NCBI GenBank assembly: GCA_020891255.1
Contig: BQFW01000012.1
Coordinates: 868,001-932,000, forward strand
Direction: 5' to 3'
Source of the DNA: Entomortierella parvispora E1425
Taxonomy: Eukaryota; Fungi; Mortierellomycota
DNA: 64,000 nt
Positions 1 through 64,000 of the stretch are shown here, piece after piece. The translations under genes were made by a program, and so were the position numbers. Within the stretch, counting starts at the first letter, position 1. The number at the start of each line of letters is the position of its first letter. The notes under the pieces are model-generated. The model worked only from the letters and a program-made list of their open reading frames with translations, was not told where the DNA came from and did no database searches.

Positions 1-3000
1 CTTGGCTGCTACTCAGTTCACTCAGCCTGCCTTGACCTTGATGGAGAAGGCCGCTTTCGAGGACATGCGCTCCAAGGGATTGATCCAGGGTAACTGTGCT
101 TTCGCTGGTCACTCACTCGGAGAGTACTCTGCTCTTGCCTCCATTGGTGATGTTCTTCCTATCGAGTCCCTGGTCGATGTCGTCTTTTACCGTGGTATGA
201 CCATGCAGGTCGCCGTACCCCGTGATGCCGTCGGACGTTCCAACTATGGAATGGTTGCCATCAACCCCTCGCGTGTTTCTCCCACCTTCAACGACTCTGC
301 TCTTCGTTATGTCGTTGATGCTATTGCCAGACAGTCGAACGGACTCTTGGAGATTGTCAACGAGAACGTGGAGAACTGGCAGTATGTCGCTGCTGGTGAG
401 CTCTCGAACTTGGATGCTCTGTCCACTGTTTTGAACTACCTCAAGGTTCAGAAGATCGATCTTCAGAAGCTCATGGAGACCATGCCTCTCGAGGAAGTCA
501 AGAAGCATCTTTCGCAGATCATTGCAGGCGCTTTGGAGAAGGTTGCTGAGAAGTTGGCAAAGGATGGTATTATCAAGCCTGAGCGTGGTGTCGCTACCAT
601 TCCCTTGGCCGGTATTGATGTTCCTTTCCACTCCAGCTTCTTGCTCTCCGGTGTCGCTCCTTTCCGTACCTACTTGGCCAAGAAGATCAACCCCACGTTC
701 ATCAACGTGCCCCTTCTGACTGCCAAGTACATTCCTAACTTGACTGCTCAGCCTTTCAGCATTGAGAAGTCTTACATCGAGGGTGTCTACAACCTTACCT
801 CCTCCCCTCGCCTCGCCAAGGTTCTCAAGAACTGGGTTGACACCAAGCTTACTGCCAAGCAGCAGCAGCGTCTCGGCTACACTTTGTTGGTTGAGTTGCT
901 CGCCTACCAGTTCGCCTCTCCTGTGCGCTGGATCGAGACCCAAGACCGTTTGTTCAAGGAGTACAACGTTGTCCGCCTGATCGAAGTCGGACCTTCCCCT
1001 ACCCTTTGCGGTATGGCTCAACGCACCTTGAAGTTCAAGTATGAGGCTTATGACGATGCCTTGACCTTCCAGCGCTCTACTCTTTGCACCTCCAAGGATG
1101 CCAAGGAGATCTACTACGCCATGGATAACGTTGAGTCGTCAGCACCTGCCCCTGCTGCCACCCCCGCCGCTCCTGTTGCCCGCGCCGCCCCTGTTGCTGT
1201 GGCTGCTCCTGCTCCAGTTGCTGCTGCCGCTGGCCCCGCTGCAGCTGTGGCTGACGCTCCCATCAAGGCCGTTGAGATTTTGCACGTCCTTGTTGCACAG
1301 AAGGTCAAGAAGACTTTGGAAGAGGTTCCTCTCTCCAAGGCCATCAAGGATCTTGTCGGAGGCAAGTCTACTCTTCAGAACGAGATTCTCGGTGATCTTC
1401 AGAAGGAGTTCGGAGGCAGTGGATTCCCCGAGAAGGGTGAGGAAGCCCCCTTGGAGGAGCTCGCCAATGCTCTTCAGGGCAACTTCAACGGCGCTCTTGG
1501 TAAGCAGACCACTTCCTTGATCTCAAAGATGATCGGATCCAAGATGCCTGGTGGTTTCTCCCTTTCGACTGCCAAGTCTTACTTGGCCAAGACTCACGGA
1601 CTTGGACCTGTTCGTGCTGATGCTGCGCTCTTGGTCGGATTGACTATGGAGCCCGCTGCTCGTCTTGGTGCTGTTCCGGAGGCCAACGCTTGGTTGGACT
1701 CTGTGGCTCAGGCCTATGCCCGCCGTGCAGGAATCTCTTTGTCCGCTGGAGCTCCTGCCGGCGCCGCTCCCGTCATGATGGCTGCTGCTGCCCCTGCCGG
1801 CGCTGCCGGACCTGCCGCTGTCGCTGATGCCCCTATCAAGGCCATTGACATCCTTCACGTCATTGTTGCTCAGAAGATCAAGAAGACCGTTGATGAGGTT
1901 CCTCTCTCCAAGGCCATCAAAGATCTTGTCGGAGGCAAGTCTACTCTTCAGAACGAGATTCTCGGTGACCTTCAGAAGGAATTTGGAGGCAGTGGATTCC
2001 CCGAGAAGGGTGAGGAAGCCCCCTTGGAGGATCTCGGAAATGCCCTCCAGGGTAACTTCAACGGAGCTCTTGGCAAGCAGACCACTTCCTTGATCTCAAA
2101 GATGATCGGATCCAAGATGCCCGGTGGTTTCACTCAGTCGTCCGCAAAGGGATACCTTGCCGCCTCCTATGGCTTGGGTCCTCTTCGCGCTGATGGAGCC
2201 CTCCTTTTGGGTCTTACCATGGAGCCCGCTGCCCGTCTCGGTTCTGAACCCGAGGCCAAGGCGTGGTTGGACACCGTTGCACAGGCCTATGCCCGTCGTG
2301 CCGGAATCTCTCTCGGTGGTGGCGGCGGTGGAGCTGTTGCTGGTGGAGCTGTTGGTGGCGCAACCATGAACAGCGAGGAATTCAACCAGTTCCAGGCCAA
2401 GCAGAACGCCATGATGTACCAGCATCTTGAGATCTATGCTCGTTACCTCGAGAAAGACCTCCGCGCTGGTGAGAAGCAGTACGAGGAGGAGAAGATCGCT
2501 ACTCTTCGTCTCCAGGCTGATATTGACCAGTGGTTGGCTGAGCATGGTGACTACTATGCCGAGGGCATCAAGCCATCTTTCAGTGCCAAGAAGGCTCGCA
2601 AGTACGACTCGCACTGGAACTGGGTCCGCCAGGATGCTTTGTCTCTGCTCTATGACATGATCTTCGGTCGTCTTACTGTGGTTGACCGGGAAGTTGTCGC
2701 TCAGTGCATCCATGTCATGAACCGTGCCAACCCCCAGTTGTTGGAGTTCATGATTTACCATATCGACAACACTGCTGCTGACCGTGGCAAGACCTACGCT
2801 CTTGCTAAGGAGTTGGGTAACATGTTGATCGAGAACTGTCGCGAAGTTTTAGAGGCTGCTCCTGTTTACAAGGATGGTATGTTTTTACAACGTGTTTCTC
2901 CTGTGCATCGACAACCATTGAATCAAACGTGCTAATCAATACCCTTTTTTTTAAATTGTGAAATTTAGTCGGTGTCCCCACCGGTCCTTCGACTTCGATC

Positions 3001-6000
3001 GACAACAAGGGTAACATCTTGTACGAGGAGGTCCAGCGTGCTGGCGTCCGCAAGCTGGATCACTATGTCAAGGATATGGCTGCCGGAGGAAAGATGTCCG
3101 AGTTCAGCAACCGTCAGAAGGTCCAGAAGAACTTGGCTCAGATTTACAAGATCATCAAGGCCCAGAACACGATGAAGTCTTCCTCCAAGTTGGCCATCAA
3201 GTCTTTGTATGGTGAGGTCATCCACGCCATGAACATGTCCAACACCATTGTTCGTGAGGAGAAGACTCGTCGTGCCAGCCGTGTCCGTCGTCCCTCCGCT
3301 ATTCCCAGCGCAGACCGCCCCAAGAAGGAGGCCAAGAAGGAGACCATTCCCTTCTTGCACCTCAAGAAGAAGAACCTCCAGTCCGAGAGCGGATGGGAGT
3401 TCAGTCAGCGTTTGACTAGCGTCTACTTGGATGTTTTGGCTAACATGGCTAAGGATGGTGTCACTTACGAGAACCGCATGGTCCTCATGACCGGTGCTGG
3501 TAAGGGCTCCATTGGTTCTGCCATCTTGAAGGGTCTCTTGTCCGGAGGTGCCAAGGTCGTTGTCACCACCTCGCGCTTCAGCCGTGATGTGACTGAGTAC
3601 TACCAATCGATTTACCAGCGTCACGGATCCAAGAACTCGTCCTTGGTTGTTGTTCCCTTCAACGGAGGATCCAAGCAGGATGTTGATGCTCTTGTCAACT
3701 ACATCTACGACAAGGATCCTAAGAAGGGTCTTGGCTGGGATCTCGACTACATCATTCCTTTCGCTGCCATTTCTGTCCAGGGCAAGGAAATCGATGACAT
3801 TGACTCGCAGTCTGAGTTGGCCCACCGTATCATGTTGACCAACGTCCTTCGTCTCCTTGGAAATGTCAAGACCAAGAAGATGGAGCACGGCTACGACACT
3901 CGCCCTGCTCAGGTTATCCTGCCTCTTTCTCCTAACCACGGTACCTTCGGTGCTGACGGTCTCTATGGTGAGTCCAAGGTTGCTCTCGAGACCTTGTTCA
4001 ACCGTTGGACTTCTGAGTCTTGGTCGGCCTACTTGACCATTACCGGAGCCGTCATTGGCTGGACTCGTGGTACTGGCTTGATGAGCGGCAACAACATTGT
4101 CGCCGATGGTCTTGAGAAGTATGGTGTCCGAACCTTCTCTACCCAGGAGATGGCTTTCAACATCTTGGGTCTCATGCATCCCTCGATCACCAACCTCTGC
4201 CAGGTTGAGCCCGTCTGGGCCGATTTGAACGGTGGACTCCAGTACTTGCCCAACTTGAACGAGATCTCTGCCAACTTGCGTGCCGAGCACCGCCAGACTT
4301 CGGAGATCCGCAAGGCTATTGTTGCTGAGAACACCTTGGACTTCAAGGAGACCCACGGTGCCGAGGCTGAGCGCAAGCATCAGCCCCACAAGGTCACTCC
4401 TCGTGCCAACATGAAATTCCCCTTCCCAGAGCTCAAGGACTACAAGGATCTCTCGCATGCCCACAAGCTTCGTGGTATGCTCGATCTCGAGAAGGTTGTC
4501 GTCGTCACCGGATTCAGTGAAGTCGGTCCCTGGGGTAACTCCCGTACTCGCTGGGAGATGGAGGCCAATGGTCAGTTCTCGCTCGAGGGATGCATTGAAA
4601 TGGCCTGGATCATGGGCTTCATCAAGCATCATAACGGTAACTTGAAGTCTGGAGCCCCTTACTCTGGCTGGGTTGACGCCAAGACCGAGGAGCCTGTCAA
4701 AGACAAGGATGTCAAGTCCAAGTATGAGAAGCAGATCCTGGAGCACACTGGTATCCGTCTGATCGAGCCCGAGCTCTTCGGTGGCTATGATCCCAAGCGT
4801 AAGGGTCTCTTGCAGGAGGTCTTGATCGATCACGACTTGGAGCCTTTCGAGGTTTCCAAGGAGGAGGCTCAGATGTTCAAGCTTGAGCATGGCGACAAGG
4901 TCGATATTTACGAGCAGGAGTCTGGTCAGTGGGCCGTCAAGTTCAAGAAGGGTGCCAACATGTACATCCCCAAGGCGCTCAAGTTTGACCGTCTCGTCGC
5001 TGGTCAGATCCCTACAGGATGGGATGCTGCCCGCTATGGTGTTCCCAAGGATATTATTGACCAGGTCGATACCATCACCCTCTACGTCTTGATCTCGACT
5101 GTTGAGGCCTTGGTTGCCTCTGGTATTACCGATCCTTATGAGTTCTACCAGTATGTGCACGTTTCCGAGGTCGGTAACACTGCCGGATCGGGTGTTGGTG
5201 GTATGCTCTCCCTCCGCGGTATGTACCGCGGTCGTGTGATGGATGAGCCTGTCCAGAAGGATATCTTGCAGGAGTCCTTCATCAACACCATGCCTGCCTG
5301 GATCAACATGTTGCTCCTCTCTTCTTCGGGTCCTATCAAGACCCCAGTCGGAGCCTGTGCTACTGCCGTCGAGTCTGTCGAGATTGGTGTTGACACTATC
5401 CAGAGTGGAAAGGCCAAGATTGTCATTGTCGGAGGTTACGATGACTTCCAGGAGGAAGGATCGTACGAGTTCGCCAACATGAAGGCCACCAGCAACACCG
5501 AGGAAGAGTTTGCCCATGGACGCACCCCCAAGGAGATGTCTCGTCCTGCTACCTCGACCCGCTCTGGTTTTATGGAGTCCCATGGTGCTGGTATCGAGAT
5601 TTTGATGCAGGCCAAGCTTGCCATCGAAATGGGAGTCCCCATCTATGGTATTGTTGGATTGACCAACACTGCTACTGATAAGGAGGGTCGATCTGTCCCT
5701 GCTCCTGGTCAGGGTGTCTTGACCACTGCCCGTGAGGTCAAGAGCAAGATGCCTTCGCGCTTGCTGGATATCAAGTACCGCAAGCGCCAGATTGATCAGC
5801 GCCGTGCCCAGATCAAGCAGTGGGTTGAGAACGAGTACCAGGAGATCCGTCACGAGCTCGAGGAGCTCAAGGCTAACGGAGAGTTGACTGTTTCTGAGGA
5901 CGAGTATCTCTCATCTGAGACTGAGCGTATTCAGAAGGAGGCCAAGCGTCAGCATCGTGAGGCCCTCAACCTTTGGGGTAATGAGTTCTACAAGCAGGAT

Positions 6001-7143
6001 CCTCAGATCTCGCCTCTCCGTGGAGCTCTCGCCTCTTTCGGTTTGACCATCGATGATATCGGTGTCGGATCTTTCCACGGTACCTCTACCAAGGCCAACG
6101 ATAAGAACGAGTCCGAGGTCGTCAACAAGCAGTTGGCTCATTTGGGACGCAGCAAGGGTAACGCTTTGCCCTCGGTCTGGCAGAAGTACCTTACTGGTCA
6201 CCCCAAGGGTGCTGCTGCTGCCTGGATGATGAACGGTGTTTTGCAGGTCCTCCAAACTGGATTGATCCCAGGAAACCGCAACGCTGACAACATTGACGAG
6301 GTCATGCGCCAGTATGAGCACGTCCTTTACACTTCTCGCTCGATCCAGACTGACGGTGTTAAGGCTGGTTTGCTCAAGTCTTTCGGTTTCGGTCAGGTCG
6401 GAGGTGAGGTTCTTTTGATCCATGCCGACTACATTCTCGGTGCTCTTGAGGAGCACGAATACGAGGCCTACAAGGGTAAGCAGCAAGCTCGTCAGGCCAA
6501 GTCCTACAGATACTTGCACGATTCCATGACTGGTGGTCCCGCCCTGGTCCAGGTCAAGAACGCTCCTCCATACACTCCTGAGCTCGAGTCGCCTGTGTAC
6601 TTGAACCCCAGTGCCCGTGCTCAGTACAACAACGCCACCAAGTCCTGGGCCTTCAATGCCAAGTCTTTGGTTCCCGAGTCTGCCAAGATTGATGTCGATA
6701 TGACCAAGGCCATTTTGGAGACATCTGCTTCCGAGTCATTAACCGGTGGCGCCTCCTCTCGCGGTGTTGGTGTTGATGTTGAGATGGTCTCTGCGATCAA
6801 CATCGAGAACGACACTTTCCTGGAGCGCAACTTTACCCAGCAGGAGATTGACTACTGCTTGAGCCGTCCTGATCCTCAGGCCAGCTTTGCTGGTCGTTGG
6901 TCGGCCAAGGAGGCTGTCGTCAAGGCCGTGTCCTCGTACTCTTTGGACTCTGAGAAGGTCTGGACCCAGGGTGCTGGTGCTGGCCTCAAGGAGATTGAGA
7001 TCGTGATGGCAGAGAGCGGAGCGCCCTCGGTCGTGTTCTCGGGTGAGGCCCAGGAGGCGGCTCGCAAGGCTGGTGTCAACGAGATCAAGGTCTCGATCAG
7101 CCATAGCGGCGCTTACGCGGTTGCTGTTGCAAATGCGTTGTAA
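1..7143 (+). CDS. FAS: Fungal type I fatty acid synthase, 3' part (MPT-ACP-ACP-KR-KS-PPT), 5' truncated by window edge; exons <1-2876 and 2969-7143
   Basis: MPT motif AGHSLGEY, two ACP motifs [40 protein letters not shown] and GHPKGAA, C-terminal PPT GVGVDVE...RWSAKEA. GT(2877)..AG(2968) intron joins YKD-V-GVPTGP in frame, matching the yeast Fas2 segment. Confidence 0.97.
1258..2313 (+). repeat. Tandem duplication of the ACP domain inside FAS (about 573-nt period)
   Basis: ACP1 about 1258-1740 and ACP2 about 1831-2313. Pantetheine Ser codons at 1367 and 1940. Core DNA is nearly identical between copies, which are separated by an Ala/Pro linker. Confidence 0.95.
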
Positions 7144-7547
7144 AAATTCGGTGCCATTTTTTGTCTGTTTCTTTTCGCTTTTTTAATATCTTCAGTATTT
7201 TTATACCTGTCCTCTACTACTTTTTCTCTCCCTTGGATTCTTGTAACATCATCAAAATCATCTAAATGTCAAAGAGACCAGGGGTGGTCGAGTTTTGAAC
7301 AAGAGAGGTTGAACGCAACGCTTCCTCTTTTACTTCCTTCTATTTCCTCCTCTTTGCTCTCTTTTCTTTATCTCCAAAGCTCCTTCCCCCGCTCTTTTTT
7401 GTTCCGCAACAAACAAATTTTAGAATGGGACATGGGCCACTCATCATTCATCAATCGTTCTGTTTCCGAGAGAAATAAAATATTATTTCAAAAATATCTA
7501 TTGCTACAACTGTTGTATGGATTTTGTATATGTACAAGGGCGGATCA

Positions 7548-10500
7548 TCACCAAAGGCCATCATCCTCTTCATCGTCTTCAAAATCGTCGTCCTCTGGAT
7601 CGCCCCAGAGACTCTTTAGATTTGGAGCTTTGGAAATGCCAAGAGAGGGTCTGCTGGTATTGCTGTTGCCATGATTCAACTCTCCTAGATCCTCCAAAGG
7701 TTTTGAGCTTTGTTGAACTGCCGAGCCTGATTTGTTGAGGTGCAAATCTCGTGCGCTCATAAAGGATGAGAAATGGCCGTTATTAGAACGAGAAATTGCA
7801 TGGCTCTTGCTATTGAAGGCGGGGGTCTTGGACGGTAGTCGATGCCGCTGCTCCCTGGCCCGCTCATCTTGGCGAAGCAAAAGTGGGGTCACTTCTTCCT
7901 GTGAGCTTTCAATGAACATGATATCGTGCAATGCTATGTCATCGTCGTCTTCCTTTTGCCCAAGGGTATCATCTGTAGTGTTTTTGAAGTTCTGGCGTTC
8001 GGCTTTCGAGTCTGCGTCTGCAGACTTTTCACCAAGGAGTTTCGAATGATTATCATCATCACTTTCCAGTATCTCAATTGAAGGTCGATCAGGGAAGCGA
8101 GCCTCTGTTTTACGATACCAAGACCCAGGTTCAGGCGCAGGGGGCAACATCATCAGTTGGACTGTCCCACTTTGCAAGAGCGCAAAGGGATCATGCCACA
8201 CATCGTCGTCTTCTTCGCTCAGTGCACGTTTGCGTTTTTGTTGGATCGAATGCCCTAGCCTTTTGGTCTTTTCAGAGACTGAGGAAACATCCTGGCCCAG
8301 TCCTTTTCCCGGAGAGTGAACCCCAGTAGGTGACCCAGTGCAGAACCACTGTGGCGGTGTTGAAGGCTCGCTGAAATCGAATCCCCTGTCCTCCCTGTTC
8401 GGCACCTGATCATCCTTTAATAGATCGGAAGCCGGCAGCATCCAGTCTTGATCCGGCTCATGCTGGGCATCAGGGAATGCAAAGTCAAAGTCGTGCTCAT
8501 CCATGGCAGTCTGATCCATGGCCACATCATCACCACGAATATCGTCATCAAGACGTTCGGAAGTTCGATGGACATTATTGAAATAAGACTGAATCTTTTC
8601 ACGGCTGGAGGCATCAGATCGGCGAATGGGCATCGAATCCGAGCCTGGAGATGGCGATCTTGGGTGCGATAGCTGTGGGTGGGGATCTTTCACAAAAGCC
8701 CCAGAATTTGATTTCGCTATTCCAGATACTGATTTTGATCCAGTAGCTGCGGCCTGTTTCCGCCGAGACCGCGCCTGTGGTTGTGGGCGTTTATACAGCG
8801 GACGCCCTATACTGTCATCGTCATCTTCACTGTTGCTGTTGGTCGCGGTGCCAGTATTAGATTCATCCCGATCCTCTGAGAATAGCCGGGGGCGACGGGG
8901 CAGTTTTTTCTTTCCAAGGCCATGTCCTTGGTGAAGAGACTCAAGCTCATCATCGTCCAGGGCATCCAAACGACCGTAGAGTCCAGATGTTTTTGTCTTG
9001 ATGCTCCCAGCAGCTATATCCTTTGCTGATTTCGCCGCAGATGTAGTCAAAATCCTTGGCTTTACTCCTGGCTCCTCCAACTCTGGCAATTCTGGAGCAG
9101 ACTCGTACACGGCAAGCATCCTTCGCGAGTACGGATCTTTAAGCATTGATATCCAGAATTCACTTTTGGGCTTGCTCACTCTTCCATCACCATCATCCTC
9201 ATCAACGGAAGTACTATCCATGACTCCTACAAGGGACTGGTCCACACGAGCCTTCGAAATTCTGCCTATGGCCTTGATGAGATCCAAGGTTCTAGTAGAA
9301 TGTCCAACTCGAAAGCTTGTCGTGGCTGCATTCATGGTAGACTGCTTCCGTCCCTCAAACATAGCCTTGCATGCATTTTGGAAAGTGATCTGGACACGAG
9401 CTTGATCTCGCTTTGGAATCAAATAACGTCGTTGGAATCGCGCCAGCTCTTCCGGGTCCAAGAATGCACCACGAGTAATGCTTGCCGATAATGAGGGCCC
9501 TGTACCTTCCCCGACCTTGCGTCGCTTTCGGCCTGCTGTGGGCGTAACATAATCGGGGATATCAATGTGAACATGATCGCAAGCCGGTACGTGTTTCGGA
9601 GGGAGGATCCGTGGCGCATCCATGTAATAGCTGAGACTGCCTTTGGTACTGATAGCTCGTTGAACAGCTTTGTACTGGGTTTGAGACCGTCGATAACGTT
9701 GTTCCTCTGGACCTTCAGCAAGTAGGAGACAGATTTTTCCTTTGCGCTTTCTGCCTGTGCGGCCCATTCTTTGTAGCTGTAGAACAATATACATCAAGAG
9801 TTCAGTAAGACCATAAACTAGGCGATTAAAGACAGCAAACGAGTGATGATGCATTGTGCCGAAGTTGACGTTTCTTACCATCCGGATGGGTGATGAATGA
9901 CTGTCATAACAAACGATGAGGTCCACATCCCCAATGTCAAGACCCTCCTCGCCAATTGAGGTTGCTACAAGGACATTATGCTGGCCTTTTTGAAAGTCAG
10001 CTACCACCTATAATGTGGCAATATTGGAAAGGAACATGATTAGGATAGCCCTATTAACAAAGCAACAAGTGGCGAGCCCCAGGCACTCTTTACATACCTT
10101 CTGTTGTTCCTTCTGAGAGATTCCTTTCTTTCCTTTGGCGGACGCTTGCCCAATAAAGCTCTGGACCTTGATCAGCGGTCGATGACTTTCCAGAACGCGA
10201 GAAATCTCCTCAACGGACTCGCGATAGTTTGCAAAAATCATGACACGGGTCTGTTGCTGTGCTGGCTCATCCTCCCCGAGACCACCGTCTCCATCCTCCG
10301 CTCTGGCGATTGCTCTTGCTTGCATTAACGCATCTTGTTCATCCTGGTGGTCAACAAAGTGCTGGACAACAACACCGACAAGTCGTTCCAACTTTGGATG
10401 GCTGATAAAGCTGGATTGCTTGATCTTTCGGCGAATGTCCTCCATCATTGCGACAAATTCAGGTATCGATCTCATGGCTTGGCGTGCCATAGACTGCTTT

Positions 10501-12452
10501 TCATTATCCTTTGCTCCAATATTGTCCTGCTCCTCTGTCCCCTCGTCGTCTTCATCCATATAATCCTGTCGACCAGAAGCTGAACCAAAGCCTCCTCTTC
10601 CTCCTCTTCCTCTCCCGCCACCTCGACCTCTGTCTCGACCACCTCCACCACGGATACTAGGCTCCTTATCAGGGAGGTTGCTGCTTGCAAACGGGTCCAT
10701 ATTGGCGAAAAATGGTCTAATTCCATGTACTGTCAGGAGGTCGTACGCATGAATGAGTCCGATGCAGACCCCGATCTGCTTCATTATAAATGACTTGTTG
10801 GAGGAATGACCTGGATGTTCTCTGAGGAAGGCATCCTTGCCTTGGATAAGTGAAAAGGACGTCAGCTGTTGCGGATCCGTGGTCCTGATCACGTTTTGTT
10901 TTGCCAATCGATCCAGAAAGGGTCGCATCCATCGCACAAATTTGTCCCTGATCTCAGATACCTCTCGACCACAAGGGATCACAAGTTCCTGAATGACACG
11001 TTTGAATACATATCGCTGTAAATCCATTGAGTCCTCTGTTCGTATCTCAATCCCAGATATCTTGAGATTCGTGATGACTTTCTGGACTGCCCGGATGTCA
11101 CTTCCAGGAGTCGCCGTCAATGCCAGGACTCGAACATCTCGGTTGATCCCGTCCATAATCCGGATTACTTCCGCATACGAGTACTTTCCTGTTCCTCGAT
11201 GAGCCTCATCAATCACTAGACAAACAATGGACTCCCCTGGGCAAATACCAGAGTTCAGGTCATTGTGGAGAACCTGGGGGGTACAAAAGATAACTCGCTT
11301 TTCCTGCCACATGGTCCTCCTTAGTTCTGCGTTCTGCTGTCCAGTCATTTCTACGGTCACGTCTTGAGGAATACCACAGACTCGGTAACAGGCCTCGATC
11401 TGCTGGTTTACCAGCGGTCGTGTTGGAGCCATGAAGACAATTTTGGATTCCGGGAACCAACGAAAGTAATTCAACATGACTACTGCCGCAATAAAGGTCT
11501 TGCCCAAGCCAGTAGGGAGTGAAACCAGGATATTGCCGAAGAGAGCTTTTCGAATAATGTTGAACTGGTAGTCGCGCATTGGGTAGTTGATAGGGTATTG
11601 CCAAGTCAATATTGCTACTTTGTCCATTTTATGGTGAGTGAGAGATTCGTCTGGTCGATGAACTTGTGGGGGTGTTTGATCGATCGCGGACATAAAGTCG
11701 TTCATGGGGTCCGAGCGAGGGCGCATGGGTTGTTGTTGTAGTTGCTGTTGCTGTTGCTGGTAAGGATTATAAAATTGCTGCTGTACCGTGCTGGCTCCTG
11801 TAAATGGGTTCGACTGCCCGCCTCCAGTTCCCGATCCAGTTCTCTGAAGCGAATTGCCCCCATTGCTTTGGTTTTTGTTCCTTCCATTGTTTTTTTGCGA
11901 TGGGATGGCGGGTGCAGCCGAATTGGCGCCTTTTGAAAAGATGGAAAAGTATTGTTGAGGCTGTTGAGGCTGCTGCGGAGGTTGTTGCTGCTGTGGCGGC
12001 AGCTTTGGTGGCGATAGTCGATGCTGCAGTTGCGGTCGGACGGTGGCTGTGCTGGCTCCAAAGTAAGACGGCCACGCCGAGATTGTATGGGAAGCCGGCC
12101 CAGCTACACGATCGTCATTATCATCATCATCCAGCAGTAAATCTACGTCGTCGAGACATCCAAGGTCCTCGAACTCGTCTAGGTCATTCGACGAAGAATC
12201 GACATTGCCCCTTGTCCCATTCCCTGACCCGCTACCCACGGCATAGGTTGGTCGAGTTGACCATGCAGCGGAGGTCACGGGCTTTTGTGGCGGTATAGAG
12301 CGAGGCTCAGTCCTGGGTTGTGGTGGAGCTGTGGAGACAGCCAATGTCGCGCTTGAATCATGCTGGGTCAAGAGGGATTGCACATCGAGCTCGCCCAGGT
12401 CGAGGTTGTCGAGATCCCCAAAGTATTCGTCGTCCTCGGACGGACGCGACAT
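7548..12452 (-). CDS. MPH1: FANCM/Mph1 DEAH-box DNA helicase; exons 12452-10098, 10007-9879, 9776-7548
   Basis: Motifs MRDYQ, LPTGLGKT, DEAH, ALTATPG, VATSIGEEGLDIG and QRMGRTGR. Both introns have canonical GT-AG ends and restore IRM-LQRMGRTGR. Long disordered N- and C-termini. Confidence 0.95.
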
Positions 12453-12612
12453 GGTGGTTGGGGCACAGATCCAGTTCGGTCAAAGTGAAGAGTTCCAACG
12501 GAATGCCAGAGGTATGCAGGAATGAAAGGACCGTGTTGTGTGCATTCAAGGGCAGGGCATGCACAACAGCGAGTCGACCTTGTGCGCCACCAAAATGAAA
12601 TAGACACGTGAT

Positions 12613-14444
12613 TTATTCGGGACTTTTCTTCTTTTTCTTGGGAGGTCCAAAGATACCGTCAATCTCGGACGAAGCCGACGTCTTTTTCTTCTTGGGCGCC
12701 GTAATCGATCCAAAAATATCATCAATGTCCTTTGCAGGTGCCTTCTTCTTCTTTTGACCAGATTCCGGCATGGGTGTGGAGCGAGGTGAAGGAGATGAAC
12801 TGAAGATGTCGTCCAGATCTTGCATGAGGTTCGTCTTCTTCTTTGTGGGTGTGCCTGGTAAGGACGTCTTTCGTGGCGAGGCCGACCCGAAGATATCATC
12901 AATGGCAGAGGTCTTCTTTTTTGGTGCAGCAGGCGGTGGTGTTCCCCGTGGTGAGCCTGATCCAAAAATATTGTCGACTTCCTTGCTCAAAGATGACTTT
13001 TTCATTTTCGCTGCGCCCGATGACGTTGGTTCTCGCGGAGAAGCCGAACCAGGGCTGTCGGTCATTTCTCGGCTTAACGTCGACTTCTTCTTTTTCTTTT
13101 TTAAAGTTGGTGAAGGCGCAGATCCTCCAAACACCGTATCCAGCTCTGCCAGTAAATGCGAGTGAGACGGAGAGTCTGCTTGCAGTGACTGTGGCGATTC
13201 TGGTTGGATCTCGCTCGCCTTTTCCATGTCAATAGCATCGTCGGAGAGCCTTGGTGTTTTCTGAGTTGCTGCCTCCAGAGCTACTGCTCCTTCATCCATC
13301 ATCTCATCCATGCGCCTCTGAATCACTTGTCCAAGATCTGAACCATCTTCTAGACCGATAGAGTCATTATCTGGAATGGGTATGGGGGTTGATGGCAGAG
13401 GAGTGTCGGGTACAGTCGCAGAAAGACTTGATAACACCTCGCTTAGTGATTCCGGAAGTTCTTTCTCATAATCCACTGTGCCAGGTTCTATGACCTCCTT
13501 TGGTAGAACCTTCATCCAATCTTCCAGAAGAATGTAACAGTCCTGTAGCTCGTTCACCCACGCCTTCGAGATGACAGAGAGTCTGCTGCACAGTCCAATT
13601 GTAATTAATGCGAATGCCATGAACTGTGTCTTTGACATGAGCTGATACAAAGACCTAAGATTTTAATTGAATGTTGTAAGTCCTCTTTTGTTATAACTGC
13701 CTGGAAAAACATTGTTATACGTTCAAGATCGCCCAACTTACCCATATGTATCGTGTAGAGCACCTTGGAACTTTCGCAAAAGGAGTATTGCACCAATGAT
13801 TCGCGTCATGGTGAAGGCAACAGTAGACCGACATGGTACAGAATCCCATTGACTCTTTGTACTTTTGAGTGACTTGATACTAAAATGAGATATTTGAGAA
13901 GGTTTTAGTTTTAAAGAGATTCTACGGAGGCTGGAGAGGCAGGTCCATAGTCGTCATTGTCATATTCATACCTTCTCCCTGAATAAAACTTTGACACTAG
14001 TTCATTTGAAAGACCTGCTATATCCAGTTCTCTCATCCTGGAAACGATTCGACGACACTTGAAGACGCAGATACAAATAAAATGTAAGCCATGATGGTGA
14101 GATCAATGAGCCCCCTATAGCGCGAGTTGTTTCCTCACCTCACATATCCGTGCAAAGTGGGTAGCCTGTCTGTGTTGGTTCTTATTTTTGTAGTGCATAC
14201 GCTCCAGGATCGCGCATTCATCCCAGAACTCTTTCTTTGTAAAGCATTCTCGAAAAAAAAGCAGTTGCTGAAAATTGGTGGTGTGGTCCTGCGAGTTTGA
14301 GAGTACTGTCCGAGGATGAAAGGTGCGTGTGTTTGCTTTAGGATTGACGCTATTTCCGGGCGTAATTCCTTGAGTTGAGGTAGCAGTCGGTGGTGGCACA
14401 ATGGTCCTCCTTTGGTAGATCGGGATCTTGTCTGTCAGCATCAT
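12613..14444 (-). CDS. NEPRO: DUF4477 / NEPRO (RMP64, Rmp1-like) nucleolar protein, candidate RNase MRP subunit; 4 exons (14444-14139, about 14059-13970, about 13879-13742, about 13654-12613)
   Basis: Spliced product contains ECAILERMHYKNKNQHR, QWDSVPCRSTV and QFMAFALITIGLCSRL, resembling the NEPRO N-terminal domain. Lys-rich C-tail has repeated DDIFG motifs. Internal exon limits are approximate. Confidence 0.7.
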
Positions 14445-14671
14445 GAGGTTGGATGCATGCAAAGGTGGTGCATGTCTTTTGCAGTTTGCTGATCAAACTC
14501 AAAAAAAGAAAAGAAAAAAAAGTCACGTGTATGGTCGTACTCGAACCGTCGAACGTGCTTCTTGACAAAGGACAATGTGGAGAAGTGCTCTTCATCAACA
14601 ACCACACCGCCGGACGCAAGGGCACCTTCAGACGACCTCCATTCGTGCCCCACAACTTTTACCTAGAAACC

Positions 14672-16404
14672 ATGGCCCTTCTTGCGGAGAGCCACGATTC
14701 CAGCTACCTCTCAGGGGCGAATGACACCACCGCAACAAGCGCGAGCCAGGGCAACAATGACATCGCTGTCGGAGGAATGACCTCAGCATGGACATCACCT
14801 GCAATCCGACCACAGGCCACGGCGGGAACCTCCACCAGCTTAAGCAGTAGTGGTGGTCCACTTACATCTCCTCTTAGTCCCTCCTCGCCGGTGCAACTAC
14901 CGGCACCTTCTCCGTCGTCCAGTCTTCAGAATCCTCCTCCGTCATACCACCAGTACCCACAATACCACTCGCATGCCACTCAACAGCAGTCGCAACCGTC
15001 ACCGTCTCCCTCAGCATCGCCATCAACACAAAAGCCAAAGAAAGAACGACACCCTTTCGGAGGCATGTCTGCGAGTAGCTTTTTAACGGAGACCTTGCCA
15101 GCAACAGGCTTGAAATTATACCCAGGTTCCAGAAAGGGCGCAAAGTCCCACGGAGACCTTTTATCCGGCTCCAACAACCATAGCAAGGGCAAAAAATCTG
15201 GTGGTGGGCTGTCATCCATCAACACGTCAAAGAAACAACTTTCACCCGGAGGTCGATTGTCTGGAAATGAACGCACCTACTCATCTTCCACCAGCAATAT
15301 TTCCAGTCCGATGACGGGAGCGACTCATGATATGACCTCTCCAACCTCCATGTCCAGGAATCACCACTCGAGTTTGGATGCGAGAGTCATGGCTAGAGAA
15401 ATGTCACAGGGGCATTCGACAGAGGATGTTTGGCAAGCACTGTGCATAAAAGTGCTCACTCTTTTTAATGGACAAGGACTGACCGGCGCAGTTGAGGATC
15501 TGAATGAACTTGTTCGGTATATTCTTGTGATAATGTTTCTTTCATGGTTGTATCAAATGAAACTTGCGACTTATTTAAGGTCATTGCATCATATTTGATT
15601 GTAGGCGGTGTCTAGATTCAAGGACTGCACTGGCTCTGTGCGAAGAGATCAATGAATTGCTAAAGAACGGAATGTTGACGTTGAACGCCAAGCTTGGAGA
15701 TGTTCCGGATGAGAAGCTTGTGTCGCGACTAGTTGAGGTCTGGTCCTTCTTTTTTGGAACCGTTCTGCCTTACTTTGAAGGAGTACTCCTACCTTTACAG
15801 GTGGAACTCAAAGCATACCACGCTCGGAAAGGAAACCGGAAGATGACACCAAGTGGGGCCAGCTCAAGCGCACTCTCATCGTCTAGTAGTAGCGGTGCGC
15901 TTAATTACGCTGGAGGACATGAGAGTAACAACTCGTTGACGGTTGGATCTAGTCCAAAGTCAGCGATTTATGACTCGGATCAGGGACAAAGGAATGATCC
16001 AGGGCCGCAACATGTCCGGACGATGGCCCTGACGAGTTTTAGAGACTTGGTCATTTTGCCAATGGTCGATCGACTAGGAGGTACGTCCGAAAAGATTTCG
16101 CTTCAGCTGCAGGATTTGATTTGCTTCTAACCATTCCATTATCTCCGTTCTTCTAACAGATGTCTTTGCAAAACTGTTTATGGACTTTGATGCCTCGATT
16201 CCAGTGACCGATACAGCGTCAAGAATGATGCAAATGACCTCCATCTTGACCTCGATCCGATCAGACGATGCGCAACAATTATTGATGGAGCAAGTGTCAA
16301 ATCGTCTCAAAACCAACTGGAAGCAGTTCACGCGGAGAGGCAACCGAGGCGGCTTTATCGGTCTTGATAAGAGGATAGCGCCTGCAGCAAGTCGCTTTCA
16401 TTAA
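14672..16404 (+). CDS. HbrB-domain protein (Bit61/PRR5-Protor-like, TORC2-associated); exons 14672-15516, 15605-16080, 16160-16404
   Basis: EDVWQALCIKVLTLFNGQGL, LVEVWSFFFGTVLPYFEGVLLPL and MALTSFRDLVILP are HbrB-family motifs. Two GT-AG introns give a continuous frame. Confidence 0.88.
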
Positions 16405-16467
16405 AGGTGCATTTTTTATATTATGTAGTTGTAATTTATATTATAGATATATAGCTGATGGTAGGAT

Positions 16468-16843
16468 TTAAAAGAGTCCTCCGGTGAGTTTTGAGAGGTA
16501 GTTGTAAGTCGCATATGTCGTCAAGAGGAAGCCAACCATGACAACCGAGTCTATGAGAAGAAGGGTTATTCAAAAGACAGTGACAGGTTAGTTGACTCAT
16601 GCATATCTTTTGCCATGTTGATGGAACAGGTAGTCCACCATCATTTTCCTTTTTCCCATCCAGTCTGTACGGCATCATGCATCATAGCCATCTTTCTCTG
16701 TCCAGTTCAGCCGTCTGTGCCTCATCATGCAAAAGGGGAACAAACGTACTGAAGACAGCCTTCTCCCATGGCTCGAGCATGTAGAGGCCAGTGGTGACCT
16801 CGTAGCTGTAGTTGAGTTGCTTGACGTAGCTGCGGAGACCCAT
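16468..16843 (-). CDS. Serine palmitoyltransferase small regulatory subunit (ssSPT/SPTSS-like), 58 aa; exons 16843-16750 and 16550-16468
   Basis: Spliced product MGLRSYVKQLNYSYEVTTGLYMLEPWEKAVFNSVVMVGFLLTTYATYNYLSKLTGGLF has the family signature YEVTxxLYMLEPWEKxxFN plus one TM helix. Canonical GTACGT..CATAG intron, 177 nt CDS. Confidence 0.9.
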
Positions 16844-17059
16844 TGTGGTTGTGAATGTGAAGGATGTGGATCGTGTGGGGATGCGGGTTGTTCTGTGCGC
16901 GGGTGAGAGAGGAAAAGAGACGGATGATCGCCATGCATTGAGGGACGGGATCCCGCTTTCGTCACGTGCGTCTCACCCATCGCGGACTGCCGGAGGGAGA
17001 GCGTAGAAGAACCCAGTTGGGGTGTCTGCATCTCTTCATTTCACTCCGCAAATGCCACC

Positions 17060-20000
17060 ATGGGACATCTAATTACCGTCGCGACCTGCTCGCTCAACCA
17101 GTGGGCCCTCGACTTCAAAGGGAACTTGCAAAGGACGCTCGAGAGTATTCGCATTGCAAAGCAGCGTGGTGCTACTCTGCGCATTGGACCCGAGTTGGAG
17201 ATCACGTAAAAAAAAAAAAAAAAATGAAACGTTGTGAACCATGGAAATATATTCAAAGACGAGAACTGATAATATCTCTGGGCTTATTGGAATTACTAGT
17301 GGATATGGATGCGCCGATCACTTTTTAGAAGGTAAAAGCGATTGAACAGCTTCTTCAGGCGAAGGAAGTGACAATCGGGAACTGTTGAATGCTTACTGTC
17401 ACATCCATGGGTACACTAGGCGACACGTATTTGCATTCTTGGGAGGTACTCGGCAAGATCCTGAGCTCTCAGGAATCGCACGGGATCCTTTTGGATATTG
17501 GAATGTAAGCAGGAATCGGTTAAAGAACTCCACATCTCGTGCTTACGTGTGACCTGTGGAAGATCAATCCTCTGGAGGTATCATTTAGACAGCGGAAAAT
17601 CGCTGACTATTTTCTTCAATAATCTTAGGCCTGTAATGCACAAGAATGTCAAGTACAATTGCAGGGTTTTCATTCTGGACGGAAAGATCCTTTTGATCCG
17701 ACCAAAAATGTTTATGGCCAACGATGGCAACTACAGGGAACTGCGATGGTTCACCCCTTGGGCTAAACATCGTACGACCGAACAACATTACCTCCCCCGG
17801 ATGATCCAGAAGATCACTGGACAGGTCACTGTCCCGATCGGAGACGCTGTTATTTCTACCCATGATTCCTGCATCGGAGTGGAAATGTGTGAAGAGCTGT
17901 TTACTCCCAATAGGTAATGAGGGGGATATCAAAGAAGTTGTGACCATTCAACATTTGAAGATTTCGCCGAGCAATCGCTAACCTTTAACGACACTATAGT
18001 CCCCACATCGGCCTGTCTTTGGATGGTGTAGAGATTATCACAAATAGCAGTGGAAGTCATCATGAGCTCCGAAAACTGCATACCCGTATTGAACTGATCA
18101 AAGAGGCTACATTGAAGGTACGAGGATGACATTCAAGTTTAAGGTGAAAACTGTATCTTGAAATTGCCTAGTATTAACAATACTTCTGAACTCCATATTT
18201 TCTAGAGCGGAGGGATTTATCTTTATGCAAACCAACAAGGATGTGATGGCGACCGTCTTTACTATGATGGATGTGCGCTTATTGTGGTCAATGGTGAAGT
18301 TGTGGCTCAAGGATCTCAGTTCTCCATCGGGGATGTTGAAGTTGTGTCGGCTACCATTGACCTGGAGGATGTCAGATCTTTTAGATCTGCTTGCAGCCGC
18401 GGTATCCAAGCTTCGACTAGCCCTAGTTTCCAGAGAATCGAGGCTGACATGGCGTTGTCCGATGGTCGCTTGGAAGACAACCCAGCAATCAAGCCTACAA
18501 AGACGAAGCCCGTCTTCTACCACACTCCTGAGGAGGAGATCAGGTACTATATGGTGGCTGGTCGCTCAATATTGACTGAACGTGTTGATACAATTGCTAA
18601 CCACCGTCCGGAATCTGTTGATCTAGTCTGGGACCTGCGTGCTGGCTCTGGGATTATCTCCGCAGATCTAAAACCAGTGGATTCTTTTTGCCCTTGAGCG
18701 GGGGGATTGACAGTTGTGCCACGGCAACGATTGTAGCCTCTATGTGTCGCTTGGTTGTCAAATCTTGCGCCAAGGGTGATGCGCAGACCATTGCAGATGC
18801 TCGCCATGTTGCCGGTGCGAGCGCCGAGACAGGATACATCCCAACCGATCCTAAGGAGTTTGCACAGTACGTTATCAATGGGATTCGAGGCTCATTTGGA
18901 AGGGTTCATTTATTAATATTGCTTGATAATCGGGGTTAATAGCCGCATTTTCCATACTTGCTACATGGGTACCAAAAACTCTTCAAACGAAACCCGTACA
19001 AGAGCCAAAGAGCTTGCAGAGACTATTGGAAGGTATATACACCGCTATACTTCGAGTATCAGGTTTGCATCCAGGCATTAACTTTCACACTTTCACTTCT
19101 TTCATAGTTACCATGTGGATCTGAACATGGATACCGTGGTTTCTGCACTTCAGATGCTTTTTACTTTGGTCACTGGAAAGACGCCCGAGTTCCGCGCTCA
19201 TGGCGGCTCCAACGTTGAAAATCTGGCCCTTCAAAATATTCAAGCTCGTCTTCGTATGGTCCTGGCATACATCTTTGCGCAATTACTCCCTTGGGTTCGT
19301 GGTCGTCCCGGCTCCTTGCTTGTTCTTGGAAGTGCCAATGTCGATGAATGGTAAATTGCGATCCTGCTTGTCTTTATGATTGTCACGCCTGCCTTTGTGG
19401 ATCCGTTACCCTGATACTGTCCCATTCTATCTCTTAGCTTGAGAGGATACTTTACAAAATACGATTGCTCCAGTGCCGACATCAATCCAATTGGAGGCAT
19501 CTCCAAATCAGACCTGCGCCGGTTCATTGCTTATGCACAGTTGGCGTTTGGTATGCCCATTCTTGCGAGGTAAGTGCCATATTGCATTTGATCAACATCG
19601 TTTGCCAACGGTCGTAGCCAACGTAGATACGGAGACAGTAGACTAACTAGAGTCTCACGTCCTCACGTCCTCACGTCTCTGTTCTAGTTTCTTGGATGCT
19701 ACACCAACAGCAGAACTGGAGCCCATCACAGAGAATTATGTTCAGGCAGATGAAGTGGACATGGGCATGACCTACGACGAACTTACGGACTTTGGTCGAT
19801 TGAGGAAGGTGTTCAAATGTGGACCGTATAGCATGTTCACGAAGCTAGTGCACACGTGGAGCGACAAGATGGAGGTGTCCGAGATTGCTGTGAAGGTCAA
19901 GCGATTCTTCTTTTACTACTCGATCAACCGGCACAAGATGACGACCCTGACGCCCTCGTACCATGCAGAGTCATACAGTCCGGACGACAACCGGTTTGAT

Positions 20001-20126
20001 CTGCGACCCTTCCTGTACAATGCCTCGTGGTCGTGGCAGTTTGAGAAGATTGACCGGACGGTGCTTGTCCTGGAAGAGGAGCAGAGGAAGAGGAAGGAAG
20101 AGGAGAAAGAGCAGGAGCAGAAGTAG
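17060..20126 (+). CDS. QNS1: Glutamine-dependent NAD+ synthetase, about 11 exons
   Basis: N-term [19 protein letters not shown]. Nitrilase-domain motifs [26 protein letters not shown] and CEELF. Synthetase motifs [30 protein letters not shown] and [20 protein letters not shown] introns traced between segments. Confidence 0.96.
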
Positions 20127-20582
20127 TAGTCGTGAGCGTATGCCAAAAGACAAGCAGTTAGAACAACAAATTAGACCTCATTCCGACGGACTGCTTTTTC
20201 AGCACCAAAACCTCTTTTCGTGTTTCGTCTCTCGCCGTTGTCCCTTTCGGAGTCGATCGTCATTCCATTCGCGTGAGCATTCCTTCTCTTCCTGTCGATC
20301 GGATCCGATCTTTACCTCCCTCCCTTCCGTCCATCACCGTTTGCGCCTCTCTATAATTTCTTTCACGGCCTGCCTCGCCCCGATTCTTGCCTCATTCACC
20401 ACGTAAGGACAAAGGCAAAGCAACCTCGGACGCACACTTCTTCAATGCTCCAATGCTTCCATGGATCAGACGCGAGTCCATTCCATTCATTGTCCAACAC
20501 CTCCTTCTGTAATATTTTCTACTGCCCTCTTTTGCTCACACTTTATTTTCTTTGGTCCATAGGCAGTAGCACATACCAGACA

Positions 20583-22460
20583 ATGCTGTTCAAACAAACG
20601 CGCCTCGTTGCAGATCGATCTGCAGCCGCGGCCTTGAATCTCGTCCAGCGGCGTAGTCTTTATTCTCTTCATCAATATCAGTCCCTTCACCCCACGCGGT
20701 TGATCAGCCTCGAGTCTCGTTCCACGACGACCCTTCGCTCCTTCAACTTGACCGCTGCCACTGCTGACCATATCTCCACCCGTGCCTATACGTCCTCATC
20801 CAGTCCCAAACGATCTTCTGCAGCTCAAGAATCGGGATCAGGACCCAAAGTCTCGAATCATACCTCGACAGAACTGGACACTATGACCAATGTTCAGCTT
20901 CGTGATTTGTTGCGAGAGTATGGACTCATGGTTAGCGGTCGAAAGGCGGAACTGATCGATCGGCTTGTCAACCATGTACGTCAGCATCATCCTCAAGGCG
21001 ACAAAACAGTCGTCGCCAATGGCACGACCAAAAACAAAGGCGATGTCATTAAGGCTGCAGATGCTGGAGCAATCAAACCTGAACAGCACAAACGACTGTT
21101 TGAAGAGCGCCAACAATGGGATCATTCGTCTTCGCCATCACCGGCACAATCCAACTCAACCAATGCCGCAACACCAGTCCAATCGAACCATAAAACAAAT
21201 GGGACCACCGGCGGAGGACCATCAGCCAAACAGTCAGACAAAGAACAAGCTGTCAAAACTGTCGCCCATGAAAGAGATCAAGTGAAGGTCAGACAAGAGA
21301 AGGAGCTCCACGAACGTGAAGTTAGGTCCAAGTTGGAAAAGGAACGACTTGCTAACGAAAGGATCGAGAAGGAGCAGAAGGAATTGAAGGCCAGGCAGGA
21401 GAAGGAACAACACGAGCGCGAATTAAAGGCAAAGCAGGAGAAGGAGCAGCGCGAACGTGAACTAAAAGCGAAACAAGAGAAGGAGCAGCACGAAAAGGAA
21501 TTGAAAGCCAAGATCGAGAGGGAGCGACTTGCAAAAGAAAAATACGAGAAGGAGCAGCAAGAACTAAAAGCAAAGCAAGAAAAGGAGCGACTCGCCAAAG
21601 AAAAATACGAAAACGAACAGCGGGAGCTTAAGGCTAAGCAGGAGAAGGAGCAACACGAACGCGAACTTAAGGCCAAACTTGAGAAGGAACGACTTGCCAA
21701 GGAAAAGCACGAAAAGGAACAGCGGGAGCTCAAGGCTAAGCAGGAAAAGGAGCAACATGAAAGGGAATTGAAGGCCAAGCATGAGGAGTTACTTGCTAAA
21801 GAGAAGCACGAGAAGCATCAACAGGAACTGAAGGCCAAGCAAGAAAAGGAGCACCACGAACGCGAACTCAAAGCTAAGCAGGAGAAGGAAAAGCTTGCCA
21901 AGGAGAGGCATGAAAAGGAACAGCGGGAGCTCAAAGCGAAGCAGGATAAGGAACAGCACGAACGTGAAATCAGGGCCAACCATGAGAAAGAACTCAAGAT
22001 CAAGCAAGACAACGAGTTGAAGGCCAAGCACGACAAGGAAGTTCAAGAGAAGGAGCGGCAACTGAAGGACGCTGCAGCAGCTGCAGAGCAGGAGGCACTC
22101 AGGGCGAAAAGAGTTACGGATGAGAAGCTGAAGGAAGTCTATAAACGGGCGGAGAAGGAGCACGCGTCGAAGAGTGGGTCAGCAACTTCTAGCAGCAAAC
22201 AAACTAATGGTAACCCCAGTGACAAGTGGGCCCAGGAAAAGATTCCTATTGGCACCAAGATTGCTGGCGTCGTCCTGGGTTTAGGTATTGTGGCGTGGTT
22301 CCTGTCGGGCAAACGCGATCGGTGGGTCGAGGCCCAGGCTAAGGCTGCGGAAGAGCGCCGACAGCGGCTCGCTGAGGAAACTGCGGAGGAGGTCCAAGAG
22401 GCGAAGAAAAAGGCGCAAGAGAAGGACAAGAATTATAACGACATCAACCGTTTGTCGTAA
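20583..22460 (+). CDS. SAP-domain protein with mitochondrial-type presequence, long Lys/Glu coiled-coil repeat and C-terminal TM segment
   Basis: Arg/Ser-rich, acid-poor N-terminus. SAP motif LDTMTNVQLRDLLREYGLMVSGRKAELIDRL at about 20868-20975. Hydrophobic IAGVVLGLGIVAWFL near 22250-22305. Confidence 0.8.
   Translation: MLFKQTRLVADRSAAAALNLVQRRSLYSLHQYQSLHPTRLISLESRSTTTLRSFNLTAATADHISTRAYTSSSSPKRSSAAQESGSGPKVSNHTSTELDTMTNVQLRDLLREYGLMVSGRKAELIDRLVNHVRQHHPQGDKTVVANGTTKNKGDVIKAADAGAIKPEQHKRLFEERQQWDHSSSPSPAQSNSTNAATPVQSNHKTNGTTGGGPSAKQSDKEQAVKTVAHERDQVKVRQEKELHEREVRSKLEKERLANERIEKEQKELKARQEKEQHERELKAKQEKEQRERELKAKQEKEQHEKELKAKIERERLAKEKYEKEQQELKAKQEKERLAKEKYENEQRELKAKQEKEQHERELKAKLEKERLAKEKHEKEQRELKAKQEKEQHERELKAKHEELLAKEKHEKHQQELKAKQEKEHHERELKAKQEKEKLAKERHEKEQRELKAKQDKEQHEREIRANHEKELKIKQDNELKAKHDKEVQEKERQLKDAAAAAEQEALRAKRVTDEKLKEVYKRAEKEHASKSGSATSSSKQTNGNPSDKWAQEKIPIGTKIAGVVLGLGIVAWFLSGKRDRWVEAQAKAAEERRQRLAEETAEEVQEAKKKAQEKDKNYNDINRLS
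21290..22060 (+). repeat. Coding tandem repeat, 13-aa (ELKAKQEKEQHER) and 21-aa variant units
   Basis: More than 15 degenerate copies of ELKAKxEK in the translated ORF. Synonymous sites differ between copies. Confidence 0.9.
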
Positions 22461-24420
22461 ACCTTACTTCAGGCGGCAGCCTTTGCTGCATGCGCTAGCT
22501 TACACACAATTGCATTTCCCCTCACTCCATCATTGCATCAAGCCATTTTCATTTACTCATCTATCATCATGAACACATCTAGATCTCCTCGTGGGAAGTA
22601 ATTAAAAGCCACATGAGGCCCGTTTTTAAAGTATAACTTGGCGTCAAATATTAGGCCCCATTCTCGGAGAAAGTGGGGTAGACACCGACAGCCATGGAGA
22701 CAGGAGCGAGCCTGAAGTGGGGAGAAAACGAACCCTCGACGGTGTTTTTTCGCAGACTGAAAATCGAAAGGCGTGCGAAAGTTCCTCTTTTGGTCAACAA
22801 TTTGACAAACGTGCCCAAAGATGGCGGCATTTCTTGTTGTCGAGACCGGGAAGGGGAAGGGGCAGAGAAATATTGTCCGTTGAAAATATAATTTCAGATC
22901 CGATCCTTTGTTTTTTTGGGAATAATGACCCAGGGTTGACGAACCGGCCTATCATTCGATACCCGGCACGCGAGTCCGCGAATGAGACGAGCATTGTGAA
23001 AATCGGGAGATGAAAATGGCCTTACAGGGCTTATCCAGAGTGATTTGACACACGGCTGTCATGGTTTTAAGACCGGCCCAGTTGGACTGGTCCAAACAGT
23101 CCAAACAGTGGCCTCGCGCTATTTGATGGCGTGCTGCGTCTGTCTTCCGCCCACCCTCTCGTGCACAAAACGGACGCAGCCCATCATGGCAAGACAAGCA
23201 GGAAATGTGTTGGTCGAGGAGTTTTAAGCGGAGTGTTGGGTGACAAAATGTTGACATGCGATCGATGGAAACTAGCCTCATCCAACAGAAAAGCAGCTGT
23301 AATCGATAATGAGTAATAGGGCAGGTCCTCTCTTCTTTTGAAAATTGCAGAGGCACCCGAGGTAGAAAAGGAACAAGATCCATGATGGCGGCCAGCAGGG
23401 TTTATTTTCCTTATGGACACGTACAACCCACGGGCTGCAACCCTGATGTCAGCGATCGTCAGTGTTTGTCACACAGAGTCTACAGCTCTTCCCTTCGGTA
23501 TTTTCCTTGCCCTCGGCCATTTTCTGCCTGGAGGGAATCGGGTTTCCCACACTTTTACTTTCACTTTCTACAAAGTTTGCACGGCTGTCGTTGAGGTTCT
23601 ATTTTTTTTTCTCCTTCTGTTGTACGATTACCGCAGTCAATGGCATCATTCCCTCTCTGGGAAGAGAGTACACCCAAAGGAAGAGAAAAACGCAAACTCT
23701 ACCGATCCTTGTTCCTCGGTCGCCGGTACATTTATCGGCAGAGAGAGTCCTGCAAAAAAGTAAGGGAGGGCGGGTAGCCAATAGGAAGTGATCCCCAGCT
23801 TGGAGGGAAGACAAAAGAAGACGGCCAAGACCGCCTTTGGTCTCTGAGTTCCGTTTGCGGTCCATGAAAAAAATATTTAGCAATGAATGAAGACGAATGA
23901 ATAAAATGTTTGTTGTGCGGTATTCAATGGGAACTTACTTTCTTTTGGGTTGCCTTTTCTCTCATGGGAAAGTAATGTGAAGGAAAGAATGAAGGACAAT
24001 GGAAGCAAGTTGCAGAAGCGTACTTCCTGTCGGATAAGCTCCTGCTCTTGCTCCTGTCAAGACACGAGAGAGAAGACAGAGTCATCCCTGCAGTGCTGTT
24101 GTCAACTACTGTACTGTATCAAGTGCCCGACCTGTTTGTCGGGCTGTCAGTCCGTCCGTCCGTCCGTCCGTCCGCCTGTCTGTCTGTCTCGCCCTGTTGT
24201 TTCGCCAGCGCTTGACAAGAAAAAAAAATCTCCTTATAGCCTCCCCCCCCTGTCTTTCTGTTTTTTTCTTTCTCTCTTTCCTTTATTCTTCACATTCACT
24301 CTTCTTTCTCGTTGTTTGGATCGGCCCTGTATCTACTTCTCTCCGCTCAGTTCAGACACATCTCCTCTTCTTCTCATCACCCTTCTTTCCTCCTCTCCAC
24401 ATTCCTCGCCTCTCTCTTCC

Positions 24421-26659
24421 ATGCAGAGCACGTCCGACGAGAAGAACATCCACCTTGCCGAGGGCCACCATCCTCTCGGCCGGTCAGCATCTTTCAAAGC
24501 TGATGACTATGTCCACCCTGACCGCCCCATCAGCTTTCAGGAGGACAAGCGCACCGACGACGGCCACTCAGAGATTAAGGCTGGCGATGAAGAAGAGTTT
24601 GAGTTCCCTCCCGAGGAGCACCAGTTCACTTGGTAATTTTTTGTCTTCCTGCCAATGGATTGCGGTGATCTGTTGTCTTTTTTCTTTCTTTTCCTTCCCT
24701 ATTCACCCAAGGTAGCCCGATTACAATCTGTTTCTTAACCATCGTCGATCCTTTCTCCTTCACAGGCGTGCAGCTATTGTCGGCTCCCTCTTGGGATGTG
24801 TTGTCGCCGCCAGTAACTTGTATGTTGGACTCAAGATCGGTTGGACCTTCGGAGCCTCTCTCTGGGGTGCCATCTTTGGCTTCATTATTCTCAAACCCAT
24901 CGCAAGATTGATGGGTAACTCATTCGGTCCTCGCGAGAACGCTACTTGCCAGGCCGCTGCCACCACCGCTGGAGGTCTTTCCACTGGATTCGTCACCGCT
25001 ATTCCCGCTATGTACCGCATGGGCCTCATGGGTGTGGGTCGTATGCCTAAGGATGATGCCTTGACCCTTGTCCTCTGGACTACTTCTGCTGCCTTCTTCG
25101 GTATGTTCTTTGCTGTGCCCTTGAGGACACACTTTGTCATCAACCAGGACTTGGTCTTCCCCACCCCTCGTGCTGCCGCAGAGACCATCCGTAACTTGCA
25201 CAAAACTGGATCCAAGGCTGCCACGGATGCCAAGAAGACTGCGACGATTATGATGATCGCGTTCTTTGTCGCCATGGCCTTTGTCCTCGTTGGAAACTTT
25301 ATCCCTGGTATCTTTGACACCATCCATATTCTTTACTGGATCGGACACGCTGCCAATTACTTGCCCATGCAACACGCTGATCAGATCTGGGGTTGGGCTT
25401 GGAGCTTTGATTTCTCCTTCTTTGGTGCCGGTATGATGACCCCCGCGTCGACTGTTTGGTCTTTCATGTTGGGCGAGTTTATTGCCTATGGTCTTGCTGG
25501 TCCTCTCATGGTCGGCAGCGGTTACTTGCTTGGTCCCCGTCGTTTTGACCTTGGTGGAAACGGCTCTGCTCAGTCTTGGTTCCTCTGGCCTGGTATTGCC
25601 CTCATGGTCTTCACTGCCTTTGGTGAGCTTGGTGTGAACGGAAAGTCGCTCTGGCACGGAGTCACCAGTGGTGTTCGTGAGGGCCGCAACTTGATTCGCA
25701 GAATCACAAAGCGCAAACAGTTGGTCGACAATTCTGAGTATGTCAGCAAGGACCCTGTCCCCGCTCATGAGCAGGTCCCTACCCTCTGGTGGGCTTCTGG
25801 ATTGCTCATCTCGGCCGTTTTCACGATCGTGTTGATGGCTGTCGATTTCAAGGTTCCCGTCTACTCGACCATCATCGCTATTATCTTGTCCTTCATCCTC
25901 GCCTTTGTTGGTCTTCAAGCCTCCGGTGAGACTGATATCAACCCTACTGGTTCTATCGGAAAGGTCACTCAGCTGGTCTTCTCTCGCTTCCCCGGCGAGC
26001 TCCAGGTTGTTCAGAAGACCAACTTGATGTGCGCCAATATTTCTGCCTCCATCTGTGCTCAGGCTGTTGACATGGTCGGTGATCTCAAGACTGGTCATCT
26101 CCTCGGTGCCTCTCCTCGCTCCCAGTTCTTGGCTCAGTGTGTCGGTTCGGTCTTTGCCATTGCTGCTGCCGTCCCCCTTTTCATCCTGTACACTGAGGCC
26201 TACCACTGCATTGTCGACCCCACCATCAAGAAGTGCGAGTTCGGTCTCGTCTCTGTTGTGACTTGGCAGTCCGTGTGCGAGGTCTTGACCACTGGAGGAT
26301 CTGTCCCTAAGGGCTCGGTTATCACTGCCATTGTCTTGGCTATCCTCGCCATTGCCAACATCTTGTTCCGTATCAAGTTTGTTCCCGCAAAGTACCGCCC
26401 TTACTGGATCAACTTGAACGCTGTCGGTCTCGGTATGATCAACCCTTCGCCTGCCCTTGCCTTGGCCATGTTGACCGGCTGGGCTGGTGGTCAGATTTGG
26501 ATGAAGATTAACCGCGCTGCGCACGAGAAGTACATGTACTCTGTTGCCGGTGGTTTCATTTCCGGTGTTGGTGTTGCCGGTATCATCAAGGCTATTATGG
26601 TTCTCGGTGGTGTCAAGGGCGGCAGTGTGCTCTGGGCTTGTACTGACGATATCTGTTAA
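24421..26659 (+). CDS. OPT-superfamily transporter (YSL-like clade); exons 24421-24632 and 24766-26659
   Basis: Spliced FTWRAAIVGSLLGCVVAASNLYVGLKIGW, RENATCQAAAT, LVFPTPRAAA and DMVGDLKTGHLLGASPRSQF match OPT/YSL signatures. Many TM helices. Confidence 0.93.
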
Positions 26660-26880
26660 GCGCGATTATTTCAGCTTGGATCATACCAACCCTCTCATCC
26701 TTGTACTATATAAACAATACACTTAATAAATATTATCTTGCAGCTATAATATATTTTCTCTCTTGAACGCGTCGCGTCGCAAATCAGAGATCAATGGTCG
26801 GCAAGCAGCCCATGCAGTTTATTAGATTAAAAATGGTATATTGAGAGAAACACAACTCCGTCTTTTTCGTTATGCTCGTT

Positions 26881-28642
26881 TTAGACATTTTTCTTGCGAC
26901 GGATAAAGAGAGAAGCCAAGAGACCAAACCCCACGATGGGAGTAAAGATGGTGAACAAGAACCGAAAGGATTCCGCATAGGCCTCCAAGACCGAGTCCTT
27001 GACGGCGTCGGGCAAGGTCGCGACTGCGGTCATGTTTTCGATAGCATCGGCCTCTCTCACCATCGCCTGTAGGGCTTCAGGTAGTTTGGCCAAGTTATCC
27101 AACAGTCGGTTGTTGATGACAGCGGCGCAGACGGCGACACCGACCGAGGATCCGATTGCGTTGATGAATCCGCAAAGGGACGTGGCCACGGCGAGATCCT
27201 TCTTGTCAGCCAATTCCTGGCAGGCAAAGAGACAATTCTGGAAAACGAGACCCTGGCCGAATCCCATAATCAGCACGAACCCGACCTGCTCCCCAACAGG
27301 GGTGTGGACACCAAAGAGGATTAAGAGACCGACGCCGGTGCAAAAGATGCAGAGACCAGTCCAGATGAAGAGTCGAACATCTGAAAACCGTTTCATCAGG
27401 AACGAGGCCAGAGTGGTGCTGATCACAAGACCAATGACATTAGGCATCAGTCGGATGCCCGAAATGGTGGTCGAGACTCCCTGAACAACCTGGAAGTAGA
27501 GGGGGATGTAATAGGTGCAGCCCATGAAGACAAATCCGATCAGAGCAGAGACGAGCAAGACTATGGCAACATCTCGATTCTTGAATAGAGCAGGGGGGAT
27601 CACTGGCTCTTCAGCCCGGCCTTCGACCCACATCAGGGCGGAGATCAAGACGATAAAGACGCAGAACAAGGAAATGATACGGGCCGAGTTCCAAGGGTAA
27701 GTGGTACCGCCCCAGGTCAAGGCCAACAAAAGACAAATGACAGAGGCGACTGCCAGCATGACACCGAGATAGTCGATCCTAGCCAGCTTTTCAGAAATCT
27801 TTGACCGTTCACTCTCGAATGACAGGTTGAAAAGCCAAGTGATGAGGACGAATGAAAGGGTAACCAAAGGCAAGTTGATGTAAAAACACCAACGCCAGGT
27901 GGCATGCTCTACAAAGATGCCTCCTAGCAAGGGTCCAATGACACTGGAGATAGCAAAGGCGAGCCAGACCACGCTCTGGTAGCGGGCCCTCTCCTCGACT
28001 TTTGTAAACATGTCCGCGATGATGATCATGACCAACGAGAACAAGCCGGATCCACCAAGACCCTGGACGGCGCGGAACAGGATTAGCATGGTCATGGACG
28101 ACGCTGCGCCACAACCGATAGAGCCAACCAAAAAGATCACACAGGCGAGCTGATACATGATCTTGCGTCCAAAAATGTCCGAGACCCGACCGTAAACGGG
28201 CTGGAGGGCTGTGTAGGCCAACATGTAGGCCGTGGCGATCCAACTCATCTCGGTTTGGGCATTAAAGTCGGCAGCAATGCGGGGCAAGGCGGTGGCAATG
28301 ATACTAATATCCAAACTGGCCAGAAAGGAGCCCAAGAAGAGACTGTGGGGAGTTTGAGAGTGAGAGAGATGGGGCCATGATAGGTTAGCGATTGAGCGTT
28401 TGAACAGTTACGGCCTTGAAAAGAGTTATGGACTTTGAAAATTGAGTGAGATCATACCCAAAGAAGAGTAACACCAAGCGAGGCTTGCTCATCGGTGGTC
28501 GGGATAGAGAATCATCATCCGATAACGAGGAAGGAGTTGGCAGCTCCAGATCCCTGTCGTCCTTCTCTCCAGAGAAGGTGTCGACAGGATGATCAGAAAG
28601 TGTCCCAGGGGGAGAGTGTATTGATTCTGCAGTGGCTGCCAT
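26881..28642 (-). CDS. MFS drug:H+ antiporter-like transporter (DHA2, 14 TM); exons 28642-28458 and 28342-26881
   Basis: FLASLDISIIATALPRI, YGRVSDIFGRK (motif A), FRAVQGLGGSG and WRWCFYINLP. One GT-AG intron. Confidence 0.93.
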
Positions 28643-29098
28643 ATTGTATAGGTATTTGGTAGATGCAGGGTGAAGTAGAGAGATAGTGAAGTGTGATGGG
28701 GGTTTTGGTAGACCAAGGATGGAGGTACCTTTTATACTTTCTACGACTACAACCCTGGAAAGAAAGCGGGGGCCGCGTTACCTGCGGGTGCCGTAGCTGT
28801 GCCTCAGGTATCGGTGCCGCAGAGCCTCCGTTCATAGCCCGATTGCTAAAAACTCCAATCGCTCCACTCGTGGTTGATTGAAGTCGAATGGACTTTCCAC
28901 AGTGCACGTGATTTGAAAATATGTACAGTAGTCACGTGCTTCGTAATTTTTCCCACGTTCGCGAGCGACAAAAGGTCTTGCATGCAATCATCCTTGGTTC
29001 TTCATTCTTCACTTTCACATCTACATCCTCTCCGGTAAGCACTCCGTCGACTCTCGCCTTCTTCGTCAACGCCGCCCCTTTTTACCTTCTGACCAATC

Positions 29099-29714
29099 AT
29101 GACCGCATTCTCCATCCTGCCTTGCCTAACTCGACGTTCTGTCCTAACATCCTCGCGTCATTCTGTCTCATCAATCACCCGACCTTTTGCTCCACCCATT
29201 GTGCCTGGTGTCCACCCTGCACGCCTCCGACCCTGCTTGCGCTTCTATACCATGGACACGGCTCATTCTAACAACTCAACAATCAACTCAAAAAGACAAC
29301 ACAAAATGGTTCAAAAGTTGACTGACGCCGAACGCACCCAGGCCCTGACCGATCTTAAGGATTGGTCTCTGGTCGAGAACCGTGATGCCATCAAGCGCAC
29401 CCTCACCTTCAAGGACTTCAATGAGGCATTTGGATTCATGTCCCGTGTTGCTCTTTACGCTGACAAGGCTGACCACCACCCCGAGTGGTTCAACGTAAGA
29501 ATGAGAATGGAGCTGGGAAGATTCTTGATATATAATTTTTCTTTTTTTTGTATCCGTCCAAAGTGAAGCCGTGGACTAAATACAACTCTTGGAATCTTCT
29601 ACACCTTAGGTCTACAACCGCGTCGAGATCACATTGGCTACCCACGACGTTCAGGGATTGTCCGAACGCGATGTCAAGCTCGCCCAGTTTATCAACGCCA
29701 TCTACAAGCATTAA
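29099..29714 (+). CDS. PCBD: Pterin-4-alpha-carbinolamine dehydratase; exons 29099 (or 29306)-29494 and 29610-29714
   Basis: [50 protein letters not shown] with the catalytic HHPEW and H of THD. GTAAGA..CTTAG intron. Confidence 0.93.
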
Positions 29715-30114
29715 AATGTCTTTTCTGTTTCAGTTTTATTTGCTCGCGGAGAGCGGTTGGTGCACTAAAGAATGGGAAGCGGAGAAAAATGAAGTGAACT
29801 AGGTCTGTTACTACGGAACTCACCGGTGTGGCGCGACACGACGCTATACTATTCAAACACAAGGTAAAGGAGGTCAATGGCCATGACTACCCAGATCAAA
29901 GAAATGAAATCAAGATTTTACTTCTCTACATGCAATAATAGATGGAAAGACTTCTTATACTATGAAATGGAGTATGGACATGCTAAATGAATGGATAATA
30001 TGATACAATGGGGAGTGTGGGGGTGGAGGATGGACTATGTAATGCAACGGAAATGCGTCTGCGTTTCTTTCTTCCTTCTCTTCCTTCCTTCTCTTTCTCT
30101 ATTTCTCCTTCGAT

Positions 30115-31727
30115 TTAAGCCCAAAGAGCAATAACAGCCATCGAAAGGGCTCCCATCCAGACAGCAACAAGATAAGAAGCCTTGCTTGCACGGGTCTCGG
30201 TCCTGAAGCGCTCAGAGTAAAGGATATCACCTCCCAAAAGCGTAACAAAGGCAGTGTAGAGCAAGACACCGCAGGCAATCGAGTCTGTGACACCCATGAT
30301 GATCAAATTTTCAACCGAGTTGGCCTTGTAGCTCGAGCGCATGCCCATGCCAATGCCCACACCCAAGGGAGTCACCAAGGCAAAGATGGCGACCAAAAGA
30401 ACGGGCAACCACTTGCGGCGGGGGAAGGACAGATCAGCAATTCGGGATCCCAAAGCGACTCCCTCAAAGAACTGATGGAAGCAGATCGCGATGGTCATGG
30501 CCACAAATTCAGAGCCAGCCAAAGTACCAAGGGCAATGCCAATAAAGACGGAATGCAAGGCAATACCAACCTCGAGCATATAGGTCGAAACCTTGGTGGA
30601 CACACCTGGACCGCACTGCAACAATGTCAAACCATGGGCGTGACTGCAGCCATCGTTTTCATGACCAGAACCCTGACGGGATCCAAGACCGGAGGAAGCG
30701 GGCGACTCATGATGTCCATGCTTGTGGTCATGGTCATGGTCCCAAGCATCGTGAGCACCATGGGAAGCAGCGGTGGCAGAGGCATCGACAACAGCAGCAT
30801 CACTGGCTTTCTTCTTGGACATAGCCTCAACATTCAGGACCACAGTGGAGGCCAAGAACTCAATGACGAGCATGGTCAACCCAGAGACCATCATGATCAA
30901 GGGTGCATAACCAGGATAGTCATCCGTCCAAGCCTTGGAAAGACAAGGGTGGGTCAACGAAAACAGAGCCTCGGGCATGATATGGATAAAGGCCACAGAC
31001 AAAACGACACCAGCTCCAAAGTATTTTCCGAGTTGAACCGCAAATCTTGTGCGGCTGTTGTCACGGATCATCATGGGCAAGGCACAGCCGAAAGCGGCGA
31101 CAACAGTGAGCACCAGCAAGGCCACAATGTGGTGCCAGATAACATACTCGCCATGGTCGTGGCTGTGAGCCTCGCAGGTTCTGGAAGGACAAAAGAAAAG
31201 AAATCAGATAATGCCTTCAAGAGAAAAAGGTCATATTTTAAACCCAATTGCTAGAAACTGTACCTGGCGGGTCCATGAGAGTGTCCAGCCTCAGAATGAT
31301 CATGGTCGTGGTCATGGTCGGCATGGTCATGATCTTCCTCAACCTTTCCTTCTTCATGGGTGTGGTCATGGTCATGGTCATGATCGGCATGGTCGTGATC
31401 CTCCTCAGCTGCTCCTTCCTCATGAGTATGGTCATGATCATGGTCATGGTCGTGGTCAGGAGTTGTTGGAGATGAAGTAGGGCTGGCAATTGGTGCAACT
31501 ACGGTAGTTGTGGTAGGATGTTCATGGTCGTGGTCGTGGTCATCGTGGTCATGGTCTTCGCCAGCCCTCTTTTGAATAGAGAGATAATCAGTGTTGATCT
31601 TTGAAGCTGAGGCCAACTGAGGATTGAGGGTGTTTGCAGGGGTTGAGGCAGAAACAGATGAGAAGGACGAGGAGAGAGCAACAAGGGTCGCCACAGAGGC
31701 AAGGGTACAGGTCAACGATAACCTCAT
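30115..31727 (-). CDS. ZIP-family zinc transporter A with signal peptide and His/Asp-rich N-terminal ectodomain; exons 31727-31264 and 31180-30115
   Basis: TM motifs FGAGVVLSVAFIHI, EVGIALHSVFIG and FHQFFEGVALG. Phase-2 GT-AG intron fuses the His-rich ORF to the ZIP ORF in frame (PAR-TCEAHSHDH). Confidence 0.92.
31299..31430 (-). repeat. Two 66-nt coding repeats encoding HTHEEGxxEEDHDHADHDHDHD
   Basis: Units 31430-31365 and 31364-31299 within a larger (DH)n array spanning about 31270-31560. Confidence 0.9.
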
Positions 31728-31789
31728 GATGGTATACTGGGGATGAGTAAGGGAAAGGGGGAGACGTGAGAGCGATGAGTTGATTACCG

Positions 31790-31959
31790 GGGAACTGCCA
31801 ACCCCTGGGTATTTAAGCTAGTTGGCCGTTGCGATAGCGAGACAACGTGCGCGAGTGCGGGGTCGCTGATAACCACCAGGGTACTCGATAGATCATCAAA
31901 GATCGTCCGCCATGGTGGCAATGACCTCTAGTTGGGTGGCCATGGGTGTACCCTACCGG
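31790..31959. promoter_or_regulatory. Candidate zinc-response and shared motifs upstream of ZIP A
   Basis: GGGAACTGCCAACC at 31790-31803, ACCACCAGGGTACTC at 31872-31886 and GTGTACCCTACCGG at 31946-31959. Related motifs recur upstream of ZIP B. Confidence 0.55.
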
Positions 31960-33365
31960 CCACCATAGGTCTACCAATGTCTCTGTCTCAAATCCGTGTC
32001 AGAGCTGTTTCGCTGAGAAGCAAGGACTTTGGTCAAGGGCTAGGAATCCACCCGACTCACTCTCTCTGGGCTCGAATTTCGGAGAGGCGCCCATCGAAGG
32101 TCAGGAAGCATCCGCCAAGTGGAAGGGCAGCATTGCGCCGCGTGATGGCGTGCCGGGGTGCTTTACCACCAACTGCAACTTGTTTAAAGCTTGCCTGAAT
32201 CCTAGATTGATTGCCCAAAGAAGAACGCGCGCGGTTTGTTCTGCAACGTCGCATATTGTCCGGAAGGAGGTGTGATGTGTTTATTCTCCTTGATCTTTGG
32301 ATTGTCCAATGGTTCTCCTTGAAGTTCATTGCTGCACCGAGGGAAAGACGCTGCTCCCCAAGGGGGCAGTCGTTCATTTTGAGCGAGGGGTGTGGTTTTT
32401 CACAGTCAAAGACGTGCTGGTCACACAGTCGTTTCCTGCCCTCTCCCCCTCTCCTCTCTCACAACTGGGCGAATGCAGCGACTCCAAAGAGACTCGCTCG
32501 CTTTGGAACCTTTTGGAGAGATGCACGGGGGGAGATGTCCGGTCTGCCCGGCCTTTCCGGTTTGTGTGTCTGTGTGTCTGTGTGTCTGTCCGCCCCAACT
32601 TTGTGAAGCTCCAAAGGATCATGCCGAGGGTGAAGGCGACTTTGAGTCTTTGGAGTAGACAAAGAGGCAAAAACAAAACAGGACACTAGCGACAGTCAAG
32701 GGGAGGATCTGGTCTGTGGTCTGGAGAAGGAGACATGCTGGCCCTCGGAAGAAAGAAGGTGCGGGTCTGCGTCGGCTCAAAAGAAAAAGTTCCCATCAGC
32801 ACCCTGCACTGCACGCACAACACATGTGACTGCTCCGCGCAGGTGCTTCCTCTTCTCTTTTCTCGCTCTCCACTCTGTTGCTCCATGCGTCGCTCCATCC
32901 CTTGCCCTCCATCACTGCACATGCACACAACAACAACATCACCACTGCTCACTCCATAGCACCCCGTCCTTCTATCCCGTCCTTCTCCTCCTTTCGTGCT
33001 GTTCTTCCCCTCTTCTTCCTCTTCTCATTTCCTTCTTTACTCCATTGCTTCCACATCTCTTCTTGCAACGACAGAAGAAGAAAAAAAAAAAAAAGGAAGC
33101 GTCAAGGTCAGTGACTCAATTGAACCTGTCATTTAAGCTCGTCGTTTCTTCCTTTGGACCCTGCATGCAATTCTTTCATTCATTACTGATGTCGAATTGC
33201 TCTTTCTTCTCTCTTTCCACTCTAGTTCCTTTCTTCTTCTTCTATAAAGACCTCAACGGATATCCATAGAGACTGACTCAAATCGACGCACCCCCCCCCC
33301 CCCTTGCACTCATACCCATCACGCACACACACACACACACAAACAAACAAACACGCATCGCCACC

Positions 33366-34061
33366 ATGTACGAAGACCCAGTGGCACAGAGCTTTGACTC
33401 GCACGGTCACTTTCCCTACCGTCATCACCATCCCAGCAGCAACATCAATCCTGCATCTCCGTCCTCCTCCTCCTCTCTGGGCCATTATCAAGGCCAGCAA
33501 GATGTCAACCAGCAGCCATCACAGGACCCTGAGGATCAAGCCCTCTCTCGCTTACACCAACACCAATTGCTGATCCAACTCCGTCTAGAAGTCAACGCGC
33601 TCAAGACTCAGATCTCGCAGCTCGAGTTGTTGAAGCAACAGTTGGTCCAGCAACAATCGATGATGCCCGAAGCCGAGTTCGCGCAAATGATGGATCAGTT
33701 CTCGAGGACCTCCGTGTCACTCTTGACGGTTGGTCAGCCCACAAGCCATTTCGGAGACCAGCATTCGATAGGAGGGGGAGGTGGCGGCGGCGGAGGGAGC
33801 TTAGGAGGTGGCATTGGAATGCCCATGATGGAACGGTTGCAGGAGAAGCTAAGGAGCATGACTATCCAACAGTCCAAACAACAGCAACTACAGTACCAAC
33901 AACAACAATTTAATCTTTTGGAGTTAGGATCTGATCCTGCTACTGCAACAGGGCCATCAGCGACCGTGAGAAGGGATCCCGTGCGAATGGAGCAACTTAG
34001 CATAGAAGAAGATTTGCGCGATTTGGAGCGACGAATGCGTTCAATACAATTGATTCGATAG
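33366..34061 (+). CDS. Hypothetical Gln/His/Gly-rich protein with coiled-coil segments (231 aa)
   Basis: Single ATG-initiated ORF with coding-like composition. Preceded by a probable 5' UTR intron (about 33106-33224) and CA/C microsatellites, followed by a T-rich 3' region. No family recognised. Confidence 0.7.
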   Translation: MYEDPVAQSFDSHGHFPYRHHHPSSNINPASPSSSSSLGHYQGQQDVNQQPSQDPEDQALSRLHQHQLLIQLRLEVNALKTQISQLELLKQQLVQQQSMMPEAEFAQMMDQFSRTSVSLLTVGQPTSHFGDQHSIGGGGGGGGGSLGGGIGMPMMERLQEKLRSMTIQQSKQQQLQYQQQQFNLLELGSDPATATGPSATVRRDPVRMEQLSIEEDLRDLERRMRSIQLIR

Positions 34062-34320
34062 TCGCTCTTTCCTTTCCTAATTGTATTTTTTCTTTTTTGG
34101 GGGTGTATTTGTTTATGATTAATAAGATATGACTATGGAGCTGCTAAGGTGGTCAAGTGTGTGGCAAGAGATGTTTACAAGATGCTGATAAGTATGTACA
34201 GTACAAGATGCTGATAACTATGTGTTGGATGAAGAAGGGTATATCGCCATCGACGGTCTATCTGCATCGCACCGTCCTTTTTTTGTTGGAGTTGATTGTG
34301 TGTTCGTTTTCTTGTTTTTT

Positions 34321-35684
34321 TTAAGCCCACTTGCCAATCACGGCCATGCAAGCGGATCCGAGCCACAAGGCAATGAACTGGTTCACCTGGTGCTTCTTGC
34401 TCGACTCTCTGAATGCTATGTTGGCATTCATTTCAGTGCACATGAGCTGAACCATAGCCGTGTACAACAGAATACCGGCTGAGCAAGAGTCAAAAACACC
34501 TTGGACGATCAAAGCAGTGACAGAGTCGCCGTTGTAGGTAGAACGGATACCAATTCCCAAAGCAATTCCGAGGGGGGTACTGCAGGCGAACCAGGCCGAG
34601 AGCAACCAGGGAGCCTTTGCGGAACTTTTGAACTTGAGGGAGGCAATACGTCCACCAAGGGCCACGCCCTCAAAGAACTGGTGGAAAAGCAAAGCAATCA
34701 GAAGCGAGATAAAGGCAGAACCGACGGTGGTGGCGAGGGAGATGCCGATGATGACAGAGTGGAGGGCGATACCAAACTCGAGGATGTAGGTTCCAATGAC
34801 ACGGGATCGCTTCTCCCTCTCCTCTTTCTCGAAGATGAGGGTGGCATCATCTTCGCCAGAGGGAGAGCTTTCGATACCAGCGCCAGGACCGTGGTTATGA
34901 TGGGGTGCCTGCTGGTTGTGCTTGTTGATCAACAGGATATCACCGCCATGGACATGACCATGGTGGACACAGGGGTCGACTTCTTGAGCCGAGGGCACGG
35001 GGGCGAAAGGCGCAACAGTAACGCCTTCGAGGCTGTCACTCTCCCCATCCTTCTGGCGATGCTTCTTCTCATCCACATCACTGTCAAGGTCATGCAAGCG
35101 ATCCATGGCATGCACCTTGCCCGACTGCTGTAAACCTTCAACGGCATCAAGGCCCTTGTTGGCAAGGCCAGATTCCTCGTTCTGTCGGTGGGGTGCAGTT
35201 CTTTGGAAGAATCTTTGGGTGGCGACAAACTCGAGCAAGTGGAGCATCAGGGCAGCCAACATGGCAATCAAACCAGCCCAGGCACTGTAACCTTGATCTT
35301 GGAAAATGGCGGGCAATGAAGGATCAGTGAGACTTTCAAAGGCCGAGGGCAACATGTGGATGAAGGCCGTAGCCAAAATGACGCCAGAACCGAAAATGCG
35401 AGTCGTTTGGATGACGCTATGGATCTTTGCAGTGGTCTTTGCATTGAAGCGAGTGAAAGTAAACAGGATGGGAAAAAGGACTTTTGAAGGAGTTGGACAA
35501 TACGAAACGAAGAGATATGAAAAATAGTGTTAGTGGCACGATAAAACTAAGGTACTTGTTTACTCCCACCTTCCAGTGACTTACCTCCTAAGGCACTTGC
35601 AGCCATGTTAGCAAAGAGTCCGCCAACGTGGAGCGGGACATCGTAGTCGGCAACAGCTGTGAGCAGGGTCGAGTTGTCAGACAT
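34321..35684 (-). CDS. ZIP-family zinc transporter B (Zrt1/2-like, short N-terminus); exons 35684-35585 and 35480-34321
   Basis: YDVPLHVGGLF, FGSGVILATAFIHM, EFGIALHSVIIG and FHQFFEGVALG. GTAAGT..AAG intron in frame. Confidence 0.92.
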
Positions 35685-35944
35685 GATAGAGGTAGTTTAC
35701 TGAGAAAAAACGATAGGAAGTAAAAGCTGGGGTAGGGGCGAGAAGATCGAAGCGAATGTGAAGAGGATCAGTTGAGTTGAAGATGGAATGAGGAAGATGA
35801 GGAGGTCGATCCAAAAGGGAAAGATGAGACAAGATGGAGTCCGAAGTGGCGGGAACAAGAAAGGAAAAGTGGAGGATGGACAGCAAGATAGCCAAATCGA
35901 TAAAGAAGAGACAAAAAAAAACTTTTGGAGGCACAGGGCTTGCT

Positions 35945-36308
35945 CTTTATAGCCCTGGCTCCCTGCAGGGGAAGGGGTGAAAATCGGAGCAATGACCACA
36001 CCCAGGGCTACTCTGTATGCGTGTACCTTCTTGGCTATGGCCGCCAGGGTACACCCCTGGATCTCTTCCAGTGGCGGCGTGCGCTGCTGGGTTGCAAACA
36101 TGGGCGCACTGCTGATTCGTGGCCGTGTACCCTACTGGTCACAACGCCCATCTTGCATCCCAGGGTTGCGTACCTTTCCCCTCCCTCTTCGTGTGTTCAG
36201 CGAGAATCAAGTTACACAACATCCGAAGAAAGGAAAGATTAGTGACAGCGCGCCGGGGAAACATCCAACCGTGGGCGATTGGCAATTCCCGGGCGATTGG
36301 CAATTCCC
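35945..36308. promoter_or_regulatory. ZIP B promoter: TATA box plus repeated candidate zinc-response motifs and an 18-bp tandem repeat
   Basis: TATAAAG on the minus strand at 35951-35945. ARGGTACAC at 36021-36029, 36046-36054 and 36125-36133. GGGCGATTGGCAATTCCC twice at 36273-36308. Confidence 0.55.
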
Positions 36309-37686
36309 AGGAAATTGGTAGGAAGATCACATAGCACATCAGTGATCCGGCATGGTAGTCTATTGTATCCCTTTTCTTTCTCACACACCCCATGGTCAGG
36401 TTCCCCAATTCAAAGTAGATCCTCTCTCCACTTTCAATCTCTTACCTGGGGCGTGTCACCATCTCTTTTCTTTTTCCACGAAGTCTTCCCAGTTTGGTCA
36501 CAACGCTCCGTGCCGTGCCCCAGGTGATACCTTTCGGAAAAAGTTTTATTCAGAGAACGACCATCTCCAAGGCCCACATGCAATCAGACATCTGCTTCAA
36601 AAGCAGCTCTAGGCCCTCGTTTTCTTGACTTTGATCGAGTTTGGATTGTATGTAGAATCACATAAACAACGGCGCTCTCGCCATGCAAAATCGCGCTCTT
36701 TTCCCTTCCTCTCTTTGGAGATCAAGCTCAACGCCATTTCTTTCAATTGCGCCTGCACTAGCACAGAAACCACAGAATGCAACTGGCTCGCCGGACTTTT
36801 ACTCTCCAAATCTCATCTTGGGACATGTGTGACACCAATCTCCTCCGGCACAACTATGGTCAGTCTTTGGCCACGTGCGAGTACCATTATGACAAAAGGT
36901 ACAGCAACACAAATCTCCGCGTACATGCATGCCCACTGCAGATGATTGTTGACCGATCTCTCCGAAAAAAAATGCATTTTAAAGGGTCCACACCTTGTGT
37001 AATTCATAACTCTGGAACTGCATCGACCCCCCCCCCCCCATCTTAATTTCTGTTCCAAAGAGAGAGAGAGAGAGATAGATGCTGCTAGTAAAACTCGGTA
37101 GTTTCGCTAATTTGAACAACTACACGCGACAAGAGGATGTCCCCAGAGCAGAATGAATCCTGGGGTGGCCGGTAACATCCATTGCATCAATTGACTGTCG
37201 ATTTCTCATCTCGCCTCCTTCCGCGGGGAGTACACCCCAATATTCTCTTTCAGTATTAATCACATTTATTTTTGTCATTGGTGGCCGAACTAAAGAAATT
37301 TCATCCACCTGTAATTTTTGCTTGTCTGATGAACATGTCCTTCATAAAAAGAAACATTTTCTCTCTGAGATTTTTTTTCGTATTTTTTATTATTTTTTTT
37401 TCATGTTTGTGTGTTTGTTTGTTTGATAATGAGAGGAGCTCGCAATAGCCAAGATAGCAAGTTTAGGTACAGTTTTAATACATCAATATGTAGTACATGC
37501 TTGTAATGTCGCACTTTTGTACCCCCATCTGGTAGATGAATCACCATAGGCGAAATAAGATGCAGGATATCACTGCTCTTTTAATATGGGTCTGACCCGA
37601 GGGGGTTCGGCGCTTCGGCCACCAGCGAGGTAGCGGGCGCAGTAGCTGGGACAAACCTGGCTTGGAGTAATCGCGGCCTTGATCTT

Positions 37687-37830
37687 TTACACACCTTCGG
37701 GACATTGGCAATGGTCCGGGTAGGCTTCACAAGAATTGGAACAACGAATGGGCGAAGGACGAGCTAGCGCCAAAGAAATGATGACAGACATTGCTAAAAG
37801 GATCATAACTGATGGGGAGTTGAATTTCAT
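37687..37830 (-). CDS. Small secreted cysteine-rich peptide precursor (47 aa)
   Basis: MKFNSPSVMILLAMSVIISLALA signal-like segment followed by RPSPIRCSNSCEAYPDHCQCPEGV. Good ACC-ATG context, CA-rich leader, TATAAAAG at 37931-37924. Confidence 0.75.
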   Translation of the reverse strand: MKFNSPSVMILLAMSVIISLALARPSPIRCSNSCEAYPDHCQCPEGV

Positions 37831-38730
37831 GGTAGAGTATGGCGTTGATACGGGTGTTGTATTGTGTTGAAATGTAAGGATGAGGTATGTAAAACAAAGA
37901 GAACAAGACGTTTGGCGCAGCAACTTTTATATTCTTGTAGCTTCAGTGAAAAATAGAAAGTGCTCGCTACACGCACGCTTGCATGATGGCAACCTGTGTC
38001 CTGAGTACAGCTCACTCGCTCACGCCACTGCGATAGCCTCCCTTAGCGAAGGCTTTGAAAACAAACACGCCGATCGTGGACTCTTGATCATGCTTCACCC
38101 GAGGCCTGCCTTGCAGCTGAGAACGCCCAAATGCCTCGTCCTTTCTTTCTGTTATTGGCGGCCTAGAACTCGTAGGCTATAGCCATGCCAAGCACATGGT
38201 AACAAACTATCTCTTGGGTATGATTGGGCAAGGCGTTGGCTATCCTACTCCTTCTCAAAACGTGCAAGACAAGAGACTGGTTGGAGTTGAAGTATTGAAT
38301 CATGGCCTGCGATCGAGTCTGTTCTCGCCTGCGTATATTTCGATAAGTGATCAATTAGTTGCTGCATGATCAATTAGCTGCTGCATCTGTACAGTACATG
38401 CACAATCCACAAGTCCAAAGGCCGCAAGTCTGCAGTAAATAAATACCTCCCACGGTCAAACCTATGTTTGACCGCGTCTGTGCTATTATGAAAGCCCAAT
38501 TCATAGTGAGCAGGTCGAGTCCTCCAAAAACAAAACAAAACAAAAAAGGTCGCTTTTCTTGTTTTTCGATTTGGACAAGTGAACATCTCCTATCGGCCGC
38601 TTTCGACTGCATCTCGTTTTGTTCTGTAGTTGTAGGTAGAGCAGATGAAGGGATCTAACATGAGGTTTTTATTTTACAATTTTTGGTATGGTGGCCGTCT
38701 TTGTTGTCCAGTATCTCTCTTCCTTGGAGT

Positions 38731-39681
38731 TTAAAGGCGGGAGGCAGGGGCAACACCGCGGGCGACGGTGGCGGTGATCAATCCGGAGGGATCGGCGACG
38801 GGCTGGTAGACATCGGCATGCTCGTTCAAGTTCTTGGTGCCGCGGAAGTAGGAGAGGTCCACGGGGAAGAAGTGACGGTTGGGGAGAGCATACGAGACGC
38901 GGTTCAACCACTTCCAGTTCTGGACAGACTGAGCAGCCATCTTGTAGAGGGTGGCCTGGACAGAGGCGGACTCATCCTCGGCAAAGGTCTTGCAGGTGAC
39001 CTCACGGACGCTGTCGTAGATCTCGTTGAAGGGGACCTGGCTCAAAGTGGGCAAGACCTGCTCGGTGGATGTGATGGCAGGGATGTTGAACTCCCACTGA
39101 GAGTCCACGCAAGTAGAGAAGATGCGGTCCTTGGCCTCGGGCAAGGTGGTGTACTCGTCACGGACAAAGTTCTCGAAGGCCGATCCAGTGCTCTTCAAGA
39201 CCAACAAACCGGCGATGGCAGACTTGATCTCGACGGAGCGGCGGGTACCGTTCTGGCCACGCTTGATGAACAAGTCAGTCTGGCGGGTCTCCTCACCATC
39301 TCTCCAGAAAGAGTGGTTGTGGGGCTTGCCATCGATGATCATGCGAGCCCAACGGTGACGGATGATCGAGACATGAGCACCCTCAACCCAGGCGTAGGTG
39401 TTCAAGAAATGGTTGCCGAGCTCAGCAGCGAAGAGCTCCAAGGTATCGACGACCTTGGAGTACTTGGCGAGGATGTAGCAGGTGTTCTTCATAGAGTCGG
39501 TGGCAACGACAGCCTTGTTGGAGGCCTCAGTGTAGGAGGTGGTGAAGGAAGGTCCAGAAAGGAGAACACGGATGGTCAAGTCATCGACACGGTGGACTTT
39601 GGTGTCCTTGTGAACCTTAAGAAGGCGGACGCGATCCTTTCCGTACTCCTGCTTGTCGAGATAAACGTTGACGTTGGCCAT
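38731..39681 (-). CDS. UOX: Uricase (urate oxidase), peroxisomal
   Basis: YGKDRVR, VVATDSMKNT, VLKSTGSAFENF, SASVQATLY and LPNRHFF. C-terminal SRL is a PTS1. Intronless. TATA-like TATAAAAG near 39776-39783. Confidence 0.97.
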   Translation of the reverse strand: MANVNVYLDKQEYGKDRVRLLKVHKDTKVHRVDDLTIRVLLSGPSFTTSYTEASNKAVVATDSMKNTCYILAKYSKVVDTLELFAAELGNHFLNTYAWVEGAHVSIIRHRWARMIIDGKPHNHSFWRDGEETRQTDLFIKRGQNGTRRSVEIKSAIAGLLVLKSTGSAFENFVRDEYTTLPEAKDRIFSTCVDSQWEFNIPAITSTEQVLPTLSQVPFNEIYDSVREVTCKTFAEDESASVQATLYKMAAQSVQNWKWLNRVSYALPNRHFFPVDLSYFRGTKNLNEHADVYQPVADPSGLITATVARGVAPASRL

Positions 39682-40436
39682 TGCGGATGTGCTGGTTGGT
39701 GGTGAGAGGGTGAAGAGAGGTTGTTGGTTGGGTATAATAGAACAAAGAAGACAGAGTGAAGGATGGAGAATGTCCTTTTATACCAGCCCAAAAAGTGGGT
39801 TCACCGGAGCGCGGGGACGTCGGGCGGCGGACAACGGAGAGCGGAAACGGACGGATTGTTTCGTAAGATTCGGAACAGCCTGCTGGACCCACTTTTTTTG
39901 TCGAATGTGGGGTAGTTGTTTCTTCCGAATGTGCTGTGCGCGCCTGGCCAGCGATCAGGACCACCATGCCCTCTGTCGGCCCTCCTCCACCTTTGCCTTG
40001 TACGACCTTCCATCCACCGCATCCACCCTTCGCTGCCGATCTATTTCCTCTTGTCTTTCAGTGTCGCCCCTCGCCCTGCTTCCTGAAATTTTTCTCCCAC
40101 TTACCACCAAACGTTAATTAATCTACCGTCGAGATCACACAATTGCGCTCTCCCTCTTGCTTCTCCTCATCCTCCAATTGACCTCTCTTTTCATCTGCAA
40201 CAAGGCGCAACTCTCCAGAAATGCGGGGAACCCCTTCTGAGTAGATCTTCCCACAGCTCTACCCACCTCCAGCCCTCCCTCATTTCACGCCATAGTTGAG
40301 GTTCTCCAGTAACTGGCAACCACGTGAGCTCCACTTTTTTTTGTATTATTCGTTTGCGCAAGTGAACACTGGGTATCGGACACAACTGCTCCAGAAGTTT
40401 CTGTACAATTGCGCCTGTCTGTCTTTTTTCTTATTT

Positions 40437-41019
40437 CTACAGCGATTTCTTGTCGCCGATCACAGCCGGGTTCTCGCCTTCCTCAAGGTTGATTTGCTTC
40501 AGAAACCGGTGAACCATCGGTACTCCGTAGCCAAACCCTACCACCACTGCCAACGCGATCGCTGCTGCCAGTTTTAAGGCCTGGTATGGTATGTGGAAGT
40601 AGAGTCGTTCCAGCACCAGGTTGTACGGGATTGCGCGGGTTTCTGGACCCTCTACGGGCGTACTGTCCTTGTCTTGGCTTTGATTCTGCGTTGCCGTAGG
40701 GGGTGGGGATGACAGATAAGAAACTCCAGTATATGTGGCCTTAACTCTAGCAAACATAGTGTTCTACAGAAGAGGGTTGGATCAGAATCGTTCACATCAT
40801 TGCAACCTCAACAGACACATCCATCCTCCCCTCTTTCCCTCGCTTCCGTTATATATTACCTTTGAAAAGTGGTCTGAGAGTTGAATTGACTTTGGAACAT
40901 GATGTTGCGCCTCATCCATCGTCCAGACTTTCATGTCGAAATCCGCCGGAGACTAGTTTTGGTTGTGGTTTTCATTTTGTATTGTTTAGTTATTTTGTCT
41001 CATTGTTACTCTACCCCAC

Positions 41020-41063
<44 letters not shown>

Positions 41064-41812
41064 AAAGAAAAGGAAACGAAAGAGACTTCTTCCTCGTTAT
41101 CAAAGTTCTTTTTTGTTTTTTCTTACCGTAGCAGGGTACGAGATCCTCAACTCGAAAGAAGCGCCTTCTTCCAAGTCTTTCAAAACATACCATTGGAACT
41201 CTCGGTTCTCCAAATCCGGTTCCTGAAGGACAGCCGAAAGCTCGCCAGAAAACAAAACTTTGCCGCTAACCTGTCCTTGTTCTTCCTGTTGTTTCCGTCG
41301 CCTCGCCGAGACAATGGTCGCATCATTGGCGTAAAAAGATGGGCGTACCTTTTCAGAAGCATGAATCGTATGTGGCGAGGTCAATTGCTTCCTAGAGGAG
41401 GGTGCGCGCAATAAAAACACATGTCCTTCGTTAAAGACTGTCTGTGCAAATAAAAACAGTACTCTTCAAGGTGCTCGACATTGATGGTTCAAATGGGGGC
41501 TCGATCGTCTCCAATGCCCTTCCTTTGTTTGATTACGGTAGTTTTTCGTCTTTACCATGATTTTGGGTCTGCCAAAGCCAGAGACTCGATTCTGGTCGAG
41601 GGAGATGATGATGGAGGTTGACCATGTGACGACGCGTCCTCTTCAAGTCCAACTCCCACTGCCAAGTCATCCGTCTTTAAGGAATGCTGCACAGTAAAGA
41701 CAACCTTTTCAGTGTTGGCCTGGGCTGCTGACGGTGCGAAGACCAGAAGCAAAACCAGAGTAACAACTAGCGTAAAGGCATGCATCCAGTATGAAGGTGC
41801 TCTGTATTGCAT
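40437..41812 (-). CDS. Pga1-like GPI mannosyltransferase II co-activator; exons about 41812-41556, 41391-41127 (possible 63-nt in-frame intron), 40952-40860, 40763-40437
   Basis: Signal peptide then ANTEKVVF. WYVLKDL...FELRISYPAT-SPADF, YNLVLERL and a C-terminal TM match my recollection of the fungal Pga1 family pattern. Confidence 0.62.
41021..41061 (+). repeat. 41-nt poly(A) tract (poly-T on the coding strand) in an intron of the Pga1-like gene
   Basis: Direct reading of the sequence. Confidence 0.95.
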
Positions 41813-42211
41813 GGGCCCAATTCTTTTTGACTGTTCTGTATTAACGTCCTCGAATGTAGATGCGGTCTACAAGTCCGTGTTGTAAATTCCTGAGATTGAG
41901 CGAAAGCCTGTCCGCGGTTCAAGAGCTGGTGTCGTTGATGTGTCATCCATGCCAATGCCAAGTTACCCTTCACTTGACACGTGACTCAAAGAAGATGCGG
42001 GATGTACTTATTTGTCCAGGATATCCACAGTCACTTTTTGAAAATATTGAGCACTTGTGAATCATACTCCTGACCAACAGCGAAGCCCGAAGATGCGCCA
42101 CCAACCAACAAACCTTTTTTTGGTATATTGGTATCAAAGGCTATACTGCTACAGCAAGTGGCAAAGGGCCGGGTTGGGATCTCGCTCAGCCAGACACTGG
42201 TCAATCTCTAG

Positions 42212-44326
42212 TCATAACTCTCCTCGATTCCATTTGCGCTTATTGATTTGGATAAGGGCCAGCCGACTGTGCGCTGCAAAGACCTCTACGACGATGGCTG
42301 CGAGAGTGTCCTCCTCTTTGTCAACCCAGGAGAGCTCGAGAGTGATAGATTCGAGCACACTTGTCAGCTTTGATTCTGCAGTTGGGGTAATCAGGGCCTC
42401 ATAAAGCTCCTTTTTTTTGACAGGTCAAAGTAGTATCATCAGTATCATGACTTGAGATGTCCGCGGCAAAAAATAAATAAATAAATCATCATCATCATCA
42501 TACAGGACACTACATACCTTATTTGAGCACCTGAATACTGAAAGTCTCAGGACTTCAAGCGTCATGGGCCACCGCTTCATAACTGCTTTCAGAGTGCCAA
42601 CCGAGACTCGATGCTCTATCAAGGTCAGCTTCCTCATTCCATTAATCGAATGGGCTGCAGGTACCAACCCTGGCCATACTCCCTTCTCCAACAACCCCCA
42701 GAGAATCCTATCCCCCGTGGACACTCGCAACTCCTTTGCCGAGGCCACTTCGAAATGATGGGCGCAATCGGAACAGAGAAGCTCAGACACGACCTCTGGT
42801 GTGGGTTTTGTCGTCGTTCTCCAACAAGATTTCCTGTCCACCACCAATTCTTCCAGTTTTGGTCCACATACTCTCAAAAGTCCTTGGAGAGTTAAGAAGC
42901 AGCCGTAAAAAGAGTCCAAAATCTCGATTGTCTTCAGCGGGGTCTTATTGGACATATAGCCCAAGCCTGTCAGGCATTTGTCTGATAACCAAGTCAACCC
43001 TTGCACTCGAACGCGTTCGAGATGTGGGCTGGATTTGGCAAAGTCCAAGAGGGCCAGATCCATTCTCGAGTCTGTTTCACTTGCTGGATCCTCGCTCTCA
43101 AGTCCATCTCCTGTAGGGTCTGGACCGTGAAGGAGGTGATTCAAAGCGACACCTTTGGTCGACATCCTGATGTTTGACTCGCAATTGGAGCAAGGCTGCC
43201 ATCCGAAAGATCCATCGCCTGCTGCATCATATCCTAGAGGGCGTAACCAACCCCTCGGGCCCTCCTCAGGAAAGAGACCGTGGTTATCTTCGAGACGGAA
43301 TGTCCAAGGTTTGTTCCGAATCTCGAGCGATTGAAGAGTCGGACCGCAGGAATATGCAAACTCTGAAAGTATAGGTCTACTCATTTCTTGACAGAATTTA
43401 ACTGAGAGGGATTGAATGCCGCCAATGTGGCCAGAACCTCCGTCTTCAGTCCGATTTGCAGGATCTACAAGTCGAGCCAGCTCAATGAACGTTTCGCGTC
43501 GAATGGGCGGCTTTGTAAGAGATATTTCTGTCAGGTAAGGGAGCTGGGTCTGCAGAATATCCTGCAGTGGAGTACCCAGATGCCACTGAAAGTTGAATCG
43601 ACGTAGCCTCATCCCAGGGACCTCAAGTAGAACGTAGTGTGTAACTGCTGTGAATGCTTCTGAGACGTTCAAGTACATCACCACTGGTCCGGGTCTTGGA
43701 CGCAAACGTTTCGGTCGCCGAACAAGAACTGGTTTTGAAGTTGGCGTCGAAGGTCTAGAAAATGTCGAGCTAGACGATGGAGCAGGTGAGGCACTGGGCG
43801 AGAATGAGGTGCTTTCGAGTGATGGTGAAGGTGAGGGTGAGGGTGAGGGTGAGTCAGGCAGCTGCAATGCCGGAACTGCCCATAAGAGCTGTTGAAGATC
43901 CCACAGCTTGATGAGGTCGGGCTTTGTTGGAGCAGCCTGTCCAACAATCTGACATGGCTTCTTGATCAAACTGCGATAGTCGATTCCCAGGGCCCGAGAA
44001 TGGTCTCCTGTCAAGGAACAGGAGGAAGAAGATGGATCCCAGAATGGTTTTTGATCCTGTTGCAGACTGTCCTGCAGTCGCAAGGTGTTCAGAAAAGAGT
44101 CAAGAGTCTTGAGCTTCAAAACTGGTTCCTCGTAGAGGAGGATAAGAGCGAGTCTAGCCCAGTCCTTGCAGAGAGTCAGGATGGGCAACAGTCTAGATGG
44201 CCTGTCAGTGTAGTCAAAAAAAGATAGAACATGAAGGATAACCTCAGGGGCCAGTCTATAGACTGCTGGGACGATGTCCTGCCTGCCCTGACTGTCCTTG
44301 CTGTCGTCTTGGTTAATGTCGGGCAT
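42212..44326 (-). CDS. F-box / LRR-like protein; exons 44326-42518 and 42409-42212
   Basis: N-terminal F-box-like YRLAPEVILHVLSFF...LTLCKDWARLALILLYEEP followed by degenerate LxxLxL repeats. GTATGT..AAG intron. Confidence 0.8.
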
Positions 44327-44616
44327 GGAGCAATGGAGCGAAGAGAGATGTGGAAGTGGGGAGTACATATGACTCTTTCGTGCAAAGAACTGTGACTGCT
44401 TAAGGTGGGAGCAAGAAGCATATGTCGAAGCACATACCACTCCTCCTTAGATATGCAGCTATGGTATGGGAAAGATTTTATTTTTTGTGCTATGGTACAA
44501 TATTATGGTACAGGATGAAGATGGAAAACACAAGCGAGAAGGATAGGGAATATACAATGCCAAGCAAACGAGGACAATAAAGCAAGAAAAGGGAGCAAAA
44601 ATGAATGAAAGAAAGC

Positions 44617-46884
44617 TTAAGCCAGGGTGGTAGGATAGTACATGTGGAGAGTGTTGACCGAGGACGAGAGTGCTCTACTCTGGGCTACTACCCGCTTCGC
44701 CGCTTGCGTTGTGATAGCATACAGCGAGATACTGTCCAAAGGTCCCCAAAGTCGAGGGTCAACCTCAAACCTACGACCGTGATCGCCTCCATAGCCAGAT
44801 GCCATGCCTACATGTTGTCCAGAGGACAGGTCGTAGTACGAGGGAGGTGTCACTGGGTGATCAAAAGACTGGGATTGTGGTCGAGTTTCATCCCGGATCG
44901 TCTGAAATCCTGGGTACGATCCAGAGAGATGGGAGGAAGGGCGGTAGATAGTCTCCTGCGGCACTTGGCTGTCCAGAGGATGCACCTTTCCTGCTTTAGA
45001 AACTGAACTGGCGCCATTGAGCTGTGAGGGGAGACTTGCGAACTCGGGTGCCATTTCCATGTAGTAACCTCCCGAGGCTGTTCGTTGATGACGCCGAGGT
45101 TGATTAAGAAATTGCTGAGACTGGACTGGCGAGCGACCTCCCCGAAACATATCCAGATCGGAACCATGGCCCATCAATGTGATAGCGGACGAAGAGGATG
45201 AAAAACGTTTGTGCGCCCGAGCTCCGGCAGAAGGTCGAGAGGTGTTTGGTAACAAGATTCCAGTTCCAAATGCAGGCGAATGATCGACTGTGTCTTCGAA
45301 TGCAATGTTGGCCGGCCGCTTGCGATGCATGGGTGCAGCTGGGTTTTGCTGACATGAGAACGACCCAGGTGTGACAGGCGACTGGGAGTAGGGTGTCAGC
45401 GGGGCTCCAGGTCCATAAAAGGGCTGATACTGCTGAGAGGGAAGAGCATCAATTGAATTTGCTGGGGTGTGGGTCGGATGGTAGAAAGATGGGGCTGAGC
45501 AAGCAGGCACTCGCTGGAACTGTCCACCCGAGACGGTCCTGTTCTGGTTCAGTTTCACAGAATCGATGTAGTTTGAAATGGACGCCATCGAAAGTGGCAT
45601 CGGAGCTGCTGGCTGAGCGTGGCTTCCTGTGCTGTGCATTACTGATCCTGCCGATCCTGACGAAACAACTCCCGATGGACCCACTTCAAAATAACTGCCT
45701 TGACATCCGATGCTCAGGTCCGCAGGAGCTGTATCCACAGGGGAGATAGGCGATCGGGCAGCGGTGGTCTGCTGTTGGTGAGCCACTTGATGCTGGGATG
45801 GCATGTATTGGCCCGTAAACTGGGTCAGACTGGCCAGCCACTCCGAGTATTCGCTTGGACTGGTGAAAAGTCTAAAATCGATCCCACTGAGAAACTGCAT
45901 CTCGAGGTGGTTAACATCCTTGATTTTCATGCCAGTGATATCTGCCCAAGTCTTGTTTGTAAAAGTGTTGTCGTCCAGGAATTTGTTGGCGAGAATCAAT
46001 GCTCCGGTAAAAAATCGGTACTCTGCACCATCGCCAGTGTTTACAATCTTGTTGGAGCTCTTGAGGTTAAGCATCAACTTGCGGATATACTTCAGGGATA
46101 ACAAGATAACGCTGGGCGACAGCAAGGTCGCGCTGAGGACATCGAGACAAAACTTGCGAAACATTGGTTTGGGCTGAACAATATCCGATTCTGAGATGAC
46201 TCTGCGATGGGTTGGGCGGCTTGAGAGCTTTTGATGCTGGTCTTGACACTGCTGAGGCCAGGTAGGATAGGTATAAGTAGATGAAACAGAGGAGCCAGAG
46301 GTCTTAGGGCTGATGGCGCAAAAGGACCCGCAAGGGCAACTTGCGCCCAGCGCTGCGGGTGAGGAAGGCATTGATGCGGGCGAAGCAACCATGCCAGAAT
46401 GATGTGGGCTCTTGGGCTGATGGCCGTAGAGGAGGTAACACACCATGTGGGCGGCAAATTCGGCTAGCTCCGATACTGACTGCAGTTGTTGAGTCTTTGA
46501 CGATGGGGTTGGATTGGACAACAGCGGGTAAGATGCATCAGGAGCGGCGGCGGCTCCCTGGGCCGTAACAATACTCGTATCAATGGCCAGCGGAGGTGGA
46601 GGGAGGAGAGATACAGATCCAGATGTTGTACAAGCCTGCTGCAAATGCTGTTGCTGTTGTTGGCTGGTTGTTGGGGTTGGCAGATACGAGTGCTGGTACG
46701 GTTGTATTGACGCTTTTGTGTCTGCGGGAGGGAAAAATGGTGGCGTATGCTGGGGATATATTGGCACGCCCGAGGTGGATGTGGTTGGGAGCGGGAGAGG
46801 CAGAGGTAATGGCAGGAGAGCTGTGGAGGAATACATGTGTTGGTGCTGCTGCTGCTGCTGCTGCTGTTGTTGGAGGGAGAACAT
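44617..46884 (-). CDS. Pho85-type cyclin (Clg1/PCL-like) with poly-Q low-complexity flanks
   Basis: Cyclin box FRKFCLDVLSATLLSPSVILLSLKYI...FTGALILANKFLDDNTFTNKTWADITGMKIKDVNHLEMQFLSGIDFRL. Confidence 0.92.
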   Translation of the reverse strand: MFSLQQQQQQQQQHQHMYSSTALLPLPLPLPLPTTSTSGVPIYPQHTPPFFPPADTKASIQPYQHSYLPTPTTSQQQQQHLQQACTTSGSVSLLPPPPLAIDTSIVTAQGAAAAPDASYPLLSNPTPSSKTQQLQSVSELAEFAAHMVCYLLYGHQPKSPHHSGMVASPASMPSSPAALGASCPCGSFCAISPKTSGSSVSSTYTYPTWPQQCQDQHQKLSSRPTHRRVISESDIVQPKPMFRKFCLDVLSATLLSPSVILLSLKYIRKLMLNLKSSNKIVNTGDGAEYRFFTGALILANKFLDDNTFTNKTWADITGMKIKDVNHLEMQFLSGIDFRLFTSPSEYSEWLASLTQFTGQYMPSQHQVAHQQQTTAARSPISPVDTAPADLSIGCQGSYFEVGPSGVVSSGSAGSVMHSTGSHAQPAAPMPLSMASISNYIDSVKLNQNRTVSGGQFQRVPACSAPSFYHPTHTPANSIDALPSQQYQPFYGPGAPLTPYSQSPVTPGSFSCQQNPAAPMHRKRPANIAFEDTVDHSPAFGTGILLPNTSRPSAGARAHKRFSSSSSAITLMGHGSDLDMFRGGRSPVQSQQFLNQPRRHQRTASGGYYMEMAPEFASLPSQLNGASSVSKAGKVHPLDSQVPQETIYRPSSHLSGSYPGFQTIRDETRPQSQSFDHPVTPPSYYDLSSGQHVGMASGYGGDHGRRFEVDPRLWGPLDSISLYAITTQAAKRVVAQSRALSSSVNTLHMYYPTTLA

Positions 46885-46984
46885 CTTGGAGGAAGGGCAA
46901 AGGGCGAGAAAAGGAACGTTGGTCCAAGAACAGTGGGAGCAAGGAGGGCTACTCCAAGCGTGAGTTTTTTGAGGAGAGAGAAGT

Positions 46985-47555
46985 GGGACGTAGAAGGAAG
47001 GAAGGCAGGCAGGAAGGAAGGACAGAAAAGGGAGGGGTCGTCAAGCGGATGGATGTCGAGAAGGAAGAGCGAGTGAAGAATGAATGAATGAGAATGAATG
47101 AATGAAGAGGGAGTGAATAAGAATGAATGAAAGAAAGAAGAGAGGAAGAAAGTAGAAACAGAACGGGAGAACATAGACAGACAGACAGATAGACAGACAG
47201 ACATGCAGCCAGCTGCAAGGAAGGCAGGAACGAAGCAACGACGGAAGGACAAGGACACACAGATAGATCCCACCACCACCACCACAGAGACCATCACATC
47301 CTAATCATATCATGAAATAATAATCATAATCATCATAATCCATAATCATGGCCAAGACAACAGAGCGAGACAAAAGGGGTCTGTGTCAAGAGACACAAAG
47401 GCATCTGAACTGTAACCCTAAAGGCGACTGAATCGACTGAATAGCGCAAGATTTACTCTTTACTCCGAGCGATTGATTCGCATTTATTCGTGGAGAAAAC
47501 TGGCCTGCTGTCTTGTCCCAATGACGGTCTGTCTGTCTGTCTGTCTGTCTGTCTG
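46985..47555. repeat. Microsatellite cluster upstream of the cyclin gene ((GAAG/GCAG)n, (GAAT)n, (GACA)n, (CAC)n, (ATC)n-like, (GTCT)7)
   Basis: Direct reading, e.g. (GTCT)7 at 47527-47555 and (GACA)n at about 47175-47200. Confidence 0.85.
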
Positions 47556-50500
47556 GAACAGGTCCGCCCGACGCAGACGATCAGATCATCCACGTCTTAT
47601 TGTTCCTCCTCTCACTGCAAGAATGAAACCGGGCCCCCCCTCTCCCTTTTCCCTTCCCTAATTCTTGCAATTGTCATTGGAACAAAGAGAACAGTCAAAG
47701 GGTTTTCCTCTGGGCACAGTATTCTGATGTACAGCATTGTGTTGTTGTGCAGTCAACACTTATCCTACACCGCCAATATCGCCTACTGCGCTGGCCTGGG
47801 ACTTTTGTCCTTGACAAAGCAAAAAGGGGACGAGGGGAGGGGGGCGATGGGGTTGAGGGAGAGAGGGAGAGAGGAGAGGGGGTCGATCGATCGACTTGTC
47901 TGACCGTAAAGTGGCTCCTCCTGTGGTAGGGCGGGGCGTGGAGGGAGGACGACAAGTGGGTGGGGCACAGAAATGTAGCCGAGGCCTCGTAGATGCAGGT
48001 AGACCGCCATTCAAGGTTCGCAATGTATTGCTGGAAAATAATCTCCGTTCCATGCGCTCAAAAAAAAAAGTTGGTCTGGTCACCCTCACTTTGCCATGCG
48101 AGCGCATGCGAACAGACAGGCGCGATCGTGTTTCCTTTCTTTTGCCTCTCCTTGCTTTGACTCTTTTGAATACCGAATGTTGTTCTTGTCCAACTTGTCT
48201 GTTGATGCTCCTTCTTTTGTCATTTGAGGCTTCCATCTCCCCACCCCTCCTCATTCGTGTGCAGGTGCTTCCTCGCAGCAGGACTGCGATTGCGGGCAGG
48301 GCACCTGCTGGAGATTTGCCTGATCCTGTTCCAAGAATCAGCCTAGGTTTGGCATAAAAGAAATAAAGGAGACAGGCGGGCAGTGATACACGTAGGGCTG
48401 TGTTTGGATTCTATTCCAGGTGGTTCAATGACTGGCTGGGTTGATTTATGACCGATAGCGTGGACCCTTCTCAGATGGAGTCGTTGGTACAAATTTATGT
48501 CATGTTCTTGCCCGACTCCGTAAAACATGAGGAACTTAATCCAACCCCCACTCTGTGATGCCATTAAGTTACTGTATTTATTTTGCTTGGGCGCGCTTGA
48601 GAAACTATTATTGAATGGCGTGTGCGGGTGTGGAAGCAACCCACCGCTGTAGCGGTGTGACAAACAAAAGGAAAACTTAGTCAACAAGGGCAAACGCGAT
48701 CGGATATTGGGCAGTTGTTGGTGGGATGAACAGGATGGCTCTCTTGTCCCAAGTGGGAGAGCAAAAACCGTGTGGTGTCCATCTTTCTTACTCGCTATTG
48801 CCTGCTGTTGCCGACCATTGTTGATGACATTGGCTCAAGATGCTCTGTGATAACAAGCTCATGCTCCGGTCCATCCGTTCTTGACTTCTCTATTCTGCAA
48901 ACCTAGCAAGAAAGAATGAGCGTAAGCAGGGGGTCTGGACAAACAAACCAAAAAAAAAAAAAAAAAAAAAAAAAAGAGGGCGGGAAGAACACAAATAACA
49001 TTTTTTTGGACCTATCCGGTCCCCCAATGCGTGTGCCTGCAGCTCCTGGCGTAGCTACATGACATCTTTCATCATCAGAGATACTATTGTGGGGGGCGAG
49101 TGACCACAAACGAGTGGGATTGACAGGGAAAGACCTGCACCTCGCCATTGGTCAACTCGTCACCAGAAATGACCATTTTGACAACTGCTGCTGCTGTCAT
49201 AAACATTTTTCCGCACTAAAAGACGCTGGCGACTGACCCCAAAAGAATGACGGTGGTAGTGAGAGAGGAATGCAATGCGCCCCTCCATCAACAACACAAC
49301 ATATGGATTGGTCGACCTTTCAGGCGGTGTAAATGATTCTCAAGCAATCCGCGAGCAACCAGTGAGGGCTGCAGCTGCGAAAAGAGAAGGGGCGCTTTGT
49401 TTTCGTTGTTGTGTGCTTTGTTTGTTTGGGCAAGGAAAATAAAGGTTCATTATTTTCTCTCCGGACGATGATGGCCGCGCACAATTGCCGCCTAATAATG
49501 ATCTGCTCTACGGCACGCTTTGTGGGCCAAGTCTAGCTTTAAAAATGCTCAGTTGGTCTTCAGCTTTTTGCGGGATGGATGCAAACAAAAAAAAAAAAAT
49601 TTGAACCCGACACTCGTGCAGTTCTCGTCTTGATGTAGCCCTGCATGCAGATTGGGAAGATGGGTAAGAGAGCCACGGTAGATACAATTGTACCGGCGAC
49701 ATGCACGTTGTCCAGCGTCCCTAATCCACAGCGGGTGATCTCACCTTTTCCTTTTCCCATTTTTTTTTGTATCGCAGAGATACATTGTCTGCTCCTTGGT
49801 TTGATCGCGATAGCTGCAGTGGTAGCAAAAGGGGGCTGTGAGCCTGTGACCCGTGTAAAGAATGAGTCGTTCTGCCACTCCCTTTCGACCGACATCATGG
49901 ATTTGACTAGACAACCCCATTGTTCAAATCACCACATCAACAACAACAAAAAACGTGGGATCACAATGAAAAGGAGGGGAACGAAAGACAAACAAACCAC
50001 GGTGCATGCAGGGCCACTTCCCGCATAGAAATCAGTCATCATCATTTACCGTGCGGTGGTTCGCTTTGCAGCCAAGTGGATCGATTGCCCTTGCCCTTCC
50101 TTCCTTCAGTGATAACAAGGGGAAGCTCCTGTCTCCTTGGATGGACTTGTTTTTGTTCTGGATGATTCATCCCACCCGAGAGACAATTCCTCCCTACACA
50201 AGTCCGACTGATTTGAATGTAGGTCTTCATTATCAAAGGGGGTAAAGGTGAGGGACAATATCTAAGCGGAGCAAAGATCAACCGCCTTTACCAGGGTCAC
50301 CTTCCTTGACAACGAAACTGCAGAAGCCTCTTGAAAAAGAAACGCCGCGTCTGTCCCCATTGAGGTCTAGGATCATCTACAGGAACATTTTTAGAATTTG
50401 ATTTGAGACGGACTTTTGATTTTTTTTTTCCAAACCTTCAACGTGGCGCTCCAAGATGGACAAACCAAAGACCAGTGGCCAGACTCTTTCGCCTTTCTGA

Positions 50501-50845
50501 GTTACTAAAAAACATGGATCTTTTTTTGTACGACTGTCAGGGGCTGCGCTGGAAGAAAAATAGAACGATTGGGCTTGGTCAAGCCAACACTAGGCTTTTT
50601 GTCAAGGTGTCTTTCATTTCGGCAAAGAGTCGACGGATTGATAAGTGGAGGCTGTGGTCTAGCCTGTTCCCACCACAATGGCGCCAATTACGCATCCGCC
50701 GACCATGACCCAGAGTAGAGAAGCATAGGAAAGAGAGAAACAAGATCCAAGACCCAACCGAAGTGGCCCTCTCCACTCCTCAGTTTCAGCGATCGAATCC
50801 ATACTGTCCTCTCTTGACTATTTTTTCTTGACTGTGGACACGACC

Positions 50846-52662
50846 ATGTCTAGTTGACTTCGGCGGTGTCAGACTTTCGTACAGGTGGAAAAAGGGTTGA
50901 CTGTCCATTCCTTGGCCCCTGAAAGAGAATGTACAGTACTGGTGTTATTCGAATGGTTGCTGAAGGAGAGTGGGTTATCTTCCTCAATTTCTGAAATACC
51001 CTCAACCTCTAAACTACGCCCAACTTCGCTGTATCCCTCAATGACCGTCTCGAATATTACTGAGGACCATGAACAAGACATTCCTCAGAGACGCCCCCAA
51101 GTACAAGCAGGGAAGGATGGTGGAGGAGGCATCTTTGCGGGACTTTTTCTTCTTAGACGGTCACTGGGTAGCCAACTGCTGATTGCCCTTTGCTTCGTCT
51201 CCGTTTTGACGGGCCTCCACATACTCATTGAGCGCTATGAACTAAGAAAGGCGGCTGAACTGGCCTCTCGCCAATCAGCGGCCAAAATGTATCCACTCTC
51301 GACATACGGAAGAGCTCATGAGAAAACAATCCAGGATAACCTGGCACCACTTGTTTCATACACAGCCGCGGTAGATGTGACTGACGTGGACTATACATTG
51401 TTGGAGGATGGAGACCATAGCCAAACGTCTAACAGAGGAGGGTCTCAAAAGGTTGTACAGGTGGATATTATTGAAAAGCTGCCGGTCTACACAGATAGTG
51501 GCTCATCCGGAGAACCTCTCAATGATCTTAAGACAAGTCCTTAACAAAAACTAGATCCTGAAATGGAAAAGAAGCTTGCTTCACCATCACTGCCACCAAA
51601 AATATTTGACTGCATCATGTTCAACGATGAACTGGATGATCTCGAGCTACGATTGCAGGAGCTGGAGAAATACGTTGATACACAACCTTTTCCGGCAAGT
51701 CCAAGCCTTTGCATTTTCGAGAAAATCGAGCTCGATTCCAACGGTTTCTGGAAAGGATTGTTCATATTGTGGTACCAGGACCTCAGAAACCAACATCGCC
51801 ATCATCAATTGAAGACTCTGACGACATGGAAGAATCTCAACCACACCACAACCACAACCACAACCACAACAGGGGGATATTGCGCAAATGCAAGCGCAAA
51901 AGCTGTCACCAGCAGAAGGCTCAGATTGGAAGAGGTACGTGGGTGGTCTTCGCTGACCTGGATGAGATCCCAAAACCCAAGACACTCCAGGCATTTAGGA
52001 CCCGGGACCCGGTACGGACTCTGGGTATAGCAGAACTCCCATCGGATAGCCCCTTCTTCCTGATTCACCTACTATGTGACTCATACCGCTACTCATACGA
52101 GTTTGAGGCTGCAGGTAAACAACAGGGGACAGGGCCCGTGATGATACGGTTCATGGAGCACTCGACTGTGGCTAAAGAGCGCGCTCGACAAGTGGAGTTA
52201 CATTCTGCACTTCAGGATCCTTTGCTAGATCTCTTGTTTGAGCTCTCTGAGAATGATTGGAGGATTGCGGGGGGGAAATTCCGGGAAGTGGCAGGAACCG
52301 ACTTCAGGGACAAGATGGTCAGTCTACCAAAATCTTGCTGGCATTGCAGCTGGTGCTTTTCAACAATGGAACAAATTAGAACAAGGCTTGACGCCTACTC
52401 TAGCACGGATCTTGCCGAGAAGGAGTTCAGGACCAAGAATTGGATCTTGGACAGGGTTAGGAGCGGGAAGGACCTCATGGATGGGTCTCATTTCCAATAC
52501 GAGTATGTGACCAACAACACAGACGTGCCAAACACGTTGGTTTTAAACAAAGGCAAATATAGCTTCATGCTGGCAAGGAAGGACAAGGAGGATGCTGGAT
52601 TTCTAGACGCGTTGACATATTCGGATGCTGCTGTTGAATATGGTCCTCAGCTCCCTTCATAA
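50846..52662 (+). pseudogene. Glycosyltransferase family 17 (MGAT3/GnT-III-like) probable pseudogene
   Basis: Type II TM anchor, KIFDCIMFNDELDDLELRLQEL, FADLDEIP and WHCSWCF. In-frame TGA at 50855, TAA at 51542, and a frameshifting deletion at about 51680 removing the conserved FVIVES strand. Confidence 0.75.
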
Positions 52663-52870
52663 AAATAAATGATGAGTGTTCGTTTTTTCTTCACACTTTC
52701 CTTTGACAAGTCGCTATAAAGCCCTGTCTATCCGCCACCACGAAGTAAATCGTAATAAAGCGATCGAGGTGGATCCTTCACTGCCCCCGTTTGAGGCAAA
52801 CAAACACCCGCCACGTCCTATGATGGGTTTATAGGGTTTATTTGACCATCTTCATCGGCTGAATGAATCT

Positions 52871-53245
52871 GTGCAAGAGCTGCCCATGCACGAGATCGCA
52901 GCGGTGGTGGACATCTATGACGACCTTGTTGATACCATGAGTATTCTCAAAGTGCTCGGAAGATACCTGTTTGACAAAAGTCTGGTTTGTGAGGCTGCTG
53001 TTCGCCCGATGGTTTTATTTATCGATTCCGTGCTCGAGGTCGCAACCAAAATCGTGCCTTGCTCACTTGACATAGACTATCTGTTGCCAACCTCACAAAT
53101 GCAGAAGTCTTTGATCATCTTGCGGGTGTACGAAAATTGTTCACACTCGCGCCTACACCTGTACCCTGAACCTACAAAGGCAGAAAGCGGCCTACTTGCC
53201 TCTTCATTTTGCCACCGTCTCAGCTCTCTAGGCTTTATTACTTAG
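52871..53245 (+). other. Unassigned ORF, possible small gene or gene relic
   Basis: 124-codon open frame with helical protein-like composition. Upstream CTATAAAG at about 52714. No family recognised. Confidence 0.25.
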
Positions 53246-53898
53246 TGCAAGCCATCCTCATCTCCCACCGCTGTCCGATATTATTTTCAAAACTACAGCG
53301 AAACTTTTTGATTTCAAATAATATTACGTATTAAACCCATCATCGTTCGAGCAATCAGACATCGTTTTATTCCACCATGTTGTCTCCGCAATGGTTTAGG
53401 CGAAGCGGTCTTTTGGTGTAAGGGCAGCGGTCTGATTGAGATCTCAGAGCAAAAGGCCATGAATGATGATTATGTCTCTGCGTACCTGTCACACACCAAC
53501 AACCACGTTGTGAGGTTTGAATTGTGATGACCCGTGGCGGGCTCCGATTCCTTGAATGCGAAGATAATAATATCTGAAGCGAGAAGTAACCTGTCTATGA
53601 CAGTATTGACCGATAGACAATCAAAAGTCTACTCTTGTACATGTCCAATAAATTGATATGTGTATTTGCGAGTTCGGTGCTTTTGGATTATCACTGGCAA
53701 AGCTGCAGAGAGAGAGACCTACACGCGTTGCAGGGTCGACCATAGGCTGTGTCATGACAGAATCTTGACTTCCAAGCCTTGATTGGGATAGAAAGCACGC
53801 GCAACATGGAACATAATACGAACACAACACGAACGTTATGGGTATAGAAGGTGCTCCACCCCACGGATGCTTTTATGTTACATTGCACTGGCTTGTAT

Positions 53899-54414
53899 TC
53901 ATTGGATCTTGCTTGAAATCAACTGCACGATGTCGCGCAGGGTTCTGACTTTGTCGGCCTCTTCCACGGGGATGTCAATGGTCCATTGAGGCTGCAAATC
54001 CCGTTCGACCTTGTCCATGATCTGGTACATCTTGAAGACATCCATCTTGAGATCTTGAATCAAATGTGTGTCAAGGGTGAGGGCATTCGACTGATCTTCA
54101 TCACTCGATGGCGCAGGACGCTCAAGCAGGTCGTAGACGGCGTTAAAGACGAGGTCCTGGACAAGGGGGTTTAACGAGGCGTCTTTGTCCTCGTTATCGC
54201 TGTTGCCGCTGCTGCTGGCCGTGAACACTGTGCCGTTACTGGAGAAAAGCGAGCTAGCGGACGACGAGAAGTAGGAAGAAGAGGGGGCACGGCACATGAC
54301 CATAGCAGGTGTTCGTGCTCTGGATGCAGACAAAGAGGCCAGCATAGCGCGCGTTGATCCTGCGGTGCGGCAGACAATCGAGATGTTGCGAGAAGCGGCG
54401 CGAATTATGCTCAT
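53899..54414 (-). CDS. Mitochondrial acyl-carrier-protein-like protein lacking the phosphopantetheine serine
   Basis: Arg/Ser-rich presequence. C-terminal ACP fold LTLDTHLIQDLKMDVFKMYQIMDKVE...IDIPVEEADKVRTLRDIVQLI, where canonical DSLD reads DVFK. Confidence 0.8.
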   Translation of the reverse strand: MSIIRAASRNISIVCRTAGSTRAMLASLSASRARTPAMVMCRAPSSSYFSSSASSLFSSNGTVFTASSSGNSDNEDKDASLNPLVQDLVFNAVYDLLERPAPSSDEDQSNALTLDTHLIQDLKMDVFKMYQIMDKVERDLQPQWTIDIPVEEADKVRTLRDIVQLISSKIQ

Positions 54415-54611
54415 GATCAGGAATGGGGAGATCTGGATGAGAATGGGGACAGGGGATGAGGTGCAGAAGAGAGATTCGATCGTGGGAAGAAAAGCACACG
54501 CAGGCACAAAAGCACCGAGCAGACAGGCTCTTGGAAACGCCACCAAAGGTCAGAAATGAAGTTGGCTCTGTTTTTTTTATTTGAATCAGCCGCTGGTATC
54601 GTGCAGCATGT

Positions 54612-55963
54612 TCAGTACTTGACGGGGGCAATGCTGATGGAAGGTGAGACGCCCTTGTTGAACACGCAATAGTTGTTCTTGATAAACATATCGCCCAGGA
54701 TCCAGAGGCCATCCTGGCCACCTTGCACACCCGAGAAGCAGGTCTTGCTTCCTTCAGTGAGTGGGCTCCAAGCTAGATCCGCCAAAGGAACCTGAAAATC
54801 ATTTCCTCCCAACTTGAACGAGATGTTGCCCTTGGACGAGGCAAGAGAGCAAGGGACGGTCCAGCCGCCCGCACTTTCGTTCATTGTGGCACCCTCGATT
54901 TTGCTGTGCACTGCAGCAGCAGCAGTGTCACCGAGGACCAACAAAGTCGTGCCAGTATCCAGAATACCTTGCGAGGTCTGACCCAAGGACGTGCCATTGA
55001 AGGAAAGGCCCTCAACGGTAACTTGCCAGTATCCCTCCAGGGTGACAGGGACAGTGGTCAAGTTACCAGTATAGCGGGTCTGATCAATTGCTCCAAAAAG
55101 GTAGCTGCCGTCTTTACCACCGTTAACGAGGTCAGAGGGGAGGAAAACAGAGACCACCGGTAAAGCTAGCTGTTTGGCAGCAATAGCATTGTCCATGAAG
55201 GTGCTGACGCCCTGGACAGATTCAATTGTGCTGAATCCCAGACCGAACAGTCCATCTTGGGGTGCCTGAGCAAATTGTGTAGACTCGTTGGTGGCAAGAC
55301 CGAGGGTTTGGCGGACCTTGATGTCTCCAATAGCGACCATGTCGCTGCCAAGGACGCCGCTGGCTGTCGAGCCATCGCCATACGTAATGTTCCATTGGCG
55401 ACCGTCCTTCTTGAAGGTTGAGGACTTGCTTGCGTTGAAACGATTATGGGCCTTGCAGGCGGCAGTATTGCAAGTGGAGGTAGGGAACCAAATATCGGAA
55501 GAGCCTGTGTCAAAATCCATGAGGAAGGTCTGCCCTGGTGTTCCAACTTCTATAGCACCATAGTACTGTTGCACAGACGGCAAGTTGCAAAGAAAGAGAT
55601 AATGAGAAAAAGTGAGTTCTCTTGTAATATCAGCAAACCGGACAAAGGGATCTTGCCCCTCATTCAACTTTATGCAATCAATTGAAACAGTTAGCTTCGT
55701 ACCTCTGAATCGGAACCGGCGTCGGTAATGGGAACGTCTCCCGTAGCAGCGACAGGGCTTGCAGCAGCGACAGGGCTTGCCGTGGTTGCTTCCATGAGGT
55801 TCAACTGAGGATAACGATGAGAGATCTTTGCCATCTGGGCCCTGAAATTTTTTTTGTGATGAGGGTTTCGGACAATGGGAACTGCGTGTCCTTGTGGATT
55901 AGCAGCCTCGACGAAGGCCAAGGACGCAATCGTCAAGGCAACAATGGCTGTTGTAAACTTCAT
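54612..55963 (-). CDS. Secreted A1-family aspartic protease (rhizopuspepsin-like); exons 55963-55703 and 55565-54612
   Basis: Signal peptide, pro-segment, YYGAIEVGTP, both catalytic DTG motifs (DFDTGSSD, ILDTGTT), ITYGDGS flap and ILGDMFI. Confidence 0.96.
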
Positions 55964-56662
55964 ATGTGTGGAGGAGTGCAGGTGGAGGCGAGAGAGAGAG
56001 GAGATTGCTTGTAGTGGAAAGGAGAGGAGGACAGTTATACAAAAAAAAAAAAAAATATGGAGGACAGTTATATAGACAAAAAAAAAAATATGCATAATAC
56101 CTGCAGATCGATGTGACGAATAGGGTGAACTGGGCTGTGTGGACTTTTTTTTTTTCCGTTTTGGTCGCCTTGTGTGGCATGAACGAATGTTCCACCTAAA
56201 TTCGTAAGTTTGGAAAATGAAATGGATTTCTGGTCATGACGACTAAACCTGGGGATGCCCCTGCTTTTCCTATTGGGGGTCAAACCACGGACCTATCGCG
56301 AGAGTGTGGCAGAGTCCAATGGCAGGTGTTTCTGGTTTTGCCACGATATCCCCAATAAATGCAAAGTGTAGTTCAACGTGGTTCATGGAAGTGGAAGGAC
56401 AGTCTACCTTGCATTTTGAATCAATTTTCTCTTTGCACATAAAGCCCTCGTTGTGGCTCTGCAAGATCCGACTATGCAGAGAAGAGAGCACCTTCGTCTC
56501 TGGGAGCAAGAAACTGCAAACGTGCAACTCAGCCAGCAATTGCGCGATCAGCGCCTCGATTCGTGACTGCCCTCGACGATAGAAGCTCTTGTTGGGGGTC
56601 ATGTCGCTCTTTCTGCGTTCTTCGTTCCCTTCAATTCTCCTCTCCTCTTCATTCTAATCACT

Positions 56663-57429
56663 ATGACCGAGATTGCCACATTTGCCGCTGGATGCTTCTG
56701 GTAAGGGCAGCAGGACACATGCTGTGACATTGTCTGTCAGCCAAATGCTACTGTGTTTGTTTGTCAAATGTACCAAAGTTTGTTTGTTAGGAGAAAAAAA
56801 ATCTCCGCAGTCCGTTCTGGAGCAAAGCTGACGCAGCTCTTCCTTTCGTTGTTACTAGGGGCGTCGAAAAAGCCTTCCAAAGGTTTTACAAGGGCGAAAA
56901 CTTTGAGACCGCTGTTGGATACACTGGTGGTTCCGACTCTTCTCCTGACTACAAAAAGGTAAATAATATAATGATAATGAGCTCTACGAACGCGAAAAAA
57001 AAACAAAGAAAAAAAAAAAGACAAGTTGACTGTTTTCTTGCCTAACATTGTTCCTTCCTCGATTAGGTCTGTACCGGATCAACTAAGCACGCGGAGGCTC
57101 TCCAAATTCGCTATACTCCTAATGAAAAGATCAACTACCCTGCCCTAGTTGAGTTTTTCTACAGAATGCACGACCCCACAACCCTGAACTCCCAAGGGCC
57201 TGATGTTGGGACTCAGTACCGATCCGTCATCTTTACTCACGGCGCTGAGCAGGAGCGCATCGCCAAGCAAGTCACTGCTGAGGTCCAGGAGAAGCATTAC
57301 AAAGGAAAGACAATTGTCACCGAGATCGTACCAGCCGGCGAGTGGTTCGATGCAGAGGAGTACCACCAAAAGTACTTGGACAAGAACCCAGAGGGGTATG
57401 AGTGCCCCTCACACTTCTTGAGGTGGTAG
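56663..57429 (+). CDS. msrA: Peptide methionine sulfoxide reductase A; exons 56663-56700, 56859-56958, 57067-57429
   Basis: GCFWG across intron 1, VGYTGG, VCTG, QGPDVGTQYRS and AEEYHQKYLDKNPEGYEC. Confidence 0.96.
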
Positions 57430-57473
57430 TACCACTGACGTGTGTCGTTTTATTATTTATAAAAATTCATTGT

Positions 57474-59932
57474 TTACACCTTCTCTCCTTCAACAACTTC
57501 GAGTTTTTTGGATTGCATGACAGCATCCTTGGACTTAGAGTAAGCTGGTGCTGACAAAGATGCCTCCATGATGGTATTCAGGCGCTTGAGCATAGAGCGA
57601 GGGTCATCCAGTACGCCGGCGGCAATGAGTGCGTTATCATAGACCTAACATGTATCGAAATCATAGAGTTGTAAATAATTCTGACCATATTATCATGGGG
57701 GGATCAAAATCAACACTAGCAAGTCCTTCTACCTGTTCAGCAACCTGCTTTGCAAAAGCAGGATCTTCGTTCTTGATGGACCACAGCTTCTTGATAATGG
57801 GGTGGTTGACGTTAATCTCCAAGTTGGTTGGAGTAGGGGGCATGCTGTCTTCTCCCATTTTGGCGGCTCCTGACATCATGGCCATCATTTTGCGCACAGC
57901 GGGAGAATCGTGTTCGGTCACAACAGCAGGGTGGCTCATATGACGCTTAGAAACCTCGACCTTGCGCACCTGCATACCAAGTGTTTGTCTGAACCAGTCG
58001 GCAATAGTATCGGCCTCAAGTTTGTCTTCCTCCTTCTTCAAAATATCACTTTCCGAGTTCTTCGAGTCATCCTTGTTCTCCTTGGAGTCCGAGGTAGAAA
58101 GGACGCGGTCCTGGATATCAGCGGAATCAATCGAAACCAACTTATGCTGTCCGACCTGTCGGAGGTTGTTGACCACAAACTCGTCAGTGGTATCGTATAA
58201 AAAGAGTACCTCAATGCCTTTCTCCTTGAATTCCTCGTAATAAGGACTCTCCTCTGCAAATTGGCGCTTGGGCACGCAGCTGTAATAGATGTTCTCCTGT
58301 CCTTCTTTCATCCGATCAACGTAGTCCTTGAAGCTGAAAACCTCGCCAGCAACACCCTTGCTGCTCTCATAGCGCAGCAATTTGGCAACATTAGGGCGCA
58401 TGTTCTCATTCTCCGTGCAGACTCCCTCCTTGATAAAGTTGCCAAACTCTTCGAAAAAATGGTTATACTTCTTGGGATCTGACTTCGCCTCGCTTTCGAG
58501 CCATTTGATGACACGGCCAGTCAAGACTTGACGGAGCTTGGAGAGTGATTGATCCTGCAATAACTCTCTGGAAACGTTCAAGGGCAAATCCTCGCAGTCG
58601 ACCACACCCTTCACAAAGCGGAGCCATTCTGGCAGCAGGGCACTAGACTTGGCCTGGATCATGACCTTGCGCGAGTACAAACTCACACCAGCCTCCAGTC
58701 TCTGCATCCCCAAGATCTCCATATGGCGCTCAGGAACGTAGAGCAAACTGCTAATGGCAAGTGGCGAATCCGTTTTGTAGACAAGCTTGAACTGGGGCTT
58801 GTCCCAGGCTCCTGCAACATAGCGATAAAACTCTGTGTGTTCATCTTCAGTGATATCCTTCTTGTCCTTGGTCCACAGTGGCTGAACAGCGTTGACCTTT
58901 TTGTTGTTGATATGAACTGGGTAGTCGACAAAGTTGGAGTATTTCTTGATGATGCCCTCAACAACCGACTCCTTGGCGTAGTCCTTGCAGTCATCTCGGA
59001 GAGTGATTACAATCTTGGTTCCGACTGCAACGTTCTCAGCCTCAGCAATCTCGTACGATCCCGAGCCGTCAGAAGTCCAGCAATATCCCTTGGATCCGGG
59101 CTGAGCTGAGCGAGTGTAAACCTTGATCTCGGATCCGACCATGAAGGCCGAGTAGAATCCAACTCCAAACTGTCCAATGATCTTGTCCTTCGTGGAGGCT
59201 GCGCCAGACTCGCCCTCCAGATTCTCCAGGAAGGCCTTGGATCCAGATCGAGCAATCGTTCCCAAGTTCGAGATGGCCTCCTCCTCTGTCATTCCGATGC
59301 CAAAGTCCTGGATTGTAAAAGTGTTTTTAGCCTCATCTACAGAGATGTGGATCTCCAATGGCTTTCCAGAGTCAAGCTTGCTGTCGGTCAATTGGCTGTG
59401 ACGGAGCTTCTCCAAGGCATCGGAAGCATTTGATACCAATTCACTGATCCAAGAGATGCAGGTATTAGTTAATGGATTTATTCGAAATGCCTTTGGAGGT
59501 TATCCATTTATATATCTTACCGGACAAAGACCTCCTTCTCAGAGTAGAGCGAGTGGGTGACAATATCAAGAAGCTTGCGGGTCTCGGCTTGGAAGGTCTT
59601 CTTCGTAGTTTCACCAATGACCTTTTCCTGGTTCTGGTCCTGATCCTGATCAGCAGAGCTAGCCTCGGTGGCAAAAGATCGGATCGAGGAATAGAGCGTA
59701 GATCCAGCGTTTTTGGTGGTGGGAATAACAGTAGAACGCATGGCAGTCGAGTAATAAGACTAAATTGTGGAGGAAAACGCAGCTCTGCGGGGTCAGTCAT
59801 GGATTCCTTGCTTTACACTTAATACAGGAAGGCTGGGACAGGACGTACCCTGGCAACAGGGCATGACGACGAGGCCGAGGCAGCAATACGTGACCTGGCA
59901 GCGAGGGCGGTGCGAGTTAGGGAGCGCAACAT
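57474..59932 (-). CDS. TRAP1: Mitochondrial HSP90-family chaperone TRAP1/Hsp75; exons 59932-59849, 59759-59521, 59443-57733, 57644-57474
   Basis: Presequence, [58 protein letters not shown] and [11 protein letters not shown]. No charged linker and no C-terminal EEVD. Confidence 0.93.
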
Positions 59933-60381
59933 GGTGGTAGCGGTGATGAGCAATGAATGTGTTAGGTGAGAACGAATGCAACAATGGAAGAAAGAAAAAA
60001 GAAGGGCGGGGCAGCTCAGGACAACTCCGGAGCTGTTTCTGCGTGGAAAGGGATCGAAAGATCTCATTCAGATTCGGTCACGTGCTTCGAAAGTGTGACG
60101 GCTATGTTTGTTTACCTGTCCTTTTCTTTTTTTTTTCTTCTCCTCGCTCCTCCTCCTTTGCACTCTCCCCATCACCACCCCGAGGTGCATTCATCCATCC
60201 TTCTTGCATCATCCATCCTCTCCTCGGTCATTCCTGCATTTCATCCATCTTATACTAGCATATTCATTTATTTTTTTTTCTTCATTTCATCTCATTTCTT
60301 TCATTCTTTCTTATTTGCTGATATCCTTTTCCATTTCGTCCTTCTACTTTACATCTACCGTTCACACGTACATACATAACA

Positions 60382-63300
60382 ATGTCGTCTTTAGCCAACC
60401 AGCTGAAGAGGATTGGAACGGCAGACGCTAACAAGGGCTCAGAGGCGGCGGCAAAGCACAGAGCCTCCTTTCTCTTTGATTCAAAGCAGGCTGCCGACTA
60501 TGATATTGACACCATTTTCTCGATCGGTGTCAATGGTGCTGCAGAGCTGCGTCTGCTTGATGATAGCTTTGCTTCCTTTGAGAAGACCCTCTTTTCTGAG
60601 TCTATGAAGAGCGTTGACAGGACTCTGCAGGTAACACTTGTGCCCCGATCGAGATATCCCGTGTTACTGTCAATTCCATCGATGTTGAAAGCTAATCCTG
60701 TTCCTGAAAAATATTAGACGAAGGAGGACAATGCCAAGTTGGATGAGAGTATCACTCAGTTCCTTCGTTTGTTATCACCATACTTTCTGTTAAAGCCCTC
60801 AGGAAAGGCATTGGAGTGGCTTATCCGTCGATTCCGTATCCACGAGTTCAATATTGATGCTATCCTTCATTGCATCCTTCCTTACCACGAGTCTTCGCTC
60901 TTTGTGACCATGGTGACAATCTTGACCATCAAGTATGCGTGTTTTTATTTTATCATTTATCTTCCTTTATGTTCCATTTTGAGGTTATCTATGCGTACTA
61001 AGACATCCTTAATTGCTCTTTAGTGAGGCAAGCCGTTGGTCTTTCCTTATCCCTATCCGCAAGTCTAAGCAGCCTTTGGACCGATCGGTCCTTATTCAAA
61101 GCATGCTCAAGGACCGATCGCTGGTCGAGTTTGTGTGCGAGACACCTCTCTGGGCCAATGGTCGCCGCGCTTTCAAGACCGCCACTTCATTCTATGCCGC
61201 TGTGATGCTCCAGTATCTCGCTACAGTTCCAGTTATTACAGATGAGGTCCTTACTGTCGTTCTTCCTTACGTTTTCGCTGGATTGAAGGCTAGACAGTCG
61301 CTAGAGCTTCAGGTATGCCGCAATCACACCCCTCCTCTACCGGCTAAGACAAGACTTCAACAAAAAAGAAGGCTAACACTCCATATCTCAATCATTCTTA
61401 GATTGCTACATATATGATCTTGGCTCAAATTTCTGAACGCGCGACATTGACCGTTGATACTCTTAACGGACTTGCTGGCGAGTTGGCGGTCTCCAGTACG
61501 AGCCCATACCAGATGCTTCTGTGCTTGGTTCACCTTTACCAAACTCAAGAGAACTACGATATTGTCGCGGACAGGACATTCCAGCATATCATCAACATTC
61601 AGAACATCGAGGTTCACATTCTTTCGATCCTGGAAAAGTATAGCGCCCAGCGGTTTATGCTCCCTTTCTTGACGACTCTTGCCAGCAGGGCTCACCTCCA
61701 CCCCAACAACTCCCGTATCCTGAACGCAGTCTTGAATGGAGCTCGCCTTCCCTCATCAATGGTCCACGCGGTTTGTGCCGCTATTCTGGATCGCTACCTT
61801 TCTGTTGTCAAAGAGAGCGGTAACACTGAAATTGACGAGCAGACCCTCTCAATATTGCATGTTCTCCATGACAAGTACTCGGCAGATCTGGACTCGGCTC
61901 TGGAGGCCAAATTGGAAAAAACGAAGGATCAGGACCAAGGAAAGATTCACGATCAGCTCTATGCCTTCATCTCCAAGGTTTTCAAGGGAACCCGCCATCA
62001 GCCTCTGAAGGAATCCAACACCACTCTTTTCCTCAGTGTCAACCATGCCGAAGCTTCCATCCGTCTCTTGGCTGTGAAGAAACTGGACACAATTTTGAAG
62101 GAGAAAAACTCTGAATTGGCCAAGGTCGATAACCCCGATACGTTTGTCAAGGATACTCTTCTTGCTCGACTTCAGGATGATGATGAGCGCGTGACGGAGC
62201 AAGTGTTGTCCATGGATGCACTGACAAAGTTTGTCCCGCCTCAGGACCTTCTCGAAGGATTGACCAGCGTTATCACCGCGCCTTCAAGCTCTCGTGGTAC
62301 CCGTCGCCAGTGCCTTATCTACTTATTGACTGTGTTCCTTAACAACAACAAGAGTCTTAAGGACCAGGTTTTGGCCGTTGTTCTCGGTCACGTTCTTTTG
62401 GTCAAGGATTATCACAAGTCCGCCATCGCCCTCCTCTCGACTATTTCCACTTCTGAGTTGAAGACCGAAAAGCTGTTGAAGAACGTTGGTGCTGTCGTGA
62501 AGAATTTGGAGAAGGATGATGCTGCCTCCAACAAGACTGAGCTCCTCGTGACCGCAGACCAGGCACTGGTCAAGACTCTAGCCGCCAACCTTGTTGCCCA
62601 CCACAACACAACTGAGGCTTTGAATGTTTACCTTCAGGGTCTTAAGTCTGGAGCGGCCTCTTTCCGTCTACTGTCCATCTTGGTTATCACGAAGGCCATT
62701 CATCAACTTGATGCCCCTCAACAAATCAAGGTTGCCAGTCTTTACCTCCCTGCTCTTCTTCAGACCCTCAAGACCTCCTCGCACAGTGTCAAAGCTATCA
62801 AGGCTGAAGCCAAGGATGGCCTGCCCAGCTCGGAGCTTTTGAACCTGATCTTGACGAAGACTTGGACCCCTTCAACTGAGGTTTCTGCGATTCACTTTTC
62901 ATTGTTGAGTCTCGCCTCTGACCTGAAGAAGCCTGCCAAGTTGACTGTCAGCTGGTTGTGCTCCGAGGAGCGCTCTGAATACGCCGATATTGTCATCTCC
63001 TTGTACAAGACCTTTGTTGGAACTGTCGACATGTCGCCCTATGAGCATATGATCGAAAAGTTGTTTGAGCTCCACTTGTTGTCTGATTCGGTCGAGTTTT
63101 TGTGCAGTCTTTGGACTGACTCCACATCCTCTACATTGGTTCAAGTCCGTTCCCTTCAGATTGCCAGTGCCAATCTCCAAGCCTTTGCATCCCAAACCAA
63201 GGCTGACGCGATTGATTTCCAAGTGGTTGTTCCTACTCTTTTGATTGCTCTTGGCAGCCCTGTCAAGGCTATGCGCGAAACCGCTGTCACATGTATCCAG

Positions 63301-64000
63301 ACCATTGCATCTATCTACCCCAGGATCAAGACCACAGGCAAGAAGGGCAAGAGTGTCGCTGCCGAAATCTTCAAGTTTGACTCGTTCTATGGCAAGACCT
63401 CAGATCAACTCGAGTTCTTGTTGCCAGACCAGTGTTCTGGCTTCTTGAACGATTTGGTCAAGTCTCGCGAGGAGTTCATTACTGATTCGAGCTACCTTGC
63501 AAAGCATCTTGCGGAGACTCTCAGCCGAGGTGCAACCGATTCCAAGACCGTTACCTCGACCAAGGATGCCATCGTCTCCTTCCTTCTCTCACATGTCTTG
63601 GGACTTCAGCGCACAAGCAGTCGTGTCGCACTTTTGCAACTTTTGGACGGCGTCACCACTCCCACCAAGCTCAAGATGTTGCTGCCATTGATTGACGACT
63701 TGGTCCAAACTTCGTTTGTTGGACAGAGCTCGGAAGAGAACACGGAGTTGGCACGCAGCCTCGTTCGTTGTTTCTCTCCCGAGACCACCTCCCTCTTGGA
63801 GGGTAAATCTGGCAAGTACAAGAATGCATTCCTGCAGCTTCTCAAACTCGACAGTAGCGCCGCTACCAACACTGACAAGGAAGAGTCTAGCTCCTCTTTC
63901 CGTCGTCTGGCTCTTTCTCAGCTTAACGCCGACTTCTTTGGTGGACTTAGCGTTGGACTTCAGCGTGAGATTTTTGTGGTGTTGATTGACTTGGCTACAA
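60382..64000 (+). CDS. UTP10: U3 snoRNA-associated protein 10 (HEATR1/BAP28), 3' truncated; exons 60382-60630, 60718-60932, 61024-61312, 61402->64000
   Basis: MSSLANQL, ASFLFDSKQAADYD, LLSPYFLLKPSGKALEWLIRRFRIHEFN and ILPYHES, followed by HEAT-like helical repeats. Last exon is open to the window end. Confidence 0.94.

Follow-up and report, generated by a model that had tools for sequence, protein, structure and literature searches.

A long extracellular zinc-binding N-terminus is a known functional hallmark of two fungal zinc importers, Aspergillus fumigatus ZrfC and Candida albicans Zrt1 (also Zrt101; CaZrt1 below) (PMC4343018, PMC3386192). In both, a ZIP-I core follows a long N-terminus bearing zinc motifs, which in CaZrt1 forms an extracellular tail of residues 1-183 (PMC3386192), and it is this portion that lets the transporter work effectively where zinc is scarce and the pH neutral or alkaline (PMC4343018, PMC9785309, PMC3386192). 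Transporters of this type combine Cys/His motifs with a divergently encoded, secreted zincophore (Pra1 or Aspf2), which captures extracellular zinc for the ZIP importer and has flexible His-rich regions. Pra1 itself folds as a zincin-like hexamer, of which an HRXXH site is the defining feature (PMC12663325). According to the literature, the divergent synteny with a zincophore gene arose in Dikarya, and a PRA1 orthologue was not detected in zygomycetes (PMC3386192). Animal ZIP proteins of the LIV-1 group (ZIP4, ZIP6, ZIP7 and ZIP10) provide a second parallel, having a signal peptide, a large extracellular N-terminal domain and, often, long runs of His. LIV-1 ectodomains undergo proteolytic processing. 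A more distant likeness is offered by the His-rich loops of bacterial ZnuA-type proteins, disordered His/acidic stretches that adjoin a transport system and are thought to gather zinc (an analogy drawn in PMC3386192).

A gene of related layout occurs in Entomortierella parvispora, on the minus strand at positions 31727-30115 of the window, the whole stretch of 64,000 nucleotides analyzed here. ZrfC and CaZrt1 are compared here by description, the sequences aligned being those of Dikarya relatives of their type; relative to them the E. parvispora product has a Cys-free poly(Asp-His) tail, a Thr/Pro stalk and a conserved LxKR pro-site, and its divergent neighbor is a non-secreted, Gln-rich orphan rather than a Pra1/Aspf2 gene. 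The LIV-1 signature HEXPHEXGD is absent, TM5 reading HQFFEGVALG instead, which places the protein in another ZIP subfamily; moreover, LIV-1 ectodomains hold folded domains, as in the crystal structure of the ZIP4 extracellular domain (PMC4915132), whereas the E. parvispora tail is predicted to be fully disordered. The resemblance to ZnuA is functional only, the proteins and their transport machinery being unrelated. As for Pra1, exon 1 of the E. parvispora gene differs in having no family match and no predicted fold, and in being covalently attached to the transporter.

The gene comprises two exons. Exon 1 (31727-31264, minus strand; 154 codons plus 2 nt, read directly from the sequence) and exon 2 (30115..31180, minus strand; the complete ZIP core with eight predicted TM helices, and the stop codon) are separated by an 83-nt, phase 2 intron (31181..31263, minus strand) with GT...AG ends, which lies inside the codon for Arg155 and divides it as AG|A, with the frame kept across the junction. 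The intron runs from GTACAG, an off-consensus donor, to CAG, with a CTGAT branch-like site about 27 nt before the AG. Comparative evidence argues that the two exons are joined by splicing into one ORF, and bears out the gene model proposed from the sequence-only reading. A public E. parvispora record (P0001, 509 aa, annotated as an SLC39 zinc transporter) is identical to the gene product; when the exon products were searched separately, that of exon 1 fell at its start and that of exon 2 at its end, with R between. Both the position and the phase of the intron are identical in four loci, namely the E. parvispora gene, its paralogue (L002), and the Gamsiella (L003) and Actinomortierella (L004) genes. 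The junction peptide GPA-R-TC is kept in 24 annotated proteins.

On the grounds of profile match and predicted fold, the product is a member of the ZIP zinc-transporter family, as had been recognized at the outset. Its core matches Pfam PF02535 over the full length of the profile (E 2.1e-58, 198.5 bits against a cut-off of 35.1, profile positions 5-323 of 323), and the AlphaFold model contains eight long helices with pLDDT >90. With this predicted model as query, the top ten Foldseek matches were all BbZIP structures (probability 1.00, target TM-scores 0.51-0.68), the best being 6pgi and 5tsa with TM-scores of 0.67-0.68 on the target; a phmmer search of the core against PDB sequences returned no match. 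The motifs of the metal site are present in TM4 (LHSVFIGIALG) and TM5 (FHQFFEGVALG), and in an alignment of 55 sequences H364 was invariant and H390 and E394 nearly so. Between TM3 and TM4 a cytosolic loop (30619..30753, minus strand; residues 298-342), disordered in the model, carries a His-rich stretch of its own, a variable loop in this place being usual in ZIP proteins. The nearest relatives are all fungal, plant or protist ZIP-I proteins, and the closest named ones are all annotated as zinc transporters, by names that come from homology.

Ahead of TM1 lie 155 residues. They begin with a putatively cleaved signal peptide (residues 1-27; 31647..31727, minus strand), recognized by inspection from its M-R start, hydrophobic residues 3-21 and the cleavage-type V-S-A before Ser28, along with a hydropathy segment at 3-25 and a predicted helix at 6-23; an M-[RK]-hydrophobic start is kept in 24 homologues. 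There follow a variable pro-like segment (residues 28-52; 31572..31646, minus strand; pLDDT <50), the dibasic pair discussed below, and Asp-His block 1 (residues 58-70; 31518..31556, minus strand), with the consensus dHDHdhP. A spacer of Thr, Pro, Ser and Ala (residues 71-90; 31458..31517, minus strand), whose length in homologues lies anywhere between 0 and about 35 residues, is likely, from its composition, to form an O-glycosylated stalk. Beyond it lie Asp-His blocks 2-4 with their acidic HTHEEG linkers (residues 91-147; 31287..31457, minus strand), the most variable stretch among homologues. The Asp-His runs thus number four (residues 58-70, 91-100, 110-122 and 132-144), one before the spacer and three after it, and not the three in all that had been counted earlier. 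The last three form part of a tandem duplication of 66 nt at 31296-31452 (TRF: period 66, 2.4 copies, 83% matches). The tail closes with a membrane-proximal motif, GHSHGPA-R-TCEAHSHDHGEY (residues 148-167; 31144..31286, minus strand), which is split by the intron; the GHSHGPARTC-containing motif is conserved at >=90% in 24 homologues, and pLDDT rises there.

Of the 154 residues of exon 1, 27 are His and 24 are Asp, and the 100 residues following KR are 27% His and 23% Asp. Together with three more in TCEAHSHDH, the His before TM1 total 30, the highest number among the 354 ZIP homologues compared. The description of a tethered, His/Asp-rich ectodomain encoded wholly by exon 1 stands. Its characterization as zincophore-like does not. 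Exon 1 has no significant Pfam family (the one weak, sub-threshold match has E 0.035 and 14 bits against a cut-off of 27.7) and no HRXXH occurs in its sequence; residues 24-155 have pLDDT <50 in the AlphaFold model and are predicted to be disordered. The region is best described as a His-rich tail with no Pra1-like fold.

The dibasic pair K53-R54, within I-Q-K-R (residues 51-54), is a candidate Kex2 site located at 31566..31571 on the minus strand, exactly where it was first noted, and it proves to be invariant as a pair across the phylum: all 25 full-length Mortierellomycota homologues have [KR]R in the corresponding place of the alignment, 2-6 residues ahead of the first His. The residue at P4 is mostly aliphatic (L, I or V), and the site falls at residue 48-58 in 23 of the 25, the pro-segment being similar in length in most but poorly conserved in sequence. 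This layout, of a signal peptide followed by a pro-segment that ends in a dibasic pair with an aliphatic P4, is of the Kex2 type, and cleavage after K53-R54 by a protease of that kind is the most likely outcome.

The tail architecture as a whole is common to the same 25 homologues, which form part of a monophyletic Mortierellomycota clade (SH-aLRT 100). Block 1, GHSHGPARTC and the WHHI at the start of TM1 are invariant across 24-25 of them, with the pro-segment and spacer varying. A survey of repeat number in relatives, suggested by the sequence-only reading, confirmed that it varies, from 11 to 27 His in tails of 46-103 residues; a count that differs more than two-fold among relatives implies that a large number of His is not essential for function. 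The accompanying idea that exon 1 might be gained or lost as a unit found no such pattern: no relative within the clade lacks it, the short database entries being unspliced or truncated gene calls, and the exon boundary is itself clade-specific, the Tieghemiomyces gene having no intron and that of Basidiobolus having one elsewhere.

Similar tails are also found well outside this phylum. Among ZIP-I proteins, N-termini consisting of a signal peptide and (Asp-His)n were seen in Calcarisporiella, Conidiobolus, Basidiobolus, Dimargaritales, Syncephalis, chytrids and the oomycete Aphanomyces, with Rhizophlyctis and Batrachochytrium among the examples. The layout shared among these early-fungal and oomycete proteins consists of a signal peptide, a dibasic or HGP motif, His/Asp runs, a conserved Cys, (D/E)-Y and TM1; Calcarisporiella thermophila, for example, has EKR, a His block, a Ser/Thr/Pro spacer, a second His block and GHSHG. 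They differ from the E. parvispora protein in being shorter and poorer in His (5-15 His in the named taxa, with others reaching 18, against 30) and in that the His-rich part does not occupy its own exon. To our knowledge, none of the His-rich N-termini in these other early-diverging fungi and oomycetes has been described functionally. In word-index searches, the N-terminal region alone matched only Mortierellomycota ZIPs, and no Dikarya protein appeared among the best 120 protein matches; the first of these blanks reflects the limits of the word index, since an exhaustive search later found similar architectures elsewhere. That search also recovered Dikarya relatives (Marasmius, Collybia, Rhodosporidiobolus), the named ZrfC and CaZrt1 not being among them. 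These have Cys/His-type ectodomains and yet also carry Asp-His runs, one with GHSHGP before the pre-TM1 Cys, so that the contrast once drawn with transporters of the CHxH type finds no support or is overstated. They form a separate clade (SH-aLRT 95-98) apart from that of Mortierellomycota, the deep nodes being without resolution. With the same architecture found phylum-wide and related N-termini in other lineages, the propositions that typical fungal Zrt proteins lack such a tail, and that it is an independent built-in solution, are unsupported or overstated. From these sequence comparisons, the E. parvispora gene is the extreme case among the 354 homologues, a strong instance of a known design and not a new invention.

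One further feature could link the proximal motif to the core. Cys157, in that motif, and Cys234, in the first extracellular loop, are both present in 149 homologues and both absent in 18. A Fisher test on the two residues gives a tiny p-value, which we do not regard as meaningful since all double-negatives fall in one clade and the covariation amounts to a single evolutionary loss. A disulfide between them probably pins the proximal motif to the loop.

Upstream of the gene, a candidate zinc-response element, AGGGTACAC, lies at 31946..31954 on the minus strand, 227 nt before the ATG. The motif ARGGTACAC occurs in four copies in the window against 0.59 expected; a second ZIP gene adjoins, and the other three copies lie upstream of it. 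Single copies occur at -149, -306 and -283 of three other genes for ZIPs with Asp-His tails, with none elsewhere in those 13-14 kb loci. The motif has ARGGT in common with the experimentally defined ZafA core CARGGT (PMC6070888), the leading C being missing in three of the four genes. It may act as a zinc-response element, and the gene would in that event be zinc-regulated. The divergent neighbor (33366-34061, plus strand) encodes 231 aa, Gln-rich and coiled-coil-like, with no signal peptide and no Pfam match. It was considered as a Pra1-like partner and ruled out, being Gln-rich and without a signal peptide.

Overall, it is reasonably probable that the gene, whose expression probably rises when zinc runs short, encodes a plasma-membrane ZIP-I zinc importer with its own extracellular metal-gathering tail. 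We infer for the tail an extracellular location and the binding of zinc and, by analogy with ZrfC, a role in handing it off. The nascent protein would enter the ER by means of its cleavable signal peptide, and a Kex2-type protease in the Golgi would then cut at I-Q-K-R and remove the pro-segment, leaving a mature N-terminus that begins just ahead of the first Asp-His run. The remaining 100 or so residues, predicted to be disordered and strongly acidic, would present an Asp-His block, the Thr/Pro stalk and three more blocks, ending in GHSHGPARTCExHxHDHGEY at the mouth of TM1. Their imidazole and carboxylate groups could bind Zn2+ weakly and exchangeably, raising its local concentration, and pass ions to the proximal His cluster and then to the transport site (TM4 HSVF, TM5 HQFFEG). 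Binding would be strongest at neutral to alkaline pH, where His loses its proton and little free zinc is available. Asp-His runs have affinity for Ni, Cu and Co as well, and some ZIP-I members, such as IRT1, carry iron, so that zinc is the presumed rather than the proven metal.

Other roles for the tail must be weighed against this one. It might be a sensor or regulator, in which loading with zinc triggers gating, oligomerization or endocytosis. ZIP4 and yeast Zrt1 are indeed withdrawn from the cell surface under abundant zinc, transport by LIV-1 ZIPs is modulated by their extracellular domains, and the conserved proximal motif beside TM1 could couple binding to the helices; the wide variation in His number and tail length even among close relatives (11-27 His) is nevertheless better suited to capacity, and the ZrfC precedent points to uptake, leaving regulation unlikely as the explanation. 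Quite unlikely, in our estimation, is that the tail captures or screens Cu, Ni, Fe or Mn, or buffers toxic metals, over a core whose cargo is not zinc. Binding by His/Asp repeats is not confined to zinc, and carriers of iron and manganese are found within ZIP subfamily I, but the nearest named relatives are annotated (by homology) as zinc transporters, and the promoter motif, shared with the adjoining ZIP gene, resembles a zinc-response element.

The remaining alternatives concern whether the tail stays attached. Through retention of the intron, or a cut at the Arg of GPAR-TC, it might be set free to act as a soluble zincophore and then come back to the transporter. In all four loci the unspliced frame ends 1-4 codons past the donor, giving a signal-peptide protein that terminates in ...GHSHGPAR; this early stop was considered as evidence that a secreted isoform is built into the gene, and rejected; it carries no weight here, because a phase 2 intron beginning GTAA produces one automatically. 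The Arg of GPAR-TC is invariant among homologues, mammalian ZIP4, ZIP6 and ZIP10 shed their ectodomains, and the reported failure to detect PRA1 in zygomycetes (PMC3386192) would accord with such a substitute, although a single Arg after Pro-Ala is a poor Kex2 site; release of the tail in this manner is very unlikely. Slimmer still is the prospect of one gene with two products, a spliced, tethered importer and, from intron retention or a cut at that Arg, a free, secreted poly(Asp-His) protein that scavenges distant zinc and docks back on the proximal motif, which if true would amount to a self-contained zincophore-plus-receptor system in a lineage without a detected Pra1 orthologue. Least probable, to a degree that makes it hardly credible, is an artefact of the gene model, in which exon 1 would be a small gene of its own, coding for a secreted His-rich peptide, and the ZIP core would be expressed alone. 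Some database entries do show the core alone (P0005, P0006 and P0020, for example), but these are unspliced or partial calls whose first codon falls within the intron or at the edge of the exon. Read in the exon-2 frame, the DNA has a stop just upstream, at 31206-31204, and no ATG ahead of TM1, and the core therefore cannot start alone; the GPA-R-TC junction and the intron phase are, furthermore, kept in four loci, and the junction in the 24 annotated proteins. A tethered, metal-gathering tail remains the reading we prefer.

Extracellular His-rich tails of ZIP proteins are known to matter both in human LIV-1 proteins and in pathogens, where the ZrfC tail drives zinc uptake linked to virulence, and have been treated as special cases. 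The distribution of sequences described here shows that the pairing of a signal peptide with an Asp-His tail is a common design among fungal ZIP-I importers, and probably an old one. Its most elaborate version is the Mortierella-type form, with a pro-peptide site, a glycosylation-type stalk and blocks that grow by tandem duplication. No new category of mechanism is opened by the E. parvispora gene. It does raise the question of why a polytopic transporter would need a pro-peptide, and genes of this type offer a simple, non-pathogenic model of how a disordered metal-binding tail feeds a transporter. They bear, in addition, on how zinc is supplied without a Pra1-type zincophore in soil fungi engaged in nutrient exchange with plants and bacteria.

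The ZIP zinc importer with an Asp-His-rich N-terminal tail (DH-ZIP) is encoded on the reverse strand at 31727-30115 and is already annotated in the public record. The products of its two exons were searched separately, and a word-index protein search matched the exon-2 product to a GenBank record of 509 aa from Entomortierella parvispora (GCA_020891255.1; P0001, used as the full-length protein throughout), annotated as 'solute carrier family 39 (zinc transporter), member 1/2/3'. It carries the exon-1 product at its N-terminus, an Arg, and the exon-2 product at its C-terminus, so that the splice model proposed by the sequence-only reading is that of the public annotation. Exon 1 extends from the ATG at 31727 for 154 codons, ending 2 bases before the GT at 31263; an 83-nt intron (31263-31181, reverse strand; GTACAG...CAG, with a CTGAT branch-like site) splits the Arg codon as AG/A with the frame kept; and exon 2, as read from the sequence, is open to the TAA at 30117-30115. 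The presumed 3' UTR contains a GA-rich stretch of purines only, about 50 nt long (30065-30114, reverse strand), that starts about 7 bases past the stop codon.

Because the exon-2 frame contains a stop at 31206-31204 and lacks an ATG ahead of TM1, the core with its first helix is untranslatable unless spliced to exon 1. Intron position and phase (within the Arg codon of GPA-R-TC) are the same in a paralogue on another contig (L002), in Gamsiella multidivaricata and in Actinomortierella ambigua, and 24 annotated homologues share an unchanged junction peptide, GHSHGPARTC. A search for RNA sequencing runs over this stretch listed none, so the case rests on this comparative evidence, which argues that exon 1 belongs to the transporter. 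Core-alone database entries, which begin within the intron or at the exon edge, are partial gene calls or were not spliced. Mis-annotation comes easily in this family: two records, P0021 and P0023 (from Mortierella antarctica and M. alpina), translate the Asp-His exon in the wrong frame and have Met/Ile/Thr-rich N-termini.

Exon 2 encodes a complete ZIP domain (PF02535, E 2.1e-58, entire profile covered). The AlphaFold model of P0001, built on 55 homologues, has eight long helices with pLDDT > 90, and BbZIP entries fill all top ten positions of a Foldseek comparison with the PDB. TM4 HSVF..G and TM5 HQFFEG are ZIP-I metal-site motifs, and inspection of TM4 and TM5 revealed no LIV-1 signature; the protein is thus a member of ZIP subfamily I, not LIV-1.

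Exon 1 has no significant family match in a Pfam profile search. The first 27 residues that it encodes resemble a signal peptide. A variable segment (28-52) follows, then I-Q-K-R (51-54, with KR at 31571-31566 on the reverse strand, as initially read), a first Asp-His block (58-70), a spacer of Thr/Pro/Ser/Ala (71-90), three further Asp-His blocks with acidic HTHEEG-type linkers between them (91-147) and a terminal GHSHGPA (148-154). The tail described earlier is therefore confirmed, although its Asp-His runs number four rather than three. The exon contributes 27 His and 24 Asp, with 30 His preceding TM1, and the E. parvispora protein has the highest His count of 354 homologues compared. The last three blocks constitute a 66-nt tandem duplication (2.4 copies, 83% identity), and residues 24-155 are predicted to be disordered (pLDDT < 50 in the AlphaFold model).

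The same layout occurs in 25/25 full-length Mortierellomycota homologues, representing Entomortierella, Gryganskiella, Mortierella, Podila, Linnemannia, Gamsiella, Modicella, Benniella, Haplosporangium, Actinomortierella and Lunasporangiospora. Their tails span 46-103 residues with 11-27 His, and all 25 place a dibasic pair 2-6 residues ahead of the first His, with mostly L, I or V at P4, while the pro-segment and spacer vary freely. These proteins form a monophyletic, fully supported clade on a long stem. When 1.84 billion representatives were searched exhaustively, it collapsed into two clusters scoring 472-645 bits; apart from one fragment (153 residues, 266 bits, 84% identical to the C-terminal part), the next protein scored 218 bits. 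E. parvispora has a second DH-ZIP (L002 6001-7631, contig BQFW01000015.1; 503 aa, core 73% identical) with a much poorer tail of 17 His before TM1, and Gryganskiella likewise has one rich and one poorer copy; the duplication may therefore predate the split of these genera, the tree leaving the order undecided.

Similar tails also occur outside this phylum. In Calcarisporiella thermophila, a signal peptide and EKR precede two His blocks, with a Ser/Thr/Pro spacer between them, and GHSHG comes last; in Conidiobolus and Syncephalis, RR is followed by H-G and runs of His; His motifs of the HGP/HAGP type occur in Basidiobolus, Tieghemiomyces and Dispira; and Asp-His runs precede the conserved Cys in Rhizophlyctis, Batrachochytrium and the oomycete Aphanomyces. 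Dikarya relatives (Marasmius, Collybia, Rhodosporidiobolus and others) show Cys/His motifs plus Asp-His runs, GHSHGP preceding the pre-TM1 Cys in one of them. For the most part, Mucorales and Kickxellales retain both signal peptide and Cys, with acidic or Ser/Thr-rich tails devoid of His. Among 131 of the best 150 exhaustive-search representatives (those newly recovered and alignable over TM1), 53 have at least 40 residues before TM1, 31 at least 5 His there, and 12 at least 11. In the outgroups checked, the His-rich part does not occupy its own exon (Tieghemiomyces is intronless; the Basidiobolus intron lies elsewhere), and deep nodes of the ZIP tree lack resolution. A single ancient origin, followed by growth and loss of tails in particular lineages, is therefore the simpler reading, if not proven; the tail is not the independent invention first proposed. 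ZIP-I proteins of bdelloid rotifers (Rotaria, Adineta, Didymodactylos; P0162, P0138, P0177, P0190 and others) score among early-fungal ones and adjoin the Basidiobolus/Syncephalis group in a quick tree, which may reflect contamination or horizontal transfer.

On the best-supported reading, the protein is a zinc-regulated importer of the plasma membrane whose tethered, disordered, acidic poly(Asp-His) tail would gather zinc near the pore; we infer its cleavages and location, its binding, the disulfide, the regulation and the hand-off. The N-terminus of ZIP proteins faces outside, which together with the signal peptide would place the tail outside the cell. A Kex2-type cut would trim the pro-peptide and leave the tail attached; the invariance of LxKR, in a segment that elsewhere varies freely, argues that this cut is under selection. 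Hand-off would likely occur at the proximal motif, which is invariant and contains a His cluster and Cys157. Of the homologues, 149 have both Cys157 and loop Cys234, and one clade of 18 lacks both: the tail-less Mortierellomycota paralogues of the P0077 clade, where the pre-TM1 and first-loop Cys were lost together (18/18). The pattern, which amounts to a single evolutionary event, suggests a Cys157-Cys234 disulfide and hints at one in all other members. A released tail has lower odds. A stop right after the donor would yield a free secreted tail on intron retention, but carries no weight, being automatic with a phase-2 intron starting GTAA. Lower odds are also assigned to a sensor or regulatory tail, to a role with another metal or in protection, and to an artefactual gene model.

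The divergent upstream neighbour (33366-34061, forward strand; 231 aa) is Gln-rich and lacks a signal peptide, which rules it out as a Pra1-like partner. On its far side is a second ZIP gene (34321-35684, reverse strand; 419 aa, P0077) without the tail or either Cys. The order tail-less ZIP, Gln-rich orphan, DH-ZIP recurs in Gamsiella (L003 891-3523), and the orphan (220-231 aa in Entomortierella and Gamsiella) has neither family match nor signal peptide. The window contains four copies of the 9-mer ARGGTACAC, where 0.59 would be expected: one at 31946-31954, 227 nt upstream of the DH-ZIP gene, and three at 36021-36133, upstream of the second ZIP gene. Three other DH-ZIP loci each hold a single copy 149-306 nt upstream of the gene and none elsewhere (L002 ~5852; L003, Gamsiella, ~5695; L004, Actinomortierella, ~5718), so that it is restricted to ZIP-gene promoters in four loci of three genera. 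It has ARGGT in common with the footprinted ZafA core of Aspergillus, CARGGT (PMC6070888), and so resembles the ZafA/Zap1 zinc-response core. The motif supports, without proving, zinc-responsive control, and may be a Mortierellomycota zinc-response element.

A functional precedent by analogy is ZrfC of Aspergillus fumigatus, whose long extracellular N-terminus bears zinc-binding motifs and is needed in alkaline, zinc-poor conditions (PMC4343018); Candida albicans CaZrt1 has a 183-residue extracellular N-terminal tail (PMC3386192). DH-ZIP would work like these importers, but lacks one of their defining traits, a promoter shared with a zincophore gene. We found no description in the open-access literature of a Mortierella-type tail or Kex2-type pro-site on a ZIP importer. 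For disordered tails that gather metal, DH-ZIP offers a clean model, and together with its relatives it is evidence that they are common among early fungi.
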